NCBI GenBank assembly: GCA_046483985.1
Contig: JAWOCD010000108.1
Span: 1-30,286, forward strand
Reading direction: 5' to 3'
Length of the DNA stretch: 30,286 nucleotides
From: Promethearchaeia archaeon
GTDB taxonomy: Archaea; Asgardarchaeota; Lokiarchaeia; Sigyniarchaeales; SOKP01
Part shown: piece by piece, positions 1 through 30,286 of the stretch
How positions within the stretch are numbered: position 1 is the stretch's first letter
Layout of the letters: the number at the start of each line of letters is the position of its first letter
Notes under the pieces: generated by a model
Databases searched by the model: none
Seen by the model: only the letters and a program-made list of their open reading frames with translations
What the model was told of the DNA's origin: nothing
Translations under genes and position numbers: made by a program

Positions 1-1377
1 CATAAAGTCTTCTTGGTTTGGTTGTTCCACTATTTCCAAAAGGTCATACTCGGTATTCATTTGAAGAATGCCCAGTACTTGCATTCCATGGTCATACATT
101 TCATTTGCGTCGCTGAGATTTCTCCAGCAGAACGGACATTCCGTTGTAAGAATATCTGCATTTACTGCATTTGCCTCATCGCAACGGAGACTCGCTGTTC
201 GTAAGGAAAAATCAGGATAACCAGCTCGAACTCCACCTCCTGCTCCGCAGCACATGGAATTCATCTTAATCCGGTACATTTCGTTAAATTTGATCCCTAC
301 ATCTTCCTCCAACTTGCGAAGAATCTTTCTAGGCTTATCAAACCATTCTTCAAGCTTTTCATCGAGTTTACGAATGTCAAACATCAAATTGTCACTTTCC
401 TCGATTAATTCTTGCTCAAAGTCAATACCAAAGTGACGTCCTGTGTGACAAGGATCATGGTATGTTACAATTTTTCCTTCCAGTTCATCGTTTGATTTAA
501 ATTTGATTTTCCCCTTATCGATCAATGAAGCAACCAGTTCAAAAGCGTGCATGGTTTTAAATGGAAGCTCTTTGTCTTCGTCCATCCATTTTGGATAATC
601 GATTGTAAGTGTTCGATAACAACCCGCACATGAGAAAAAGACCTTCTTCACATTTTTAAATGCTTCCAAGTTCTTTCTCATTAATTCTTGTGCTGTATCA
701 ACCTTTCCGATTCTAAAGAACGGGCTTCCACAGCACACTTCATCGCTGATTAATGTGAAATCCATTCCTAAATTGGCAAATAATTTAGCGGTAGCCTCAG
801 CAACTTCCTTTTGCCGATAACTTGCAGTACAACCTACATAGTAGGCAATTTCTGCGTCTTCATTATCGATATATTTTTCTAAACCAGCATCTCTGGCCCA
901 TTGAAATCGCTTGTCTTTATCTCCGCCATAAGGATTGTTGAGGTCTTTGACTAATTTATCGACCAATGCATGTTTCTCAATCATTGGGACTCCTGCTTCG
1001 ATGCATGCGGCTCTTAATGATTCGATAATATCAACGGTAGGTAATTTATTTTCACATTGTGCACTGCACATACCACACGTAATACATGGTAAAATCACAT
1101 CTCGGACCTTCTCAGTGAATTCAATATCTTCATTTAAAATTGAACGTGCGATCCAGATTTTTCCTGCATTCCAGAAAGCTTCCCAACCGTATTCAATCCC
1201 GGCAGGACAACTATCAACCATACCTTCATATAGTACCGTTTTTTGCTTTCCTTTATGTTCTCCAATTCCTTCTTGACTAGGTTTACCACTATATGCAAAT
1301 CTACAAGCTTTACAATGAATACACTTGAAAATTTGCGGTTTTAATTCTTCCAATCTTTCCATTCCAGTTTTAGCCAT
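1..1377 (-). CDS. HdrD/GlcF-like Fe-S oxidoreductase (2x[4Fe-4S] ferredoxin motifs + two CCG domains), 3' end beyond the window edge
   Basis: Not in the ORF track. Manual translation from ATG 1377 (RBS AGGAGGT upstream) is open to base 1: MAKTGMERLEELKPQIFKCIHCKAC...DSCPA...PCITCGMCSAQC...YYVGCTASY...EVCCGSP...SCAGCYRT...TYHDPCHTGR...SMCCGAGGGVR...TECPFCWRNL. Confidence 0.92.
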   Translation of the reverse strand, partial: MAKTGMERLEELKPQIFKCIHCKACRFAYSGKPSQEGIGEHKGKQKTVLYEGMVDSCPAGIEYGWEAFWNAGKIWIARSILNEDIEFTEKVRDVILPCITCGMCSAQCENKLPTVDIIESLRAACIEAGVPMIEKHALVDKLVKDLNNPYGGDKDKRFQWARDAGLEKYIDNEDAEIAYYVGCTASYRQKEVAEATAKLFANLGMDFTLISDEVCCGSPFFRIGKVDTAQELMRKNLEAFKNVKKVFFSCAGCYRTLTIDYPKWMDEDKELPFKTMHAFELVASLIDKGKIKFKSNDELEGKIVTYHDPCHTGRHFGIDFEQELIEESDNLMFDIRKLDEKLEEWFDKPRKILRKLEEDVGIKFNEMYRIKMNSMCCGAGGGVRAGYPDFSLRTASLRCDEANAVNADILTTECPFCWRNLSDANEMYDHGMQVLGILQMNTEYDLLEIVEQPNQEDFM

Positions 1378-1399
1378 TTTTGTTTACCTCCTTAAAGAT

Positions 1400-2887
1400 C
1401 TATGGGAGTGCGAGCCTCCCGGGGTGCATTATCATTTTAGGATCTATCATCTTCTTAAACTTCCGTAAATATTTCCAGTACATTCCAGCTTGAGAGTATG
1501 TGAGCGGAGCGTGGATATATGGGTCGGGTCTATAATTTAGCCAACCTTCTTTAAGTCCATATTCTGTAGTTTCTCTGTTTAATTCTTGTACTCTCTCAAA
1601 TTCTTTGGGATCGGTAGAATCAAAGCAAATAATAGGCATACAAATCGCTTGTCTACATCGTTCAATGGAGGCGATCCACATGACTGGTGGAAATCCATAT
1701 TTTTCCATTTTCTCATTATACATTTCTGCAAAATGAGCACACTCGTTCCATGGCGTATACCATGTTATAAATAAGAAACCAGCTTCCCAGAAACTGTATG
1801 GAATAGCTATTTTGTTTGGTTTCTTCATACGAGATTCAATTTGTTTTGGATGGAGTTCCCACGGTCTCATGGCATCTGGTGATCGCGCTCTATTCTGCTT
1901 AAAATCCTTCGCTTGTGCATTAATTGTATCAACTACATGCTCTAATTCTTTCTCACTTTGAGCCCAGCACTCCCAATTCATCCACCACTGGGGAATTCCA
2001 ATCTCTTTAAAGAATTCGTATTCATGAGGGATTTTATCCTTGGGCCATCGGGTCATAACGAGCGGATAATTTCCTCCTTGTACCATCACGGTATTATGGG
2101 CAACGCCGAATTCCTTCTTCCCTAATTCGAGTGTTAAGTTTTGCATATCATAGGGATTGTCCATACCCCATGCAACAACTGTTTTTGCATCGGGATGAGG
2201 ATATATCTTCACGGCTGCCTTTGTAATCACTCCAAATGCGCCTTGTGACCCCATTAAAAATGACCACATATCTGGTCCTAATCCATACTTATAGAAGGGC
2301 TTCGCAAAGGGAAGCGCCCATGAGCCGGTTCGTACAATATCCCCATTCGGGAATACTATTTCACCGCACATGAAGTTATCTCCTTGCGGACCAACGCTTG
2401 AAGTATAAAGAGAAAAACCACGATCAATTGCATCCCCCATAACAGTAGCAGCAGGTGGTGCTCCGTCTGCGATTGGAGGTGCCCAATCTGGATGATGTTT
2501 ATGCATATATGCCCAGAGTTGACCATTTGTGACTCCTGGCTCAATGATCGCATATCGGTTTTCCTCATCTACTTCCAATATTCTGTCCATTCGTCCAAGA
2601 TCTAACATTACCCCAGCTGGCTTAACGGTCGGGCATGCAAACCCCCCCGATAATCCTGCGGACACGGGAGAGACTGCAATCTTCTCTTCAGAACAATAAA
2701 GCAAGATCTTACGTATCTCCTCGATGTATTTAGGGCGGACAACAATATCAGGAATTTGGCTCTCCAAACCCATAACGGATTTAGCGAGATAAGAGGCAGT
2801 AATAGCTTCGTTATTTGTAGCATACTCTTTACCGACGATACCGATCATGGCCTCTAGGTCTTTACCTGTAGGTGCCTTATACGACAT
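1400..2887 (-). CDS. FAD-binding oxidoreductase, VAO/PCMH-GlcD family
   Basis: FAD_binding_4-type motifs: PDIVVRP, LDLGRMDRILEVD, IIEPGVT, GDIVRTG, GSQGAFGVITKA, and C-terminal IDPKMIMHPG. 22 bp upstream of the HdrD-like gene, same strand. Confidence 0.88.
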   Translation of the reverse strand: MSYKAPTGKDLEAMIGIVGKEYATNNEAITASYLAKSVMGLESQIPDIVVRPKYIEEIRKILLYCSEEKIAVSPVSAGLSGGFACPTVKPAGVMLDLGRMDRILEVDEENRYAIIEPGVTNGQLWAYMHKHHPDWAPPIADGAPPAATVMGDAIDRGFSLYTSSVGPQGDNFMCGEIVFPNGDIVRTGSWALPFAKPFYKYGLGPDMWSFLMGSQGAFGVITKAAVKIYPHPDAKTVVAWGMDNPYDMQNLTLELGKKEFGVAHNTVMVQGGNYPLVMTRWPKDKIPHEYEFFKEIGIPQWWMNWECWAQSEKELEHVVDTINAQAKDFKQNRARSPDAMRPWELHPKQIESRMKKPNKIAIPYSFWEAGFLFITWYTPWNECAHFAEMYNEKMEKYGFPPVMWIASIERCRQAICMPIICFDSTDPKEFERVQELNRETTEYGLKEGWLNYRPDPYIHAPLTYSQAGMYWKYLRKFKKMIDPKMIMHPGRLALP

Positions 2888-3237
2888 TTTCTTTCATTCC
2901 TTTATTTTTTTGTAATCGTTTTAAATTTTTATTATAAAATTATCTAGTATTTCGAAAAATAATCTGTTAAATTTTAAACTTACTAAATGAATTTATAATT
3001 AATGAAGGTAAATGACATATGAATTATATGAATTATCATTTACAAAAAATATAGAATGAATTTAGAAAGTCATTTTCTAAAATTTTTTCTATTATTTAAC
3101 ATTGGAAAGGCGTAAGATTAAGAAAAAGTAAATATAATAATATTTGATGTGAATCTGATGCTGGAATACGAGGCAAAGGCTGGCAAAAACGCCCTATGGA
3201 GAGGCTCGGTTCTTACCAGGAGGCGGTGAATTTCGTA

Positions 3238-3271
3238 GAGAATCTCCCCGGAGATATCTCACTTTTTTTTT
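3238..3271 (+). terminator. Hairpin followed by a T-tract
   Basis: GAGA-ATCTC-CCCG-GAGAT-ATCTC followed by AC and a run of T. It closes a GC-rich patch in an AT-rich intergenic region. Confidence 0.4.
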
Positions 3272-3368
3272 CGTTTTAAAACATTTTTTATTTAATTGTG
3301 ATCTCTTCTAGATATTATCCCTTTTCGACTTTCCCTTACCGAATATTATTCGACTGAAATAAAATAAA

Positions 3369-3387
3369 ACCGAAGTTTATATAAATA
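3369..3387 (+). promoter_or_regulatory. Archaeal BRE-TATA promoter for acdA
   Basis: ACCGAAG-TTTATATAAAT about 80 bp upstream of ATG 3463; RBS-like GGAGGT at 3450-3455. Confidence 0.55.
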
Positions 3388-3462
3388 AGCATAGATATAT
3401 TTTTATTAGGAATGAAAATTAGGAGCAATCATTTATTGGTTTTTAATTGGGAGGTAAGATAG

Positions 3463-4908
3463 ATGGATAACAGCATAAAGATCAAAAAATATTACCAATC
3501 AAAAGAAGAAACTGATAAATTGCAACGGTTATTTTATCCTCACAGTATTGCCGTCATCGGTGCTTCGAATACGGAAGGAAAATTAGGCTATAATATATTT
3601 AAAAATTTAAGGGACCGGGGATATCAAGGAAAACTTTATGCTGTGAATCCCAGCTCAGATTATATACAAGGAATTAAGTCGTATGACAATATTCTGGAGA
3701 TTCCAGACGAAATCGATGTGGCAATCATCATCATTCCCGCACATTATACACCTCAAGCAGTGAGAGAATGCTGTCAGAAGGGAGTTAAATTTATTATTAA
3801 TCAGGCTGCTGGATTTTCCGAAATTGGAGAAAGTGGTGAACAAATTGAACGGGAAACGAAAGAAATTCTTCAAGACTACGACACGAGGTTGGTAGGACCG
3901 AACTGCTCGGGGTTAATCAATACCTCTCATAATATGATACAATCTATTGGATTAGTAGGCAACTTAAAGAAGGGAAATGTAGGTTTAATAGGGCAAGCAG
4001 GTGTTTATGCAGCAGGAATTTTATGGGGCCTAAAAAAGATTATGGATTTTAGCCTCGTCGTAACTGTTGGGAATAAACTTGACTTAGATGAGACAGATTT
4101 TCTTGAATTTCTCGGAAATGATAAAAATACTGATGTCATTTGTATGTATCTGGAAGATATAAAGGGAAGTCGGAGATTTATTGATATCGGAAAAGAAATT
4201 ACATCAAAAAAACCCGTTATTGCGCTAAAAGGAGGGCGCACAGATAAAGGTTCTAAAACTGCGGCATCCCATACGGGATCTATGGCTGGCAATATGCAAA
4301 TTTATGATGCAGTGTTTGACCAAACTGGCATTATTCAAGCACGAGATAACAAGAATATGTTCAATATTGCAAAAGCGTTTTCGAAGCAACCAATTCCCAA
4401 AGGACGGAAGGTAATGATTATAACTTACACGGGTTCAATGGGTGTAACTGGGACTGATACGTGTTATGAAAATGGATTAGAATTAGCAGATCTCTCTAAG
4501 AAGTCAGAAAGAAGACTTAAGACGATTATGCCGGATTATGTGGAAGTTAAAAATCCTGCCGATTTTACATTTTATCAATCAAGTGAGGATGTAGCTAAAG
4601 CGATAGAAATATGTTCCTCCGATAACAATATTGATGCATTTATTCCGATCATCCAAGCAGAAAAATCGCACGAGTATATCCGTGATCTAACTCAATTAAA
4701 TACCAATGATAAGCCAATATTATTATGCATCCCAAGTATGGAATTTGTTATGGATTCAGTTATCCAATTTGAAAACCTTGGAATCCCAGTTTACTCTACT
4801 CCTGAAAATGCTATATATGTCTTATCTCAAATGTATAAATTTTATCAGAGAAAGGGCATAATAAACAAAAATGGAAAAGAATTAGCACTTAAGAATTCGG
4901 AAGAATAA
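3463..4908 (+). CDS. acdA: Acetate/acyl-CoA ligase (ADP-forming), alpha subunit
   Basis: CoA-binding N-terminus PHSIAVIGAS, RLVGPNCSG, VGNKLDLDETD, phospho-His motif TAASHTGSMAG, and KNPAD. Confidence 0.9.
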   Translation: MDNSIKIKKYYQSKEETDKLQRLFYPHSIAVIGASNTEGKLGYNIFKNLRDRGYQGKLYAVNPSSDYIQGIKSYDNILEIPDEIDVAIIIIPAHYTPQAVRECCQKGVKFIINQAAGFSEIGESGEQIERETKEILQDYDTRLVGPNCSGLINTSHNMIQSIGLVGNLKKGNVGLIGQAGVYAAGILWGLKKIMDFSLVVTVGNKLDLDETDFLEFLGNDKNTDVICMYLEDIKGSRRFIDIGKEITSKKPVIALKGGRTDKGSKTAASHTGSMAGNMQIYDAVFDQTGIIQARDNKNMFNIAKAFSKQPIPKGRKVMIITYTGSMGVTGTDTCYENGLELADLSKKSERRLKTIMPDYVEVKNPADFTFYQSSEDVAKAIEICSSDNNIDAFIPIIQAEKSHEYIRDLTQLNTNDKPILLCIPSMEFVMDSVIQFENLGIPVYSTPENAIYVLSQMYKFYQRKGIINKNGKELALKNSEE

Positions 4909-4984
4909 TTATGTTAGATACCAAAGAATTTGAGATACTATATAATTTGAAAATCTAAAAAAATCCAGCAAATTTTAACGATCT

Positions 4985-5026
4985 GCGAAAGAAGTCCCCA
5001 TCCCTTTAGGGGGGGATGAATTTCGT
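4985..5026 (+). mobile_element. IS200/IS605-family left-end-like subterminal palindrome
   Basis: GCGAAA-GAAG-TCCCCATCCC-TTTA-GGGGGGGA-TGAA-TTTCGT: an inner GC hairpin with a TTTA loop plus an outer GCGAAA/TTTCGT stem. This is the pattern of IS605/IS1341 left ends. Confidence 0.65.
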
Positions 5027-5090
5027 ATATTATACAAACATTTTTATATTTGGTTTGGTATTATCTTAAAAATTTTAGAGAAAAACCAAT

Positions 5091-6134
5091 ATGTCGGAAA
5101 ATAAAGAAATTACCTCAAAGAATAAAAAAGTTATCTCAAAGAAAGGAATAATTTTGATGGGTATTGCAGCTTTAGGAATATTCCTTGTTGGCATAACATT
5201 ATGGCTTTTGGATTATAATGAAGCGTTTTATTCTGATGATCCAACCCTTCGTGCCATCTTTGGTGCGATTACCTTCACGGGAGACCCTATTTTTCTGGTT
5301 CTGTTAGTTGCCCTGTTTTATATCGGATATGATAAAAGATACGCAAAAAATCTGGCTGTAAGTTTGTTGTTCTCTGTGTATATAAATGGGCTTGTCAAGG
5401 AAATTGCGCAGGATCCAAGACCCGGGACGAACGTCAAAAATGGAGAACTTATGGAAAGTGGTTACGGATTTCCCAGTGGTCATTCGCAAAATGCCATAGC
5501 AACTTGGGGGTATATTGGACATCATTTTAAAGATAAATCCAAACCATTTGTAATCCCTATTATATTATCGGCATTTATTTTCTTGATTGCAGTTTCTCGG
5601 TTAATTTTGGGTATGCATGATTTGGATGATATTATCGGAGGATTATTGATCGGTATCGGTTATATACTCGTATTTATCCATTTAGAGCCGAAGATATCCC
5701 CAAAACTGGCCCAACTAAGTTTAGGCATAAAATTATTCCTCGCCATTGTTATCCCTATTGGATTATTTCTTTTAGGTACGCTATTTTTCCCCACTGCAGG
5801 AGTAGCCCCTGAGACTTACGATCTAATAGGGGAAAGAATTCCTTCAGAATTTGCCGATGCGGGAGGATTTGCTCAAGCTGGTGGAGCACTTTTAGGTATT
5901 TTAACTGCATATATACTTGAAAAGGAATATGTAGATTATCAACCTTCTGAGTTAAATATTAAATGGAAGGCGATTAATCTCATAATAGGCCTTGCAATAT
6001 TATTTACCCTCTACCTAGGATTGGAAATGGTTTTAAGAGGAAATGTGATATTCAGGTTTGCTCGATATGCGATAGTGAGCTTCATTTTAGTCTTACTAGT
6101 CCCTATGCTGTTAAAAAAAATAAATCACAAGTAA
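5091..6134 (+). CDS. PAP2-family integral membrane phosphatase
   Basis: All three PAP2 motifs are present: KEIAQDPRP (KX6RP), PSGH and SRLILGMHDLDD (SRX5HX3D); multiple TM helices. Confidence 0.92.
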   Translation: MSENKEITSKNKKVISKKGIILMGIAALGIFLVGITLWLLDYNEAFYSDDPTLRAIFGAITFTGDPIFLVLLVALFYIGYDKRYAKNLAVSLLFSVYINGLVKEIAQDPRPGTNVKNGELMESGYGFPSGHSQNAIATWGYIGHHFKDKSKPFVIPIILSAFIFLIAVSRLILGMHDLDDIIGGLLIGIGYILVFIHLEPKISPKLAQLSLGIKLFLAIVIPIGLFLLGTLFFPTAGVAPETYDLIGERIPSEFADAGGFAQAGGALLGILTAYILEKEYVDYQPSELNIKWKAINLIIGLAILFTLYLGLEMVLRGNVIFRFARYAIVSFILVLLVPMLLKKINHK

Positions 6135-6254
6135 AAATAAATCTCAATACCTGTTTTCTTTTTATTTGTCTAATTTTCGGAGATAATTATCTTATTTTAG
6201 AGGATCTCATTAATGCGTTAGTGGATGGAATCAATCCCTGGATCGAACGAATTA

Positions 6255-6271
6255 ACCGAAGCATTTAAATA
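6255..6271 (+). promoter_or_regulatory. BRE-TATA promoter upstream of the threonine ammonia-lyase gene
   Basis: ACCGAAG-CATTTAAATA, same BRE as the acdA promoter. Confidence 0.5.
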
Positions 6272-6288
6272 ACAGAAACGCCTACTTA

Positions 6289-6330
6289 GAAGTAAGAAAA
6301 AGTCACCGCTTTTAAGCGGTGGTAGTTCAC
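6289..6330 (+). mobile_element. IS200/IS605-family right end (omegaRNA 3' hairpin type)
   Basis: GAAGTAAGAAAAAG-TCACCGCT-TTTA-AGCGGTGG-TAGTTCAC: a hairpin with a TTTA loop ending in the TCAC cleavage motif typical of tnpB-bearing elements. Confidence 0.7.
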
Positions 6331-6332
6331 TG

Positions 6333-7565
6333 GTGAGAATTTTGTTTGATAAAGATATTATAAAAGAAATACGGCAGATAAGAAACTCTTTCCCCGAAAT
6401 AGTGCACTTTACTCCATTAGATCATAGCTCAACATTCTCAAAAAAGACAAATAACGATGTTTATCTTAAATTAGAAAATTTTCAAAAGACTGGCTCATTT
6501 AAAATCCGCGGGGCATACAATAAGATTTCACATTTATCGGAAGAACAGCAGCAAAAGGGAGTAATAACAGCTTCAGCTGGCAACCATGGACAAGCAGTTG
6601 CATTTGCAGCATCTTTATTTGACATAAACTCCGTGGTAGTAGTTCCTGAGGGTGCGCCTATCGTAAAAATTGAGGCCATTAAAAATTATAATCCTAATGG
6701 GCAAGTGGTGGAATCTGGCCGATCCTACGATGAAGCTTACAAAAAAGCAAATAAGTTGAAGGAAAAGGAAGGCTATACTTTCATTCATGCGTATAATGAT
6801 ACTGATATTATTAAGGGGCAAGGAACCATAGGATTGGAGATATTAGAGCAATTAGAAGACATAGATTATATATTTTGTCCTATTGGAGGCGGTGGTCTAA
6901 TTAGCGGAATTAGTGCGTATGTAAAATACAAGAATCCAGATATTAAGGTTATCGGAGTACAATCTAAAAATGTTGCGTCAATGTATAATTCTTTTAAACA
7001 AAATAAATTAACCACCTCAAAAATGAAGGACACAATCTGTGATGGTATCGCGGTGAAAAAACCTGGGAATATTACATTTGATCTGATTAATGAACTCGTG
7101 GATGACATTGTCCTTGTAAGTGATGAGGAAGTAGCAAAAGCGATCTTATTATTACTGGAGCGTGCTAAAACATTTGTCGAGGGGGCGGGTGCTGTTTCTC
7201 TGGCGGCAATTTACTTTCGAAAAATCGATATTAAAAATAAAAAGGTAGTTGCGGTGATTTCGGGTGGAAATCTTACACCTAATTTACTAAATCTTATAAT
7301 TGGAAAGGGATTGATTAAAGCGGGCCGATTAGTTAAAATTAAAATGGAAATTCCCGATGCTCCTGGAGAATTAGTAAAAGTATTAAACATTATTGCGGAG
7401 GAAAAAGGAAATATCGTCTCAATAGACCATGATAGATTAAGTTTAGATGTAGGATACAAAACTACTGAAGTTATCATTGAAATAGAGACCAGAAATCAAG
7501 AACATATAGATCACATGTTAGAAAAACTCAATAAAAATTATTCGGTTAGTATTACGAAATTCTGA
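6333..7565 (+). CDS. ilvA: Threonine ammonia-lyase (catabolic TdcB/IlvA type) with C-terminal ACT domain
   Basis: PLP lysine motif KLENFQKTGSFKIRG, ASAGNHGQAVA, PIGGGGLISG, EGAGA, ISGGN, and ACT domain PDAPGEL. The exact start (GTG 6333 or TTG 6342) is uncertain. Confidence 0.93.
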   Translation: MRILFDKDIIKEIRQIRNSFPEIVHFTPLDHSSTFSKKTNNDVYLKLENFQKTGSFKIRGAYNKISHLSEEQQQKGVITASAGNHGQAVAFAASLFDINSVVVVPEGAPIVKIEAIKNYNPNGQVVESGRSYDEAYKKANKLKEKEGYTFIHAYNDTDIIKGQGTIGLEILEQLEDIDYIFCPIGGGGLISGISAYVKYKNPDIKVIGVQSKNVASMYNSFKQNKLTTSKMKDTICDGIAVKKPGNITFDLINELVDDIVLVSDEEVAKAILLLLERAKTFVEGAGAVSLAAIYFRKIDIKNKKVVAVISGGNLTPNLLNLIIGKGLIKAGRLVKIKMEIPDAPGELVKVLNIIAEEKGNIVSIDHDRLSLDVGYKTTEVIIEIETRNQEHIDHMLEKLNKNYSVSITKF

Positions 7566-7586
7566 ATTTATAAAATTAGAAATAAA

Positions 7587-9026
7587 TTAGAGCAAATAGG
7601 TGTTGTGATACCAATCTTCAAAATTTTCAAAGCGCTCGGATTTATACTCTTTTAATAACTCTCCGTTGGCATCTTCCTCGATTTTCCTAAAAAGTTTCTC
7701 ATATATTGATTCGTTTCCCTCTATAATATTGGTATTCCATTCTGGATCATCCCTCAGATCAAATAACTTTCTATCCTTCTTGGTATTCCTTGTAATGAGG
7801 GCATATTTATCGTCTTTATAGGCCGTCCATAGACTCATTCCACAAGTCATGTAATCTCTGCCCTCAAGTACTGCATCGGTATTATCCACGAAAACGGAAA
7901 GATCTTTTCCCTCAACTTTTTTTGGCTTCTCTTTTCCAAGGAAGCCGTAAATTGTTGCTAATAAATCGTGATCATATACATAGGAATTATCAATCCGAAT
8001 GGGTCCATTTATATTACCAGGGGGTTTTATTATTAACGGGATATCGATTAATTCGGGATACATAAATTTTGGCACCTTTCCAATCGCTCCATGCTCGCCC
8101 AAGCCATGCCCGTGATCGCTAATTAAGATAATTAACGCATCTTCATAAAATTCCAACTCTTTTAACTGATTGATGAAATAACCGAACCACGCATCACATA
8201 AGGAAACTTCTCCAGCATAACATGCTTTCATATTCCGTAATTCTTCTGAGCTGATCAAATTTACGCTTTCTCCATAGATTGGCAGAATAATTTTGTTTCC
8301 CGAATACTCTTTATCTTTATACAGATTATAGTAATTCTCCGGAGGATCCCATGGTTCATGCGGATCAAACTCATCAATAATACAGAAATGGTTTGCTGTA
8401 TCCTTACTTTCTTTAATTGATTGAATTGCTCTTTTAAAGGTCTTCGCGGGCATATAATCCTCCTCTGACTCCCAGTCTTGTTTATTAGTAAAATATTTCT
8501 TAAGCAGCGTCTTTTGAATGCGCAAAGCGAATCGATTCTCTTTGGTTTTCTTCGGAAGATTGTTTTTCATTAATTTATTCAGTTCTGAACGCCTTCCTTT
8601 CCATGAGGGTTTATATTTATCATATTCATGACCACGAACGAAATGCCATTCATCAAATCCTAATTGAAAGTTCATATTAGGCTTAAATTGATGATAGGTA
8701 CTTGTGATAAAGGAAGTGAGATGTCCTGCTTTATTTAAATACTCTGAAATATGGATCTGATCATGAGGGATGGGGGTCCATCCTGGGGACTCAACGAAAT
8801 CATCCGTACGCACCTTTAAATCTTGATTAAAAGGAAAAGTTCGAATTCCTGTATGAATTGCCCTTCGCACGGGGATTGTCGGTAAACTTTCTGGATATGC
8901 TTTATCAAACACAAGTGAATCTTTTGCAAATTCATCAAAATTCGGCGTCTGAATCCAATCGTTTCCATAAATCTTGCCCGTATGGTCTTTTCTAAGGGTA
9001 TCGAAGACAATAAGAAATATTTTCAT
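7587..9026 (-). CDS. Sulfatase-like hydrolase (alkaline phosphatase superfamily) with Thr at the nucleophile position
   Basis: IVFDTLRKDH, QTPNFDEFA, TIPVRRAIHTG, FDPHEPWDPP, ISDHGHGLGEHG, IPLIIK, LFDLRDDPEW. Confidence 0.88.
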   Translation of the reverse strand: MKIFLIVFDTLRKDHTGKIYGNDWIQTPNFDEFAKDSLVFDKAYPESLPTIPVRRAIHTGIRTFPFNQDLKVRTDDFVESPGWTPIPHDQIHISEYLNKAGHLTSFITSTYHQFKPNMNFQLGFDEWHFVRGHEYDKYKPSWKGRRSELNKLMKNNLPKKTKENRFALRIQKTLLKKYFTNKQDWESEEDYMPAKTFKRAIQSIKESKDTANHFCIIDEFDPHEPWDPPENYYNLYKDKEYSGNKIILPIYGESVNLISSEELRNMKACYAGEVSLCDAWFGYFINQLKELEFYEDALIILISDHGHGLGEHGAIGKVPKFMYPELIDIPLIIKPPGNINGPIRIDNSYVYDHDLLATIYGFLGKEKPKKVEGKDLSVFVDNTDAVLEGRDYMTCGMSLWTAYKDDKYALITRNTKKDRKLFDLRDDPEWNTNIIEGNESIYEKLFRKIEEDANGELLKEYKSERFENFEDWYHNTYLL

Positions 9027-9114
9027 GATTTTTTACTTTTGTATAATGAACACTTTCCTTATGAAATTATATATTTTTAAAAAACCATAATATTTTAATT
9101 ATAGATCCTTAGTA

Positions 9115-10533
9115 GTGAGACCCGTGGATCAAAATCAACAAAAAGAAAAAGGTAAATTCAACAAGAGATATCCGCTGCGGATAATCGCGTCCTATGAGCT
9201 TGGTATGCTAATTTGGATGATGATGAATCAGATTTTTGTGCAGCAAACACAATATTATTACCAAAATGTAATAGGATTAGGAGCCGGGCTTATTGCTTTG
9301 GCTTTTATCATCTATACTATCTTTAATATGTTTAACGATCCTATAATTGGACATTTCTCGGATAAATCTACCCGTTTTCGCGAAAAATGGGGAAAACGAT
9401 TTCCATTTATCATGATGGGGATAATCCCGTTCTCTTTCACCTTAATTTTTATATTTGGAGCGCCTAAAGTCAGTCAAGTCGGTCCGTTAGCTGTATTCTT
9501 TTGGTTACTCTTTTTTATATGTATGTATGATCTCTTCTTTAGCATATTTGATGTTAATCACGGAGCTTTATTCCCCGAAAAATTCAGAAATGATAAAGAT
9601 AGGAAACTGGCAGGGATGGTAGATACCATCTTGGAAACTATTGGTATTTTGCTTGGAATCGTTGTACCAATAATCATTATTGATTCAGTGGGTGGATGGC
9701 TTGGGTATTTTATTCAAGGAATTATCATTTCTATCGTTTGCTTCGTATTTGCCCTCCTTATGATTCCAGGGGTTAAAGAAGATCCAGAAGTGAAAGAGCG
9801 CTATGCGGAAAAAGAGACTCAAGAATCTATTGAGTTCTTCACGGGGATGAAATCTGCCATAAAGGACAAAAATTTAATTGGATTCATGTGTCTTTACACT
9901 GCATATGCAACCACCATGGGTATTCTTATTGCATCTGTTCCCTACTTCGTGGACGATATTTTACACTTGCCAAAGACTGGAGAATTGGTCTTGATTGCTT
10001 ATTTGGTTGCTGTACCTATAACAGCTGGCATATGGTATAAACTTTCGTTTAAAATTGGAATAAAAAACGTTACCCTTATTGGTGCTATCATTCTCTCCTC
10101 TATGGGGTTACCTCTATTATTTGTACCCGCGGACCCCAGCGGATTAGCCCTTTTTTTGATTGTATTATTTTTGGCGGGATTAGTAGATGGAGCAATAATT
10201 AGCATGAAATTTCCGGTATTTTCTAGTATTGTCGATGTGGCAACTATTGAGTCAGAGAAACATGAAGAAGGGTTATACAAGGGGATCTTTACCTTTTTTC
10301 AGAGACTGGGTATTACCATCCGAGTTGTTATTTTTTGGATAGTCCAAGCACTCAGCGGATATGACCCTACCACTCCGAATACTTCAGCAGAATTATGTGG
10401 ATTACGTATTCAAGTTTCTATAATCCCTATGATTATTATGTTCTTTGGAATTGTTATTTTCTGGAGATTTTATCAAATCTCTCGCTCAGATTTAGAGAAA
10501 AATTTAGAGGAATTGGACAAGATGGGTTTATGA
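9115..10533 (+). CDS. MFS transporter, glycoside-pentoside-hexuronide (MelB/GPH) family
   Basis: About 12 TM helices; NDPIIGHFSDK, WGKRFPF, ALFPE, EGLYKGIFTFF. Confidence 0.88.
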   Translation: MRPVDQNQQKEKGKFNKRYPLRIIASYELGMLIWMMMNQIFVQQTQYYYQNVIGLGAGLIALAFIIYTIFNMFNDPIIGHFSDKSTRFREKWGKRFPFIMMGIIPFSFTLIFIFGAPKVSQVGPLAVFFWLLFFICMYDLFFSIFDVNHGALFPEKFRNDKDRKLAGMVDTILETIGILLGIVVPIIIIDSVGGWLGYFIQGIIISIVCFVFALLMIPGVKEDPEVKERYAEKETQESIEFFTGMKSAIKDKNLIGFMCLYTAYATTMGILIASVPYFVDDILHLPKTGELVLIAYLVAVPITAGIWYKLSFKIGIKNVTLIGAIILSSMGLPLLFVPADPSGLALFLIVLFLAGLVDGAIISMKFPVFSSIVDVATIESEKHEEGLYKGIFTFFQRLGITIRVVIFWIVQALSGYDPTTPNTSAELCGLRIQVSIIPMIIMFFGIVIFWRFYQISRSDLEKNLEELDKMGL

Positions 10534-10629
10534 GTTATTAGATTTTTATATCTTACAATATTGATTAAATTCTATGGTAAGTAAACAAGTCTAAGAGTAT
10601 TTCAGAAGAAAAACCTTGGTTTCTCCAAC

Positions 10630-11763
10630 CTAAAATAAGGATTTTCGTTTTTTAAATTTATGCAACCGTTTGAGCGCGTTCAATTTTTTCTTCTTTTCGA
10701 GCCGAGCCTGATCTATCGCTTCTTCAAGTAGATATGCGCATTTCTCCATTCGTTCTAAATTCACGGGATAGGGAATTCCATCTTTTCCTCCTACGGCAAA
10801 AGAATATTTTGCGGGATCCTTCCAACTTGCTGGAGTACCCCAGATGAATTCTGAAATTAAAGCTAAAGCACGAATCATCCCAGGACCTATCCCCTTGACT
10901 TTGAGCAGATTAGTATAATCGTTAACCCCAAATTCCTTTGCAAAATCTAATTTATCCCACTGAAGGCGAAAGGGCACGGGCATATCCAAATGTGGAATTT
11001 TATTAACCTGCCGTTTTTGTTCTTGCACAGCAAAATCCATTATAGTTTTCTGATTGGGATCTTTTAGTCGGTTTAAATACTGCTTTATCCTCCTAGAACC
11101 ATCTGCCACCAAATCAAGGGATACTTTTCGACAATTCTCACTTTTATGACTTGCCATATTCAGTGATTTTTCTCGCAATAATTCGGTGGCAATATCTTCA
11201 TGGGGATTATTGAGAAAATCGGGTACTCCTTCTGAAATCCAGTGATATCTTCTGGCTTTATGAATGCTGTCGTCTAATCCTTGTTGGATCACTGCCCAAT
11301 TATGTTCTGATACGATCATGAGGTGATGATAAAGAGAAAAACCATCTTGTAAGGCAGCATTATCTACTTTTGCCACAAGTCGGCTTAGTTCGGAAAATTC
11401 TTGGATATTGTCTTCATTATAATCTAATGTTTTCCCCTGCTCCAGTAAATGCTCTTTTACTTTCGTCGAATTTTTGCCTTTACCGCCCGCTACAATAAGA
11501 TCAAATTCCTCTGGATCGATAATCTGTTTTAAAATCCCTCCAAGCACCGTAGTACAACCGCTCGAATGCCAATCAAATCCTAAAATACAAGCTAATCCTT
11601 GGAACCAATAGGTATCTGAAAGTCTTTTTAAAATCCCTTTGGGACCTTCCATATCATAAAGAATCTTAAATATGGGCTTCCCTAAGGTTAACATTCGCTT
11701 GATGAGCCACATAGGTGCTTTTGCACTATGTAAAGGTAATGTAGCGATTCCAACTTTACTCAT
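10630..11763 (-). CDS. DUF763 family protein
   Basis: LPLH-x3-P-x-WL, WFQGLACILGFDWHSSG, AKVDNAALQDGF, WAVIQQG, ARRYHW, HhH-like KGIGP, DPAKYSFAVGGKDGIPYPV. Confidence 0.88.
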   Translation of the reverse strand: MSKVGIATLPLHSAKAPMWLIKRMLTLGKPIFKILYDMEGPKGILKRLSDTYWFQGLACILGFDWHSSGCTTVLGGILKQIIDPEEFDLIVAGGKGKNSTKVKEHLLEQGKTLDYNEDNIQEFSELSRLVAKVDNAALQDGFSLYHHLMIVSEHNWAVIQQGLDDSIHKARRYHWISEGVPDFLNNPHEDIATELLREKSLNMASHKSENCRKVSLDLVADGSRRIKQYLNRLKDPNQKTIMDFAVQEQKRQVNKIPHLDMPVPFRLQWDKLDFAKEFGVNDYTNLLKVKGIGPGMIRALALISEFIWGTPASWKDPAKYSFAVGGKDGIPYPVNLERMEKCAYLLEEAIDQARLEKKKKLNALKRLHKFKKRKSLF

Positions 11764-11983
11764 TCGGTCTTCACGGAATTAAATTTCTATAATTATACAA
11801 TAATTATACCATTATATCCATTATATTTAAAACAGAGAAGGGAAGGAATTTTTAATATTTTAAAAAATAAACAATTTGCCTTCCATTTGGACCTTTCAAG
11901 ATTTTATTTGGCAGCATTTCAACCCTCATGTTTTTAGAACAATTTTATTATTCTTTTTAGCGCAATTTCTTAATTTTCTTAAA

Positions 11984-12143
11984 AGATGTCGGCTTGGCGC
12001 CGATTTAAATGCTGCCTGTAATATTGCCAGAGCGCATCCACAAGCAGCTTATATAAAAGTCGTTAGTGTGTTCCGTCTGTCGTTTAACTCGATCGTCATT
12101 TAGCGATCCTCTGAGGATCTGTCGCACTTGTCCTGATATGTCA
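11984..12143 (+). pseudogene. tnpB: tnpB 3' remnant (RuvC-III motif) plus a downstream hairpin
   Basis: The frame encodes RCRLG-ADLNAACNIAR, matching the TnpB C-terminal xADxNAAxNI motif. It is followed by the hairpin GATCCT-CTG-AGGATC. The upstream part of the ORF is AT-rich and not TnpB-like. Confidence 0.6.
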
Positions 12144-12197
12144 TAGATTTTTTCTGACTGTGAAAAATTTATTAGCATTCAGCTCAAAGGTTAATTA

Positions 12198-14105
12198 ATG
12201 AATATAACAAAAATTAACCGAACTATTTTTATTTGTTTGATAATATCTCCATTACTTATTCTCTCTTGCACGGGATACGTAAATTCTAATGTGAATGCTG
12301 AGGAAAGCGAAGGTTTTCAATCCTACGAGCATGATTTAAAACAAGGTTTTATCAATGAATCTGCGGACGATCGGGAAATCTTTTATTGGATTCAAGTTTC
12401 GGACATTCACCTCGATATGTCAGAGAAAGGAAAGGAAACTCGAGATAATTTTAAGAGCTTTTGTAACGAGACCATCCCAGAAATTTCGCCAGGTTTTGTC
12501 ATTTCTTCTGGAGATAACGTAAATGGCCCATTAAATAACTCTGAGAGACCAAAACAACATTACGAAAGCGAAGAGGAACATCAATTCTTTCACAATACCT
12601 TGGAAGATAATGGATTAAACTCATCCTTTTATTATTCGAGTATTGGGAATCACGAGACCTATAACCTCGGAACGGATAGGAGCTTATTTAAGGAGTATAT
12701 ACGAAATAGCACTAAATATTATTTCGATGTAGATGCTCCGAGCGGCACATATCGGTTTGTTTCTTTAGATACTACTCAAAATGTGGGACTGGGAAACCCC
12801 TTTGACTATTGGGGCGAGATGAAGAGCAATAGGTTAAATGAGATCGAAACACTCATCGAAGAGTCTCCGGAAACCATCGATCAACTCGTCTTCTTTGGTC
12901 ACCATCCAATTCATCATATATATTCTGGGCGTTCTGATTCGGGAAAAACATTCAAGGATTTAATTGCGGAAAGTGATGCGGCAACTTATCTATGCGGACA
13001 TACACATACCAAAAATACCTATTGGAATCATGGTGACTTTACGGAATTAGTAAGCCCCGCTTTTACAAATGGGGGACATTTTCGCATTCTTGCCATTGAT
13101 AACGGATTACATTCTTTTTCGGAACAGATTACGGGAGAATGGCCTGCGATAGTGATTACCAATCCGGTTTCGAACCTCTTTTACAATGAACAGGCTGACT
13201 TTAGTAGTATGGTAAACGGCGATGAGATCCGTGCCCTTATATTCGATTCAAATCCAATTACAGAGGCTTATGTTGAGATTGATGGAGATCGGATCGGGGA
13301 AATGACTAATCAAAGTGATAACTTGTGGACACTTTCCTATGACACCGAGAAATACAATTCTGGGGATCATAATCTTAAAGTGGTTGCAAAATCGGAGAGT
13401 GGGGAATTAAGTCAATCTATAACGTTTAATCTTGATGATTTTGCTCCTGTTCAAACGGATGGCATGACTAAATATCTTATCGGTGTAAATATATTTATAC
13501 TCTTATCTGTATTGCTGGCGATTTGCTTTCTTTTGCTTTATTCTTTTTCCCTCTTTCCGAAATTGTATTATTATTCCAGCGAAAAGAGGCAAGAAGCACT
13601 TTCTGAGATAAACGTGGAAGATTTCGATGATAAGGGATTTATCCAACGCCATTTCCACAAGAAATGGGTTGAAGCAGCGAAACTACCCACCGCCTCATGG
13701 TTGGCACTGGTCCTACCTCCTGCCTATCTATTACTCGGTCCGATATTTATTGGGCCGTTCGTGAATTCTACATGGGGCACTTTATGGCTTTATGGCTTTT
13801 CCATTTTAGGGAGACATGTGCTTGATTTTTATTCGCTAATTTGGTCTGCTGGGTTCCTTATATTGTTTGGCATTGTCGAAGGATTTACCATTCGAGGAAA
13901 TCAACCACATCCATCTAAATGGCGCTATGTACCCATGATCTTTTACTTCCTGGCATGGATTGCGGTGATTTGGTTTTATTCTGGGTACTTTACATTGCCA
14001 GTGATGTTGGTCAATCCGATGATACTCATTTCATTTGGAGTTGGGATTTTTCTAATTTGGCAATCAAGGAAGAACCATTCCCGAGAAGGGTCAAAACGTG
14101 GATAG
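12198..14105 (+). CDS. TMEM62-like membrane-anchored calcineurin-like metallophosphoesterase (signal/TM + MPP + Ig-like + multi-TM C-terminus)
   Basis: MPP motifs SDIH, SGD, GNHE, GHHP and CGHTH; then FRILAID, WPAIVITNP, IRALIF, VEIDG, GDHNLKVVA, followed by 5-6 TM helices. Confidence 0.85.
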   Translation: MNITKINRTIFICLIISPLLILSCTGYVNSNVNAEESEGFQSYEHDLKQGFINESADDREIFYWIQVSDIHLDMSEKGKETRDNFKSFCNETIPEISPGFVISSGDNVNGPLNNSERPKQHYESEEEHQFFHNTLEDNGLNSSFYYSSIGNHETYNLGTDRSLFKEYIRNSTKYYFDVDAPSGTYRFVSLDTTQNVGLGNPFDYWGEMKSNRLNEIETLIEESPETIDQLVFFGHHPIHHIYSGRSDSGKTFKDLIAESDAATYLCGHTHTKNTYWNHGDFTELVSPAFTNGGHFRILAIDNGLHSFSEQITGEWPAIVITNPVSNLFYNEQADFSSMVNGDEIRALIFDSNPITEAYVEIDGDRIGEMTNQSDNLWTLSYDTEKYNSGDHNLKVVAKSESGELSQSITFNLDDFAPVQTDGMTKYLIGVNIFILLSVLLAICFLLLYSFSLFPKLYYYSSEKRQEALSEINVEDFDDKGFIQRHFHKKWVEAAKLPTASWLALVLPPAYLLLGPIFIGPFVNSTWGTLWLYGFSILGRHVLDFYSLIWSAGFLILFGIVEGFTIRGNQPHPSKWRYVPMIFYFLAWIAVIWFYSGYFTLPVMLVNPMILISFGVGIFLIWQSRKNHSREGSKRG

Positions 14106-14121
14106 TTATCATCTAATAATA

Positions 14122-14180
14122 TTTTTAGTTTTATTTTTTATTTTTTTATTTTTTTATTTTTTTATTTTTTTTATTTTTTA
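14122..14180 (+). terminator. Tandem (T5-8 A)n T-tract array; likely an archaeal oligo-U terminator
   Basis: About 8 consecutive T-runs separated by single A, directly after the stop of 12198..14105. Confidence 0.6.
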
Positions 14181-14247
14181 ATCTGTGGAGCCTATTACCG
14201 CTTATAAACTTATGACAGAAGGAGTTAAACAGACGATCTAAAAAGTA

Positions 14248-14388
14248 TTATGAAAAAATATTTTTATTAAGAGAATTAATGAAATCCTTACACTCTTCTC
14301 TAAGAATTTTTACATGTTTTCTGTTTTTTTCGATGAACTTATCGCCCTTGGTAAAAGAATGTATATTTACTTTTGGAAATGAAGGCAT
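14248..14388 (-). pseudogene. 46-aa ORF, probably the truncated 5' end of a gene (acyl-CoA dehydrogenase-like N-terminus is a guess)
   Basis: MPSFPKVNIHSFTKGDKFIEKNRKHVKILREECKDFINSLNKNIFS*. It has a TATA-like element (minus strand AAAGATTTAAATA near 14468-14480) and a palindromic operator upstream. Below the ORF-track size cutoff. Confidence 0.45.
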
Positions 14389-14423
14389 TTTGATTCAATT
14401 TTTACTAGTTTAAATTTTAATGA

Positions 14424-14447
14424 ATGAATGAATGATCATTCATTCAT
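14424..14447. promoter_or_regulatory. 24-bp perfect palindrome, candidate TetR/FadR operator
   Basis: ATGAATGAATGATCATTCATTCAT. The core ATGAAT-N4-ATTCAT recurs at 18181-18196. About 220 bp from the tetR gene. Confidence 0.75.
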
Positions 14448-14668
14448 ATTATAATATTTTCCCTTTGTATTTAAATCTTTAGTATTGGATAATTCGAAAA
14501 AAGAGGGTAGGGAAAGCACAAAAAGAAAAGTCTAACTTCTGTAATCTTCTCTTTTTCTCAGATATCCCCCACATCTGTGTTATATGTGGCTGGACGGCTT
14601 TAAAGCTTTCAAAGATTTGTGATTCGGAAGCCTAATTAACAAAAAATTAGTTATTTGGGGGAAAGATA

Positions 14669-15271
14669 TTATTTCATTGTGGCAGATACGAGGAAATATA
14701 CGAGATTGTCAATCAAATCATCTTTATTTATTTCTCTTGATGTAATCCACCAATGAAAGGCTTCGAGAATAGATGAGACCCATAATCTAGCGGTAAGTCG
14801 AGTATTTTGCTCTCTGCCCAAACCTGAATCTATTACTCGCTTTATGATTTTCTCCACTTCGGTCGTAAAGTTGGCTTGATATTTGTTCTTAAGGTCATTA
14901 TATTTTTTACTAATACCTCCCATTTGTTCCATATAAATTAAGAAAATTTGCTCCTTTTCTTTAAACATTTCCATGTAACTCCTAAATAGGTCCCTGATCG
15001 CTTCGAGAGGAGGGATTTGGTGATTATCTAAAGTCTTTAACTTTTTCATCATTAATTTATATAATTGAGTGATTAATTCTTCGAATATACTCTCTTTACT
15101 TTCAAAATATCGGTAAAAGTTACCAACTGAGGTATCTGCTTTGCTCGTGATGTCTTTTACCCGCGTGTCATGGAACCCTTGCTTCTCGAAAACCTTAACT
15201 GCAGACATTAAATAGAGTTCCTTTTTTTGCTTTCGTATTCGTTTATTCCGCTTTTCTCTTTTTGATGTCAT
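14669..15271 (-). CDS. TetR/AcrR family transcriptional regulator
   Basis: N-terminal HTH: SAVKVFEKQGFHDTRVKDITSKADTSVGNFYRYFESKE. Confidence 0.93.
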   Translation of the reverse strand: MTSKREKRNKRIRKQKKELYLMSAVKVFEKQGFHDTRVKDITSKADTSVGNFYRYFESKESIFEELITQLYKLMMKKLKTLDNHQIPPLEAIRDLFRSYMEMFKEKEQIFLIYMEQMGGISKKYNDLKNKYQANFTTEVEKIIKRVIDSGLGREQNTRLTARLWVSSILEAFHWWITSREINKDDLIDNLVYFLVSATMK

Positions 15272-15334
15272 AATTCACTATGAAAAAACATATGATGATA
15301 TTTGAAAATTAAGAAAAAAATTTGAAACTCGGAT

Positions 15335-17347
15335 TTATCCAATAATGAGGCTCTGATCATAGAACCCAGTGATTCTGTCCTCGACGACCAGAAATTCTTT
15401 ACTATTTTCATAGAGCTTATCGATCCACTCGCTTAAATCTTCGCAAATTTGTTCCCTTTTAAATTTATAGGTCGGCGTAATATAATCTTCTTCTTGACAG
15501 AAGTCTTTACAACTGATCAGGAATTTTTTGGGTACCGAATAATCCGACACATTTTCACATAAGTCGTGGATTTCTTTTTTGATTTGCTGTTGAATTTCCT
15601 CATTCTTGACAAGGTCCTCCCATGTGTCGTACTCAATATCCTGTTCTTCAGCATATTCCTTGAAGGGTTCTTGATATGGGACTACAATACCCGTGAGATA
15701 TTTTCGTGTATCGTCGCCTACTAACATGAATTGGGCTACCTTCTTTGACACCGGAACGACCAATCCTTCGACCGCTGCGGGTGAGATCATCTTGCCGGTT
15801 TGAAGTTTAATGACTACCTTAGCCCTTCCTGTAATTTTAACATACCCATTCTCATCAATCTCTGCTAAGTCGCCGGTATGCAGCCATCCATCATCATCGA
15901 GTGCGGCATTAGTTAACTTGGCTTTCTTCCAGTATCCCTTCATAACCATAGGACCTCGAATTAGTAATTCGCCCTCGTCTGAGAGTTTCTGTTCCACTGG
16001 TTCATAAGGATTATCTTCTATATCAATTGTGGGTCCAATACTACCTAGTTGCGTATATTCATTCACTTTGTTATCGGTTTTTGGATGATAATTTGAATTA
16101 TGCTCTGTTCGTAATAAATGCGTGACTGGGGCGGCTTCGGTCAACCCATAACCTTCTATAAGATTGAACTTAAACATATTAAAGAAGACTAGGAGATCTT
16201 GTGCAATCGCTGCTGACCCTGAAATCATTAATTTAAGTTTTCCGCCGAAATTTTTCTTTAAAATTCGATATATTACATTTCTGATAAGTCCAAATTTTAT
16301 TCTTAATCCTAATGGTGGTTTTTCTCCTTTCACCTTATATTGAGCCCATTTTCTTCCCATCTCCTCCGCATTGTCAAAGATATCTTGGACTTTACCAGGG
16401 TAATCTTCTACTTCTTGCTGCACAATGTTATAGATCTTTTGAAAGAGATAAGGGATTCCTACAATGATGGTGGGATGAAATGTTTCCATCGCCTTTCGTA
16501 TCTTTTCTGGGTTAAGTTCTTCCACGATATCCATAGTAGCGCCGATATAAAGACAGCAGTATTCATTTACTGTTCTGCCGAATGAATGTGCAAACGGTAA
16601 GAGAGCTAACATATCCATTTCCCATGGCTTTTCTTTTTCCCTAAGAGTGGCAGTCACGGAGATAGAAAGATAAGCATCGGAAAGGAAATTCTTATGGGTG
16701 AGCATGACCCCTTTCGGAACCCCGGTCGTACCCGAGGTATAAATCAAACTCGCCATGTCATCCTCTTCGATGTTTTTTATATGATTCTCTAACTTATCAT
16801 CTTCGCTCTCAGGTAAATAAAGCATTCCTTTATTGATTAACTCCTCAAAAGGGATTAAATAATCCCTTTCCAAAGATCTATCGAAATCGTCAAAGACAAT
16901 AATATGACTCAGATGAGGCAAATTCTCTTCAATAGAAAGGATTTTCCTTAAGTTTTCTTCTGTGTCCACGAAAATTGCCCTTGCTTCAGAATCTTTCAAG
17001 ATATATTCCATTTCTTTCGGCTTGAGTGAGGGATATATTGCAACATTGACCGCTCCCAGGGCTTGGATACCAAGATCTGTCCAGACCCATTCTGGACGAG
17101 TTTCAGCGCAGAGTGCAATATGATCTGATTTGGAATAACCCAATCTGCACAAGCCGCCATAGATCCATCTCATCTTTTTACCCAGTTCCTTATACGTGAG
17201 AGACTCTACATTATATTCATCATCCATAAACCACTTCATGGCGTCCTTTTTTCCGTGATCATCAATAGTTCCCAAGACCATTTCGGGAATATTGGTATAC
17301 CTTTTTATCGAAAAATATTTGTTATAATTCTTATATACTTCAGACAT
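15335..17347 (-). CDS. fadD: Long-chain fatty acid-CoA ligase (AMP-binding)
   Basis: IYTSGTTGVPKGVMLTH, EGYGLTE, GELLIRGPMVMKGYW, GWLHTGDL, ITGRAK, ITPTYKFKR. Confidence 0.9.
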   Translation of the reverse strand: MSEVYKNYNKYFSIKRYTNIPEMVLGTIDDHGKKDAMKWFMDDEYNVESLTYKELGKKMRWIYGGLCRLGYSKSDHIALCAETRPEWVWTDLGIQALGAVNVAIYPSLKPKEMEYILKDSEARAIFVDTEENLRKILSIEENLPHLSHIIVFDDFDRSLERDYLIPFEELINKGMLYLPESEDDKLENHIKNIEEDDMASLIYTSGTTGVPKGVMLTHKNFLSDAYLSISVTATLREKEKPWEMDMLALLPFAHSFGRTVNEYCCLYIGATMDIVEELNPEKIRKAMETFHPTIIVGIPYLFQKIYNIVQQEVEDYPGKVQDIFDNAEEMGRKWAQYKVKGEKPPLGLRIKFGLIRNVIYRILKKNFGGKLKLMISGSAAIAQDLLVFFNMFKFNLIEGYGLTEAAPVTHLLRTEHNSNYHPKTDNKVNEYTQLGSIGPTIDIEDNPYEPVEQKLSDEGELLIRGPMVMKGYWKKAKLTNAALDDDGWLHTGDLAEIDENGYVKITGRAKVVIKLQTGKMISPAAVEGLVVPVSKKVAQFMLVGDDTRKYLTGIVVPYQEPFKEYAEEQDIEYDTWEDLVKNEEIQQQIKKEIHDLCENVSDYSVPKKFLISCKDFCQEEDYITPTYKFKREQICEDLSEWIDKLYENSKEFLVVEDRITGFYDQSLIIG

Positions 17348-17422
17348 CTAATTTTAAACCTTTTCACTATTAATTATTTTAACTTTCACATATCTAATTT
17401 TCAGAATTTTAGGGGTATTGAG

Positions 17423-18133
17423 TTAGGTGCTCTTTACACCATAATACAAGAGGAAAGCACATGCTATCATCCCTAATCGCACTATAAACAAAACTCCTGA
17501 GGGGGCAAACAATGAATCGAAAATGGCTACTATAATGAATAAGTTAAAACTGGAGGACAAATACAAAAATTTCTTGCGAATAACCCCTATAGATTTTTTA
17601 GCCATAATCAATGTTCCCAATCCGCAGAGGAAAAATACAAAAGCCAAAAACACTCCAATTAAAATAAATGACACAGACCCGTATACGAAATTAGTATCTA
17701 TTAAATTTTGTCCGGAATTTCCGGGATGAAACTCAAAGACTTTTGAAGTATTTGTAAAGAGAAAGAATTCGAAAATAATTCCAAAAATTGATATTGCAGT
17801 TAGTAAGATTTTCTTCCTTTTTAAAACCATTAATTCTGCACCTAAATACACAGCGCAAAATGACGCAGGAAAAACCCATATATAGCTCAAAAGCCCATAC
17901 AATTCCATAGAATATAAATTATTACCGGTCATCAAAATTGTAAAAAAATCAATGGCGGGCCCTAACCAGAGCAATCCAGCGAATAACCCCATTAATGCTG
18001 CAAATGTTAGTACTGTGGATTTTTCTTTTATTGACTTTATGAGTACCGCGATTGCAAATACAACAGAAAATATTACAACTAATGCAGCGGTTCCACCATT
18101 TAACCACCCATTTACCGTAAGCATTATCTTCAC
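17423..18133 (-). CDS. Standalone seven-TM membrane protein of unknown function
   Basis: Seven hydrophobic segments in 236 aa, no soluble catalytic domain. The start may be ATG 18124. Confidence 0.75.
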   Translation of the reverse strand: MKIMLTVNGWLNGGTAALVVIFSVVFAIAVLIKSIKEKSTVLTFAALMGLFAGLLWLGPAIDFFTILMTGNNLYSMELYGLLSYIWVFPASFCAVYLGAELMVLKRKKILLTAISIFGIIFEFFLFTNTSKVFEFHPGNSGQNLIDTNFVYGSVSFILIGVFLAFVFFLCGLGTLIMAKKSIGVIRKKFLYLSSSFNLFIIVAIFDSLFAPSGVLFIVRLGMIACAFLLYYGVKST

Positions 18134-18180
18134 CTAATAATGAGCATACGTTTTCCTTTTTTAAAAGATTTCTTACTAAA

Positions 18181-18196
18181 ATGAATCTTCATTCAT
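18181..18196. promoter_or_regulatory. Second ATGAAT-N4-ATTCAT operator, upstream of the 7TM-fadD-tetR cluster
   Basis: ATGAAT-CTTC-ATTCAT, about 50 bp upstream of the 7TM gene start. Confidence 0.6.
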
Positions 18197-18272
18197 TCTT
18201 TAATTTATTTATTTTTTTAAATATTTATAAATGTTTTGTTTTATCTACAAACCTTTTCCCAAAATAATATTT

Positions 18273-18454
18273 TTGAGTGCAACTGTTGGGGAGCAGATCG
18301 TCGTTGAAAAACAAAAGATATATCTATGGGCTTGTATGTTGGCGGTATGGCTGCAAATGCCGCTTCTGATAGGCAAAGAGTGGAGGTGTTTTTCGGAAGA
18401 ATACTTTTATCAAGAGAGAAGGTTGCAAATTTAAGGATTAAGAATTTAAAATAA
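18273..18454 (+). pseudogene. thi4: Frameshifted C-terminal remnant of Thi4-family thiazole synthase
   Basis: Joining two frames at the A-run near 18307-18311 gives LSATVGEQIVVEK/TKDISMGLYVGGMAANAASDRQRVEVFFGRILLSREKVANL. This aligns with the Thi4 C-terminus (GE-x2-VVENTKEVYPGLYVAGMAANA...RMGPIFGGMLLSGEKVA). Confidence 0.7.
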
Positions 18455-18520
18455 TGGAATCTTTTCCTTTTTTAATTTTTAAGCATAAGCTTTTTAGCAG
18501 AATTAATTATCCAATATTGT

Positions 18521-19291
18521 ATGAATATTGATTTATCTGAAAAAATTGTCTTAATTACTGGAGTGGGGGGCGGAATTGGAAATACGTTCTTGCATTATTT
18601 AATCAATAAAGCAAAAGTGATGGTATCTGCTAGTAGAACATCTGAAAAAGAAGTACTTCATGGGCTGAAAAAACCTGAATCCTATACACATTACTCCCTT
18701 GATTTATCGGAAGAAAAGAATGTGAAAGCTTTGATTCAAGATATTTACATGGAACATGGAAAATTAGATCTTTTTATTAATACTATTGGGGGCAGTTTGT
18801 TCTCCCATCGTTTAGAAAAATTTCCCATATCTGAATTTGAGCAAGTGCTTAAAATCAATTTGATCTCCGCATTCTTACTGACTAAAGAAGTGATATCCTT
18901 AATGAAATCAAATGGGGGGAATATTGTGCACATAGTCTCCTCATCTGCAAAAAATATTGCTTCTCCTAAAGCTCCTTATGGTATTGCAAAAGCAGCCCTT
19001 GCCAAATTAATCCAAGAAGCCGCGGTTGAACTTGCCGAATACGATATTAAGATAAACGGAATCTCTCCCACCTATGTGTTCACTCCGAGACATGAGGAGG
19101 AGATCCAAAAGAGAGTCCAAACTAATGAAACGACCGAAAAAGATCTTATCCGAAATATCCAAGATTCGCAGTTACTTAAGAAATCAATGTATCCTCAAGA
19201 TTTAATTCCAACGCTTGAATTGTTAATCAACACGAAAGTTATTACTGGTCAAATATATAATTGTACCTTGGGTGAAGTATTATCATATTAA
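18521..19291 (+). CDS. SDR-family NAD(P)-dependent oxidoreductase
   Basis: ITGVGGGIG glycine motif, IVHIVSS, catalytic YGIAK (YxxxK), INGISP, ITGQ. Confidence 0.9.
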   Translation: MNIDLSEKIVLITGVGGGIGNTFLHYLINKAKVMVSASRTSEKEVLHGLKKPESYTHYSLDLSEEKNVKALIQDIYMEHGKLDLFINTIGGSLFSHRLEKFPISEFEQVLKINLISAFLLTKEVISLMKSNGGNIVHIVSSSAKNIASPKAPYGIAKAALAKLIQEAAVELAEYDIKINGISPTYVFTPRHEEEIQKRVQTNETTEKDLIRNIQDSQLLKKSMYPQDLIPTLELLINTKVITGQIYNCTLGEVLSY

Positions 19292-19337
19292 GGTGCCTCG
19301 GAAACTCATTTATGAGAACAGTAGAAAACTTACTAAT

Positions 19338-19784
19338 TTAAATATCTGGAATTAAAATACCCTTTTCTTTTAGGTAATCAAATAATTCTTTAGTATTGAA
19401 CCAAATTATCTCTTTTGACTTTCTTAATTGTTTAAAATGAGCTTTGTTCCCGGACCAAATCGGGCAATTGAGAAACAAGGATGTGCTGACAAAAGCAACA
19501 TCGTTTTCATGTGAGATCATTGATCTCGCTTTTTCTGCGAATTGCACATATTTTTTCTGGGGAACTTCAATAATGTCGAATTTTGCAATGAGTTCATCAA
19601 TAACGGACTCGGAATACCCTAACTTACTCGTTAAATTCCGTGTTATTTCCGCCCAAAAAATATCTGGGGCAAAGAGTCGAATTTTATTTGAAAAAATGGA
19701 GAGATCAAGGATTTTTCTCTCTTTCCCCTCTTTATTATACATGGCAGAGAAAAAGATATTGGTATCTATTACAAGAGTTATCAT
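19338..19784 (-). CDS. PIN-domain toxin (VapC-like)
   Basis: LVIDTNIFFSA, EI, NDVAFV, PIWSGNKAHF. Confidence 0.88.
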   Translation of the reverse strand: MITLVIDTNIFFSAMYNKEGKERKILDLSIFSNKIRLFAPDIFWAEITRNLTSKLGYSESVIDELIAKFDIIEVPQKKYVQFAEKARSMISHENDVAFVSTSLFLNCPIWSGNKAHFKQLRKSKEIIWFNTKELFDYLKEKGILIPDI

Positions 19785-19794
19785 TTTTAAAAAT

Positions 19795-20052
19795 TTAAAG
19801 CAATCCTCGTTCTTGTAGAATTTCTTTTCTTATTTGTTCCCCTGATTCATTGATATCTTCCAGCGTAAGTCCTTTTTCCTTCAACTTGCTCTTAAAATCC
19901 TTGCTAAACCCATCAATATATTCCTTTTTCGCATAAAAAATCAGTTTTTTAATTAACTCATCCATGGATTTTGCTTCATAGAGTTGCTTTAATTTTTTTA
20001 GTTCACTTTTGGTTTTCTTCCTAACCGATATTGTCGTATAGGTCATAATCAC
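19795..20052 (-). CDS. Putative antitoxin (RHH/VapB-like)
   Basis: TTISVRKKTKSELKKLK...SMDELIKKLI ribbon-helix-helix pattern; 10 bp upstream of the PIN gene. The start is more likely ATG 20046. Confidence 0.8.
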   Translation of the reverse strand: MIMTYTTISVRKKTKSELKKLKQLYEAKSMDELIKKLIFYAKKEYIDGFSKDFKSKLKEKGLTLEDINESGEQIRKEILQERGLL

Positions 20053-20092
20053 TCTATAAATCTATAAATCTATAAATCTATTATTCTATTAA
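20053..20092. repeat. Five tandem 8-bp repeats TCTAT(A/T)A(A/T) upstream of antitoxin 1
   Basis: TCTATAAA x3, TCTATTAT, TCTATTAA. Confidence 0.75.
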
Positions 20093-20154
20093 TTAATAAA
20101 ATAATTATTAAATATATAGTTATCTGTGATTTCTAATAATTCGATGATCATCAT

Positions 20155-20289
20155 ATGGAAGAAAATGAGATTATTGAGATTCTCTCAGCAGAAGATTTAT
20201 TTACTCTAAAGCAAAAGAAGGGGGGATCAATATCTCTTTTCTCCCAATTAATAAATATACGGCGCAGAAAAAGAATGAGAATACATTAA
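20155..20289 (+). CDS. Possible 44-aa small protein or gene remnant
   Basis: MEENEIIEILSAEDLFTLKQKKGGSISLFSQLINIRRRKRMRIH fills the gap between the two TA modules; no recognised motif. Confidence 0.3.
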   Translation: MEENEIIEILSAEDLFTLKQKKGGSISLFSQLINIRRRKRMRIH

Positions 20290-20302
20290 AGCCAAATTTC
20301 AA

Positions 20303-20710
20303 TCAATAAGAAAGCACTTTAATGCCATTAATTTTCTCAAAATGGCGCTTATTTTTTGTAATTAATTTTTTAACCCCATTGGTTACCATGATTCCGGCTA
20401 TTAAAATATCGTTATCGTCAACAATTTGCCCTTTAGATTCTAAATCATCATAGATCTTTGCCGCCATTTTTGCTTCTTTAAACCCCAGAGGGAAAACTTC
20501 CATACTATTTATAAATTCCAACCAAGCGCTATAGAGCTTTTTATATCTTTGTTCAGAGATTTTACGCTTAGTCCGCTCAAAACCTATATTCATTTCATAA
20601 ACAGTTATGGAAGAAATATGGATTAAATCCTCTTGATCTTCAATCAATTTTTTAAGTTTTGAATTTCCGTTTAAATAATCGATGCAAGTAGAAGTATCTA
20701 AAAGAATCAT
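20303..20710 (-). CDS. vapC: VapC PIN-domain ribonuclease toxin
   Basis: MILLDTS, ISSITVYE, NDILIAG, LITKNKRHFEKI. Confidence 0.92.
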   Translation of the reverse strand: MILLDTSTCIDYLNGNSKLKKLIEDQEDLIHISSITVYEMNIGFERTKRKISEQRYKKLYSAWLEFINSMEVFPLGFKEAKMAAKIYDDLESKGQIVDDNDILIAGIMVTNGVKKLITKNKRHFEKINGIKVLSY

Positions 20711-20946
20711 CTTAAATCCTCTAAGTTAGGTTTATTCCATTGCCTTCCACTTCTATTTGTCAGATCATTCCAAATTTCTTTCCTTTCATTCTCTGAAAGA
20801 TCCCACGCTCCGAAAGATTTTTCAAGGGAAGTCTTCTGGTTCTTTAAGAGTCTTAAAAGTAAATCTGAGAAACTTTCGTTTTCGCGCTTGATTTTCAGGA
20901 GTTTTTTATACACATCTTCCTTTATACTAATATTTTTTGAAGCCAT
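20707..20946 (-). CDS. vapB: VapB antitoxin (archaeal DUF217 type)
   Basis: KNISIKEDVYKKLLKIKRENESFSDLLLRLL...FGAW; 4-bp ATGA overlap with vapC. Confidence 0.88.
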   Translation of the reverse strand: MASKNISIKEDVYKKLLKIKRENESFSDLLLRLLKNQKTSLEKSFGAWDLSENERKEIWNDLTNRSGRQWNKPNLEDLR

Positions 20947-20969
20947 ACATTATACATATACACATACAC
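20945..20969. repeat. Tandem 6-bp ATACA(T/C) repeats at the start of antitoxin 2
   Basis: ATACAT-T-ATACAT-ATACAC-ATACAC, between a TATA-like element and the ATG. Confidence 0.65.
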
Positions 20970-21053
20970 ATATTTATATTTTACGAAAATCTATAAAAAC
21001 ATGATTTTCTAAGTCGATTACAACTTATATTTACTGAGATATAATCTAATATT

Positions 21054-21377
21054 ATGGAAGTTATTGCAATGGGAAAGATGCGGGCATATTTGCAATCCCA
21101 TCTCTCCAATTTTAAAGATCCCGTCATCTTTATAAGTTCGGATTTTATCCCTGGATGCCCCAAGTGCGATAGTGGGGCCACCGTGTATTATATCAAACTT
21201 GTGGAACGAGATTCAGTTGATTCCGATCAAAACACTGAAAAAGTTGAAAAGCATAAGTTTCCCATAGATATTTTTATAAATTATCCCACGGTACAAGGAA
21301 GGCCCCAAAAAATCGTTATAGGAACCAAAAAAAGAAACGGAAAACTCCATATGATAATTCGCCGCTTAATTGAATAA
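21054..21377 (+). CDS. Hypothetical protein with a single CxxC
   Basis: 107-aa ORF containing GCPKCD; occupies the space between vapB and the flavoprotein gene. Confidence 0.55.
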   Translation: MEVIAMGKMRAYLQSHLSNFKDPVIFISSDFIPGCPKCDSGATVYYIKLVERDSVDSDQNTEKVEKHKFPIDIFINYPTVQGRPQKIVIGTKKRNGKLHMIIRRLIE

Positions 21378-21431
21378 GATTATTGAATATTGTTGCCATA
21401 AAAAGAAAAATCATTGCGTGTTATCTATAAT

Positions 21432-22229
21432 ATGAAAATTCTTGCCATCATTGGAAGTCCGAGAAAGAAAAATACTTTTTCCATAGTTGAACTCTTTGAG
21501 AAGCACCTTACGCGCGCAGAGGATATAGATTTTGAATATCTATTTCTTGATAATTTTGATCTCGACCTTTGCAAGGGATGTTTAAATTGCGTGAGGCTCG
21601 GCAAGGAATCATGCCCGCATAGCGAGATAGTTTCCGAGATCGTACAAAAAATCGAAATTGCCGACGGCATTATATTTTCTTCTCCTGTCTATATCGATAA
21701 TGTGACGGGTTTGATGAAAAATTTTTTAGACCATTTGGCTTATGTGGTTCATAGACCACAATTCTTAGATAAATATGCATTGGTGATCTCTACAACTATG
21801 GGCTCGGGACTTGATAAAGTATTAATGTATCTTGAAAAAACCGCAATTAAGTTAGGATTTTCTGTGGTGGGAAGGTTTGGTGCTCAGATACCGACTTTCA
21901 ATATAAAAGAGAGAAAAACAGAGATCAAACATTTGTCTAAAGAATTTATCACCTCAATTCGAGATAATAAATGGATAAAGCCGTCATTTTGGGCACTCTT
22001 GTATTTTAAGATCATGAGATTGCTTGTAAAAGATATACTCGGCACCGATTTTGAACAAGATTACCAATATTGGCGGCAAAAAGGATGGTTTGAGAGTGAT
22101 TACTTCAAGGAGGGTAATGTGGGTTGGTTCAGGAATATGCTTACAAATGTAATTACCTATTTCATAAAGAAAAAAATTGAAAAGGATCGAAAATCCTCAG
22201 AAAACATCGAACAAACTATTTTAGATTAA
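21432..22229 (+). CDS. Flavodoxin-like NADPH-dependent FMN reductase / iron-sulfur flavoprotein family
   Basis: MKILAIIGSPRKKNT, CKGCLNC-x6-CP, ADGIIFSSPVY, MKNFLD. Start moved from TTG 21414 to ATG 21432. Confidence 0.88.
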   Translation: MKILAIIGSPRKKNTFSIVELFEKHLTRAEDIDFEYLFLDNFDLDLCKGCLNCVRLGKESCPHSEIVSEIVQKIEIADGIIFSSPVYIDNVTGLMKNFLDHLAYVVHRPQFLDKYALVISTTMGSGLDKVLMYLEKTAIKLGFSVVGRFGAQIPTFNIKERKTEIKHLSKEFITSIRDNKWIKPSFWALLYFKIMRLLVKDILGTDFEQDYQYWRQKGWFESDYFKEGNVGWFRNMLTNVITYFIKKKIEKDRKSSENIEQTILD

Positions 22230-22315
22230 TTTTTAAATTTTGTTTTTTCTTTATAATATTTTTTATTATGATTCAAAGGGATTTTCTTTAATTCTTATGA
22301 AATACTATATACCTT

Positions 22316-22660
22316 ATGAAGGATAAAAAATTAATCAAACGCATCATAAAGAGTTTTCGAGCAATTCTTAAAGACATATTTGATACTTCAGAGCGAAGAG
22401 ATTTTGTTAAAATGATTTTTGAGCCAGAATGTGCAGAGGTGGTGACCCAAAGAATGAACGAATATTTTGATAGCCAAGAGGCACAACTTAGCTATAATGA
22501 GCATGAAATTGCCGTGATGAGAGATGGAGTTGATTATTTATTGGAAAACATTAGGACCTCCTCCGGTATAATGAAAATGCTTTTCTATACTGCATTGTTT
22601 TATGAAGATAATGCTCCTTGTGAATCAGAAATTAATGAACTTCTTAATAATCTGAATTAA
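22316..22660 (+). CDS. Hypothetical helical protein
   Basis: 114-aa ORF with an ATG start, non-overlapping, typical composition. Confidence 0.65.
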   Translation: MKDKKLIKRIIKSFRAILKDIFDTSERRDFVKMIFEPECAEVVTQRMNEYFDSQEAQLSYNEHEIAVMRDGVDYLLENIRTSSGIMKMLFYTALFYEDNAPCESEINELLNNLN

Positions 22661-22756
22661 TCTCTGGTCCTTAGAAGTATTTCCTTTTTCTTTGTTCTAG
22701 TAATCGTAAAATTGATATTCGAAAATTACAAATAAATTCGTAACTTTCTAACATAT

Positions 22757-23533
22757 ATGGAAAATCCACGAAAATACGGGCGATATTCCTATACTGTCGC
22801 CGTAATTCATGGAGGACCAGGTGCAAGTGGTGAAATGAAAGCCGTGGCTGAAAGGCTTTCTTCGAGCTGGGGCGTAATAGAGCCCCTCCAAACAAAACTT
22901 TCTTTACAAGGGCAAATCGATGAATTAAAAAGACAGCTTACTAATTCTGGAAATCCGCCGATTACATTAATTAGCTTTTCTTGGGGTGCGTGGCTCAGTC
23001 TCCTTACTGCTGCTGACTATCCCTCGCTCATTAAAAAGGTCATAATAATTGGGAGCGGGCCCTTTGAAGAAAACTATGCTGATAGGACCCTTCAGATCAG
23101 GTTGCAACGTTTAAGCCCAGAAGATCAAGCTGAGTTTAGGGCAGCGCTTAATACTCTCCAGGCTCTTTCGCATCAAGAAAATCATGCTTTTCAGAAGGTC
23201 GAGAACATCACAAGGAAAACCGACCAATATGATCCAATATCGGATGCTGACGAAGATATTATGTTTAGAAGGCAAGTTTACCAGGAGGTCTGGAGGGAGG
23301 CAGATATTCTCAGAAAATCTGGCAAACTCCTTGATCGAATAAAAGAGGTGAAATGTCCGGTGACTGCAATCCATGGGGAGTACGATCCTCATCCCGCTGA
23401 AGGCGTGAAAAAGCCCTTATCTCGGGTGATTGAGGACTTTCAATTCATTCCGCTTGAAAAATGCGGGCATAAACCGTGGATAGAAAAAAAAGCAAAAGCT
23501 AACTTCTTTAATATCCTTGAAAAACAGATATAA
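22757..23533 (+). CDS. Alpha/beta hydrolase (proline iminopeptidase-like HGGPG type)
   Basis: IHGGPG, SFSWG nucleophile elbow, HGEYD, CGHKPW. Confidence 0.9.
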   Translation: MENPRKYGRYSYTVAVIHGGPGASGEMKAVAERLSSSWGVIEPLQTKLSLQGQIDELKRQLTNSGNPPITLISFSWGAWLSLLTAADYPSLIKKVIIIGSGPFEENYADRTLQIRLQRLSPEDQAEFRAALNTLQALSHQENHAFQKVENITRKTDQYDPISDADEDIMFRRQVYQEVWREADILRKSGKLLDRIKEVKCPVTAIHGEYDPHPAEGVKKPLSRVIEDFQFIPLEKCGHKPWIEKKAKANFFNILEKQI

Positions 23534-23548
23534 TTGCTTATTAATCTA

Positions 23549-24346
23549 TTAATCTTTATCCTTCAGATATTTACATTGCCAAAGGAAATTTTCAATGATC
23601 TGCTTCCCTTCGGTCTTGGTTTTTGTCACTATCCTTTCCTCAAAATGACTTGCATGGAAATAGGTACCGGTATGGGTTTCGGGATGGAATTGTACTGCAT
23701 AGATAGGTCTAGTTTTATGGTGTAGATACTGAACTATTCTATAGCGATTATTATTAGAAACCGAGAGTATGTTAAAATGCTCATGAATTTTGATGTCATT
23801 AGGAGATAAAAAATCCCGGTGATGAGCATTCACAGGGAGGTTCTTTTTGGTAATAATCTCATCGGTCTCATCCAAGAGAATAAATACGATTCGTCCACCT
23901 AAACCTGGAACTCTCATACGATTCACATCAGCACCATAGGCAAAGCCAACGAGGTGATGGCCAAAACACACTCCCAAGATGGGAATGTCCTCATTAGTCC
24001 GGATAAATTCTAACTGGGGATCGTATCGCTTTTTGAGATGATTGTCGAAGTAGAGAGAGGATACGTTGTTAGACGAGCCACTTAAAATTACTCCAATGCT
24101 CTTTTTCGCTTCTTCTTTACTAAAGCGGGTATAATGCACTGTTTTAACGGCTAATTCAGCAATACTTCCCGTAATTATAGATTCAAATCTAGAAATTCGA
24201 TCGGTAGGAAACCCAAACGGATAGTTATCTACCAAATAAATATAATCTCTTTCCTCTTTATGGTTTTTTTCTTGTTCTTCTCCTTCTAGATCTTCTTTTT
24301 TTGGTGGTTCTTGACCCTCTTCTGTAAGGTTTTCTTTTTCATTCAT
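23549..24346 (-). CDS. Class I glutamine amidotransferase / gamma-glutamyl hydrolase-like protein
   Basis: VILSGS, PILGVCFGHH (catalytic Cys), AVQFHPE (His-Glu), IIENF; Glu-rich N-terminal tail. Confidence 0.88.
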   Translation of the reverse strand: MNEKENLTEEGQEPPKKEDLEGEEQEKNHKEERDYIYLVDNYPFGFPTDRISRFESIITGSIAELAVKTVHYTRFSKEEAKKSIGVILSGSSNNVSSLYFDNHLKKRYDPQLEFIRTNEDIPILGVCFGHHLVGFAYGADVNRMRVPGLGGRIVFILLDETDEIITKKNLPVNAHHRDFLSPNDIKIHEHFNILSVSNNNRYRIVQYLHHKTRPIYAVQFHPETHTGTYFHASHFEERIVTKTKTEGKQIIENFLWQCKYLKDKD

Positions 24347-24371
24347 TTTAGAATATGCACCTCGACGAGTT

Positions 24372-24716
24372 TTAGGTATATTTGTTTATCAGTCTGTCAG
24401 ACGGGTAATATGTATACGCATCAACAAGTTCTCCTTCTCTTGTTTTTACTTTTACCGCTATTCTATGGTATAAATTACCTTCTCCCTCGACAATATCAAT
24501 TTTCGTCATTAGTTCCTCGTCTAACCCGTAATAGACTTCTCCTTCGACTTTTGACCCTTCATCTTCTACGATAAACGGAAAACCGAGTTCCTCTGGTTTT
24601 ACTTTTTTATAGTCCAACAATAACCCAACGTCAAATGGTAAATCTTTTAAGATATAGTTTCTGCTTTCACCCTTTCGGAGGGTTCCATAAACAAAAAGAT
24701 TATGGGTTTCTGACAT
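24372..24716 (-). CDS. Gamma-glutamylcyclotransferase (GGCT/AIG2-like)
   Basis: LFVYGTLRKG, VEGEVY, IDIVEG, LYHR, AYTY. Confidence 0.92.
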   Translation of the reverse strand: MSETHNLFVYGTLRKGESRNYILKDLPFDVGLLLDYKKVKPEELGFPFIVEDEGSKVEGEVYYGLDEELMTKIDIVEGEGNLYHRIAVKVKTREGELVDAYTYYPSDRLINKYT

Positions 24717-24754
24717 TTTTTTATTTTTAATAATGTGGTTTTTAATTTCTATTT

Positions 24755-26230
24755 TTATATATTAAACAGATCGAAACCGCTAAAAAGGCGATCCGCAAGG
24801 GATTCTGCTTCGCTAAAGGTACTGATTATTTTATCTTTTTCAATTAGAGGAATTTTTACCCCTTGAACTTGAAGGCTGTTAATTACTTTTAATCCGCTAA
24901 ACTCCGCTACTATCCCATCCTCCTCTTTATAATCCATATGAAACTCTGCTGTGAGTTTTCCCCTTATTCTGGCGCCAGCTGATACCTTATATTGGTTTCC
25001 TCTCTTATCCGATATAAGTCTTGTTTCCCCAATCCGTACTGTAACATAAGTTTTTCCTTGTTGGCGTATTTTTTCAATTTTACGGGTTTGATAATTAACA
25101 TCCAAGGCAGAAATATGTTGTTCTCGTTGTAATTTACCTGTAGGGAGATATTTTATTTTAATTCCGAGATAATCTTGGTATTGGGAAGTCTGATCAACCC
25201 AATTAGTGAGACTTTCGCTCAAACTATCTTTTCCTCCATTCTCTCTTTTAAATGTCGAATCTCTTCCGTGTGCAATTGCAGTTTCTACATTGTCTTGATG
25301 ATAAGGATCCAATAATATTTCTCCCGTCTGATTTAAGTATAAGGCATGGAGGGCTGATACACAACATAAATATGCAATATCAAGGACATCCTCGATCTTA
25401 TGCTGTGCATCAATAATTCTTACCTCTACTCGATTTCGAGTGGGGGACTCATCTTTATCATCCCCAATATTGGTAAAAGGTCCGCGCGGAGTGATATCTA
25501 CTAAGCGGTCTCCACTGGAGTTGGTAATTACCTTCTTTGAGAATTCATCGTCAGTGGTTGAACCGATCTTTAATTGATATCTCATTCTCCCGTAGTATCT
25601 CATGGGGACGAGCGCCGGACGATTTTCGGGCACCTTAATTTTTGCGGGGTCATTTCTCTTAAGGACCGTGCTATTGGCGCATCGATTACTCGCAATATTA
25701 TTTATTTTTCCCTCATATATAGGAGAATTTGCCGTGATCGCTATTAGTTCAGGAAGATAATTCCAAAGATAATTATTAACCGCTTTTAATTCTCCTGGTT
25801 TCATTAAGTTACCTTTTTTCTGTACGGATACATTTATATGCGTACCTACAATCGGATGAGGGTCACTCTGAATGGGATGGAGACTCTGTGCAAAAAGTTT
25901 GACTCCTAATTGGTCGGCAGCATCTTGAAGCAATTTTCTTCCCGCTTTCGTAGCTTCTTCCAAGTCTATTGGAGATAAAGGAAGTGTCACGTATTCAATT
26001 TGGGCGGGATTGGGCTCCGCATCAAGCCCACGAATTTGTACTTGGAGCGTATCCAATAAATCTGGTCTATTTTCAAGAATCTGGGCAGCAGTTTTCATTA
26101 ATTCATCGGCAGCCTCTACTAAGGAACCATCCCCGTTCACCAAAAGAAATTCTTCCTCAATTCCGCATAATACTTGGTATTTTTCGTAAAACTTCTGGTC
26201 AATTTCTTTAGTTTTATTATGAAAAAACAT
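24755..26230 (-). CDS. Glutamate-cysteine ligase family (GCS2/YbdK-like) carboxylate-amine ligase with C-terminal extension
   Basis: GIEEEFLLV, E-x4-QIE, HP, GTHINV, LPELIAITANSP, ASNR, DITPR, RVEVRIID. Confidence 0.85.
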   Translation of the reverse strand: MFFHNKTKEIDQKFYEKYQVLCGIEEEFLLVNGDGSLVEAADELMKTAAQILENRPDLLDTLQVQIRGLDAEPNPAQIEYVTLPLSPIDLEEATKAGRKLLQDAADQLGVKLFAQSLHPIQSDPHPIVGTHINVSVQKKGNLMKPGELKAVNNYLWNYLPELIAITANSPIYEGKINNIASNRCANSTVLKRNDPAKIKVPENRPALVPMRYYGRMRYQLKIGSTTDDEFSKKVITNSSGDRLVDITPRGPFTNIGDDKDESPTRNRVEVRIIDAQHKIEDVLDIAYLCCVSALHALYLNQTGEILLDPYHQDNVETAIAHGRDSTFKRENGGKDSLSESLTNWVDQTSQYQDYLGIKIKYLPTGKLQREQHISALDVNYQTRKIEKIRQQGKTYVTVRIGETRLISDKRGNQYKVSAGARIRGKLTAEFHMDYKEEDGIVAEFSGLKVINSLQVQGVKIPLIEKDKIISTFSEAESLADRLFSGFDLFNI

Positions 26231-26304
26231 TTAATCTCTTTCTTTTTCTTTATATTGGTTTACTGGTTATGAATTTAAAAAATTTCCTTACTAAAATAAA
26301 TGAC

Positions 26305-26577
26305 TTAAAAATTATATTGATGATGTCTAAAATTGTCTACGGGCTTTCTATATTCATACTCTATGTTATCTACTCGGGCTAATCGTGGACCTTCTTTGGC
26401 AAATTCTAACAATTCTTCCAATCGTTCTTTGGGACCTTGAGCCTCTATGTGAACGCTCCCATCAGACATATTTTGAGCGTAACCCTCCAACCCTAACTTT
26501 CTGGCGGTTTTCTTCGTCGAATATCGAAAGAAAACCCCTTGTACGCGACCTTCAACATCAATTACAATTCGCTTCAT
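26305..26577 (-). CDS. acyP: Acylphosphatase
   Basis: GRVQGVFFR, GYAQNMSDGSV, GPRLARV. Confidence 0.95.
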   Translation of the reverse strand: MKRIVIDVEGRVQGVFFRYSTKKTARKLGLEGYAQNMSDGSVHIEAQGPKERLEELLEFAKEGPRLARVDNIEYEYRKPVDNFRHHQYNF

Positions 26578-27094
26578 ACTTCAAATAATTCAACACATAA
26601 TATTAAACATTATTTTTAAAATCTATTAATAAAAATGCACGGAAATGGAATAGCTTGAATAATTCTGCTGGGTTTTTAAGGATTTCGGAAATAAGATATT
26701 CACATGCTCTTCCTTCTTGTATAGAGAGAGGGAGATACCCTCCTTATATAAAAATAAACGAGAAATTTTCGGTAAAGAAAGGAATTAAATATTAATAAAC
26801 ATTAGTTCGGAATGCTATATTTCACTGAATCGCTATTCAAAAATTGCTTTTGTTTTCTTTATGAACGCTTCTTGGGTCCTCTCACCATGCGTTCAAAACA
26901 ATCTAACACTCTTTTATCGAAAACCTTACCACACTTCGAACAATATTTATATATCTATTTTTAATCTATTTTGTTATTCTGCTTCAATTTTATCACTTAG
27001 AAATTCTCTGGATATATTTGAGAATAAGTTGCTCGAGATAATAATGGATCAACTGTGTTTCTTCAATTTTACCAAGATTTTTCATTTAAAAAAT

Positions 27095-28213
27095 TTATTT
27101 TAATAACTTATCAATTTTTTTATAATCTAAATTTAAGGCTTCAGCAACCTGTTTGTTGACCAAATTCCCTTGAAAAATATTGACGCCCCTCTTAAGCGCA
27201 GAATTTTTATTGATAGCTTTCTCGATTGTTTCATTCGAAGTTAGATCCACAAGAAAAGGAAATATATTTTCGGATAGAGTTTCTGTAGCTGTTCTTGGAT
27301 AAGCTCCAGGCATATTTGTCACAGAATAATGAATAACTCCTTCCTCAATAAATGTGGGATTCTCATGAGTGGTGGGCTTACTAGTCTCAATACACCCTCC
27401 TTGATCTATGGCGACATCAATTACAACGGAACCGCGATTCATGGATTTAACCATCTCTCTCGTAACGATCTTTGGAGCTCTTGAATTGGGAATAAGTACA
27501 GTTCCTATCAATATATCTGCTAATTTCACAGACTCTCTCAAGTTTTTAGCACTTGATTTAATTACGGCTATTCCCTTGGGCAATATGTCATCTAAATATC
27601 TTATTCGAGCTATATTCTTTTCTAATATTATCACATGAGCTCCCAATCCATAACTTGCTAATGCTGCGTTTTTACCCGCTGTACCTCCTCCTAAAATTAC
27701 AACGCATCCGTCACGAACTCCCGCCACGCCCCCTAAAAGTGTTCCAGAACCATTATTATGCATCGATAATAAATTTGCTCCGATTATTACTGACATTCTT
27801 CCGGCAATCTCCGACATGGGCATTAAGAGGGGTAAATTTCCATCCTCTAATCTCACTGATTCAAAAGCAATTGCTGTGGCATTTCTTTCAATAAGATTCC
27901 TCGTTAATTTTGGATTAGCGGCAAGATGGAGAAAGGAGAAAAGGATTGGACCGGGGTTAAAAAAGTTAAGTTCATCTCTAATTGGTTCCTTTACTTTTAC
28001 AAGAATTTCTGAGTCAGAGTAAACCGTACTTTTTTTCTCAATAACTTTAGCGCCAGATTTTTCATAATTCTCGTTTTTAAACCCCGCAATTCTTCCAGCG
28101 TCTTTTTCAATCAGAATGTTATGCCCCTTTTGTATTAGATCTTCAACATTAGCTGGTGTTAAGCTTACTCTTCCTTCACCAGATTTAATTTCTTTAGGTA
28201 TTCCGATAATCAT
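27095..28213 (-). CDS. ald: Alanine dehydrogenase (bacterial AlaDH/PNT type)
   Basis: IGIPKEIK-x2-[56 protein letters not shown]. Confidence 0.96.
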
Positions 28214-28368
28214 ACTCTACCACCAGATAGCATTTCTCTTAAATTTTTTTCCTTAATATATAAAATGAATTTAAATTGCTTTTAGCAACTTGGATGATGT
28301 TTAAACGGATTTTATTCTAAAAAGAGGATGAATTCAAAAGGTAGGGTATTATTGAAGGAATTTACGAT

Positions 28369-28596
28369 TCAAGGCTGAACCATAGGTTCTTCCTTATCTT
28401 TTTCTAAGTTTTTTCTCCATTTCTGAAACTCTTTTGTTACTGATCCTTGTGATATTGCTTCATTTCCCGTTTCAGTCTCATACCTTCTTATTAGTTTGAT
28501 GATTTGCTTTCTTTTCTCTTCATTTATCATTTCATTACTGAGCAGAAAATTTTTGATTAAAAGATCATTTAACTTAATAAAAATATCTTTCATCAA
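28369..28596 (-). CDS. Small hypothetical protein with a YExxTGxxAxxxGxxTxxFxxW motif
   Basis: Contains YETETGNEAISQGSVTKEFQKW; the true start may be the internal MINEE. Confidence 0.6.
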   Translation of the reverse strand: MMKDIFIKLNDLLIKNFLLSNEMINEEKRKQIIKLIRRYETETGNEAISQGSVTKEFQKWRKNLEKDKEEPMVQP

Positions 28597-28683
28597 ATTT
28601 ATAAATTTTATCGTTTGAAAATGCGGGGTCTCTACGAATTATCTGAGGGCAATGGTAAGATAATATTGGTTTAAATTTGCCCT

Positions 28684-29859
28684 TTATAATCTATCTCTCT
28701 TCTCTTCTACTGGTAACTTCTTTTTCCTATTAAGGACCTTTTTTTTTTGCTTTACGCTGTCTCTTCTCATTCTTTCAATTATTTCAGAAAAATGGGTTGC
28801 TAAACGACTGATTTGTGCCTTTAATGAAGCATTTCTCCCAATTTTTTCATAAATAAATCTCCACAAGAGAGTTAATATAGCGGTAGCGGGAAGAATAAAG
28901 AACCATATTTCGAACGCATTAAGCATCTGAGGAAAGAGGAAAAAGAGAACATGGTGGCCTAAGAATATTGAAAACGAATAGAAAGAATAGTAAATAAATA
29001 ATCGATAACTTTTTTCTAGTTGGTAAACTTTGTCGTCCTTTAACCATAGGAGCAAAGCAAGGCCAAGTAATTCAATTCCAAATATAAATAAATGGGAAGA
29101 AAATGTCTCTTTCGATAAAAATGCGGGAAAATAAAAGAGAATCCCAAATATAGTTAGAAAAAAGCCTCCTATTATGTAAGGTAAATATACTTTTTTTTTT
29201 AACTGTAATTTTCGTTTTTCGGGGGGTTCAACATAAAAAATCTCGTATAATGTATCTCCAATAACGGTCCCCATTAATAAGAATGGAAAGTATCCTAAGA
29301 TTGGATTCTGGCTCTGAACATTATATAAGATGTGGTATAATAGTCCAAATCCGTTTGCCTGGCTTTTAAATGGCAGCAGCCACAAAAAAATAAATTCGTT
29401 GCCAATCCAGATTGAAAAGGCGAATATTACCCTGAGGGTCCGTGATACCTTTAATAGGGGCCAAGCTAAAATTAGCGAAATTCCAATCGTTTGAAGTACA
29501 AACCATAACCAAATACCTTTAATGCCCATATCGACTAATCCAAATAATACCGCTCCAAAATTCCAAATAAAAGAGACTACTAAAATTAAGAGTGCCCTAA
29601 ACATGTATTCATCTCTAATAGATTGTTTACTAAACGCATGGGTATGCTTATAACTGGACATTTTAAACCGATAGGAGAGTGCTGCACTTATTCCGGATAT
29701 AAGCAGGAATCCTCCTCCTCCAAACGGTGCCCCCAAGTTCCAAAAAATCTCATATAACCAATAATCGCCTTCAGTTATCCACCATTCAATTTGATGACCG
29801 ACAGCCATATAGAAAATACATAGCCCACGAAAGATGTCAATTGATTTTAAGCGTCTCAC
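28684..29859 (-). CDS. DUF1624 / heparan-alpha-glucosaminide N-acetyltransferase-like membrane protein
   Basis: RLKSIDIFRG-x4-MAVGH, FLLISGIS, VLQTIG, about 10 TM helices. Confidence 0.82.
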   Translation of the reverse strand: MRRLKSIDIFRGLCIFYMAVGHQIEWWITEGDYWLYEIFWNLGAPFGGGGFLLISGISAALSYRFKMSSYKHTHAFSKQSIRDEYMFRALLILVVSFIWNFGAVLFGLVDMGIKGIWLWFVLQTIGISLILAWPLLKVSRTLRVIFAFSIWIGNEFIFLWLLPFKSQANGFGLLYHILYNVQSQNPILGYFPFLLMGTVIGDTLYEIFYVEPPEKRKLQLKKKVYLPYIIGGFFLTIFGILFYFPAFLSKETFSSHLFIFGIELLGLALLLWLKDDKVYQLEKSYRLFIYYSFYSFSIFLGHHVLFFLFPQMLNAFEIWFFILPATAILTLLWRFIYEKIGRNASLKAQISRLATHFSEIIERMRRDSVKQKKKVLNRKKKLPVEEKRDRL

Positions 29860-30286
29860 TCTCTTATACCTCTTTAAATTTAAGAAAATACTATAATATA
29901 ATTACTTTTGTATGTATTAAGCAGTATGATTTTTAAAATTTGCAAAACTTAAGATTGATAATCTTTTCTAAACATTAAAAAGAAATAAATCTGAGTTCGT
30001 TCAAAATTCAGTGATGGAAAAATAAAAATTTGAAAAATCGGATCTAATTTTAATGAATGTTTAAGAAAATTATCCAGAAGTCCGAACACTCCTTTATTTC
30101 CGGTGGAGAGTGAGAATTAGGTGAAGAAGATTTAAAGGGAGCCGATTCCTCATTTTAAATATGCCAATACCTAAAATGAAAAGAAATCAAGCTCCCATTA
30201 ATACAAAGCAAAAGACTCTTAATAAATATTGCCCTAATTTACCGGACGGTAAAAAGCATAGTTTAGTAGCAGAATTAGAGCGGCGA

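What the first reader, a model, noticed from the sequence alone, without database searches (positions are those of the whole stretch)
12198..14105. Apparent full-length archaeal counterpart of eukaryotic TMEM62 (possible eukaryotic signature protein)
Seen: signal/TM anchor, metallophosphoesterase, Ig-like domain and multi-TM tail. Compared from memory with human TMEM62, the match extends well beyond generic MPP motifs and is colinear. Examples (this protein vs TMEM62): IFYWIQVSDIHL vs IFWGLQISDIHL; FCNETIPEISP vs FCSETIDIIQP; YLCGHTH vs YLCGHLH; FRILAIDNGLHSF vs YRIFAFDHDLFSF; GEWPAIVITNP vs GKWPVVLITNP; YNSGDHNLKV vs YSSGTHNIEV; YLLLGPIFIG vs YTVLGPWFFG. TMEM62 is a poorly characterised eukaryotic membrane protein. 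Inference: an archaeal origin of this family and a tractable prokaryotic model for it. I cannot say whether this has already been reported.
Basis: partly seen in the sequence, partly recalled or inferred. Interest (0 to 1): 0.8.

Follow-up and report, generated by a model that had tools for sequence, protein, structure and literature searches.

The report
Asgard archaeal full-length TMEM62 homologue
This Asgard (Lokiarchaeia-type) archaeon encodes an intact, end-to-end relative of TMEM62, a eukaryotic membrane enzyme of unknown function, which makes it a candidate new eukaryotic signature protein and a prokaryotic model for studying TMEM62.

Summary
Window 12198-14105 (+) is an intact 635-aa ORF. 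It encodes an N-terminal anchor, a metallophosphoesterase with all five metal motifs, a TMEM62-type Ig domain and a 5-helix membrane tail.

- **Closest relatives.** In an exhaustive search of 1.84 billion proteins, the best matches after about 20 close archaeal clusters are eukaryotic TMEM62 (animals, Capsaspora, Pelomyxa, Anaeramoeba, Stygiella).
- **Full-length match.** BLASTP aligns it end to end with oyster TMEM62 (2e-45). The tail alone matches eukaryotic tails (hhalign 98%, E 5e-14). An AF2 model (pLDDT 93) superposes on chordate TMEM62 over 560 residues (TM 0.77).
- **Phylogeny.** Eukaryotes are monophyletic (97-99). The window's clade A groups with them against a second Asgard paralogue clade and a tail-less clade that includes bacteria. 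The gene therefore does not nest within eukaryotes, and bacteria have only the ectodomain.
- **Caveats.** The tree is unrooted. Clade A is in only 4 of 161 genomes of its class and in none of 239 genomes from other Asgard classes, so vertical descent versus ancient transfer is open. The function is untested.
- **Prior notice.** I found no paper linking TMEM62 to archaea. An October 2026 preprint lists an unnamed Asgard-eukaryote metallophosphoesterase. This scan's first readers noted TMEM62-like genes 16 times in at least 11 genomes.

The parts
12165..12174 (+). TATA-like box (AAATTTATTA), about 28 nt upstream of the ATG. This would give a leaderless or near-leaderless archaeal transcript (inferred).
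   Evidence: Read directly from the sequence. No experimental transcription start site is available.
12198..14105 (+). Complete gene for the 635-aa TMEM62-like membrane metallophosphoesterase (P0001, Asgard clade A).
12198..12284 (+). N-terminal signal anchor (aa 1-29). K5 and R8 precede the helix, which predicts N-terminus inside.
   Evidence: Hydropathy scan; AF2 helix 3-29.
12372..13100 (+). Calcineurin-like metallophosphoesterase domain (aa ~59-301) with metal and catalytic residues D69, H71, D106, N151, H152, H235, H268 and H270.
   Evidence: Pfam PF00149, residues 66-271. These residues are invariant columns in 26 sequences; after adding the DxQ-type clade B2 (58 sequences) only H71 drops out. 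Foldseek matches to Rv0805, PAP and GpdQ.
13107..13427 (+). TMEM62-type Ig-like beta-sandwich domain (aa ~304-410).
   Evidence: Pfam PF24384, residues 314-407, 28.4 bits against a cutoff of 27. AF2 strands 304-410.
13467..14099 (+). TMEM62_C-like membrane tail (aa 424-634). It has five transmembrane helices and a K/R-rich cytoplasmic helical loop at 446-503.
   Evidence: hhalign against eukaryotic tails: 98.2%, E 4.7e-14. ESM Atlas structure hits at TM 0.68-0.75 go only to eukaryotic TMEM62 clusters. AF2 model of the tail alone, pLDDT 93.9.
13746..13820 (+). Extracytoplasmic beta-hairpin insert (aa 517-541), immediately after the invariant G-P515 motif, between tail helices 2 and 3.
   Evidence: AF2 strands 517-541. 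P515 is invariant and G527 nearly invariant across Asgard and eukaryotic sequences.
14113..14184 (+). Long oligo-T tract directly after the stop codon. It is a likely archaeal intrinsic terminator, so the gene is probably monocistronic.
   Evidence: Sequence read; repeat family D1.

Best explanation
This is a genuine chromosomal gene of a Lokiarchaeia-type Asgard archaeon. It encodes a full-length homologue of eukaryotic TMEM62, and it belongs to the prokaryotic clade ('A') closest to the eukaryotic family.

Shown here:
- An intact ORF with a complete binuclear metallophosphoesterase site.
- A TMEM62-type Ig domain.
- A membrane tail that is homologous in sequence profile and predicted fold to the eukaryotic TMEM62 C-terminal domain.
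- A eukaryotic clade that is monophyletic and grouped with clade A.

Inferred topology, from the positive-inside rule:
- N-terminus and C-terminus in the cytoplasm.
- Catalytic and Ig domains outside the cell.
- The 446-503 loop (8 K/R) and the 560-577 loop inside.
- The conserved beta-hairpin outside, next to the ectodomain.

Inferred mechanism (about 35-40% likely): the enzyme is an ecto-phosphoesterase held rigidly on its own five-helix module. It hydrolyses a phosphomono- or phosphodiester at the outer membrane face, most likely on a membrane-embedded or surface-bound substrate such as a lipid head group, glycerophosphodiester or lipid-linked glycan. The tail and hairpin would position or present the substrate rather than merely anchor the enzyme.

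Inferred evolution (about 55-60% likely): eukaryotes obtained TMEM62 from an Asgard source carrying a clade-A-like gene.
For: Homology:
- An exhaustive phmmer search gave 761 hits. After about 20 close archaeal clusters (E down to 1e-129), the next hits are eukaryotic TMEM62 at 1e-41 to 1e-22, and several alignments run to query residues 597-627.
- BLASTP to oyster TMEM62 gives a single HSP, 19-629 against 8-622, E 2e-45.
- The tail-only profile comparison of clade A against eukaryotes gives 98.2%, E 4.7e-14, over 143 columns.
- The full AF2 model (pLDDT 93.3, pTM 0.90) matches a chordate TMEM62 cluster at TM 0.77/0.74 over 560 residues and a Parabasalia cluster at 0.75/0.71. Bacterial clusters match only residues 54-429.
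- Eukaryotic TMEM62 proteins hit this ORF as their best match in the window's genome.

Phylogeny:
- IQ-TREE with LG+C20 gives Euk 97*, clade A 100*, and the split (A+Euk)|(B1+B2) 100*.
- The ectodomain-only tree gives the same split at 99.9.
- An AU test rejects A+B2 as one group, p 3e-7.

Archaeal context:
- The closest relative (73% identity) is from a Promethearchaeia MAG.
- The genome is 97% complete.
- Clade A also occurs in Asgard genomes G133, G134 and G144.
- The neighbouring genes are densely packed and prokaryotic, and the DUF763 and PALP genes are syntenic with that MAG.
- A TATA-like box and an oligo-T terminator flank the gene.

Catalysis: D69, D106, N151, H152, H235, H268 and H270 are invariant in 58 sequences. 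H71 is invariant when clade B2 is left out.
Against: - The Pfam TMEM62_C model (PF24394) does not hit this protein even at E<=1, and the Ig_TMM62 hit is only 1.4 bits above its cutoff.
- The tree is unrooted. 'Clade A is sister to eukaryotes' needs the root to lie outside A+Euk.
- Only about 13 of the 'eukaryote' rows were named. The rest were labelled by their clade.
- The AU group was chosen after the tree had been seen.
- Distribution is very patchy. Clade A is in 4 of 161 genomes of the class and in 1 of 135 genomes of the window's own family. The wider family was not found in 239 genomes of other Asgard classes, apart from one weak hit at 3e-17.
- The function is entirely inferred. No assay, no conserved operon and no solved homologue of the tail exist (best Z 7.7, which is noise level).
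Confidence: 0.8

Rival explanations
1. Ancient horizontal transfer from a stem or early eukaryote into Lokiarchaeia, rather than an Asgard origin. On this reading clade A is a eukaryote-derived gene that later diversified in a few archaeal lineages.
For: The distribution is extremely patchy. The clade A tail is in 4 of 161 genomes of the class and in only the window's genome among 135 of its family. The family is absent from 239 genomes of other Asgard classes. A dispersed repeat lies directly upstream of the gene, which suggests a dynamic locus.
Against: - The nearest outgroups of A+Euk (B2, and the part of B1 represented by G125, G127 and G128) are themselves Asgard. A eukaryote-to-archaeon transfer therefore needs the root on or within the eukaryotic branch.
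- Clade A is deep: 20 clusters at 50% identity, with members about 35% identical to the window protein.
- Eukaryotes are monophyletic at 97-99.
- The gene has no introns and has archaeal-type expression signals.
Confidence: 0.17
2. A functional rival. The protein is a general phosphate-scavenging ecto-phosphatase or phosphodiesterase that acts on soluble organophosphates, and the five-helix tail is only a membrane anchor.
For: - The closest solved relatives are broad-specificity enzymes: purple acid phosphatase (profile E 4e-12), and Rv0805, GpdQ and SMPDL3A by Foldseek.
- Tail-less forms exist in bacteria and in Asgard archaea, so the ectodomain can work without the tail.
- MFS transporter genes lie next to two clade A genes and near this one.
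Against: - The tail is conserved from Asgard archaea to animals, including an invariant G-P motif and an extracytoplasmic beta-hairpin. That is more conservation than a simple anchor would need.
- A pTM of 0.90 for the whole protein suggests a fixed arrangement of ectodomain on tail.
- The neighbourhood is not conserved.
Confidence: 0.3
3. An artefact. The gene would be eukaryotic contamination or a mis-binned contig in the MAG, or the resemblance would come only from generic metallophosphoesterase motifs plus hydrophobic composition.
For: The genome is a MAG with 4.8% estimated contamination. Identity to eukaryotic TMEM62 is only 23-29%.
Against: - The 30-kb contig is densely packed with prokaryotic genes.
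- Close homologues occur in independent Asgard MAGs and metagenomes.
- An identity of 23-29% rules out recent eukaryotic DNA.
- The Ig domain, the tail profile and the whole-protein fold each match TMEM62 specifically.
Confidence: 0.02

Closest known systems
Eukaryotic TMEM62 (Pfam architecture: Metallophos PF00149 + Ig_TMM62 PF24384 + TMEM62_C PF24394)
   Same: - The domain order is the same end to end: N-terminal anchor, phosphoesterase, Ig, one helix, a charged cytoplasmic loop, then a four-helix bundle carrying the G-P motif.
- All catalytic motifs are shared.
- The alignment is colinear at full length.
- The whole-protein predicted fold matches at TM 0.77.
   Different: - Identity is only 23-29%.
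- Motif III is GNHE rather than the GNHD of most eukaryotes.
- The Pfam TMEM62_C model does not detect the tail.
- The gene is prokaryotic, intron-less and single-copy, and the same genome carries a divergent paralogue.
- The eukaryotic family itself has no known function.
Asgard clade B2 paralogues (for example G000:C126:46388-48175, 605 aa, in the same genome)
   Same: The architecture is the same, with a multi-helix tail. The tails are related (hhalign 91%, E 1e-6). Both clades are Lokiarchaeia-type.
   Different: - B2 has DxQ instead of DxH in metal motif I.
- B2 lacks the long cytoplasmic loop.
- Its tail barely matches eukaryotic tails (30%).
- It groups with the tail-less B1 clade, not with eukaryotes.
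- Some B2 members have lost the tail (about 460 aa) and are followed by an unrelated ABC-2-like permease gene.
Bacterial secreted phosphoesterase + Ig_TMM62 proteins (clade B1b; Desulfobacterota, Acidobacteriota, Gemmatimonadota and others)
   Same: They share a homologous phosphoesterase and TMEM62-type Ig ectodomain. The structural match covers residues 54-429.
   Different: They have no multi-helix tail. They often carry extra Big_1 or Big_7 domains. They sit on the other side of the central tree split.
Purple acid phosphatase, Rv0805, GpdQ and SMPDL3A/acid sphingomyelinase-type metallophosphoesterases (solved structures)
   Same: They share the catalytic fold and the dinuclear metal motifs. 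Several of them cleave phosphodiesters or lipid head groups.
   Different: Only the roughly 250-residue catalytic domain matches, at 11-17% identity. None has the TMEM62 Ig domain or tail. The GDxxY tyrosine ligand of purple acid phosphatases is not present here (that motif is cited from my own knowledge).

Membership tests
TMEM62 family | Calcineurin-like metallophosphoesterase domain with all five metal-binding motifs | tested here: met
   PF00149 at 4.3e-10. D69, H71, G105-D106, G150-N151-H152, H235 and G267-H268-x-H270 are invariant columns.
TMEM62 family | TMEM62-type Ig-like domain (Pfam PF24384) directly after the catalytic domain | tested here: met
   28.4 bits against a gathering cutoff of 27, residues 314-407. 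The margin is small, but close relatives also pass and AF2 shows a beta-sandwich at 304-410.
TMEM62 family | Hit to the Pfam TMEM62_C model (PF24394) | tested here: not met
   There is no hit at E<=1 for P0001, or at E<=0.01 for clade A members P0010 and P0011. Eukaryotic members score 35-48 bits. One named fish TMEM62 (P0164) also fails this model.
TMEM62 family | C-terminal multi-helix tail homologous to the eukaryotic TMEM62 tail, tested by methods more sensitive than the Pfam HMM | tested here: met
   hhalign on the tails alone gives 98.2%, E 4.7e-14, over 143 columns. The only ESM Atlas structure hits above TM 0.5 for residues 418-635 are eukaryotic TMEM62 clusters, at 0.68-0.75.
TMEM62 family | Colinear full-length similarity and reciprocal best match with named eukaryotic TMEM62 | tested here: met
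   Forward search. Reverse search within the window's genome. Full-length fold match over 560 residues.
TMEM62 family | Orthology: the window's clade is the sister group of the eukaryotic clade | tested here: inconclusive
   The unrooted split (A+Euk)|(B1+B2) has 100/99.9 support, and the AU test gives p 3e-7. Sisterhood holds for a midpoint root or any root outside A+Euk. No reliable outgroup was available.
Eukaryotic signature protein (Asgard-eukaryote shared family) | Full architecture present in Asgard archaea and eukaryotes but not in other prokaryotes | tested here: met
   Among the best 150 of 761 hits in 1.84 billion proteins, the forms with a tail are clade A, clade B2 (named Asgard) and eukaryotes. 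Bacterial relatives lack the tail. Hits beyond rank 150 were not seen. Most clade A representatives come from unnamed metagenome contigs.
Eukaryotic signature protein (Asgard-eukaryote shared family) | Broad eukaryotic distribution consistent with presence in the last eukaryotic common ancestor | tested here: met
   Named members come from Metazoa, Capsaspora, Pelomyxa (Amoebozoa), Anaeramoeba and Parabasalia (Metamonada), Stygiella (Discoba) and Chytridiomycota. A Streptophyta cluster has the ectodomain only.
Eukaryotic signature protein (Asgard-eukaryote shared family) | Presence across Asgard archaea, especially the Heimdall/Hod lineage | tested here: not met
   Of 400 Asgard genomes, 33 match, and all strong matches are in the window's class. 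The clade A tail is in 4 of 161 class genomes. There are no strong matches in 239 genomes of other classes. One B2 protein is labelled 'Hodarchaeota' by NCBI, which I did not verify.

The most novel reading that the evidence does not exclude
TMEM62 is an overlooked eukaryotic signature protein. On this reading the whole enzyme-plus-tail machine arose in Lokiarchaeia-type Asgard archaea and duplicated there into clades A and B2. Eukaryotes took up the clade A form before their last common ancestor. The conserved tail and beta-hairpin would form a membrane-substrate presentation module of a fold not yet solved, so the archaeal protein could be used to find the function of human TMEM62.
Probability: 0.4. 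Interest if true: 0.7.

Novelty: new member of a known kind. Interest (0 to 1): 0.55.

Why it matters
TMEM62 is conserved from animals to metamonads and jakobids, yet it has no known function. The literature I could search mentions it only in expression and GWAS lists. A compact, intron-less archaeal homologue with the same architecture, modelled at high confidence, gives a tractable protein for biochemistry and structural work. It also adds a membrane ecto-enzyme to the set of genes shared specifically by Asgard archaea and eukaryotes. Its odd distribution (Lokiarchaeia only, rare, two deep paralogue clades, and a bacterial offshoot of the ectodomain) bears on which Asgard lineages, or which gene transfers, contributed membrane-associated genes to early eukaryotes.

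Tried and rejected
- **Word-indexed homologue search with a mixed alignment.** It returned only the close relatives and was not informative.
- **The search for related loci with the mixed alignment.** It failed because there was no conserved stretch. I spent the one genome-contig scan on clade B1 instead, so clade A was not scanned across all prokaryotic species that way.
- **Solved-structure search for the tail (pdb_via_wide).** The best Z was 7.7, which is noise level for helical bundles, so no family can be named.
- **Foldseek against the PDB.** It matched only the catalytic domain.
- **Split-gene test.** I asked whether the permease gene downstream of the short B2 forms is a detached TMEM62 tail. 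hhalign probability was 0.1%, so I rejected the idea.
- **Conserved operon.** The neighbourhoods differ. MFS adjacency appears in only two other loci.
- **AU test with the C20 mixture on 56 rows.** It did not finish. I replaced it with LG+G4 on 28 rows.
- **Sequencing runs.** A freshwater-sediment DNA run holds identical fragments and may be the source sample. A salt-lake metatranscriptome library holds one identical 164-nt contig at 13885-14046. This does not prove transcription, and uncovered parts mean nothing.
- **Rfam scan of the upstream spacer.** No hits.
- **Upstream repeat as the end of a tnpB element.** The two other repeat copies I checked are not next to a TnpB gene, and Pfam did not recognise the 79-aa open frame, so this reading is unsupported.
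- **Supplementary tables of the 2026 preprint.** They are not held, so I could not tell whether its 'metallophosphoesterase' cluster is TMEM62.
Full report
**The observation.** The window carries one long ORF at 12198-14105 on the + strand, with an ATG start and 635 codons. Pfam finds a calcineurin-like phosphoesterase domain (66-271, 4e-10). It also finds the TMEM62 Ig-like domain PF24384 (314-407), at 28.4 bits against a curated cutoff of 27. A hydropathy scan gives one N-terminal helix and five helices after residue 427. The described architecture is therefore real.

**Closest relatives.** An exhaustive phmmer search of 1.84 billion cluster representatives gave 761 hits.
- The first ~20 are full-length proteins 34-52% identical to the query. 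One close relative (73%) is annotated as a Promethearchaeia MAG metallophosphoesterase.
- There is then a sharp drop in score, to proteins 24-31% identical at E 1e-41 to 1e-22.
- The named ones among these are TMEM62 of a thrips, a spider, a fish and an oyster, a Capsaspora protein, 'TMEM62-like' of Pelomyxa, several Anaeramoeba proteins and a Stygiella transcript.
- BLASTP aligns the window protein with oyster TMEM62 in a single HSP, 19-629 against 8-622, E 2e-45. It aligns with fish TMEM62 over the ectodomain and first tail helix at 1e-44.
- In the reverse direction, fish and Pelomyxa TMEM62 hit this ORF as the best match in the window's genome (1e-43 and 1.5e-33). A paralogue on another contig scores far lower (1.5e-16 and 2.6e-14).

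**Does the homology include the membrane tail?** The Pfam TMEM62_C model does not detect the tail, though it also misses one named fish TMEM62. I therefore tested the tail by itself.
- A profile of 12 clade A tails against a profile of 14 eukaryotic tails gives hhalign probability 98.2%, E 4.7e-14, over 143 columns. The match covers the end of the cytoplasmic loop and the four last helices.
- AlphaFold2 with a 58-sequence alignment gives a confident model of the whole protein (pLDDT 93.3, pTM 0.90). It shows an N-terminal helix, an alpha/beta phosphoesterase, a beta-sandwich and a long helix (432-458). Short cytoplasmic helices follow, then a helix ending in the invariant G-P515, a beta-hairpin pair (517-541) and three more helices.
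- Against the ESM Atlas, this model superposes on a chordate TMEM62 cluster over 560 residues (TM 0.77/0.74) and on a Parabasalia cluster (0.75/0.71). The best bacterial cluster covers only residues 54-429.
- Searching with residues 418-635 alone, the only clusters above TM 0.5 are eukaryotic TMEM62 clusters from Chytridiomycota, Parabasalia and Chordata.
- No solved structure resembles the tail above noise. The PDB matches only the catalytic domain: Rv0805, purple acid phosphatases, GpdQ and SMPDL3A.

**Family structure.** Trees of the best hits resolve four groups. I used FastTree on 135 rows, IQ-TREE LG+C20 on 56 rows, and FastTree with 20 proteins taken from Asgard genomes.
- **Clade A** is the window's clade. 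It has the DxH motif and the long cytoplasmic loop, and members are about 620-650 aa.
- **Clade B2** has the full architecture, but motif I is DxQ and the loop is missing. Named members are Lokiarchaeia, Promethearchaeota and one 'Hodarchaeota'. The window's genome has one at G000:C126, 605 aa. Some B2 members have lost the tail.
- **Clade B1** has the ectodomain only. One half is Asgard (G125, G127, G128). The other half is bacterial: Desulfobacterota, Acidobacteriota, Gemmatimonadota and others.
- **The eukaryotes** form the fourth group.

Eukaryotes are monophyletic (97-99) and clade A is monophyletic (99-100). The central split is (A+Euk)|(B1+B2), with support 100. The same split appears at 99.9 with only the 370 ectodomain columns, so it is not driven by the tail. 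An AU test rejects joining A with B2 (p 3e-7, LG+G4, 28 rows; I chose the group after seeing the tree). The tree has no reliable root. With a midpoint root, or any root outside A+Euk, the eukaryotic family is nested among Asgard lineages with clade A as its sister.

**Distribution.**
- Of 400 Asgard species genomes, 33 have a family member. All strong matches are in the window's class.
- That class has 161 genomes. The clade A tail profile hits only four of them: the window's genome, which is the only carrier among 135 genomes of its family, and three of 14 genomes in a sister family.
- The other 239 Asgard genomes have nothing, apart from one weak generic hit.
- On the eukaryotic side, named members span Opisthokonta, Amoebozoa, Metamonada and Discoba. 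This is consistent with presence in the last eukaryotic common ancestor.
- The patchiness on the archaeal side is the main reason to keep ancient transfer open, in either direction, as an alternative to vertical descent.

**Is it a real archaeal gene?**
- The contig is 30 kb of densely packed, intron-free prokaryotic genes.
- The DUF763 and PALP-ACT genes upstream are syntenic with the Promethearchaeia MAG contig that carries the 73% homologue.
- A TATA-like box lies about 28 nt before the ATG, and a 70-nt oligo-T tract follows the stop.
- At 23-29% identity to eukaryotes, recent contamination is excluded.
- An identical 164-nt contig occurs in a metatranscriptome library. That is at most a weak hint of expression.

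**Likely mechanism.** The points below are inferred, not shown.
- K/R counts put the N-terminus (+2), the 446-503 loop (+8), the 560-577 loop (+3) and the C-terminus (+5) in the cytoplasm. The catalytic and Ig domains and the beta-hairpin would then be outside.
- All metal ligands are intact, so the protein should be an active binuclear phosphoesterase.
- The tail is conserved across roughly two billion years, it has an invariant G-P motif and an external hairpin, and the whole protein is modelled as one rigid unit.
- I therefore favour an ecto-phosphoesterase that works on a substrate in or on the membrane, with the tail positioning that substrate (about 35-40%).
- The rival is a simple anchored scavenging phosphatase (about 30%).
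- No conserved operon helps to decide.

**Prior knowledge.**
- Full-text searches found no paper that connects TMEM62 with archaea in a meaningful way.
- A preprint of 29 October 2026 lists 'a metallophosphoesterase' among Asgard-eukaryote-exclusive structural clusters not previously reported as ESPs, without naming it in the held text. It may be this family.
- Public databases label the archaeal proteins only as 'metallophosphoesterase', with a precomputed Ig_TMM62 hit.
- First-stage readers of this scan made 16 similar, unchecked notes in at least 11 genomes, two of them on this genome's B2 paralogue.

**Verdict.** This is a new, prokaryotic, full-length member of the known but uncharacterised TMEM62 family. 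It is interesting as a candidate eukaryotic signature protein and as an experimental handle, with origin and function still open.

Noticed in passing
window 11980-12170 (spacer upstream of the gene): A dispersed repeat. About 80-190 nt of this spacer recur at 14 other places in the same genome, at 73-84% identity. The open frame running into it ends in ...GADLNAACNIA..., which from memory resembles the C-terminal RuvC motif of TnpB. However, Pfam does not recognise it, and two other copies I checked are not next to a TnpB gene. Rfam finds nothing.
   Followed up: partly
G000:C126:46388-48175 (locus L097), same genome: A second TMEM62-like gene (605 aa, clade B2) with the full architecture. It has DTQ instead of DxH in metal motif I and lacks the long cytoplasmic loop.
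   Followed up: yes
L105 1767-4759 (G179) and L106 1561-4628 (G206), related Asgard genomes: Short B2 forms of about 455-465 aa, with the ectodomain and one helix. Each is followed on the same strand by a gene for a polytopic, weakly ABC-2-like membrane protein of about 540 aa. In G179 the two genes overlap by 4 nt. The permease is not homologous to the TMEM62 tail.
   Followed up: yes
Loci L003-L069 (bacterial genomes): The phosphoesterase + TMEM62-type Ig ectodomain is widespread in Desulfobacterota, Acidobacteriota, Gemmatimonadota and other bacteria. In the tree these bacteria sit next to tail-less Asgard proteins (G125, G127, G128), which suggests an old Asgard-bacteria transfer of the ectodomain.
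   Followed up: partly
window 7587-9026 (-), 28684-29859 (-) and 5091-6134 (+): A sulfatase with an N-sulphoglucosamine sulphohydrolase C-terminal domain, a protein with an HGSNAT_cat (heparan-alpha-glucosaminide N-acetyltransferase-like) domain, and a PAP2 lipid phosphatase all lie in the same 30-kb window. In animals the first two families include lysosomal heparan-sulfate-degrading enzymes.
   Followed up: no
L100 2524-3930, L102 1230-2738, and window 9115-10533: An MFS transporter gene lies directly beside two other clade A genes, co-directional with an 87-nt gap in L100 and divergent in L102. Another lies two genes upstream in the window. It is absent next to the closest homologues, so the pattern is possibly chance.
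   Followed up: partly
L099 (JGI metagenome contig carrying clade A protein P0010): The neighbours include a GH38 alpha-mannosidase, a WD40 beta-propeller, a NIPA-like Mg transporter, a VTT/DedA-domain protein and an LRR protein. This is a eukaryote-like gene set on a prokaryote-style contig.
   Followed up: no

Follow-up and report, generated by a model that had tools for sequence, protein, structure and literature searches.

The window, the whole 30,286-nucleotide stretch of Asgard archaeal DNA that was analysed, contains a real, conserved three-gene operon on its minus strand. One can account for it as an accessory unit that makes a small gamma-glutamyl amide and turns it over again, and we give this reading a probability of about one half. 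The first gene (24755–26230, 491 aa; P0001) encodes a predicted ATP-dependent, amide-forming carboxylate-amine ligase, a divergent member of the GCS2/YbdK fold; the second (24372–24716, 114 aa; P0002), a gamma-glutamyl(amine) cyclotransferase of the GGACT/AIG2 type (here GGCT); the third (23549–24346, 265 aa; P0003), a putative thiol amidohydrolase with the class I glutamine amidotransferase fold (here GATase). Spacers of 38 bp (24717–24754) and 25 bp (24347–24371) separate them, the median gaps among orthologs being 26 and 17 bp, and the non-coding spaces around the three genes come to 74, 38, 25 and 15 bp. All three reading frames are intact. A sequence-only reading had described the genes as co-oriented, with these gaps and with intact catalytic motifs, and in this it holds up: coordinates, translations and ortholog alignments agree, and every motif it listed for the ligase, GGCT and GATase is present and conserved.

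Judging by the chemistry of the families, the ligase would use ATP to activate the gamma-carboxylate of glutamate as an acyl-phosphate and join it to an amine, X-NH2; the cyclotransferase would cyclise the glutamyl moiety to 5-oxoproline, freeing X-NH2; the GATase-fold enzyme would free it by thiol-mediated hydrolysis to glutamate, and may hydrolyse glutamine as well. Glutamate as acyl donor is suggested by the fold and motifs of the ligase and by the glutamyl specificity of all four partner families found beside it. As acceptor one would expect a small amine, not cysteine or a protein, and for the GATase the part of a hydrolase, not that of an ammonia donor.

The ligase has the characters of the GCS2/YbdK fold: a GS-type fold, the GhExE Mg/ATP motif, and the catalytic E, H and R. 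Across 12 diverse orthologs, G23-I-E25-E26-E27, Q77-I78-E79, G129-x-H131-x-N133, the N168 of ANSP and E269-V-R271 are invariant. When the predicted model was searched with Foldseek, E. coli YbdK was the best match (1tt4/1r8g, E 1.5e-11), followed by PafA/Dop (E 4e-7) and then GS; with YbdK it shares GhExE, QIE, GxHxN and ExR. Identity to YbdK is nevertheless only 15–16%, and the sole Pfam match at E <= 0.01, to GCS2 (PF04107, 38.6 bits against a cut-off of 21, E 1e-9), extends over residues 128–183 only, some 55 residues. A search of the ligase profile against PDB sequences gave a marginal GS match (E 0.0016) and nothing more. The sequence-only reading had left open whether this might be a plain gamma-glutamylcysteine synthetase; it groups with neither plain GshA nor YbdK. 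Of the NCBIfam models, that for the YbdK subfamily scores it highest, at 55 bits (cut-off 176), the YbdK and GshA equivalog models give 20–44 bits against cut-offs of 360–437, and its 491 residues include an extra C-terminal domain, where the characterised enzymes are single-domain proteins of about 360–380 aa. An exhaustive profile search with the family returned about 13 full-length representative clusters among 1.84 billion; canonical GCS2 proteins appeared only as partial matches at about 1e-9 to 1e-11, leaving a large score gap. The family is thus small, sharply bounded and mostly Asgard, with members of about 480 aa that combine a YbdK-like core with a C-terminal beta-barrel.

Two regions set the window's ligase apart from YbdK. 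One is internal (residues 171–264), highly conserved and poorly modelled. The other, the family's hallmark, is the beta-rich C-terminal domain of 130 aa (residues 362–491; 24758–25147, minus strand), which is kept even in Korarchaeia members. Modelled alone it gives a confident prediction (pLDDT 86.7), for which Foldseek found no PDB match at E <= 0.001 and the ESM Atlas no usable match; the best VIA Z in a wide VIA-align search, 4.7, was to generic small barrels of the SH3b, WYL and Sm-like kinds. The barrel may bind the acceptor or a partner.

Linkage was examined in 60 related loci from species-representative genomes, one of which ends inside the ligase gene. With that one set aside, at least one gene for a glutamyl-amide-cleaving enzyme lies within 2 kb of the ligase in 59 of 59 loci; the linkage is not chance. 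The order ligase, GGCT, class I GATase, all on the same strand, is found in 34 of the 60, so that the possibility raised with the sequence-only reading, that the trio might lack co-conservation in other genomes, falls away. Elsewhere the ligase is followed by the class I GATase without GGCT (11/60), by GGCT and then an Ntn (class II, EgtC-like) amidotransferase (7/60), or by GGCT alone (4/60); GGCT comes directly after the ligase in 46 of the 60. One locus has an FGase/PGA-hydrolase-like gene with ligase and GGACT, and two others, with the Korarchaeia contigs, have FGase, with or without an ATP-grasp gene, beside the ligase. FGase-type glutamyl amidohydrolases are the partner in the deep branches (Njord, Sif and Korarchaeia), often together with an ATP-grasp ligase. 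The three genes travel together, occurring in ten different upstream contexts. The window's flanking genes for an acylphosphatase, AlaDH and an alpha/beta hydrolase were considered as parts of the module and dropped; they adjoin the ligase in none of the 60 loci.

Partner type also tracks the ligase's own history. In a quick IQ-TREE tree with a midpoint root, in which long-branch placements are uncertain, a 56-row clade (SH-aLRT 99) consists of a subclade with GGCT and the class II enzyme (99) and one with the class I enzyme (98); GGCT is common to both. The Ntn partner, found in Hod and Heimdall lineages, begins MCRLLG, with Cys2 as nucleophile. Of the NCBIfam models it matches only that for EgtC, a gamma-glutamyl hydrolase, and does so weakly (19 bits, cut-off 219). 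One ligase family has recruited four unrelated folds, and in each of them the characterised members cut amides at a glutamyl residue; the hydrolase partner here is replaced elsewhere by three others. Such exchange of the class I GATase for an EgtC-like or FGase-type enzyme fits the logic of a gamma-glutamyl amide that is made and then broken. It gives, as far as sequence comparison can, an unusually clear sign that the product is a glutamyl amide requiring dedicated removal.

The module, an accessory one with a patchy distribution, is no general trait of Asgard archaea: it was found in 43 of 301 genomes, and in 13 of 90 of high quality. Nor is the ligase family strictly Asgard, since Korarchaeia and a MAG labelled Methanopyri also have members of it. 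The proposal that the three genes form a self-contained cycle was too strong, as GGCT and GATase are intact in at least nine sister genomes where no ligase was found, and a second GCS2-like paralog is nearly universal in the family.

The cyclotransferase bears on the nature of the acceptor. It matches GGACT/AIG2 (PF06094) at 68.6 bits (cut-off 22.8, E 9e-19), and its nearest solved relatives are a plant AIG2-like protein (2jqv, 1.7e-8) and human GGACT (3jub, 2.4e-4). Over 46 orthologs, Y10-G11-T12-L13, D74-x2-E77-G78 and E77-G-E79-G, with its E77 and E79, are at least 95% conserved, so that both the YGxL motif and the catalytic Glu of the GGACT/AIG2-like group are in place. Characterised members of PF06094 (human GGACT, BtrG) act on gamma-glutamyl amines, not on gamma-glutamyl alpha-amino acids; the latter, and glutathione, are substrates of the GGCT/ChaC type. 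This assignment, and a ligase whose predicted fold and motifs match YbdK/GCS2, argue for a small gamma-glutamyl amine as the product.

The same evidence limits a second perspective, in which the module produces a low-molecular-weight thiol or peptide: the ligase, as a divergent synthetase of gamma-glutamylcysteine (or of a gamma-glutamyl amino acid), would make it, and GGCT and GATase would take it apart again, as in a minimal gamma-glutamyl cycle. The ligase does have GCS2 affinity; haloarchaea use a GCS2-type GshA; and deep-branching members adjoin an ATP-grasp gene with GSH-S_ATP/YheCD-type matches, mirroring GshA plus GshB. The window's operon, however, has no ATP-grasp gene, the cyclotransferase is of the GGACT/AIG2 and not the GGCT/ChaC type, the ligase falls far below all GshA and YbdK equivalog cut-offs and is separated from canonical GCS2 by the score gap already described, and a core redox buffer would be expected in more than 13 of 90 high-quality genomes. 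We consider such a thiol or peptide product unlikely.

One consequence of a cyclotransferase tells against the preferred account, that of a small gamma-glutamyl amine made and turned over. Neither of the two known types of 5-oxoprolinase, PxpA and HyuB, was found in the 97%-complete genome, which would leave 5-oxoproline with no evident outlet. This result suggested that the ligase itself might be a cryptic 5-oxoprolinase, an idea that is without precedent or support and barely credible. Two erasers for one writer also look redundant. The loci surveyed show no consistent link to a transporter, to an enzyme that produces an amine or to any further biosynthetic gene.

The third protein is a class I glutamine amidotransferase by its match to PF00117 (72.3 bits against a cut-off of 22.8, E 5.5e-20) and by its Cys-His-Glu triad, C127, H221 and E223 (in H221-P222-E223), invariant over 20 orthologs. 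That it might simply be subunit A of GMP synthase, an alternative entertained in the sequence-only reading, is ruled out: it scores 68 bits on the subunit A model NF001975 against a cut-off of 198, and the genome has a fused GuaA of 522 aa elsewhere, on contig 45, scoring 191 bits to the window protein's 66. The module is independent of GMP synthesis. As for the further suggestion of a PuuD-like eraser, the class I fold is there; the closest solved relatives, however, are ammonia-donor subunits (GuaA subunit A at 8.6e-19, then TrpG, PabA and CarA), PuuD/C26-type chains are absent from its PDB matches at E <= 1e-5, and the match to Peptidase_C26 (PF07722) is weak (24.2 bits, cut-off 20.5), with no single stretch significant and PF00117 scoring higher. 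With relatives of this kind, rather than PuuD-type hydrolases, an eraser role is something we infer.

Those relatives speak for a third perspective, glutamine-dependent amidation. The GATase, which is of class I here and of class II in Hod and Heimdall lineages, would hydrolyse glutamine and pass the ammonia to a ligase that amidates an ATP-activated carboxylate, with GGCT in a side role, a logic resembling MurT/GatD or GatB/GatE with their glutaminase subunits. Exchange of class I for class II GATases is typical of amidotransferases, the genes are tightly coupled, and GatB/GatE, themselves of the GS-fold superfamily, use separate glutaminases according to the account in PMC2588565. This too seems improbable. 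The GATase and its triad are intact in the genomes mentioned above where no ligase was found; a free-standing hydrolase could persist in that way, whereas an obligate glutaminase subunit of the ligase could not. In the deep branches the ligase has an FGase-type Zn amidohydrolase as its partner and a GATase is missing altogether, the only family match of the Ntn replacement is EgtC, a hydrolase, and GGCT, common to both major clades, is left without a role. Separately, a complex prediction for the ligase with the GATase core returned a score of 0.01, a 'no answer' that carries no weight for or against a complex.

Outside the window's own taxonomic family the GATase subfamily does not occur; within it, 27 of 68 genomes have the gene, and its tie to a 2-hydroxyacyl-CoA-dehydratase-like block is no less persistent than its tie to the ligase. 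This observation counts against the preferred account and opens another, catabolic salvage tied to this Fe-S dehydratase/reductase-like system next door: GGCT and GATase would degrade glutamine, or gamma-glutamyl compounds that are either imported or endogenous, and feed glutamate-derived carbon into the dehydratase-like pathway, with the ligase as a dispensable accessory. At 25 trio loci the operon comes directly after an HgdC-type activator and two HGD-D subunits on the same strand; at one locus an HGD-D paralog overlaps the GATase stop; and in five loci the GATase still follows the HGD-D gene after loss of the ligase or of ligase and GGCT. Upstream in Hod and Heimdall loci lie a GlcD-like FAD oxidase and CCG proteins, likewise 2-hydroxyacid enzymes. 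But the block is missing at the window's own trio and at about nine others, and the association may be inherited synteny, as it is confined to closely related genomes. Salvage, moreover, gives no account of the ligase, which consumes ATP and is better conserved across phyla than any other member, and we think this reading a poor prospect.

The GATase begins with a charged, low-complexity tail (residues 1–34; 24245–24346, minus strand), whose length among orthologs ranges from about 30 to 170 aa. Long GATase reading frames at loci without GGCT had the look of GGCT-GATase fusions, and are not: the extensions, rich in K, E, D and N in four loci, are charged low-complexity tails without a Pfam match.

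A protein target, which the sequence-only reading had offered as an option, finds no support. The ligase would then glutamylate lysines, or join a peptide's glutamate to protein amines as PafA does, with the beta-barrel recruiting macromolecules and with GGCT and GATase reversing the modification. PafA/Dop are among the structural neighbours of the predicted ligase fold, the modelled barrel resembles, at low Z, small barrels that bind peptides or ligands, a TTL-like ATP-grasp gene adjoins the Njord ortholog, and human GGACT degrades gamma-glutamyl-epsilon-lysine. Yet the structural match to YbdK is far better than that to PafA; the spacers contain no small Pup-like gene, 25 bp between GGCT and GATase leaving no room for a promoter and a small ORF; and no conserved short ORF, proteasome gene or chaperone gene is linked in the 60 loci surveyed. 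GGACT-type enzymes require a free alpha-amino group on the glutamate and so act on the free isopeptide, not on intact proteins. We regard tagging as very unlikely. Its fullest form, an Asgard protein- or peptide-glutamylating ligase served by GGACT, GATase and FGase (and by the TTL-like ATP-grasp in deep branches) as a system of glutamylation and deglutamylation, is just as doubtful, though if true it would give archaea their own equivalent of pupylation, or else a precursor of the TTLL/CCP glutamylation of eukaryotes. An accessory, patchy module is otherwise unlikely to bear on eukaryogenesis.

Adding a gamma-glutamyl group and later removing it is a recurrent device in amine catabolism, in cofactor and antibiotic biosynthesis and in thiol buffers. 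In PuuA/PuuD (putrescine), EgtA/EgtC (ergothioneine) and BtrJ/BtrG (butirosin), an ATP-dependent ligase adds glutamate to an amine, and the later remover has the class I GATase fold (PuuD), the Ntn GATase fold (EgtC) or the AIG2 fold (BtrG). All three remover folds adjoin the archaeal ligase family, although the class I partner has its closer relatives in subunits of the GuaA/TrpG type, not in PuuD. In the known pairs the two steps belong to longer pathways and are separated by oxidases, methyltransferases or carrier proteins; the archaeal module, by contrast, has no conserved intervening enzyme. Nor does it look like the ergothioneine pair: the Ntn partner scores far below the EgtC cut-off, and no EgtB/EgtD-type gene occurs among the conserved neighbours. 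The ligase family delimited here is compact and mostly Asgard, and one of its domains has no assigned fold; naming the acceptor would reveal a new archaeal metabolite or modification.

The closest precedents are predictions made by the Aravind laboratory in 2008 and 2009, and a phage cassette. The sequence-only reading was right that such neighbourhoods had been predicted in bacteria; phages have them too (PMC2588565, PMC11945000). The 'new CAL' family (Iyer, Burroughs & Aravind 2008, Biol Direct 3:45; PMC2588565), a GS-fold ligase related to GCS2, is described there as a predicted maker of glutathione-like peptides or metabolites, with no Pup-like ORF, as in the window. By that description it is bacterial and GCS2-sized, which sets it apart from an archaeal (Asgard and Korarchaeia) ligase of about 480 aa with a C-terminal barrel; and the window's module, unlike the system so described, has both partner types in one operon. 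The acceptor would be the first biochemical anchor for the amidoligase neighbourhoods of 2008–2009. A literature search for Asgard gamma-glutamyl enzymes returned nothing relevant; the 2009 survey (Iyer et al. 2009, Mol Biosyst 5:1636), which contains the phage prediction according to PMC11945000 and PMC11318856, lay outside that search and may list the family. As summarised in those two papers, the phiEco32/LUZ24-type cassette comprises GS-fold COOH-NH2 ligases, a glutamine amidotransferase, GGCT, an amidohydrolase and an ATP-grasp enzyme, and its product is not known. The window's module is chromosomal, with a single ligase and a class I GATase, that of the phiEco32 cassette being class II as summarised. 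For the window's ligase, tblastn against 50,697 phage records returned no match, and no PHROG family was hit; GGCT and GATase alone match phage families. The co-location pattern is nonetheless the one given for phiEco32 in PMC11945000: ligase, GGCT and GATase lie together in the window, ATP-grasp and FGase join the ligase in deep-branching contexts, and the component types of the cassette, as there summarised, recur across the context variants of the archaeal family.

Three genes on the minus strand of the window form a real, conserved operon: a ligase (24755–26230, 491 aa; Pfam GCS2, E 1e-9, over residues 128–183 only), a cyclotransferase of the GGACT/AIG2 type (GGCT; 24372–24716, 114 aa; E 9e-19) and a class I amidotransferase (GATase; 23549–24346, 265 aa; E 5.5e-20). 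They are co-oriented, with gaps of 38 bp between ligase and GGCT and 25 bp between GGCT and GATase. The catalytic motifs picked out in the sequence-only reading are all present and (near-)invariant among orthologs: E25-E-E27, Q77-I-E79, G129-x-H131-x-N133, ANSP (with N168) and E269-V-R271 in the ligase; Y10-G-T-L13 and D74-x2-E77-G in the GGCT; C127 and H221-P-E223 in the GATase. Upstream of the ligase, at 74 bp and also on the minus strand, is an acylphosphatase gene (26305–26577; PF00708, E 3e-24). The presumed ligase intermediate is an acyl phosphate; the adjacency is probably coincidence, because 60 related loci yielded no acylphosphatase close to the ligase. The window's own flanking genes likewise stand beside the ligase in none of those 60.

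The related loci, from species-representative genomes, were scored by tblastn and clustering of all ORFs, and the trio proved to be co-conserved, as the original proposal required: ligase, GGCT and class I GATase recur in the same order and strand arrangement in 34. The ligase is followed by the GATase alone in 11 loci, and by GGCT and a 300 aa protein of Hod/Heimdall type in 7; ligase and GGCT only are found in 4, one cut by a contig end and two with a 4-alpha-glucanotransferase gene (GH77, E 2e-182) inserted between them (L049:7496–9043 and L053:7460–9043). A deep Heimdall locus (L052) combines an FGase/poly-gamma-glutamate-hydrolase-like gene, the ligase and a divergent GGACT; an FGase-family gene adjoins the ligase in two more (Sif L054, and Njord L058, there together with an ATP-grasp gene); one locus (L055) is truncated inside the ligase. 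The 300 aa protein starts MCRLLG, has weak class II GATase and EgtC matches, and is predicted to be an Ntn-fold amidohydrolase with Cys2 as nucleophile. FGase–ligase coupling, with or without an ATP-grasp, also occurs in Korarchaeia contigs, a ‘Methanopyri’ MAG and two metagenomic members, where the two genes abut or overlap. In every locus that could be evaluated, then, one or more of four unrelated folds accompany the ligase, and the characterised members of each cleave amides at glutamyl residues. The comparisons give a clean signal, and this displacement of partners supports well the write-and-erase logic of the original proposal; its self-contained character and its protein targets, taken up below, are not supported.

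In a quick maximum-likelihood tree of the ligase, midpoint-rooted and with uncertain long-branch placements, ligases with an FGase partner form the deep, long branches; a 56-row clade (SH-aLRT 99) divides into a subclade with GGCT and the class II amidotransferase and a subclade with the class I GATase. GGCT is found in both, with several losses in the latter. Ten different gene contexts are met upstream of the trio, whose gaps are short; therefore, it moves as a unit.

The reading of the trio with most support, to which we give roughly even odds (about 0.5), is that it turns a small amine into a gamma-glutamyl amide and later reverses this. That is, the ligase would form the amide; the GGACT-type enzyme would take the glutamyl group off as 5-oxoproline; the GATase-fold enzyme would take it off by hydrolysis. 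An amine is favoured over an alpha-amino acid as acceptor by the GGACT/AIG2 subtype of the cyclotransferase, a preference based on the specificities of human GGACT and BtrG. The same subtype speaks against synthesis of gamma-glutamylcysteine or a peptide, which is an unlikely role for the operon. The gamma-glutamyl amine reading has its weak points: its two removers look redundant; and the fate of 5-oxoproline is awkward, because the 5-oxoprolinases PxpA (PF03746) and HyuB/OplB (PF02538) were not found in the 97%-complete genome of the window. That genome has two GGACT-family genes, the window's and one on contig 74 (118375–118647).

The GATase is not a simple GMP synthase subunit, which removes one objection to the sequence-only reading: GuaA is encoded at another place in the same genome, as a fused protein of 522 aa (191 bits, versus 66 for the window's GATase). 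The solved proteins nearest to the GATase are subunits that donate ammonia (GuaA subunit A, TrpG, PabA and CarA) and not PuuD-type hydrolases; therefore, a model of glutamine-dependent amidation, with the GATase as ammonia donor, stays alive. This model is nevertheless quite unlikely, as the GATase is intact in genomes where no ligase was detected, the most discriminating result of the analysis. The GATase subfamily occurs only in the taxonomic family to which the window belongs, in 27 of 68 genomes there, and about twelve genomes that carry it have no detected ligase. Open frames and catalytic residues are kept in 11 of 12 such regions; the match in L092 has one in-frame stop. In L081, L082 and L090 the syntenic block is whole and the ligase cleanly gone; in L084 and L087 the GATase alone remains; in L083 a ligase relic of 44 residues (419–462; L083:4973–5098) lies upstream of an intact GGCT–GATase pair. 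A GATase that outlasts the ligase fits a free-standing hydrolase and is unexpected for an obligate glutaminase subunit of the ligase; its retention also means that the cycle is not self-contained. Genome G195 (contig 35, 14747–16338) and L060 (2712–4315) have the ligase broken into two frames; together with the L083 relic, these are signs of repeated ligase decay. Some GATase copies have in-frame stops as well (genomes G008, G129, G135 and G183).

A different perspective would make the trio part of catabolic salvage, through neighbouring genes resembling 2-hydroxyacyl-CoA dehydratases. In 25 trio loci the trio lies directly downstream, on the same strand, of two VIT1 genes, an HgdC/BcrAD-type activator ATPase and two HGD-D (2-hydroxyacyl-CoA dehydratase/double-cubane-type) subunits. 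L012 (947–5912 and 8620–9975) is an example of this block, found in about 25 loci and also in L081, L082, L084, L087 and L090, where it stays beside the GATase after ligase loss. The stop of the GATase gene is at times coupled to a further HGD-D paralog, as in L012, where the two overlap. Hod/Heimdall loci (L042:1649–5213 and 8066–9010; also L040 and L047, and partially L046) have instead a GlcD-like FAD-linked oxidase gene between two for CCG-domain Fe-S proteins, 44 bp upstream of the ligase, and a convergent APH-family kinase gene downstream of the Ntn amidotransferase. Both upstream sets are of 2-hydroxyacid type, a possible pointer to glutamate-derived carbon; the linkage of the dehydratase-like block, however, is limited to close relatives and absent from the window, and so may be inherited synteny. 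Salvage is accordingly rated very unlikely.

The ligase is set apart from plain GshA and YbdK: it scores 20–55 bits against the NCBIfam models, where the cut-offs are 176–437. A word-indexed search returned over 120 full-length relatives, about 480–490 aa long, those with names all from Asgard lineages; when 1.84 billion cluster representatives were searched exhaustively with a profile, only about 13 full-length clusters came up, then two 320 aa proteins at 1e-24, with canonical GCS2 proteins (about 360 aa) matching partially at about 1e-9 to 1e-11. Distant members in Korarchaeia (Ca. Methanodesulfokora) and in one MAG labelled Methanopyri rule out a strictly Asgard family. Within the phylum the ligase is a patchy, accessory gene: eight families have it, in 43 of 301 sampled genomes and in 13 of 90 high-quality ones. 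Its AlphaFold model (pLDDT 68.5; residues 171–264 poorly modelled) ranks YbdK (1tt4/1r8g, E 1.5e-11) above PafA/Dop, and these above glutamine synthetases. Residues 362–491 form a separate beta-rich domain, kept family-wide, which models well in isolation (pLDDT 86.7) and is without a convincing structural relative: none by Foldseek at E ≤ 0.001, a best VIA Z of 4.7, none in the ESM Atlas.

Unlike this patchy ligase, a very divergent 600 aa GCS2-like paralog (contig 24 of the window's genome, 49317–51116, plus strand; L070:652–2454) is near-core: 58 of 71 genomes of the window's family carry it, 34 of the 36 high-quality ones. It scores 21.5 bits with PF04107, shares 27% identity with the window's ligase across 257 aa, has neighbours without Pfam matches, and was also found in the ligase-less GATase carriers sampled; it could be an alternative writer.

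Iyer, Burroughs and Aravind described in 2008 an uncharacterised GCS2-sized ligase family without Pup-like ORFs, whose predicted products are glutathione-like peptides or metabolites (PMC2588565). Passages in phage genome papers credit a 2009 survey by the same group with a module of GGCT, ATP-grasp, amidohydrolase, amidoligase and COOH-NH2-ligase (PMC11945000, PMC11318856). The component logic of that cassette matches the trio; the window's ligase, however, lies outside the phage ligase families, since it had no relative among 50,697 phage records (tblastn) or PHROG families. The theme, already predicted, will not surprise the specialist; biochemistry has not met the ligase family or its C-terminal domain before. 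Tagging of proteins, which the sequence-only reading had allowed, is highly improbable: there is no Pup-like ORF, the spaces around the trio genes are 74, 38, 25 and 15 bp, and the 60 loci show no short conserved ORF linked to the ligase.

Three individual loci deserve mention. L050 (WJJB01000469.1), a ligase–GATase locus from a Bathyarchaeota-labelled MAG, nests on a long branch in the Lokiarchaeia-type class I GATase clade, which suggests mis-binning or lateral transfer. In L054 (Ca. Sifarchaeum) the FGase ORF adjoining the ligase (446–1303, minus strand) has a histone-fold match (CBFD_NFYB_HMF, E 2e-9, residues 216–277); either it is a gene fusion of an unusual kind, or the ORF call joined two separate genes. 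In L058 (1566–5204, Njordarchaeota) the operon runs ATP-grasp, FGase-family amidohydrolase, ligase, a set that recurs in Korarchaeia (L071); the best Pfam match of the L058 ATP-grasp is the tubulin-tyrosine ligase family (TTL, E 3.4e-7), with YheCD and GSH-S also matching, and a TTL-like enzyme beside a glutamyl amidohydrolase in an Asgard genome may merit separate attention.

Follow-up and report, generated by a model that had tools for sequence, protein, structure and literature searches.

A mostly Asgard family of YbdK/GCS2-type ligases with a distinct C-terminal domain and glutamyl-amide-cleaving partner enzymes

The ligase gene P0001 lies in a 30,286-nucleotide stretch (hereafter the window) of contig JAWOCD010000108.1 from a Promethearchaeia archaeon (GenBank assembly GCA_046483985.1), and it raises the question of which carboxylate its product activates and to which acceptor the activated group is passed. 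An earlier note on this DNA had read the architecture of the protein as that of a ligase with an open active site and an extra binding domain, suited to a macromolecular acceptor as in PafA. Existing annotation of the family goes no further than 'hypothetical' or 'glutamate-cysteine ligase family protein', and a search of the literature on this ligase family, on pairs of FGase and GCS2 genes and on Asgard gamma-glutamyl systems found nothing specific. The features discussed below are listed in Table 1.

Table 1. Features of the ligase and of the two genes downstream of it (positions are those of the window; aa numbering is that of the ligase)
Feature	Residues	Position	Strand	Remarks
Ligase ORF P0001	491 aa + stop	24755..26230	(-)	ORF list and translation
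Catalytic YbdK/GCS2-fold domain	aa 1-356	25163..26230	(-)	Structure match, hhalign, invariant columns
Catalytic-domain motifs	GIEEEF (aa 23-28), QIEYVT (E79), GTH (H131), ASNR (R183), NRVEVRIID (aa 266-274)			
Short HP...GxH connection HPIQSDPHPIVGTH	aa 118-131	25838..25879	(-)	23-residue gap vs YbdK
Basic/aromatic beta-hairpin insert KIKVPENRPALVPMRYYGRMRYQLKIG	aa 197-223	25562..25642	(-)	Family-specific; conserved YYGRMRY
Second family-specific insert (TPRGP) TPRGPFTNIGDD	aa 247-258	25457..25492	(-)	Overlooked in the first reading
Variable linker	aa 357-376	25103..25162	(-)	pLDDT 79 and 69; conservation lowest in the protein
C-terminal beta-rich domain	aa 377-484	24779..25102	(-)	Eight strands, two helices; long hairpin 421-455
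GGACT/AIG2-like gamma-glutamylamine cyclotransferase (GGACT)	114 aa	24372..24716	(-)	38 nt downstream of ligase
Class I glutamine amidotransferase / peptidase C26-type thiol hydrolase (class I GATase)	265 aa	23549..24346	(-)	25 nt downstream of GGACT

The reality of the gene is attested by 171 full-length homologues and by 79 loci in one-genome-per-species archaeal assemblies. An AlphaFold2 model of the full protein (pLDDT 89.6, pTM 0.86) has the YbdK structures 1r8g and 1tt4 (E. coli and the Salmonella homologue; PF04107) as its nearest neighbours, with Z 31.8 and an rmsd of 2.6 A over 305-306 aligned residues, and Foldseek gave the YbdK match at E about 1e-16 to 2e-16. Identity to YbdK is only 16-19%; hhalign nonetheless joined the ligase to E. 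coli YbdK at a probability of 95.7% over aa 20-356, the alignment stopping at YbdK residue 326 of 372. A PDB sequence search with the single ligase protein returned no significant match. In the Pfam search, which reported matches to E 0.01, GCS2 (PF04107) was the sole family, passing its cut-off (38.6 bits vs 21) with an aligned span of aa 128-183 only. The GhExE motif, the second Glu strand, the His and the RxExR motif, which provide the metal and ATP ligands, are all retained as in YbdK, and G23, E25, E27, E79, H131, R183, E269 and R271 are invariant among the relatives of the ligase, E. coli YbdK included. From its residues and its modelled fold the protein is predicted to be an intact and active ATP-dependent carboxylate-amine ligase of YbdK/GCS2 (glutamine-synthetase-fold) type.

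It is a member of a distinct archaeal subfamily. Homologues are restricted to archaea, mostly Asgard, with a few in Methanobacteriota, Korarchaeia and Nitrososphaerota, and their distribution is patchy, with 44 of the 301 sampled genomes of the phylum carrying the gene. YbdK is a single-domain protein of about 370 aa, and the ligase differs from it at four places: a shorter connection between the HP and GxH motifs, two internal inserts, and an added domain at the C-terminus.

The HP-to-GxH segment had been put at about 9 residues, and this count held: there are 9 residues in the ligase vs 32 in E. coli YbdK, and hhalign places a gap of 23 residues at this point. H118, P119, S122, P124, P126, G129 and H131 are invariant in an alignment of 30 sequences, and the loop is the most conserved segment of the whole ligase. 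The short loop is not peculiar to the 491-aa form, since equally short spacing is found in GCS2 proteins of ordinary size (P0147, P0148, P0155 and P0158, 320-364 aa) and in glutamine synthetase (HPKPLKGDWNGAGCH). Its conservation suggests a fixed part of the active site more than a loss of residues that would open it, and the sequences compared here do not make the loop evidence for an open active site. The likeness to glutamine synthetase extends to the spacing and residues of HP...G-x-H-x-N-x-S (a local profile match to 3fky, E 0.003). The two belong to one superfamily (Z about 18), but the ligase is nearer overall to YbdK and to glutamate-cysteine ligase (GCL), gives no match to the Pfam glutamine synthetase profile and does not have the N-terminal beta-grasp domain of that enzyme, its catalytic sheet starting at aa 18 of the model.

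The basic, beta-like insert proposed to follow ASNR appears in the AlphaFold2 model as a beta-hairpin with strands at aa 206-212 and 215-221 (DSSP). It is missing in YbdK, P0155 and P0158, and its residues Y212, Y213, G214, R217 and Y218 are invariant within the Asgard clade. The TPRGP insert is missing in the same three proteins; R249, G250, P251, N254 and D258 are invariant in alignment A2.

Where YbdK ends in about 46 helical residues, the ligase has the linker and a beta-rich domain of 108 aa. A beta-rich C-terminal domain of about 120 aa had been proposed, and an ordered domain of about 108 aa is what the model contains, with a pLDDT of ~90 in the full prediction and 91 when folded alone; the tail string quoted at the time, KTYVTVRIGETRL...KLTAEF, corresponds to aa 393-430. 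Far from being unconserved or disordered, the domain is kept to its end by every full-length relative, even at 30% identity. It is mildly basic. Sequence profiles from Pfam and the PDB had no significant match, a Foldseek search of the PDB yielded none below E 0.1, and the best of 48,161 chains compared by VIA-align reached Z 4.6, which is under the usual noise level; PafA was not matched in the fold searches with the domain. The chains on this sub-noise list are mostly SH3-like small barrels (SH3b, WYL, KOW, Sm). Alignments of the full model to YbdK, GCL, GshA and Dop all extend to about aa 440, and from these alignment ranges part of the long hairpin may stand in place of the C-terminal element of those enzymes. 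Short database matches to the C-terminal domain by itself (P0139, P0141 and others) come from contigs only 0.6-1 kb long and may be either stand-alone domains or fragments. Because the domain occurs in every member whatever its genomic partner, it would be the ligase's own module rather than a dock for partners, and its role is probably substrate recognition or oligomerisation.

In the window, ligase, GGACT and class I GATase are co-directional and closely spaced, and the order of the trio is repeated in distant Asgard genomes. GGACT is recognised by PF06094 (E 9e-19), has conserved YGTL and GEVY motifs, and is found in the identical position at 40 of the 79 loci. The class I GATase is matched by PF00117 (E 5.5e-20), passes the cut-off of PF07722 (24.2 bits vs 20.5), keeps an intact Cys-His-Glu triad (LGVCFGHH, QFHPE) and is likewise conserved in position. 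Across the 79 loci the ligase adjoins GGACT plus the class I GATase at 33, the class I GATase only at 11, GGACT plus a class II Ntn GATase at 7, GGACT only at 4, and an FGase at 21; the other 3 run into the end of a contig. Wherever the flank is long enough, the ligase has a neighbour of glutamyl-amide-cleaving type. Class I and class II GATases substitute for each other at one operon position, the class II form beginning with MCRLL and bearing a weak resemblance to the hydrolase EgtC, its nearest family. The FGase partners give a weak match to poly-gamma-glutamate hydrolase. FGase-type hydrolases are distant relatives of carboxypeptidases. Motifs and profile matches suggest that the partners are working enzymes of hydrolase type.

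In a tree of 46 ligases, those linked to GGACT or GATase form one clade (SH-aLRT 99), nested, with midpoint rooting, among the FGase-linked ligases. The deep clades carry an FGase-like hydrolase and the nested Asgard clade carries GGACT and/or a class I or II GATase, so the partner type was swapped once during the evolution of the ligase. A RimK/MptN/GshB-like ATP-grasp ligase is the third neighbour in a deep clade, where it often accompanies the FGase-like hydrolase; it matches the RimK and TTL families and also glutathione synthetase models, and together with the GCS2-type ligase it makes a two-ligase arrangement similar to GshA/GshB. The FGase partners of Sif-, Borr- and some Heimdallarchaeota also carry an archaeal histone fold (NF043032, 67 bits vs a cut-off of 50) as a fusion. 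This genome has two other FGase genes, neither of which adjoins a ligase. A 2-hydroxyacyl-CoA-dehydratase-like pair stands directly upstream of the trio in 29 closely related loci. The acylphosphatase directly upstream in the window was considered as a module member and rejected, this neighbour not being conserved. When the ligase and the class I GATase were co-folded, the score was 0.00; obtained without control runs, it speaks neither for nor against binding.

One way to join these genes in a single reaction is a glutamine-dependent amidoligase, in which the GATase is a glutaminase subunit feeding ammonia and the ligase amidates a phosphorylated carboxylate, like GatB or GatE with GatA or GatD, or MurT with GatD. 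The intact triad of the GATase and the GS-like HP-GxH motif suit such a scheme, and the exchange of class I for class II GATases at one operon position is reminiscent of GatCAB and GatDE, whose glutaminase subunits are not homologous. However, a GATase is absent at 25 of the 79 loci (the 21 with FGase and the 4 with GGACT only), GGACT is left without a role, and both GATase forms lean towards hydrolases, the class I form by its pass of the Peptidase_C26 cut-off and the class II form by its proximity to EgtC. We therefore hold this reading to be very improbable.

A second possibility is that the enzyme is an ordinary synthetase of gamma-glutamylcysteine, or of a similar low-molecular-weight thiol, that GGACT and GATase are the degradative half of a gamma-glutamyl cycle, and that the extra domain serves oligomerisation or regulation only. 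Gamma-glutamylcysteine is the main thiol of haloarchaea, a GCS2 match was also obtained in the H. volcanii control genome, the ligase itself matches profiles of GCS2/YbdK and GshA type, and the ATP-grasp neighbour is matched by glutathione synthetase models. Against this, the YbdK and GshA equivalog models score far under their cut-offs, the best NCBIfam match being TIGR02050 at 55.2 bits vs 176.4 and the other models of this type scoring lower; the acceptor side is rebuilt by the loop, the hairpin and the TPRGP insert; and the patchy distribution suits an accessory function more than a housekeeping thiol. A plain thiol synthetase seems to us quite unlikely.

The reading that we prefer, with a probability of roughly one half, is that the protein is a gamma-glutamyl-amide ligase inside an attach/remove module. 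Since it always stands beside enzymes that cut glutamyl amides, it probably adds a removable glutamyl group. The carboxylate that the ligase phosphorylates would most likely be that on the gamma carbon of glutamate, as in gamma-glutamylcysteine ligases, and its transfer to an amine would give a glutamyl amide; in the clade of the window the product would most probably be gamma-glutamyl-X, with an amino acid or a small amine as X. The invariant short loop, together with the YYGRMRY hairpin and TPRGP insert, would give the active site a new shape on its acceptor side. Downstream, GGACT would free the glutamyl group as 5-oxoproline and the C26-type GATase would free it as glutamate. With one enzyme that adds and two that remove, the trio would form an attach/remove module, either for a transient gamma-glutamyl handle or for turnover. 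We infer the carboxylate, the acceptor and this direction of flux from the assembled genes. The chemistry may differ between clades, because FGase-type enzymes cut at the alpha-amine of glutamate and GGACT needs a free alpha-amine on the gamma-glutamyl group.

Several known pathways follow the same logic. In PuuA/PuuD, EgtA/EgtC and BtrJ/BtrG a ligase adds a gamma-glutamyl group and a second enzyme takes it off: PuuD is a hydrolase with the class I GATase fold, EgtC an Ntn amidohydrolase of class II and BtrG a cyclotransferase with the GGCT fold. All three types of remover also occur beside the ligase, a likeness of enzyme type, and by analogy we propose that the trio works in the same way. 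These clusters encode intermediate tailoring enzymes, whereas the window has no candidate middle enzyme adjacent to the trio; the dehydratase-like pair is a candidate for a step between attachment and removal, and this link is restricted to one related group of genomes. YbdK differs from the ligase here too, in that the latter has a fixed context with glutamyl-amide hydrolases. A neighbourhood of the same type was described for the 'new CAL' (Amidoligase_2-type) family, in which a GS-fold ligase with an unassigned product lies beside a GATase-like thiol peptidase or an AIG2-family cyclotransferase and was interpreted as serving peptide or metabolite synthesis and not protein tagging (Iyer et al. 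2008, PMC2588565). Both of these partner types are present in the window and at 33 other loci, and one or the other at 22 more. The Amidoligase_2-type family is bacterial, about the size of GCS2 and separate in sequence, whereas the ligase is archaeal, has the extra C-terminal domain and pairs in its deep clades with FGase, with or without the ATP-grasp ligase; PF12224 was not among the matches of P0001 down to E 0.01.

The macromolecular acceptor inferred in the earlier note was not established. The short loop on which an open site was based is common to small-molecule GCS2 enzymes and glutamine synthetase; YbdK (Z 31.8) and plant GCL (25.9) are closer to the model than Dop (20-21) or PafA (18.7); the 97%-complete genome has no match to Pup (PF05639) or to PF03136 (Pup_ligase), the latter also missing from the Pfam matches of P0001 to E 0.01; no structure significantly resembles the C-terminal domain; and GGACT, C26 hydrolases, EgtC and FGase are families known for acting on free, small glutamyl amides. 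PafA and Dop share with the ligase the superfamily fold, an additional C-terminal domain and the logic of a ligase plus a remover, but their remover is a paralogue of the ligase and the removers found here are unrelated enzymes.

A protein or peptide acceptor is a less likely alternative. The ligase might join glutamate or another carboxylate to a protein residue, by PafA-like ligation or by glutamylation, with the C-terminal barrel and basic hairpin holding the substrate, the hydrolases erasing the mark and the deep-clade ATP-grasp enzyme elongating a tail. Co-transcription of a ligase solely with enzymes that reverse its action, and the lack of an intermediate enzyme in the window, can also be read, by analogy with PafA/Dop, as the signature of a macromolecular writer and eraser. 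The ordered and conserved extra domain, mildly basic and with small barrels as its weak neighbours, is without parallel among known small-molecule GCS2 enzymes. The histone-domain FGase partner is hard to reconcile with a purely metabolic enzyme, and this bona fide histone fold, seen in several lineages of Asgard archaea, together with an ATP-grasp neighbour in sister clades that matches the protein-glutamylating RimK and TTL families, hints at a protein or peptide acceptor. The points listed in the preceding paragraph weigh on the other side, and no conserved small ORF that could accompany the ligase was found in the neighbourhoods. We judge protein modification unlikely. A more specific version, which we offer as speculation and consider distinctly improbable, makes the family the 'writer' of archaeal protein or peptide-tail glutamylation: the SH3-like C-terminal domain and the basic hairpin would hold the protein, the ancestral RimK/TTL-like ATP-grasp enzyme would elongate the tail and an FGase-type enzyme would erase it, the histone fold fused to the eraser in Sif-, Borr- and some Heimdallarchaeota would direct the system to proteins of the chromatin, and the Loki/Heimdall-type clade would later have swapped in GGACT and GATase.

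The mostly Asgard family thus combines three unusual properties, namely a rebuilt acceptor site, a private C-terminal domain that matches no solved fold, and constant partners that cleave glutamyl amides. Whichever reading holds, it is a clean case of an 'eraser' replaced by non-homologous enzymes within a conserved module. All three proteins of the trio are small and soluble, which makes the question of the product directly accessible in vitro. The identity of that product would reveal a novel pathway for a gamma-glutamyl metabolite or handle among the prokaryotes most closely related to eukaryotes or, less likely, a protein glutamylation system.

The ligase is the single copy of its gene in an archaeal genome of 4.06 Mb that is 97% complete, and lies in AT-rich DNA (36% GC over the window). 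It is predicted to be an intact carboxylate-amine ligase, because its modelled fold matches the YbdK type and its catalytic motifs are invariant. GCS2 is the sole Pfam family reported for the protein (38.6 bits, above the cut-off), with an aligned part of only aa 128-183, and every NCBIfam model of the YbdK or GshA type scores far below its cut-off. An AlphaFold2 model, based on an alignment of 30 sequences with members down to 27% identity, is confident (pLDDT 89.6, pTM 0.86). Its top matches among solved structures are YbdK 1r8g and 1tt4 (Z 31.8, rmsd 2.6 A, ~306 residues), followed by plant GCL (Z 25.9), Dop (20-21), GshA (~20), PafA (18.7) and glutamine synthetases (~18). The GhExE motif (GIEEEF), E79, H131, R183 and the RxExR strand (NRVEVRIID) are invariant in the family, E. 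coli YbdK included. Two database entries of the family (P0061 and P0063) are titled 'putative metal-dependent hydrolase of the TIM-barrel fold', which the fold contradicts. The same genome also encodes a very distant GCS2-like paralogue (27% identity over 257 aa; PF04107, 21.5 bits), flanked on one side by a 649-aa protein whose family is unknown and on the other by a weak Amidohydro_2 protein.

The earlier note, whose three quoted strings lie at aa 118-131, 197-223 and 393-430, had described a shortened HP to GxH segment, a beta-like insert after ASNR and a beta-rich C-terminal domain, and had inferred that an open active site plus an extra binding domain would suit a macromolecular acceptor, as in PafA. 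The architecture was confirmed in each part. The HP to GxH spacing is 9 residues against 32 in E. coli YbdK (a 23-residue gap by hhalign). The same short form, however, occurs in GCS2 proteins of ordinary size (P0147, P0148, P0155 and P0158; 320-364 aa), resembles the glutamine synthetase motif HPKP...GxGxHxNxS, and shows higher conservation than any other part of the ligase. For these reasons the loop looks like a fixed active-site element, is not diagnostic of a macromolecular acceptor, and would not alone be evidence of an open site. Past ASNR the model has a beta-hairpin (aa 206-221) bearing a conserved YYGRMRY, which is absent from YbdK, P0155 and P0158; a second insert, TPRGPFTNIGDD, is invariant and confined to the ligase family.

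Homology to YbdK stops at aa 356; beyond a variable linker lies an ordered domain (aa 377-484) of eight strands and two helices, which is confident when modelled alone (pLDDT 91) and is kept in all full-length relatives. Pfam and PDB sequence searches with this domain gave no match, and structure searches gave none of significance, only weak hits at Z 4.6 or below, mostly to SH3-like small barrels. An exhaustive HMMER search of 1.84 billion representative proteins yielded no more than 39 related clusters, and in none of them did the domain occur in another architecture. Conservation of both the barrel-like domain and the basic/aromatic hairpin would suit a macromolecular acceptor, but the ligase is structurally nearer to YbdK and GCL than to PafA/Dop, and matches to Pup and Pup ligase were looked for in the genome and none was found.

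Named homologues are all from Asgard archaea (labelled Promethearchaeota, Loki-, Hermod-, Hod-, Thor-, Odin- and Heimdallarchaeota) and are 51-82% identical over their full length. The gene is present in 44 of 301 genomes sampled from the phylum and is therefore accessory. With each species represented by one genome, a scan gave 79 ligase loci, mostly Asgard (Sif-, Borr-, Njord- and Baldrarchaeota among them), with a few in Methanobacteriota or Methanopyri MAGs (38-41% identity) and others in Methanodesulfokora (Korarchaeia), Geothermarchaeota and Nitrososphaeria (30-32%). All of these ligases are 460-500 aa long and align through the C-terminal domain. Two genomes carry the ligase as two ORFs, which may reflect a frameshift, gene decay or assembly error. 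One ligase of clade A (L093, WJJB01000469.1; 51% identical, with a GAT1 neighbour) is in a MAG labelled Bathyarchaeota, which suggests that the MAG was mis-binned or that the genes were transferred laterally from Asgard archaea. The patchy distribution, the sub-threshold equivalog scores and the rebuilt acceptor side weaken the alternative of a housekeeping gamma-glutamylcysteine synthetase.

Downstream of the ligase in the window are a GGACT/AIG2-type cyclotransferase (after 38 nt), which retains the YGTL and GEVY motifs, and, after a further 25 nt, a class I GATase (GAT1) with a Cys-His-Glu triad and a score above the Peptidase_C26 cut-off. Neighbours follow a strict pattern over the 79 loci, three of which are cut by a contig end. 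Ligases of at least 51% identity adjoin GGACT with GAT1 (33 loci), GAT1 alone (11), GGACT with a class-II Ntn-type GATase that begins MCRLL and weakly resembles EgtC (7), or GGACT alone (4), and all 21 ligases of 47% identity or less adjoin an FGase-family (N-formylglutamate-amidohydrolase-like) protein, several of which also weakly match poly-gamma-glutamate hydrolase. The case for a glutamine-dependent amidoligase is weaker because 25 loci lack a GATase and because GGACT is present. Maximum-likelihood analysis of 46 ligases placed the sequences linked to GGACT or GATase in one clade (SH-aLRT 99), nested among FGase-linked ligases under midpoint rooting, so a single partner switch suffices. 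The C-terminal domain is retained whichever partner is present and thus probably does not serve to dock that partner; more probably it binds a common substrate or mediates oligomerisation.

In the deepest clade, and not in that of the window, an ATP-grasp ligase is a third conserved neighbour beside FGase and ligase; its best matches, all sub-threshold, are MptN, RimK, YheC/D, TTL and glutathione synthetase (GshB). Sif-, Borr- and one Heimdallarchaeota locus have an FGase with a C-terminal archaeal histone domain (PF00808, E 2e-9; NF043032, 67 bits against a cut-off of 50), a fusion of which we know no description. An MTH865-like domain takes the histone domain's place in L029, a Heimdallarchaeota locus. 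The RimK/TTL-like neighbour, the histone fold fused to the eraser in sister clades and the purely writer and eraser gene content of the window would all be in keeping with a macromolecular acceptor, although no conserved small ORF adjoins the ligase and small-molecule chemistry is the known setting of the remover families. On balance such an acceptor is not favoured.

Immediately upstream of the ligase in 29 closely related Asgard GGACT+GAT1 loci is a 2-hydroxyacyl-CoA-dehydratase-like pair (HGD-D twice), accompanied by a BcrAD/BadFG activase wherever the flank is long enough; in the window an acylphosphatase and an alanine dehydrogenase occupy that place. Ligases of this type work through an acyl-phosphate intermediate; other genomes do not keep the acylphosphatase next to the ligase, so the adjacency is probably coincidental.

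Coordinates of the ligase, its neighbours and related features
Feature	Location	Strand	Remarks
Ligase ORF	window 24755-26230	-	1476 nt, 491 aa
GGACT	window 24372-24716	-	
Class I GATase	window 23549-24346	-	
Acylphosphatase	window 26305-26577	-	74 nt upstream of ligase
GCS2-like paralogue	G000:C24:49317-51119 (= L005:652-2454)	+ (L005)	600 aa; window's own genome
Split ligase	L111:2691-4318		288+254 aa
Split ligase	G195:C35:14750-16359		289+297 aa
FGase-histone fusions	L020:446-1303; L030:3960-4871; L032:6626-7471	-; -; +	Sifarchaeum, Borrarchaeum, related genomes
ATP-grasp neighbour	L113:873-2042; L112:772-2034; L114:4493-5713	+; +; +	~390-420 aa; 12 more loci; Njord-, Baldrarchaeota, other Asgard families, Methanodesulfokora, one Nitrososphaerota MAG
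Dehydratase-like pair and activase	L002:2515-5912 and 8620-9975		29 of loci L044-L110
GH77 4-alpha-glucanotransferase	L098:4460-6043	+	between ligase and GGACT; also L092; Heimdall/Thor-labelled genomes

What is constant across the loci is a GS-fold ligase together with an enzyme cutting an amide bond at glutamate, the remover role being held by four non-homologous types (FGase, GGACT, class I GATase and class II GATase). The same logic of attachment and removal is found in the PuuA/PuuD, EgtA/EgtC and BtrJ/BtrG pathways. On the simplest reading, the ligase would form a glutamyl amide from which the partner enzyme would later take off the glutamyl group, and in the window's clade this amide would be of the gamma-glutamyl kind, because GGACT requires a free alpha-amine. 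Iyer et al. came to a similar view of an analogous GS-fold family in bacteria that adjoins GATase-like peptidases or AIG2 proteins (PMC2588565). The ligase belongs to an archaeal YbdK-type subfamily that has a C-terminal domain of its own and in which pairing with a remover is obligatory.
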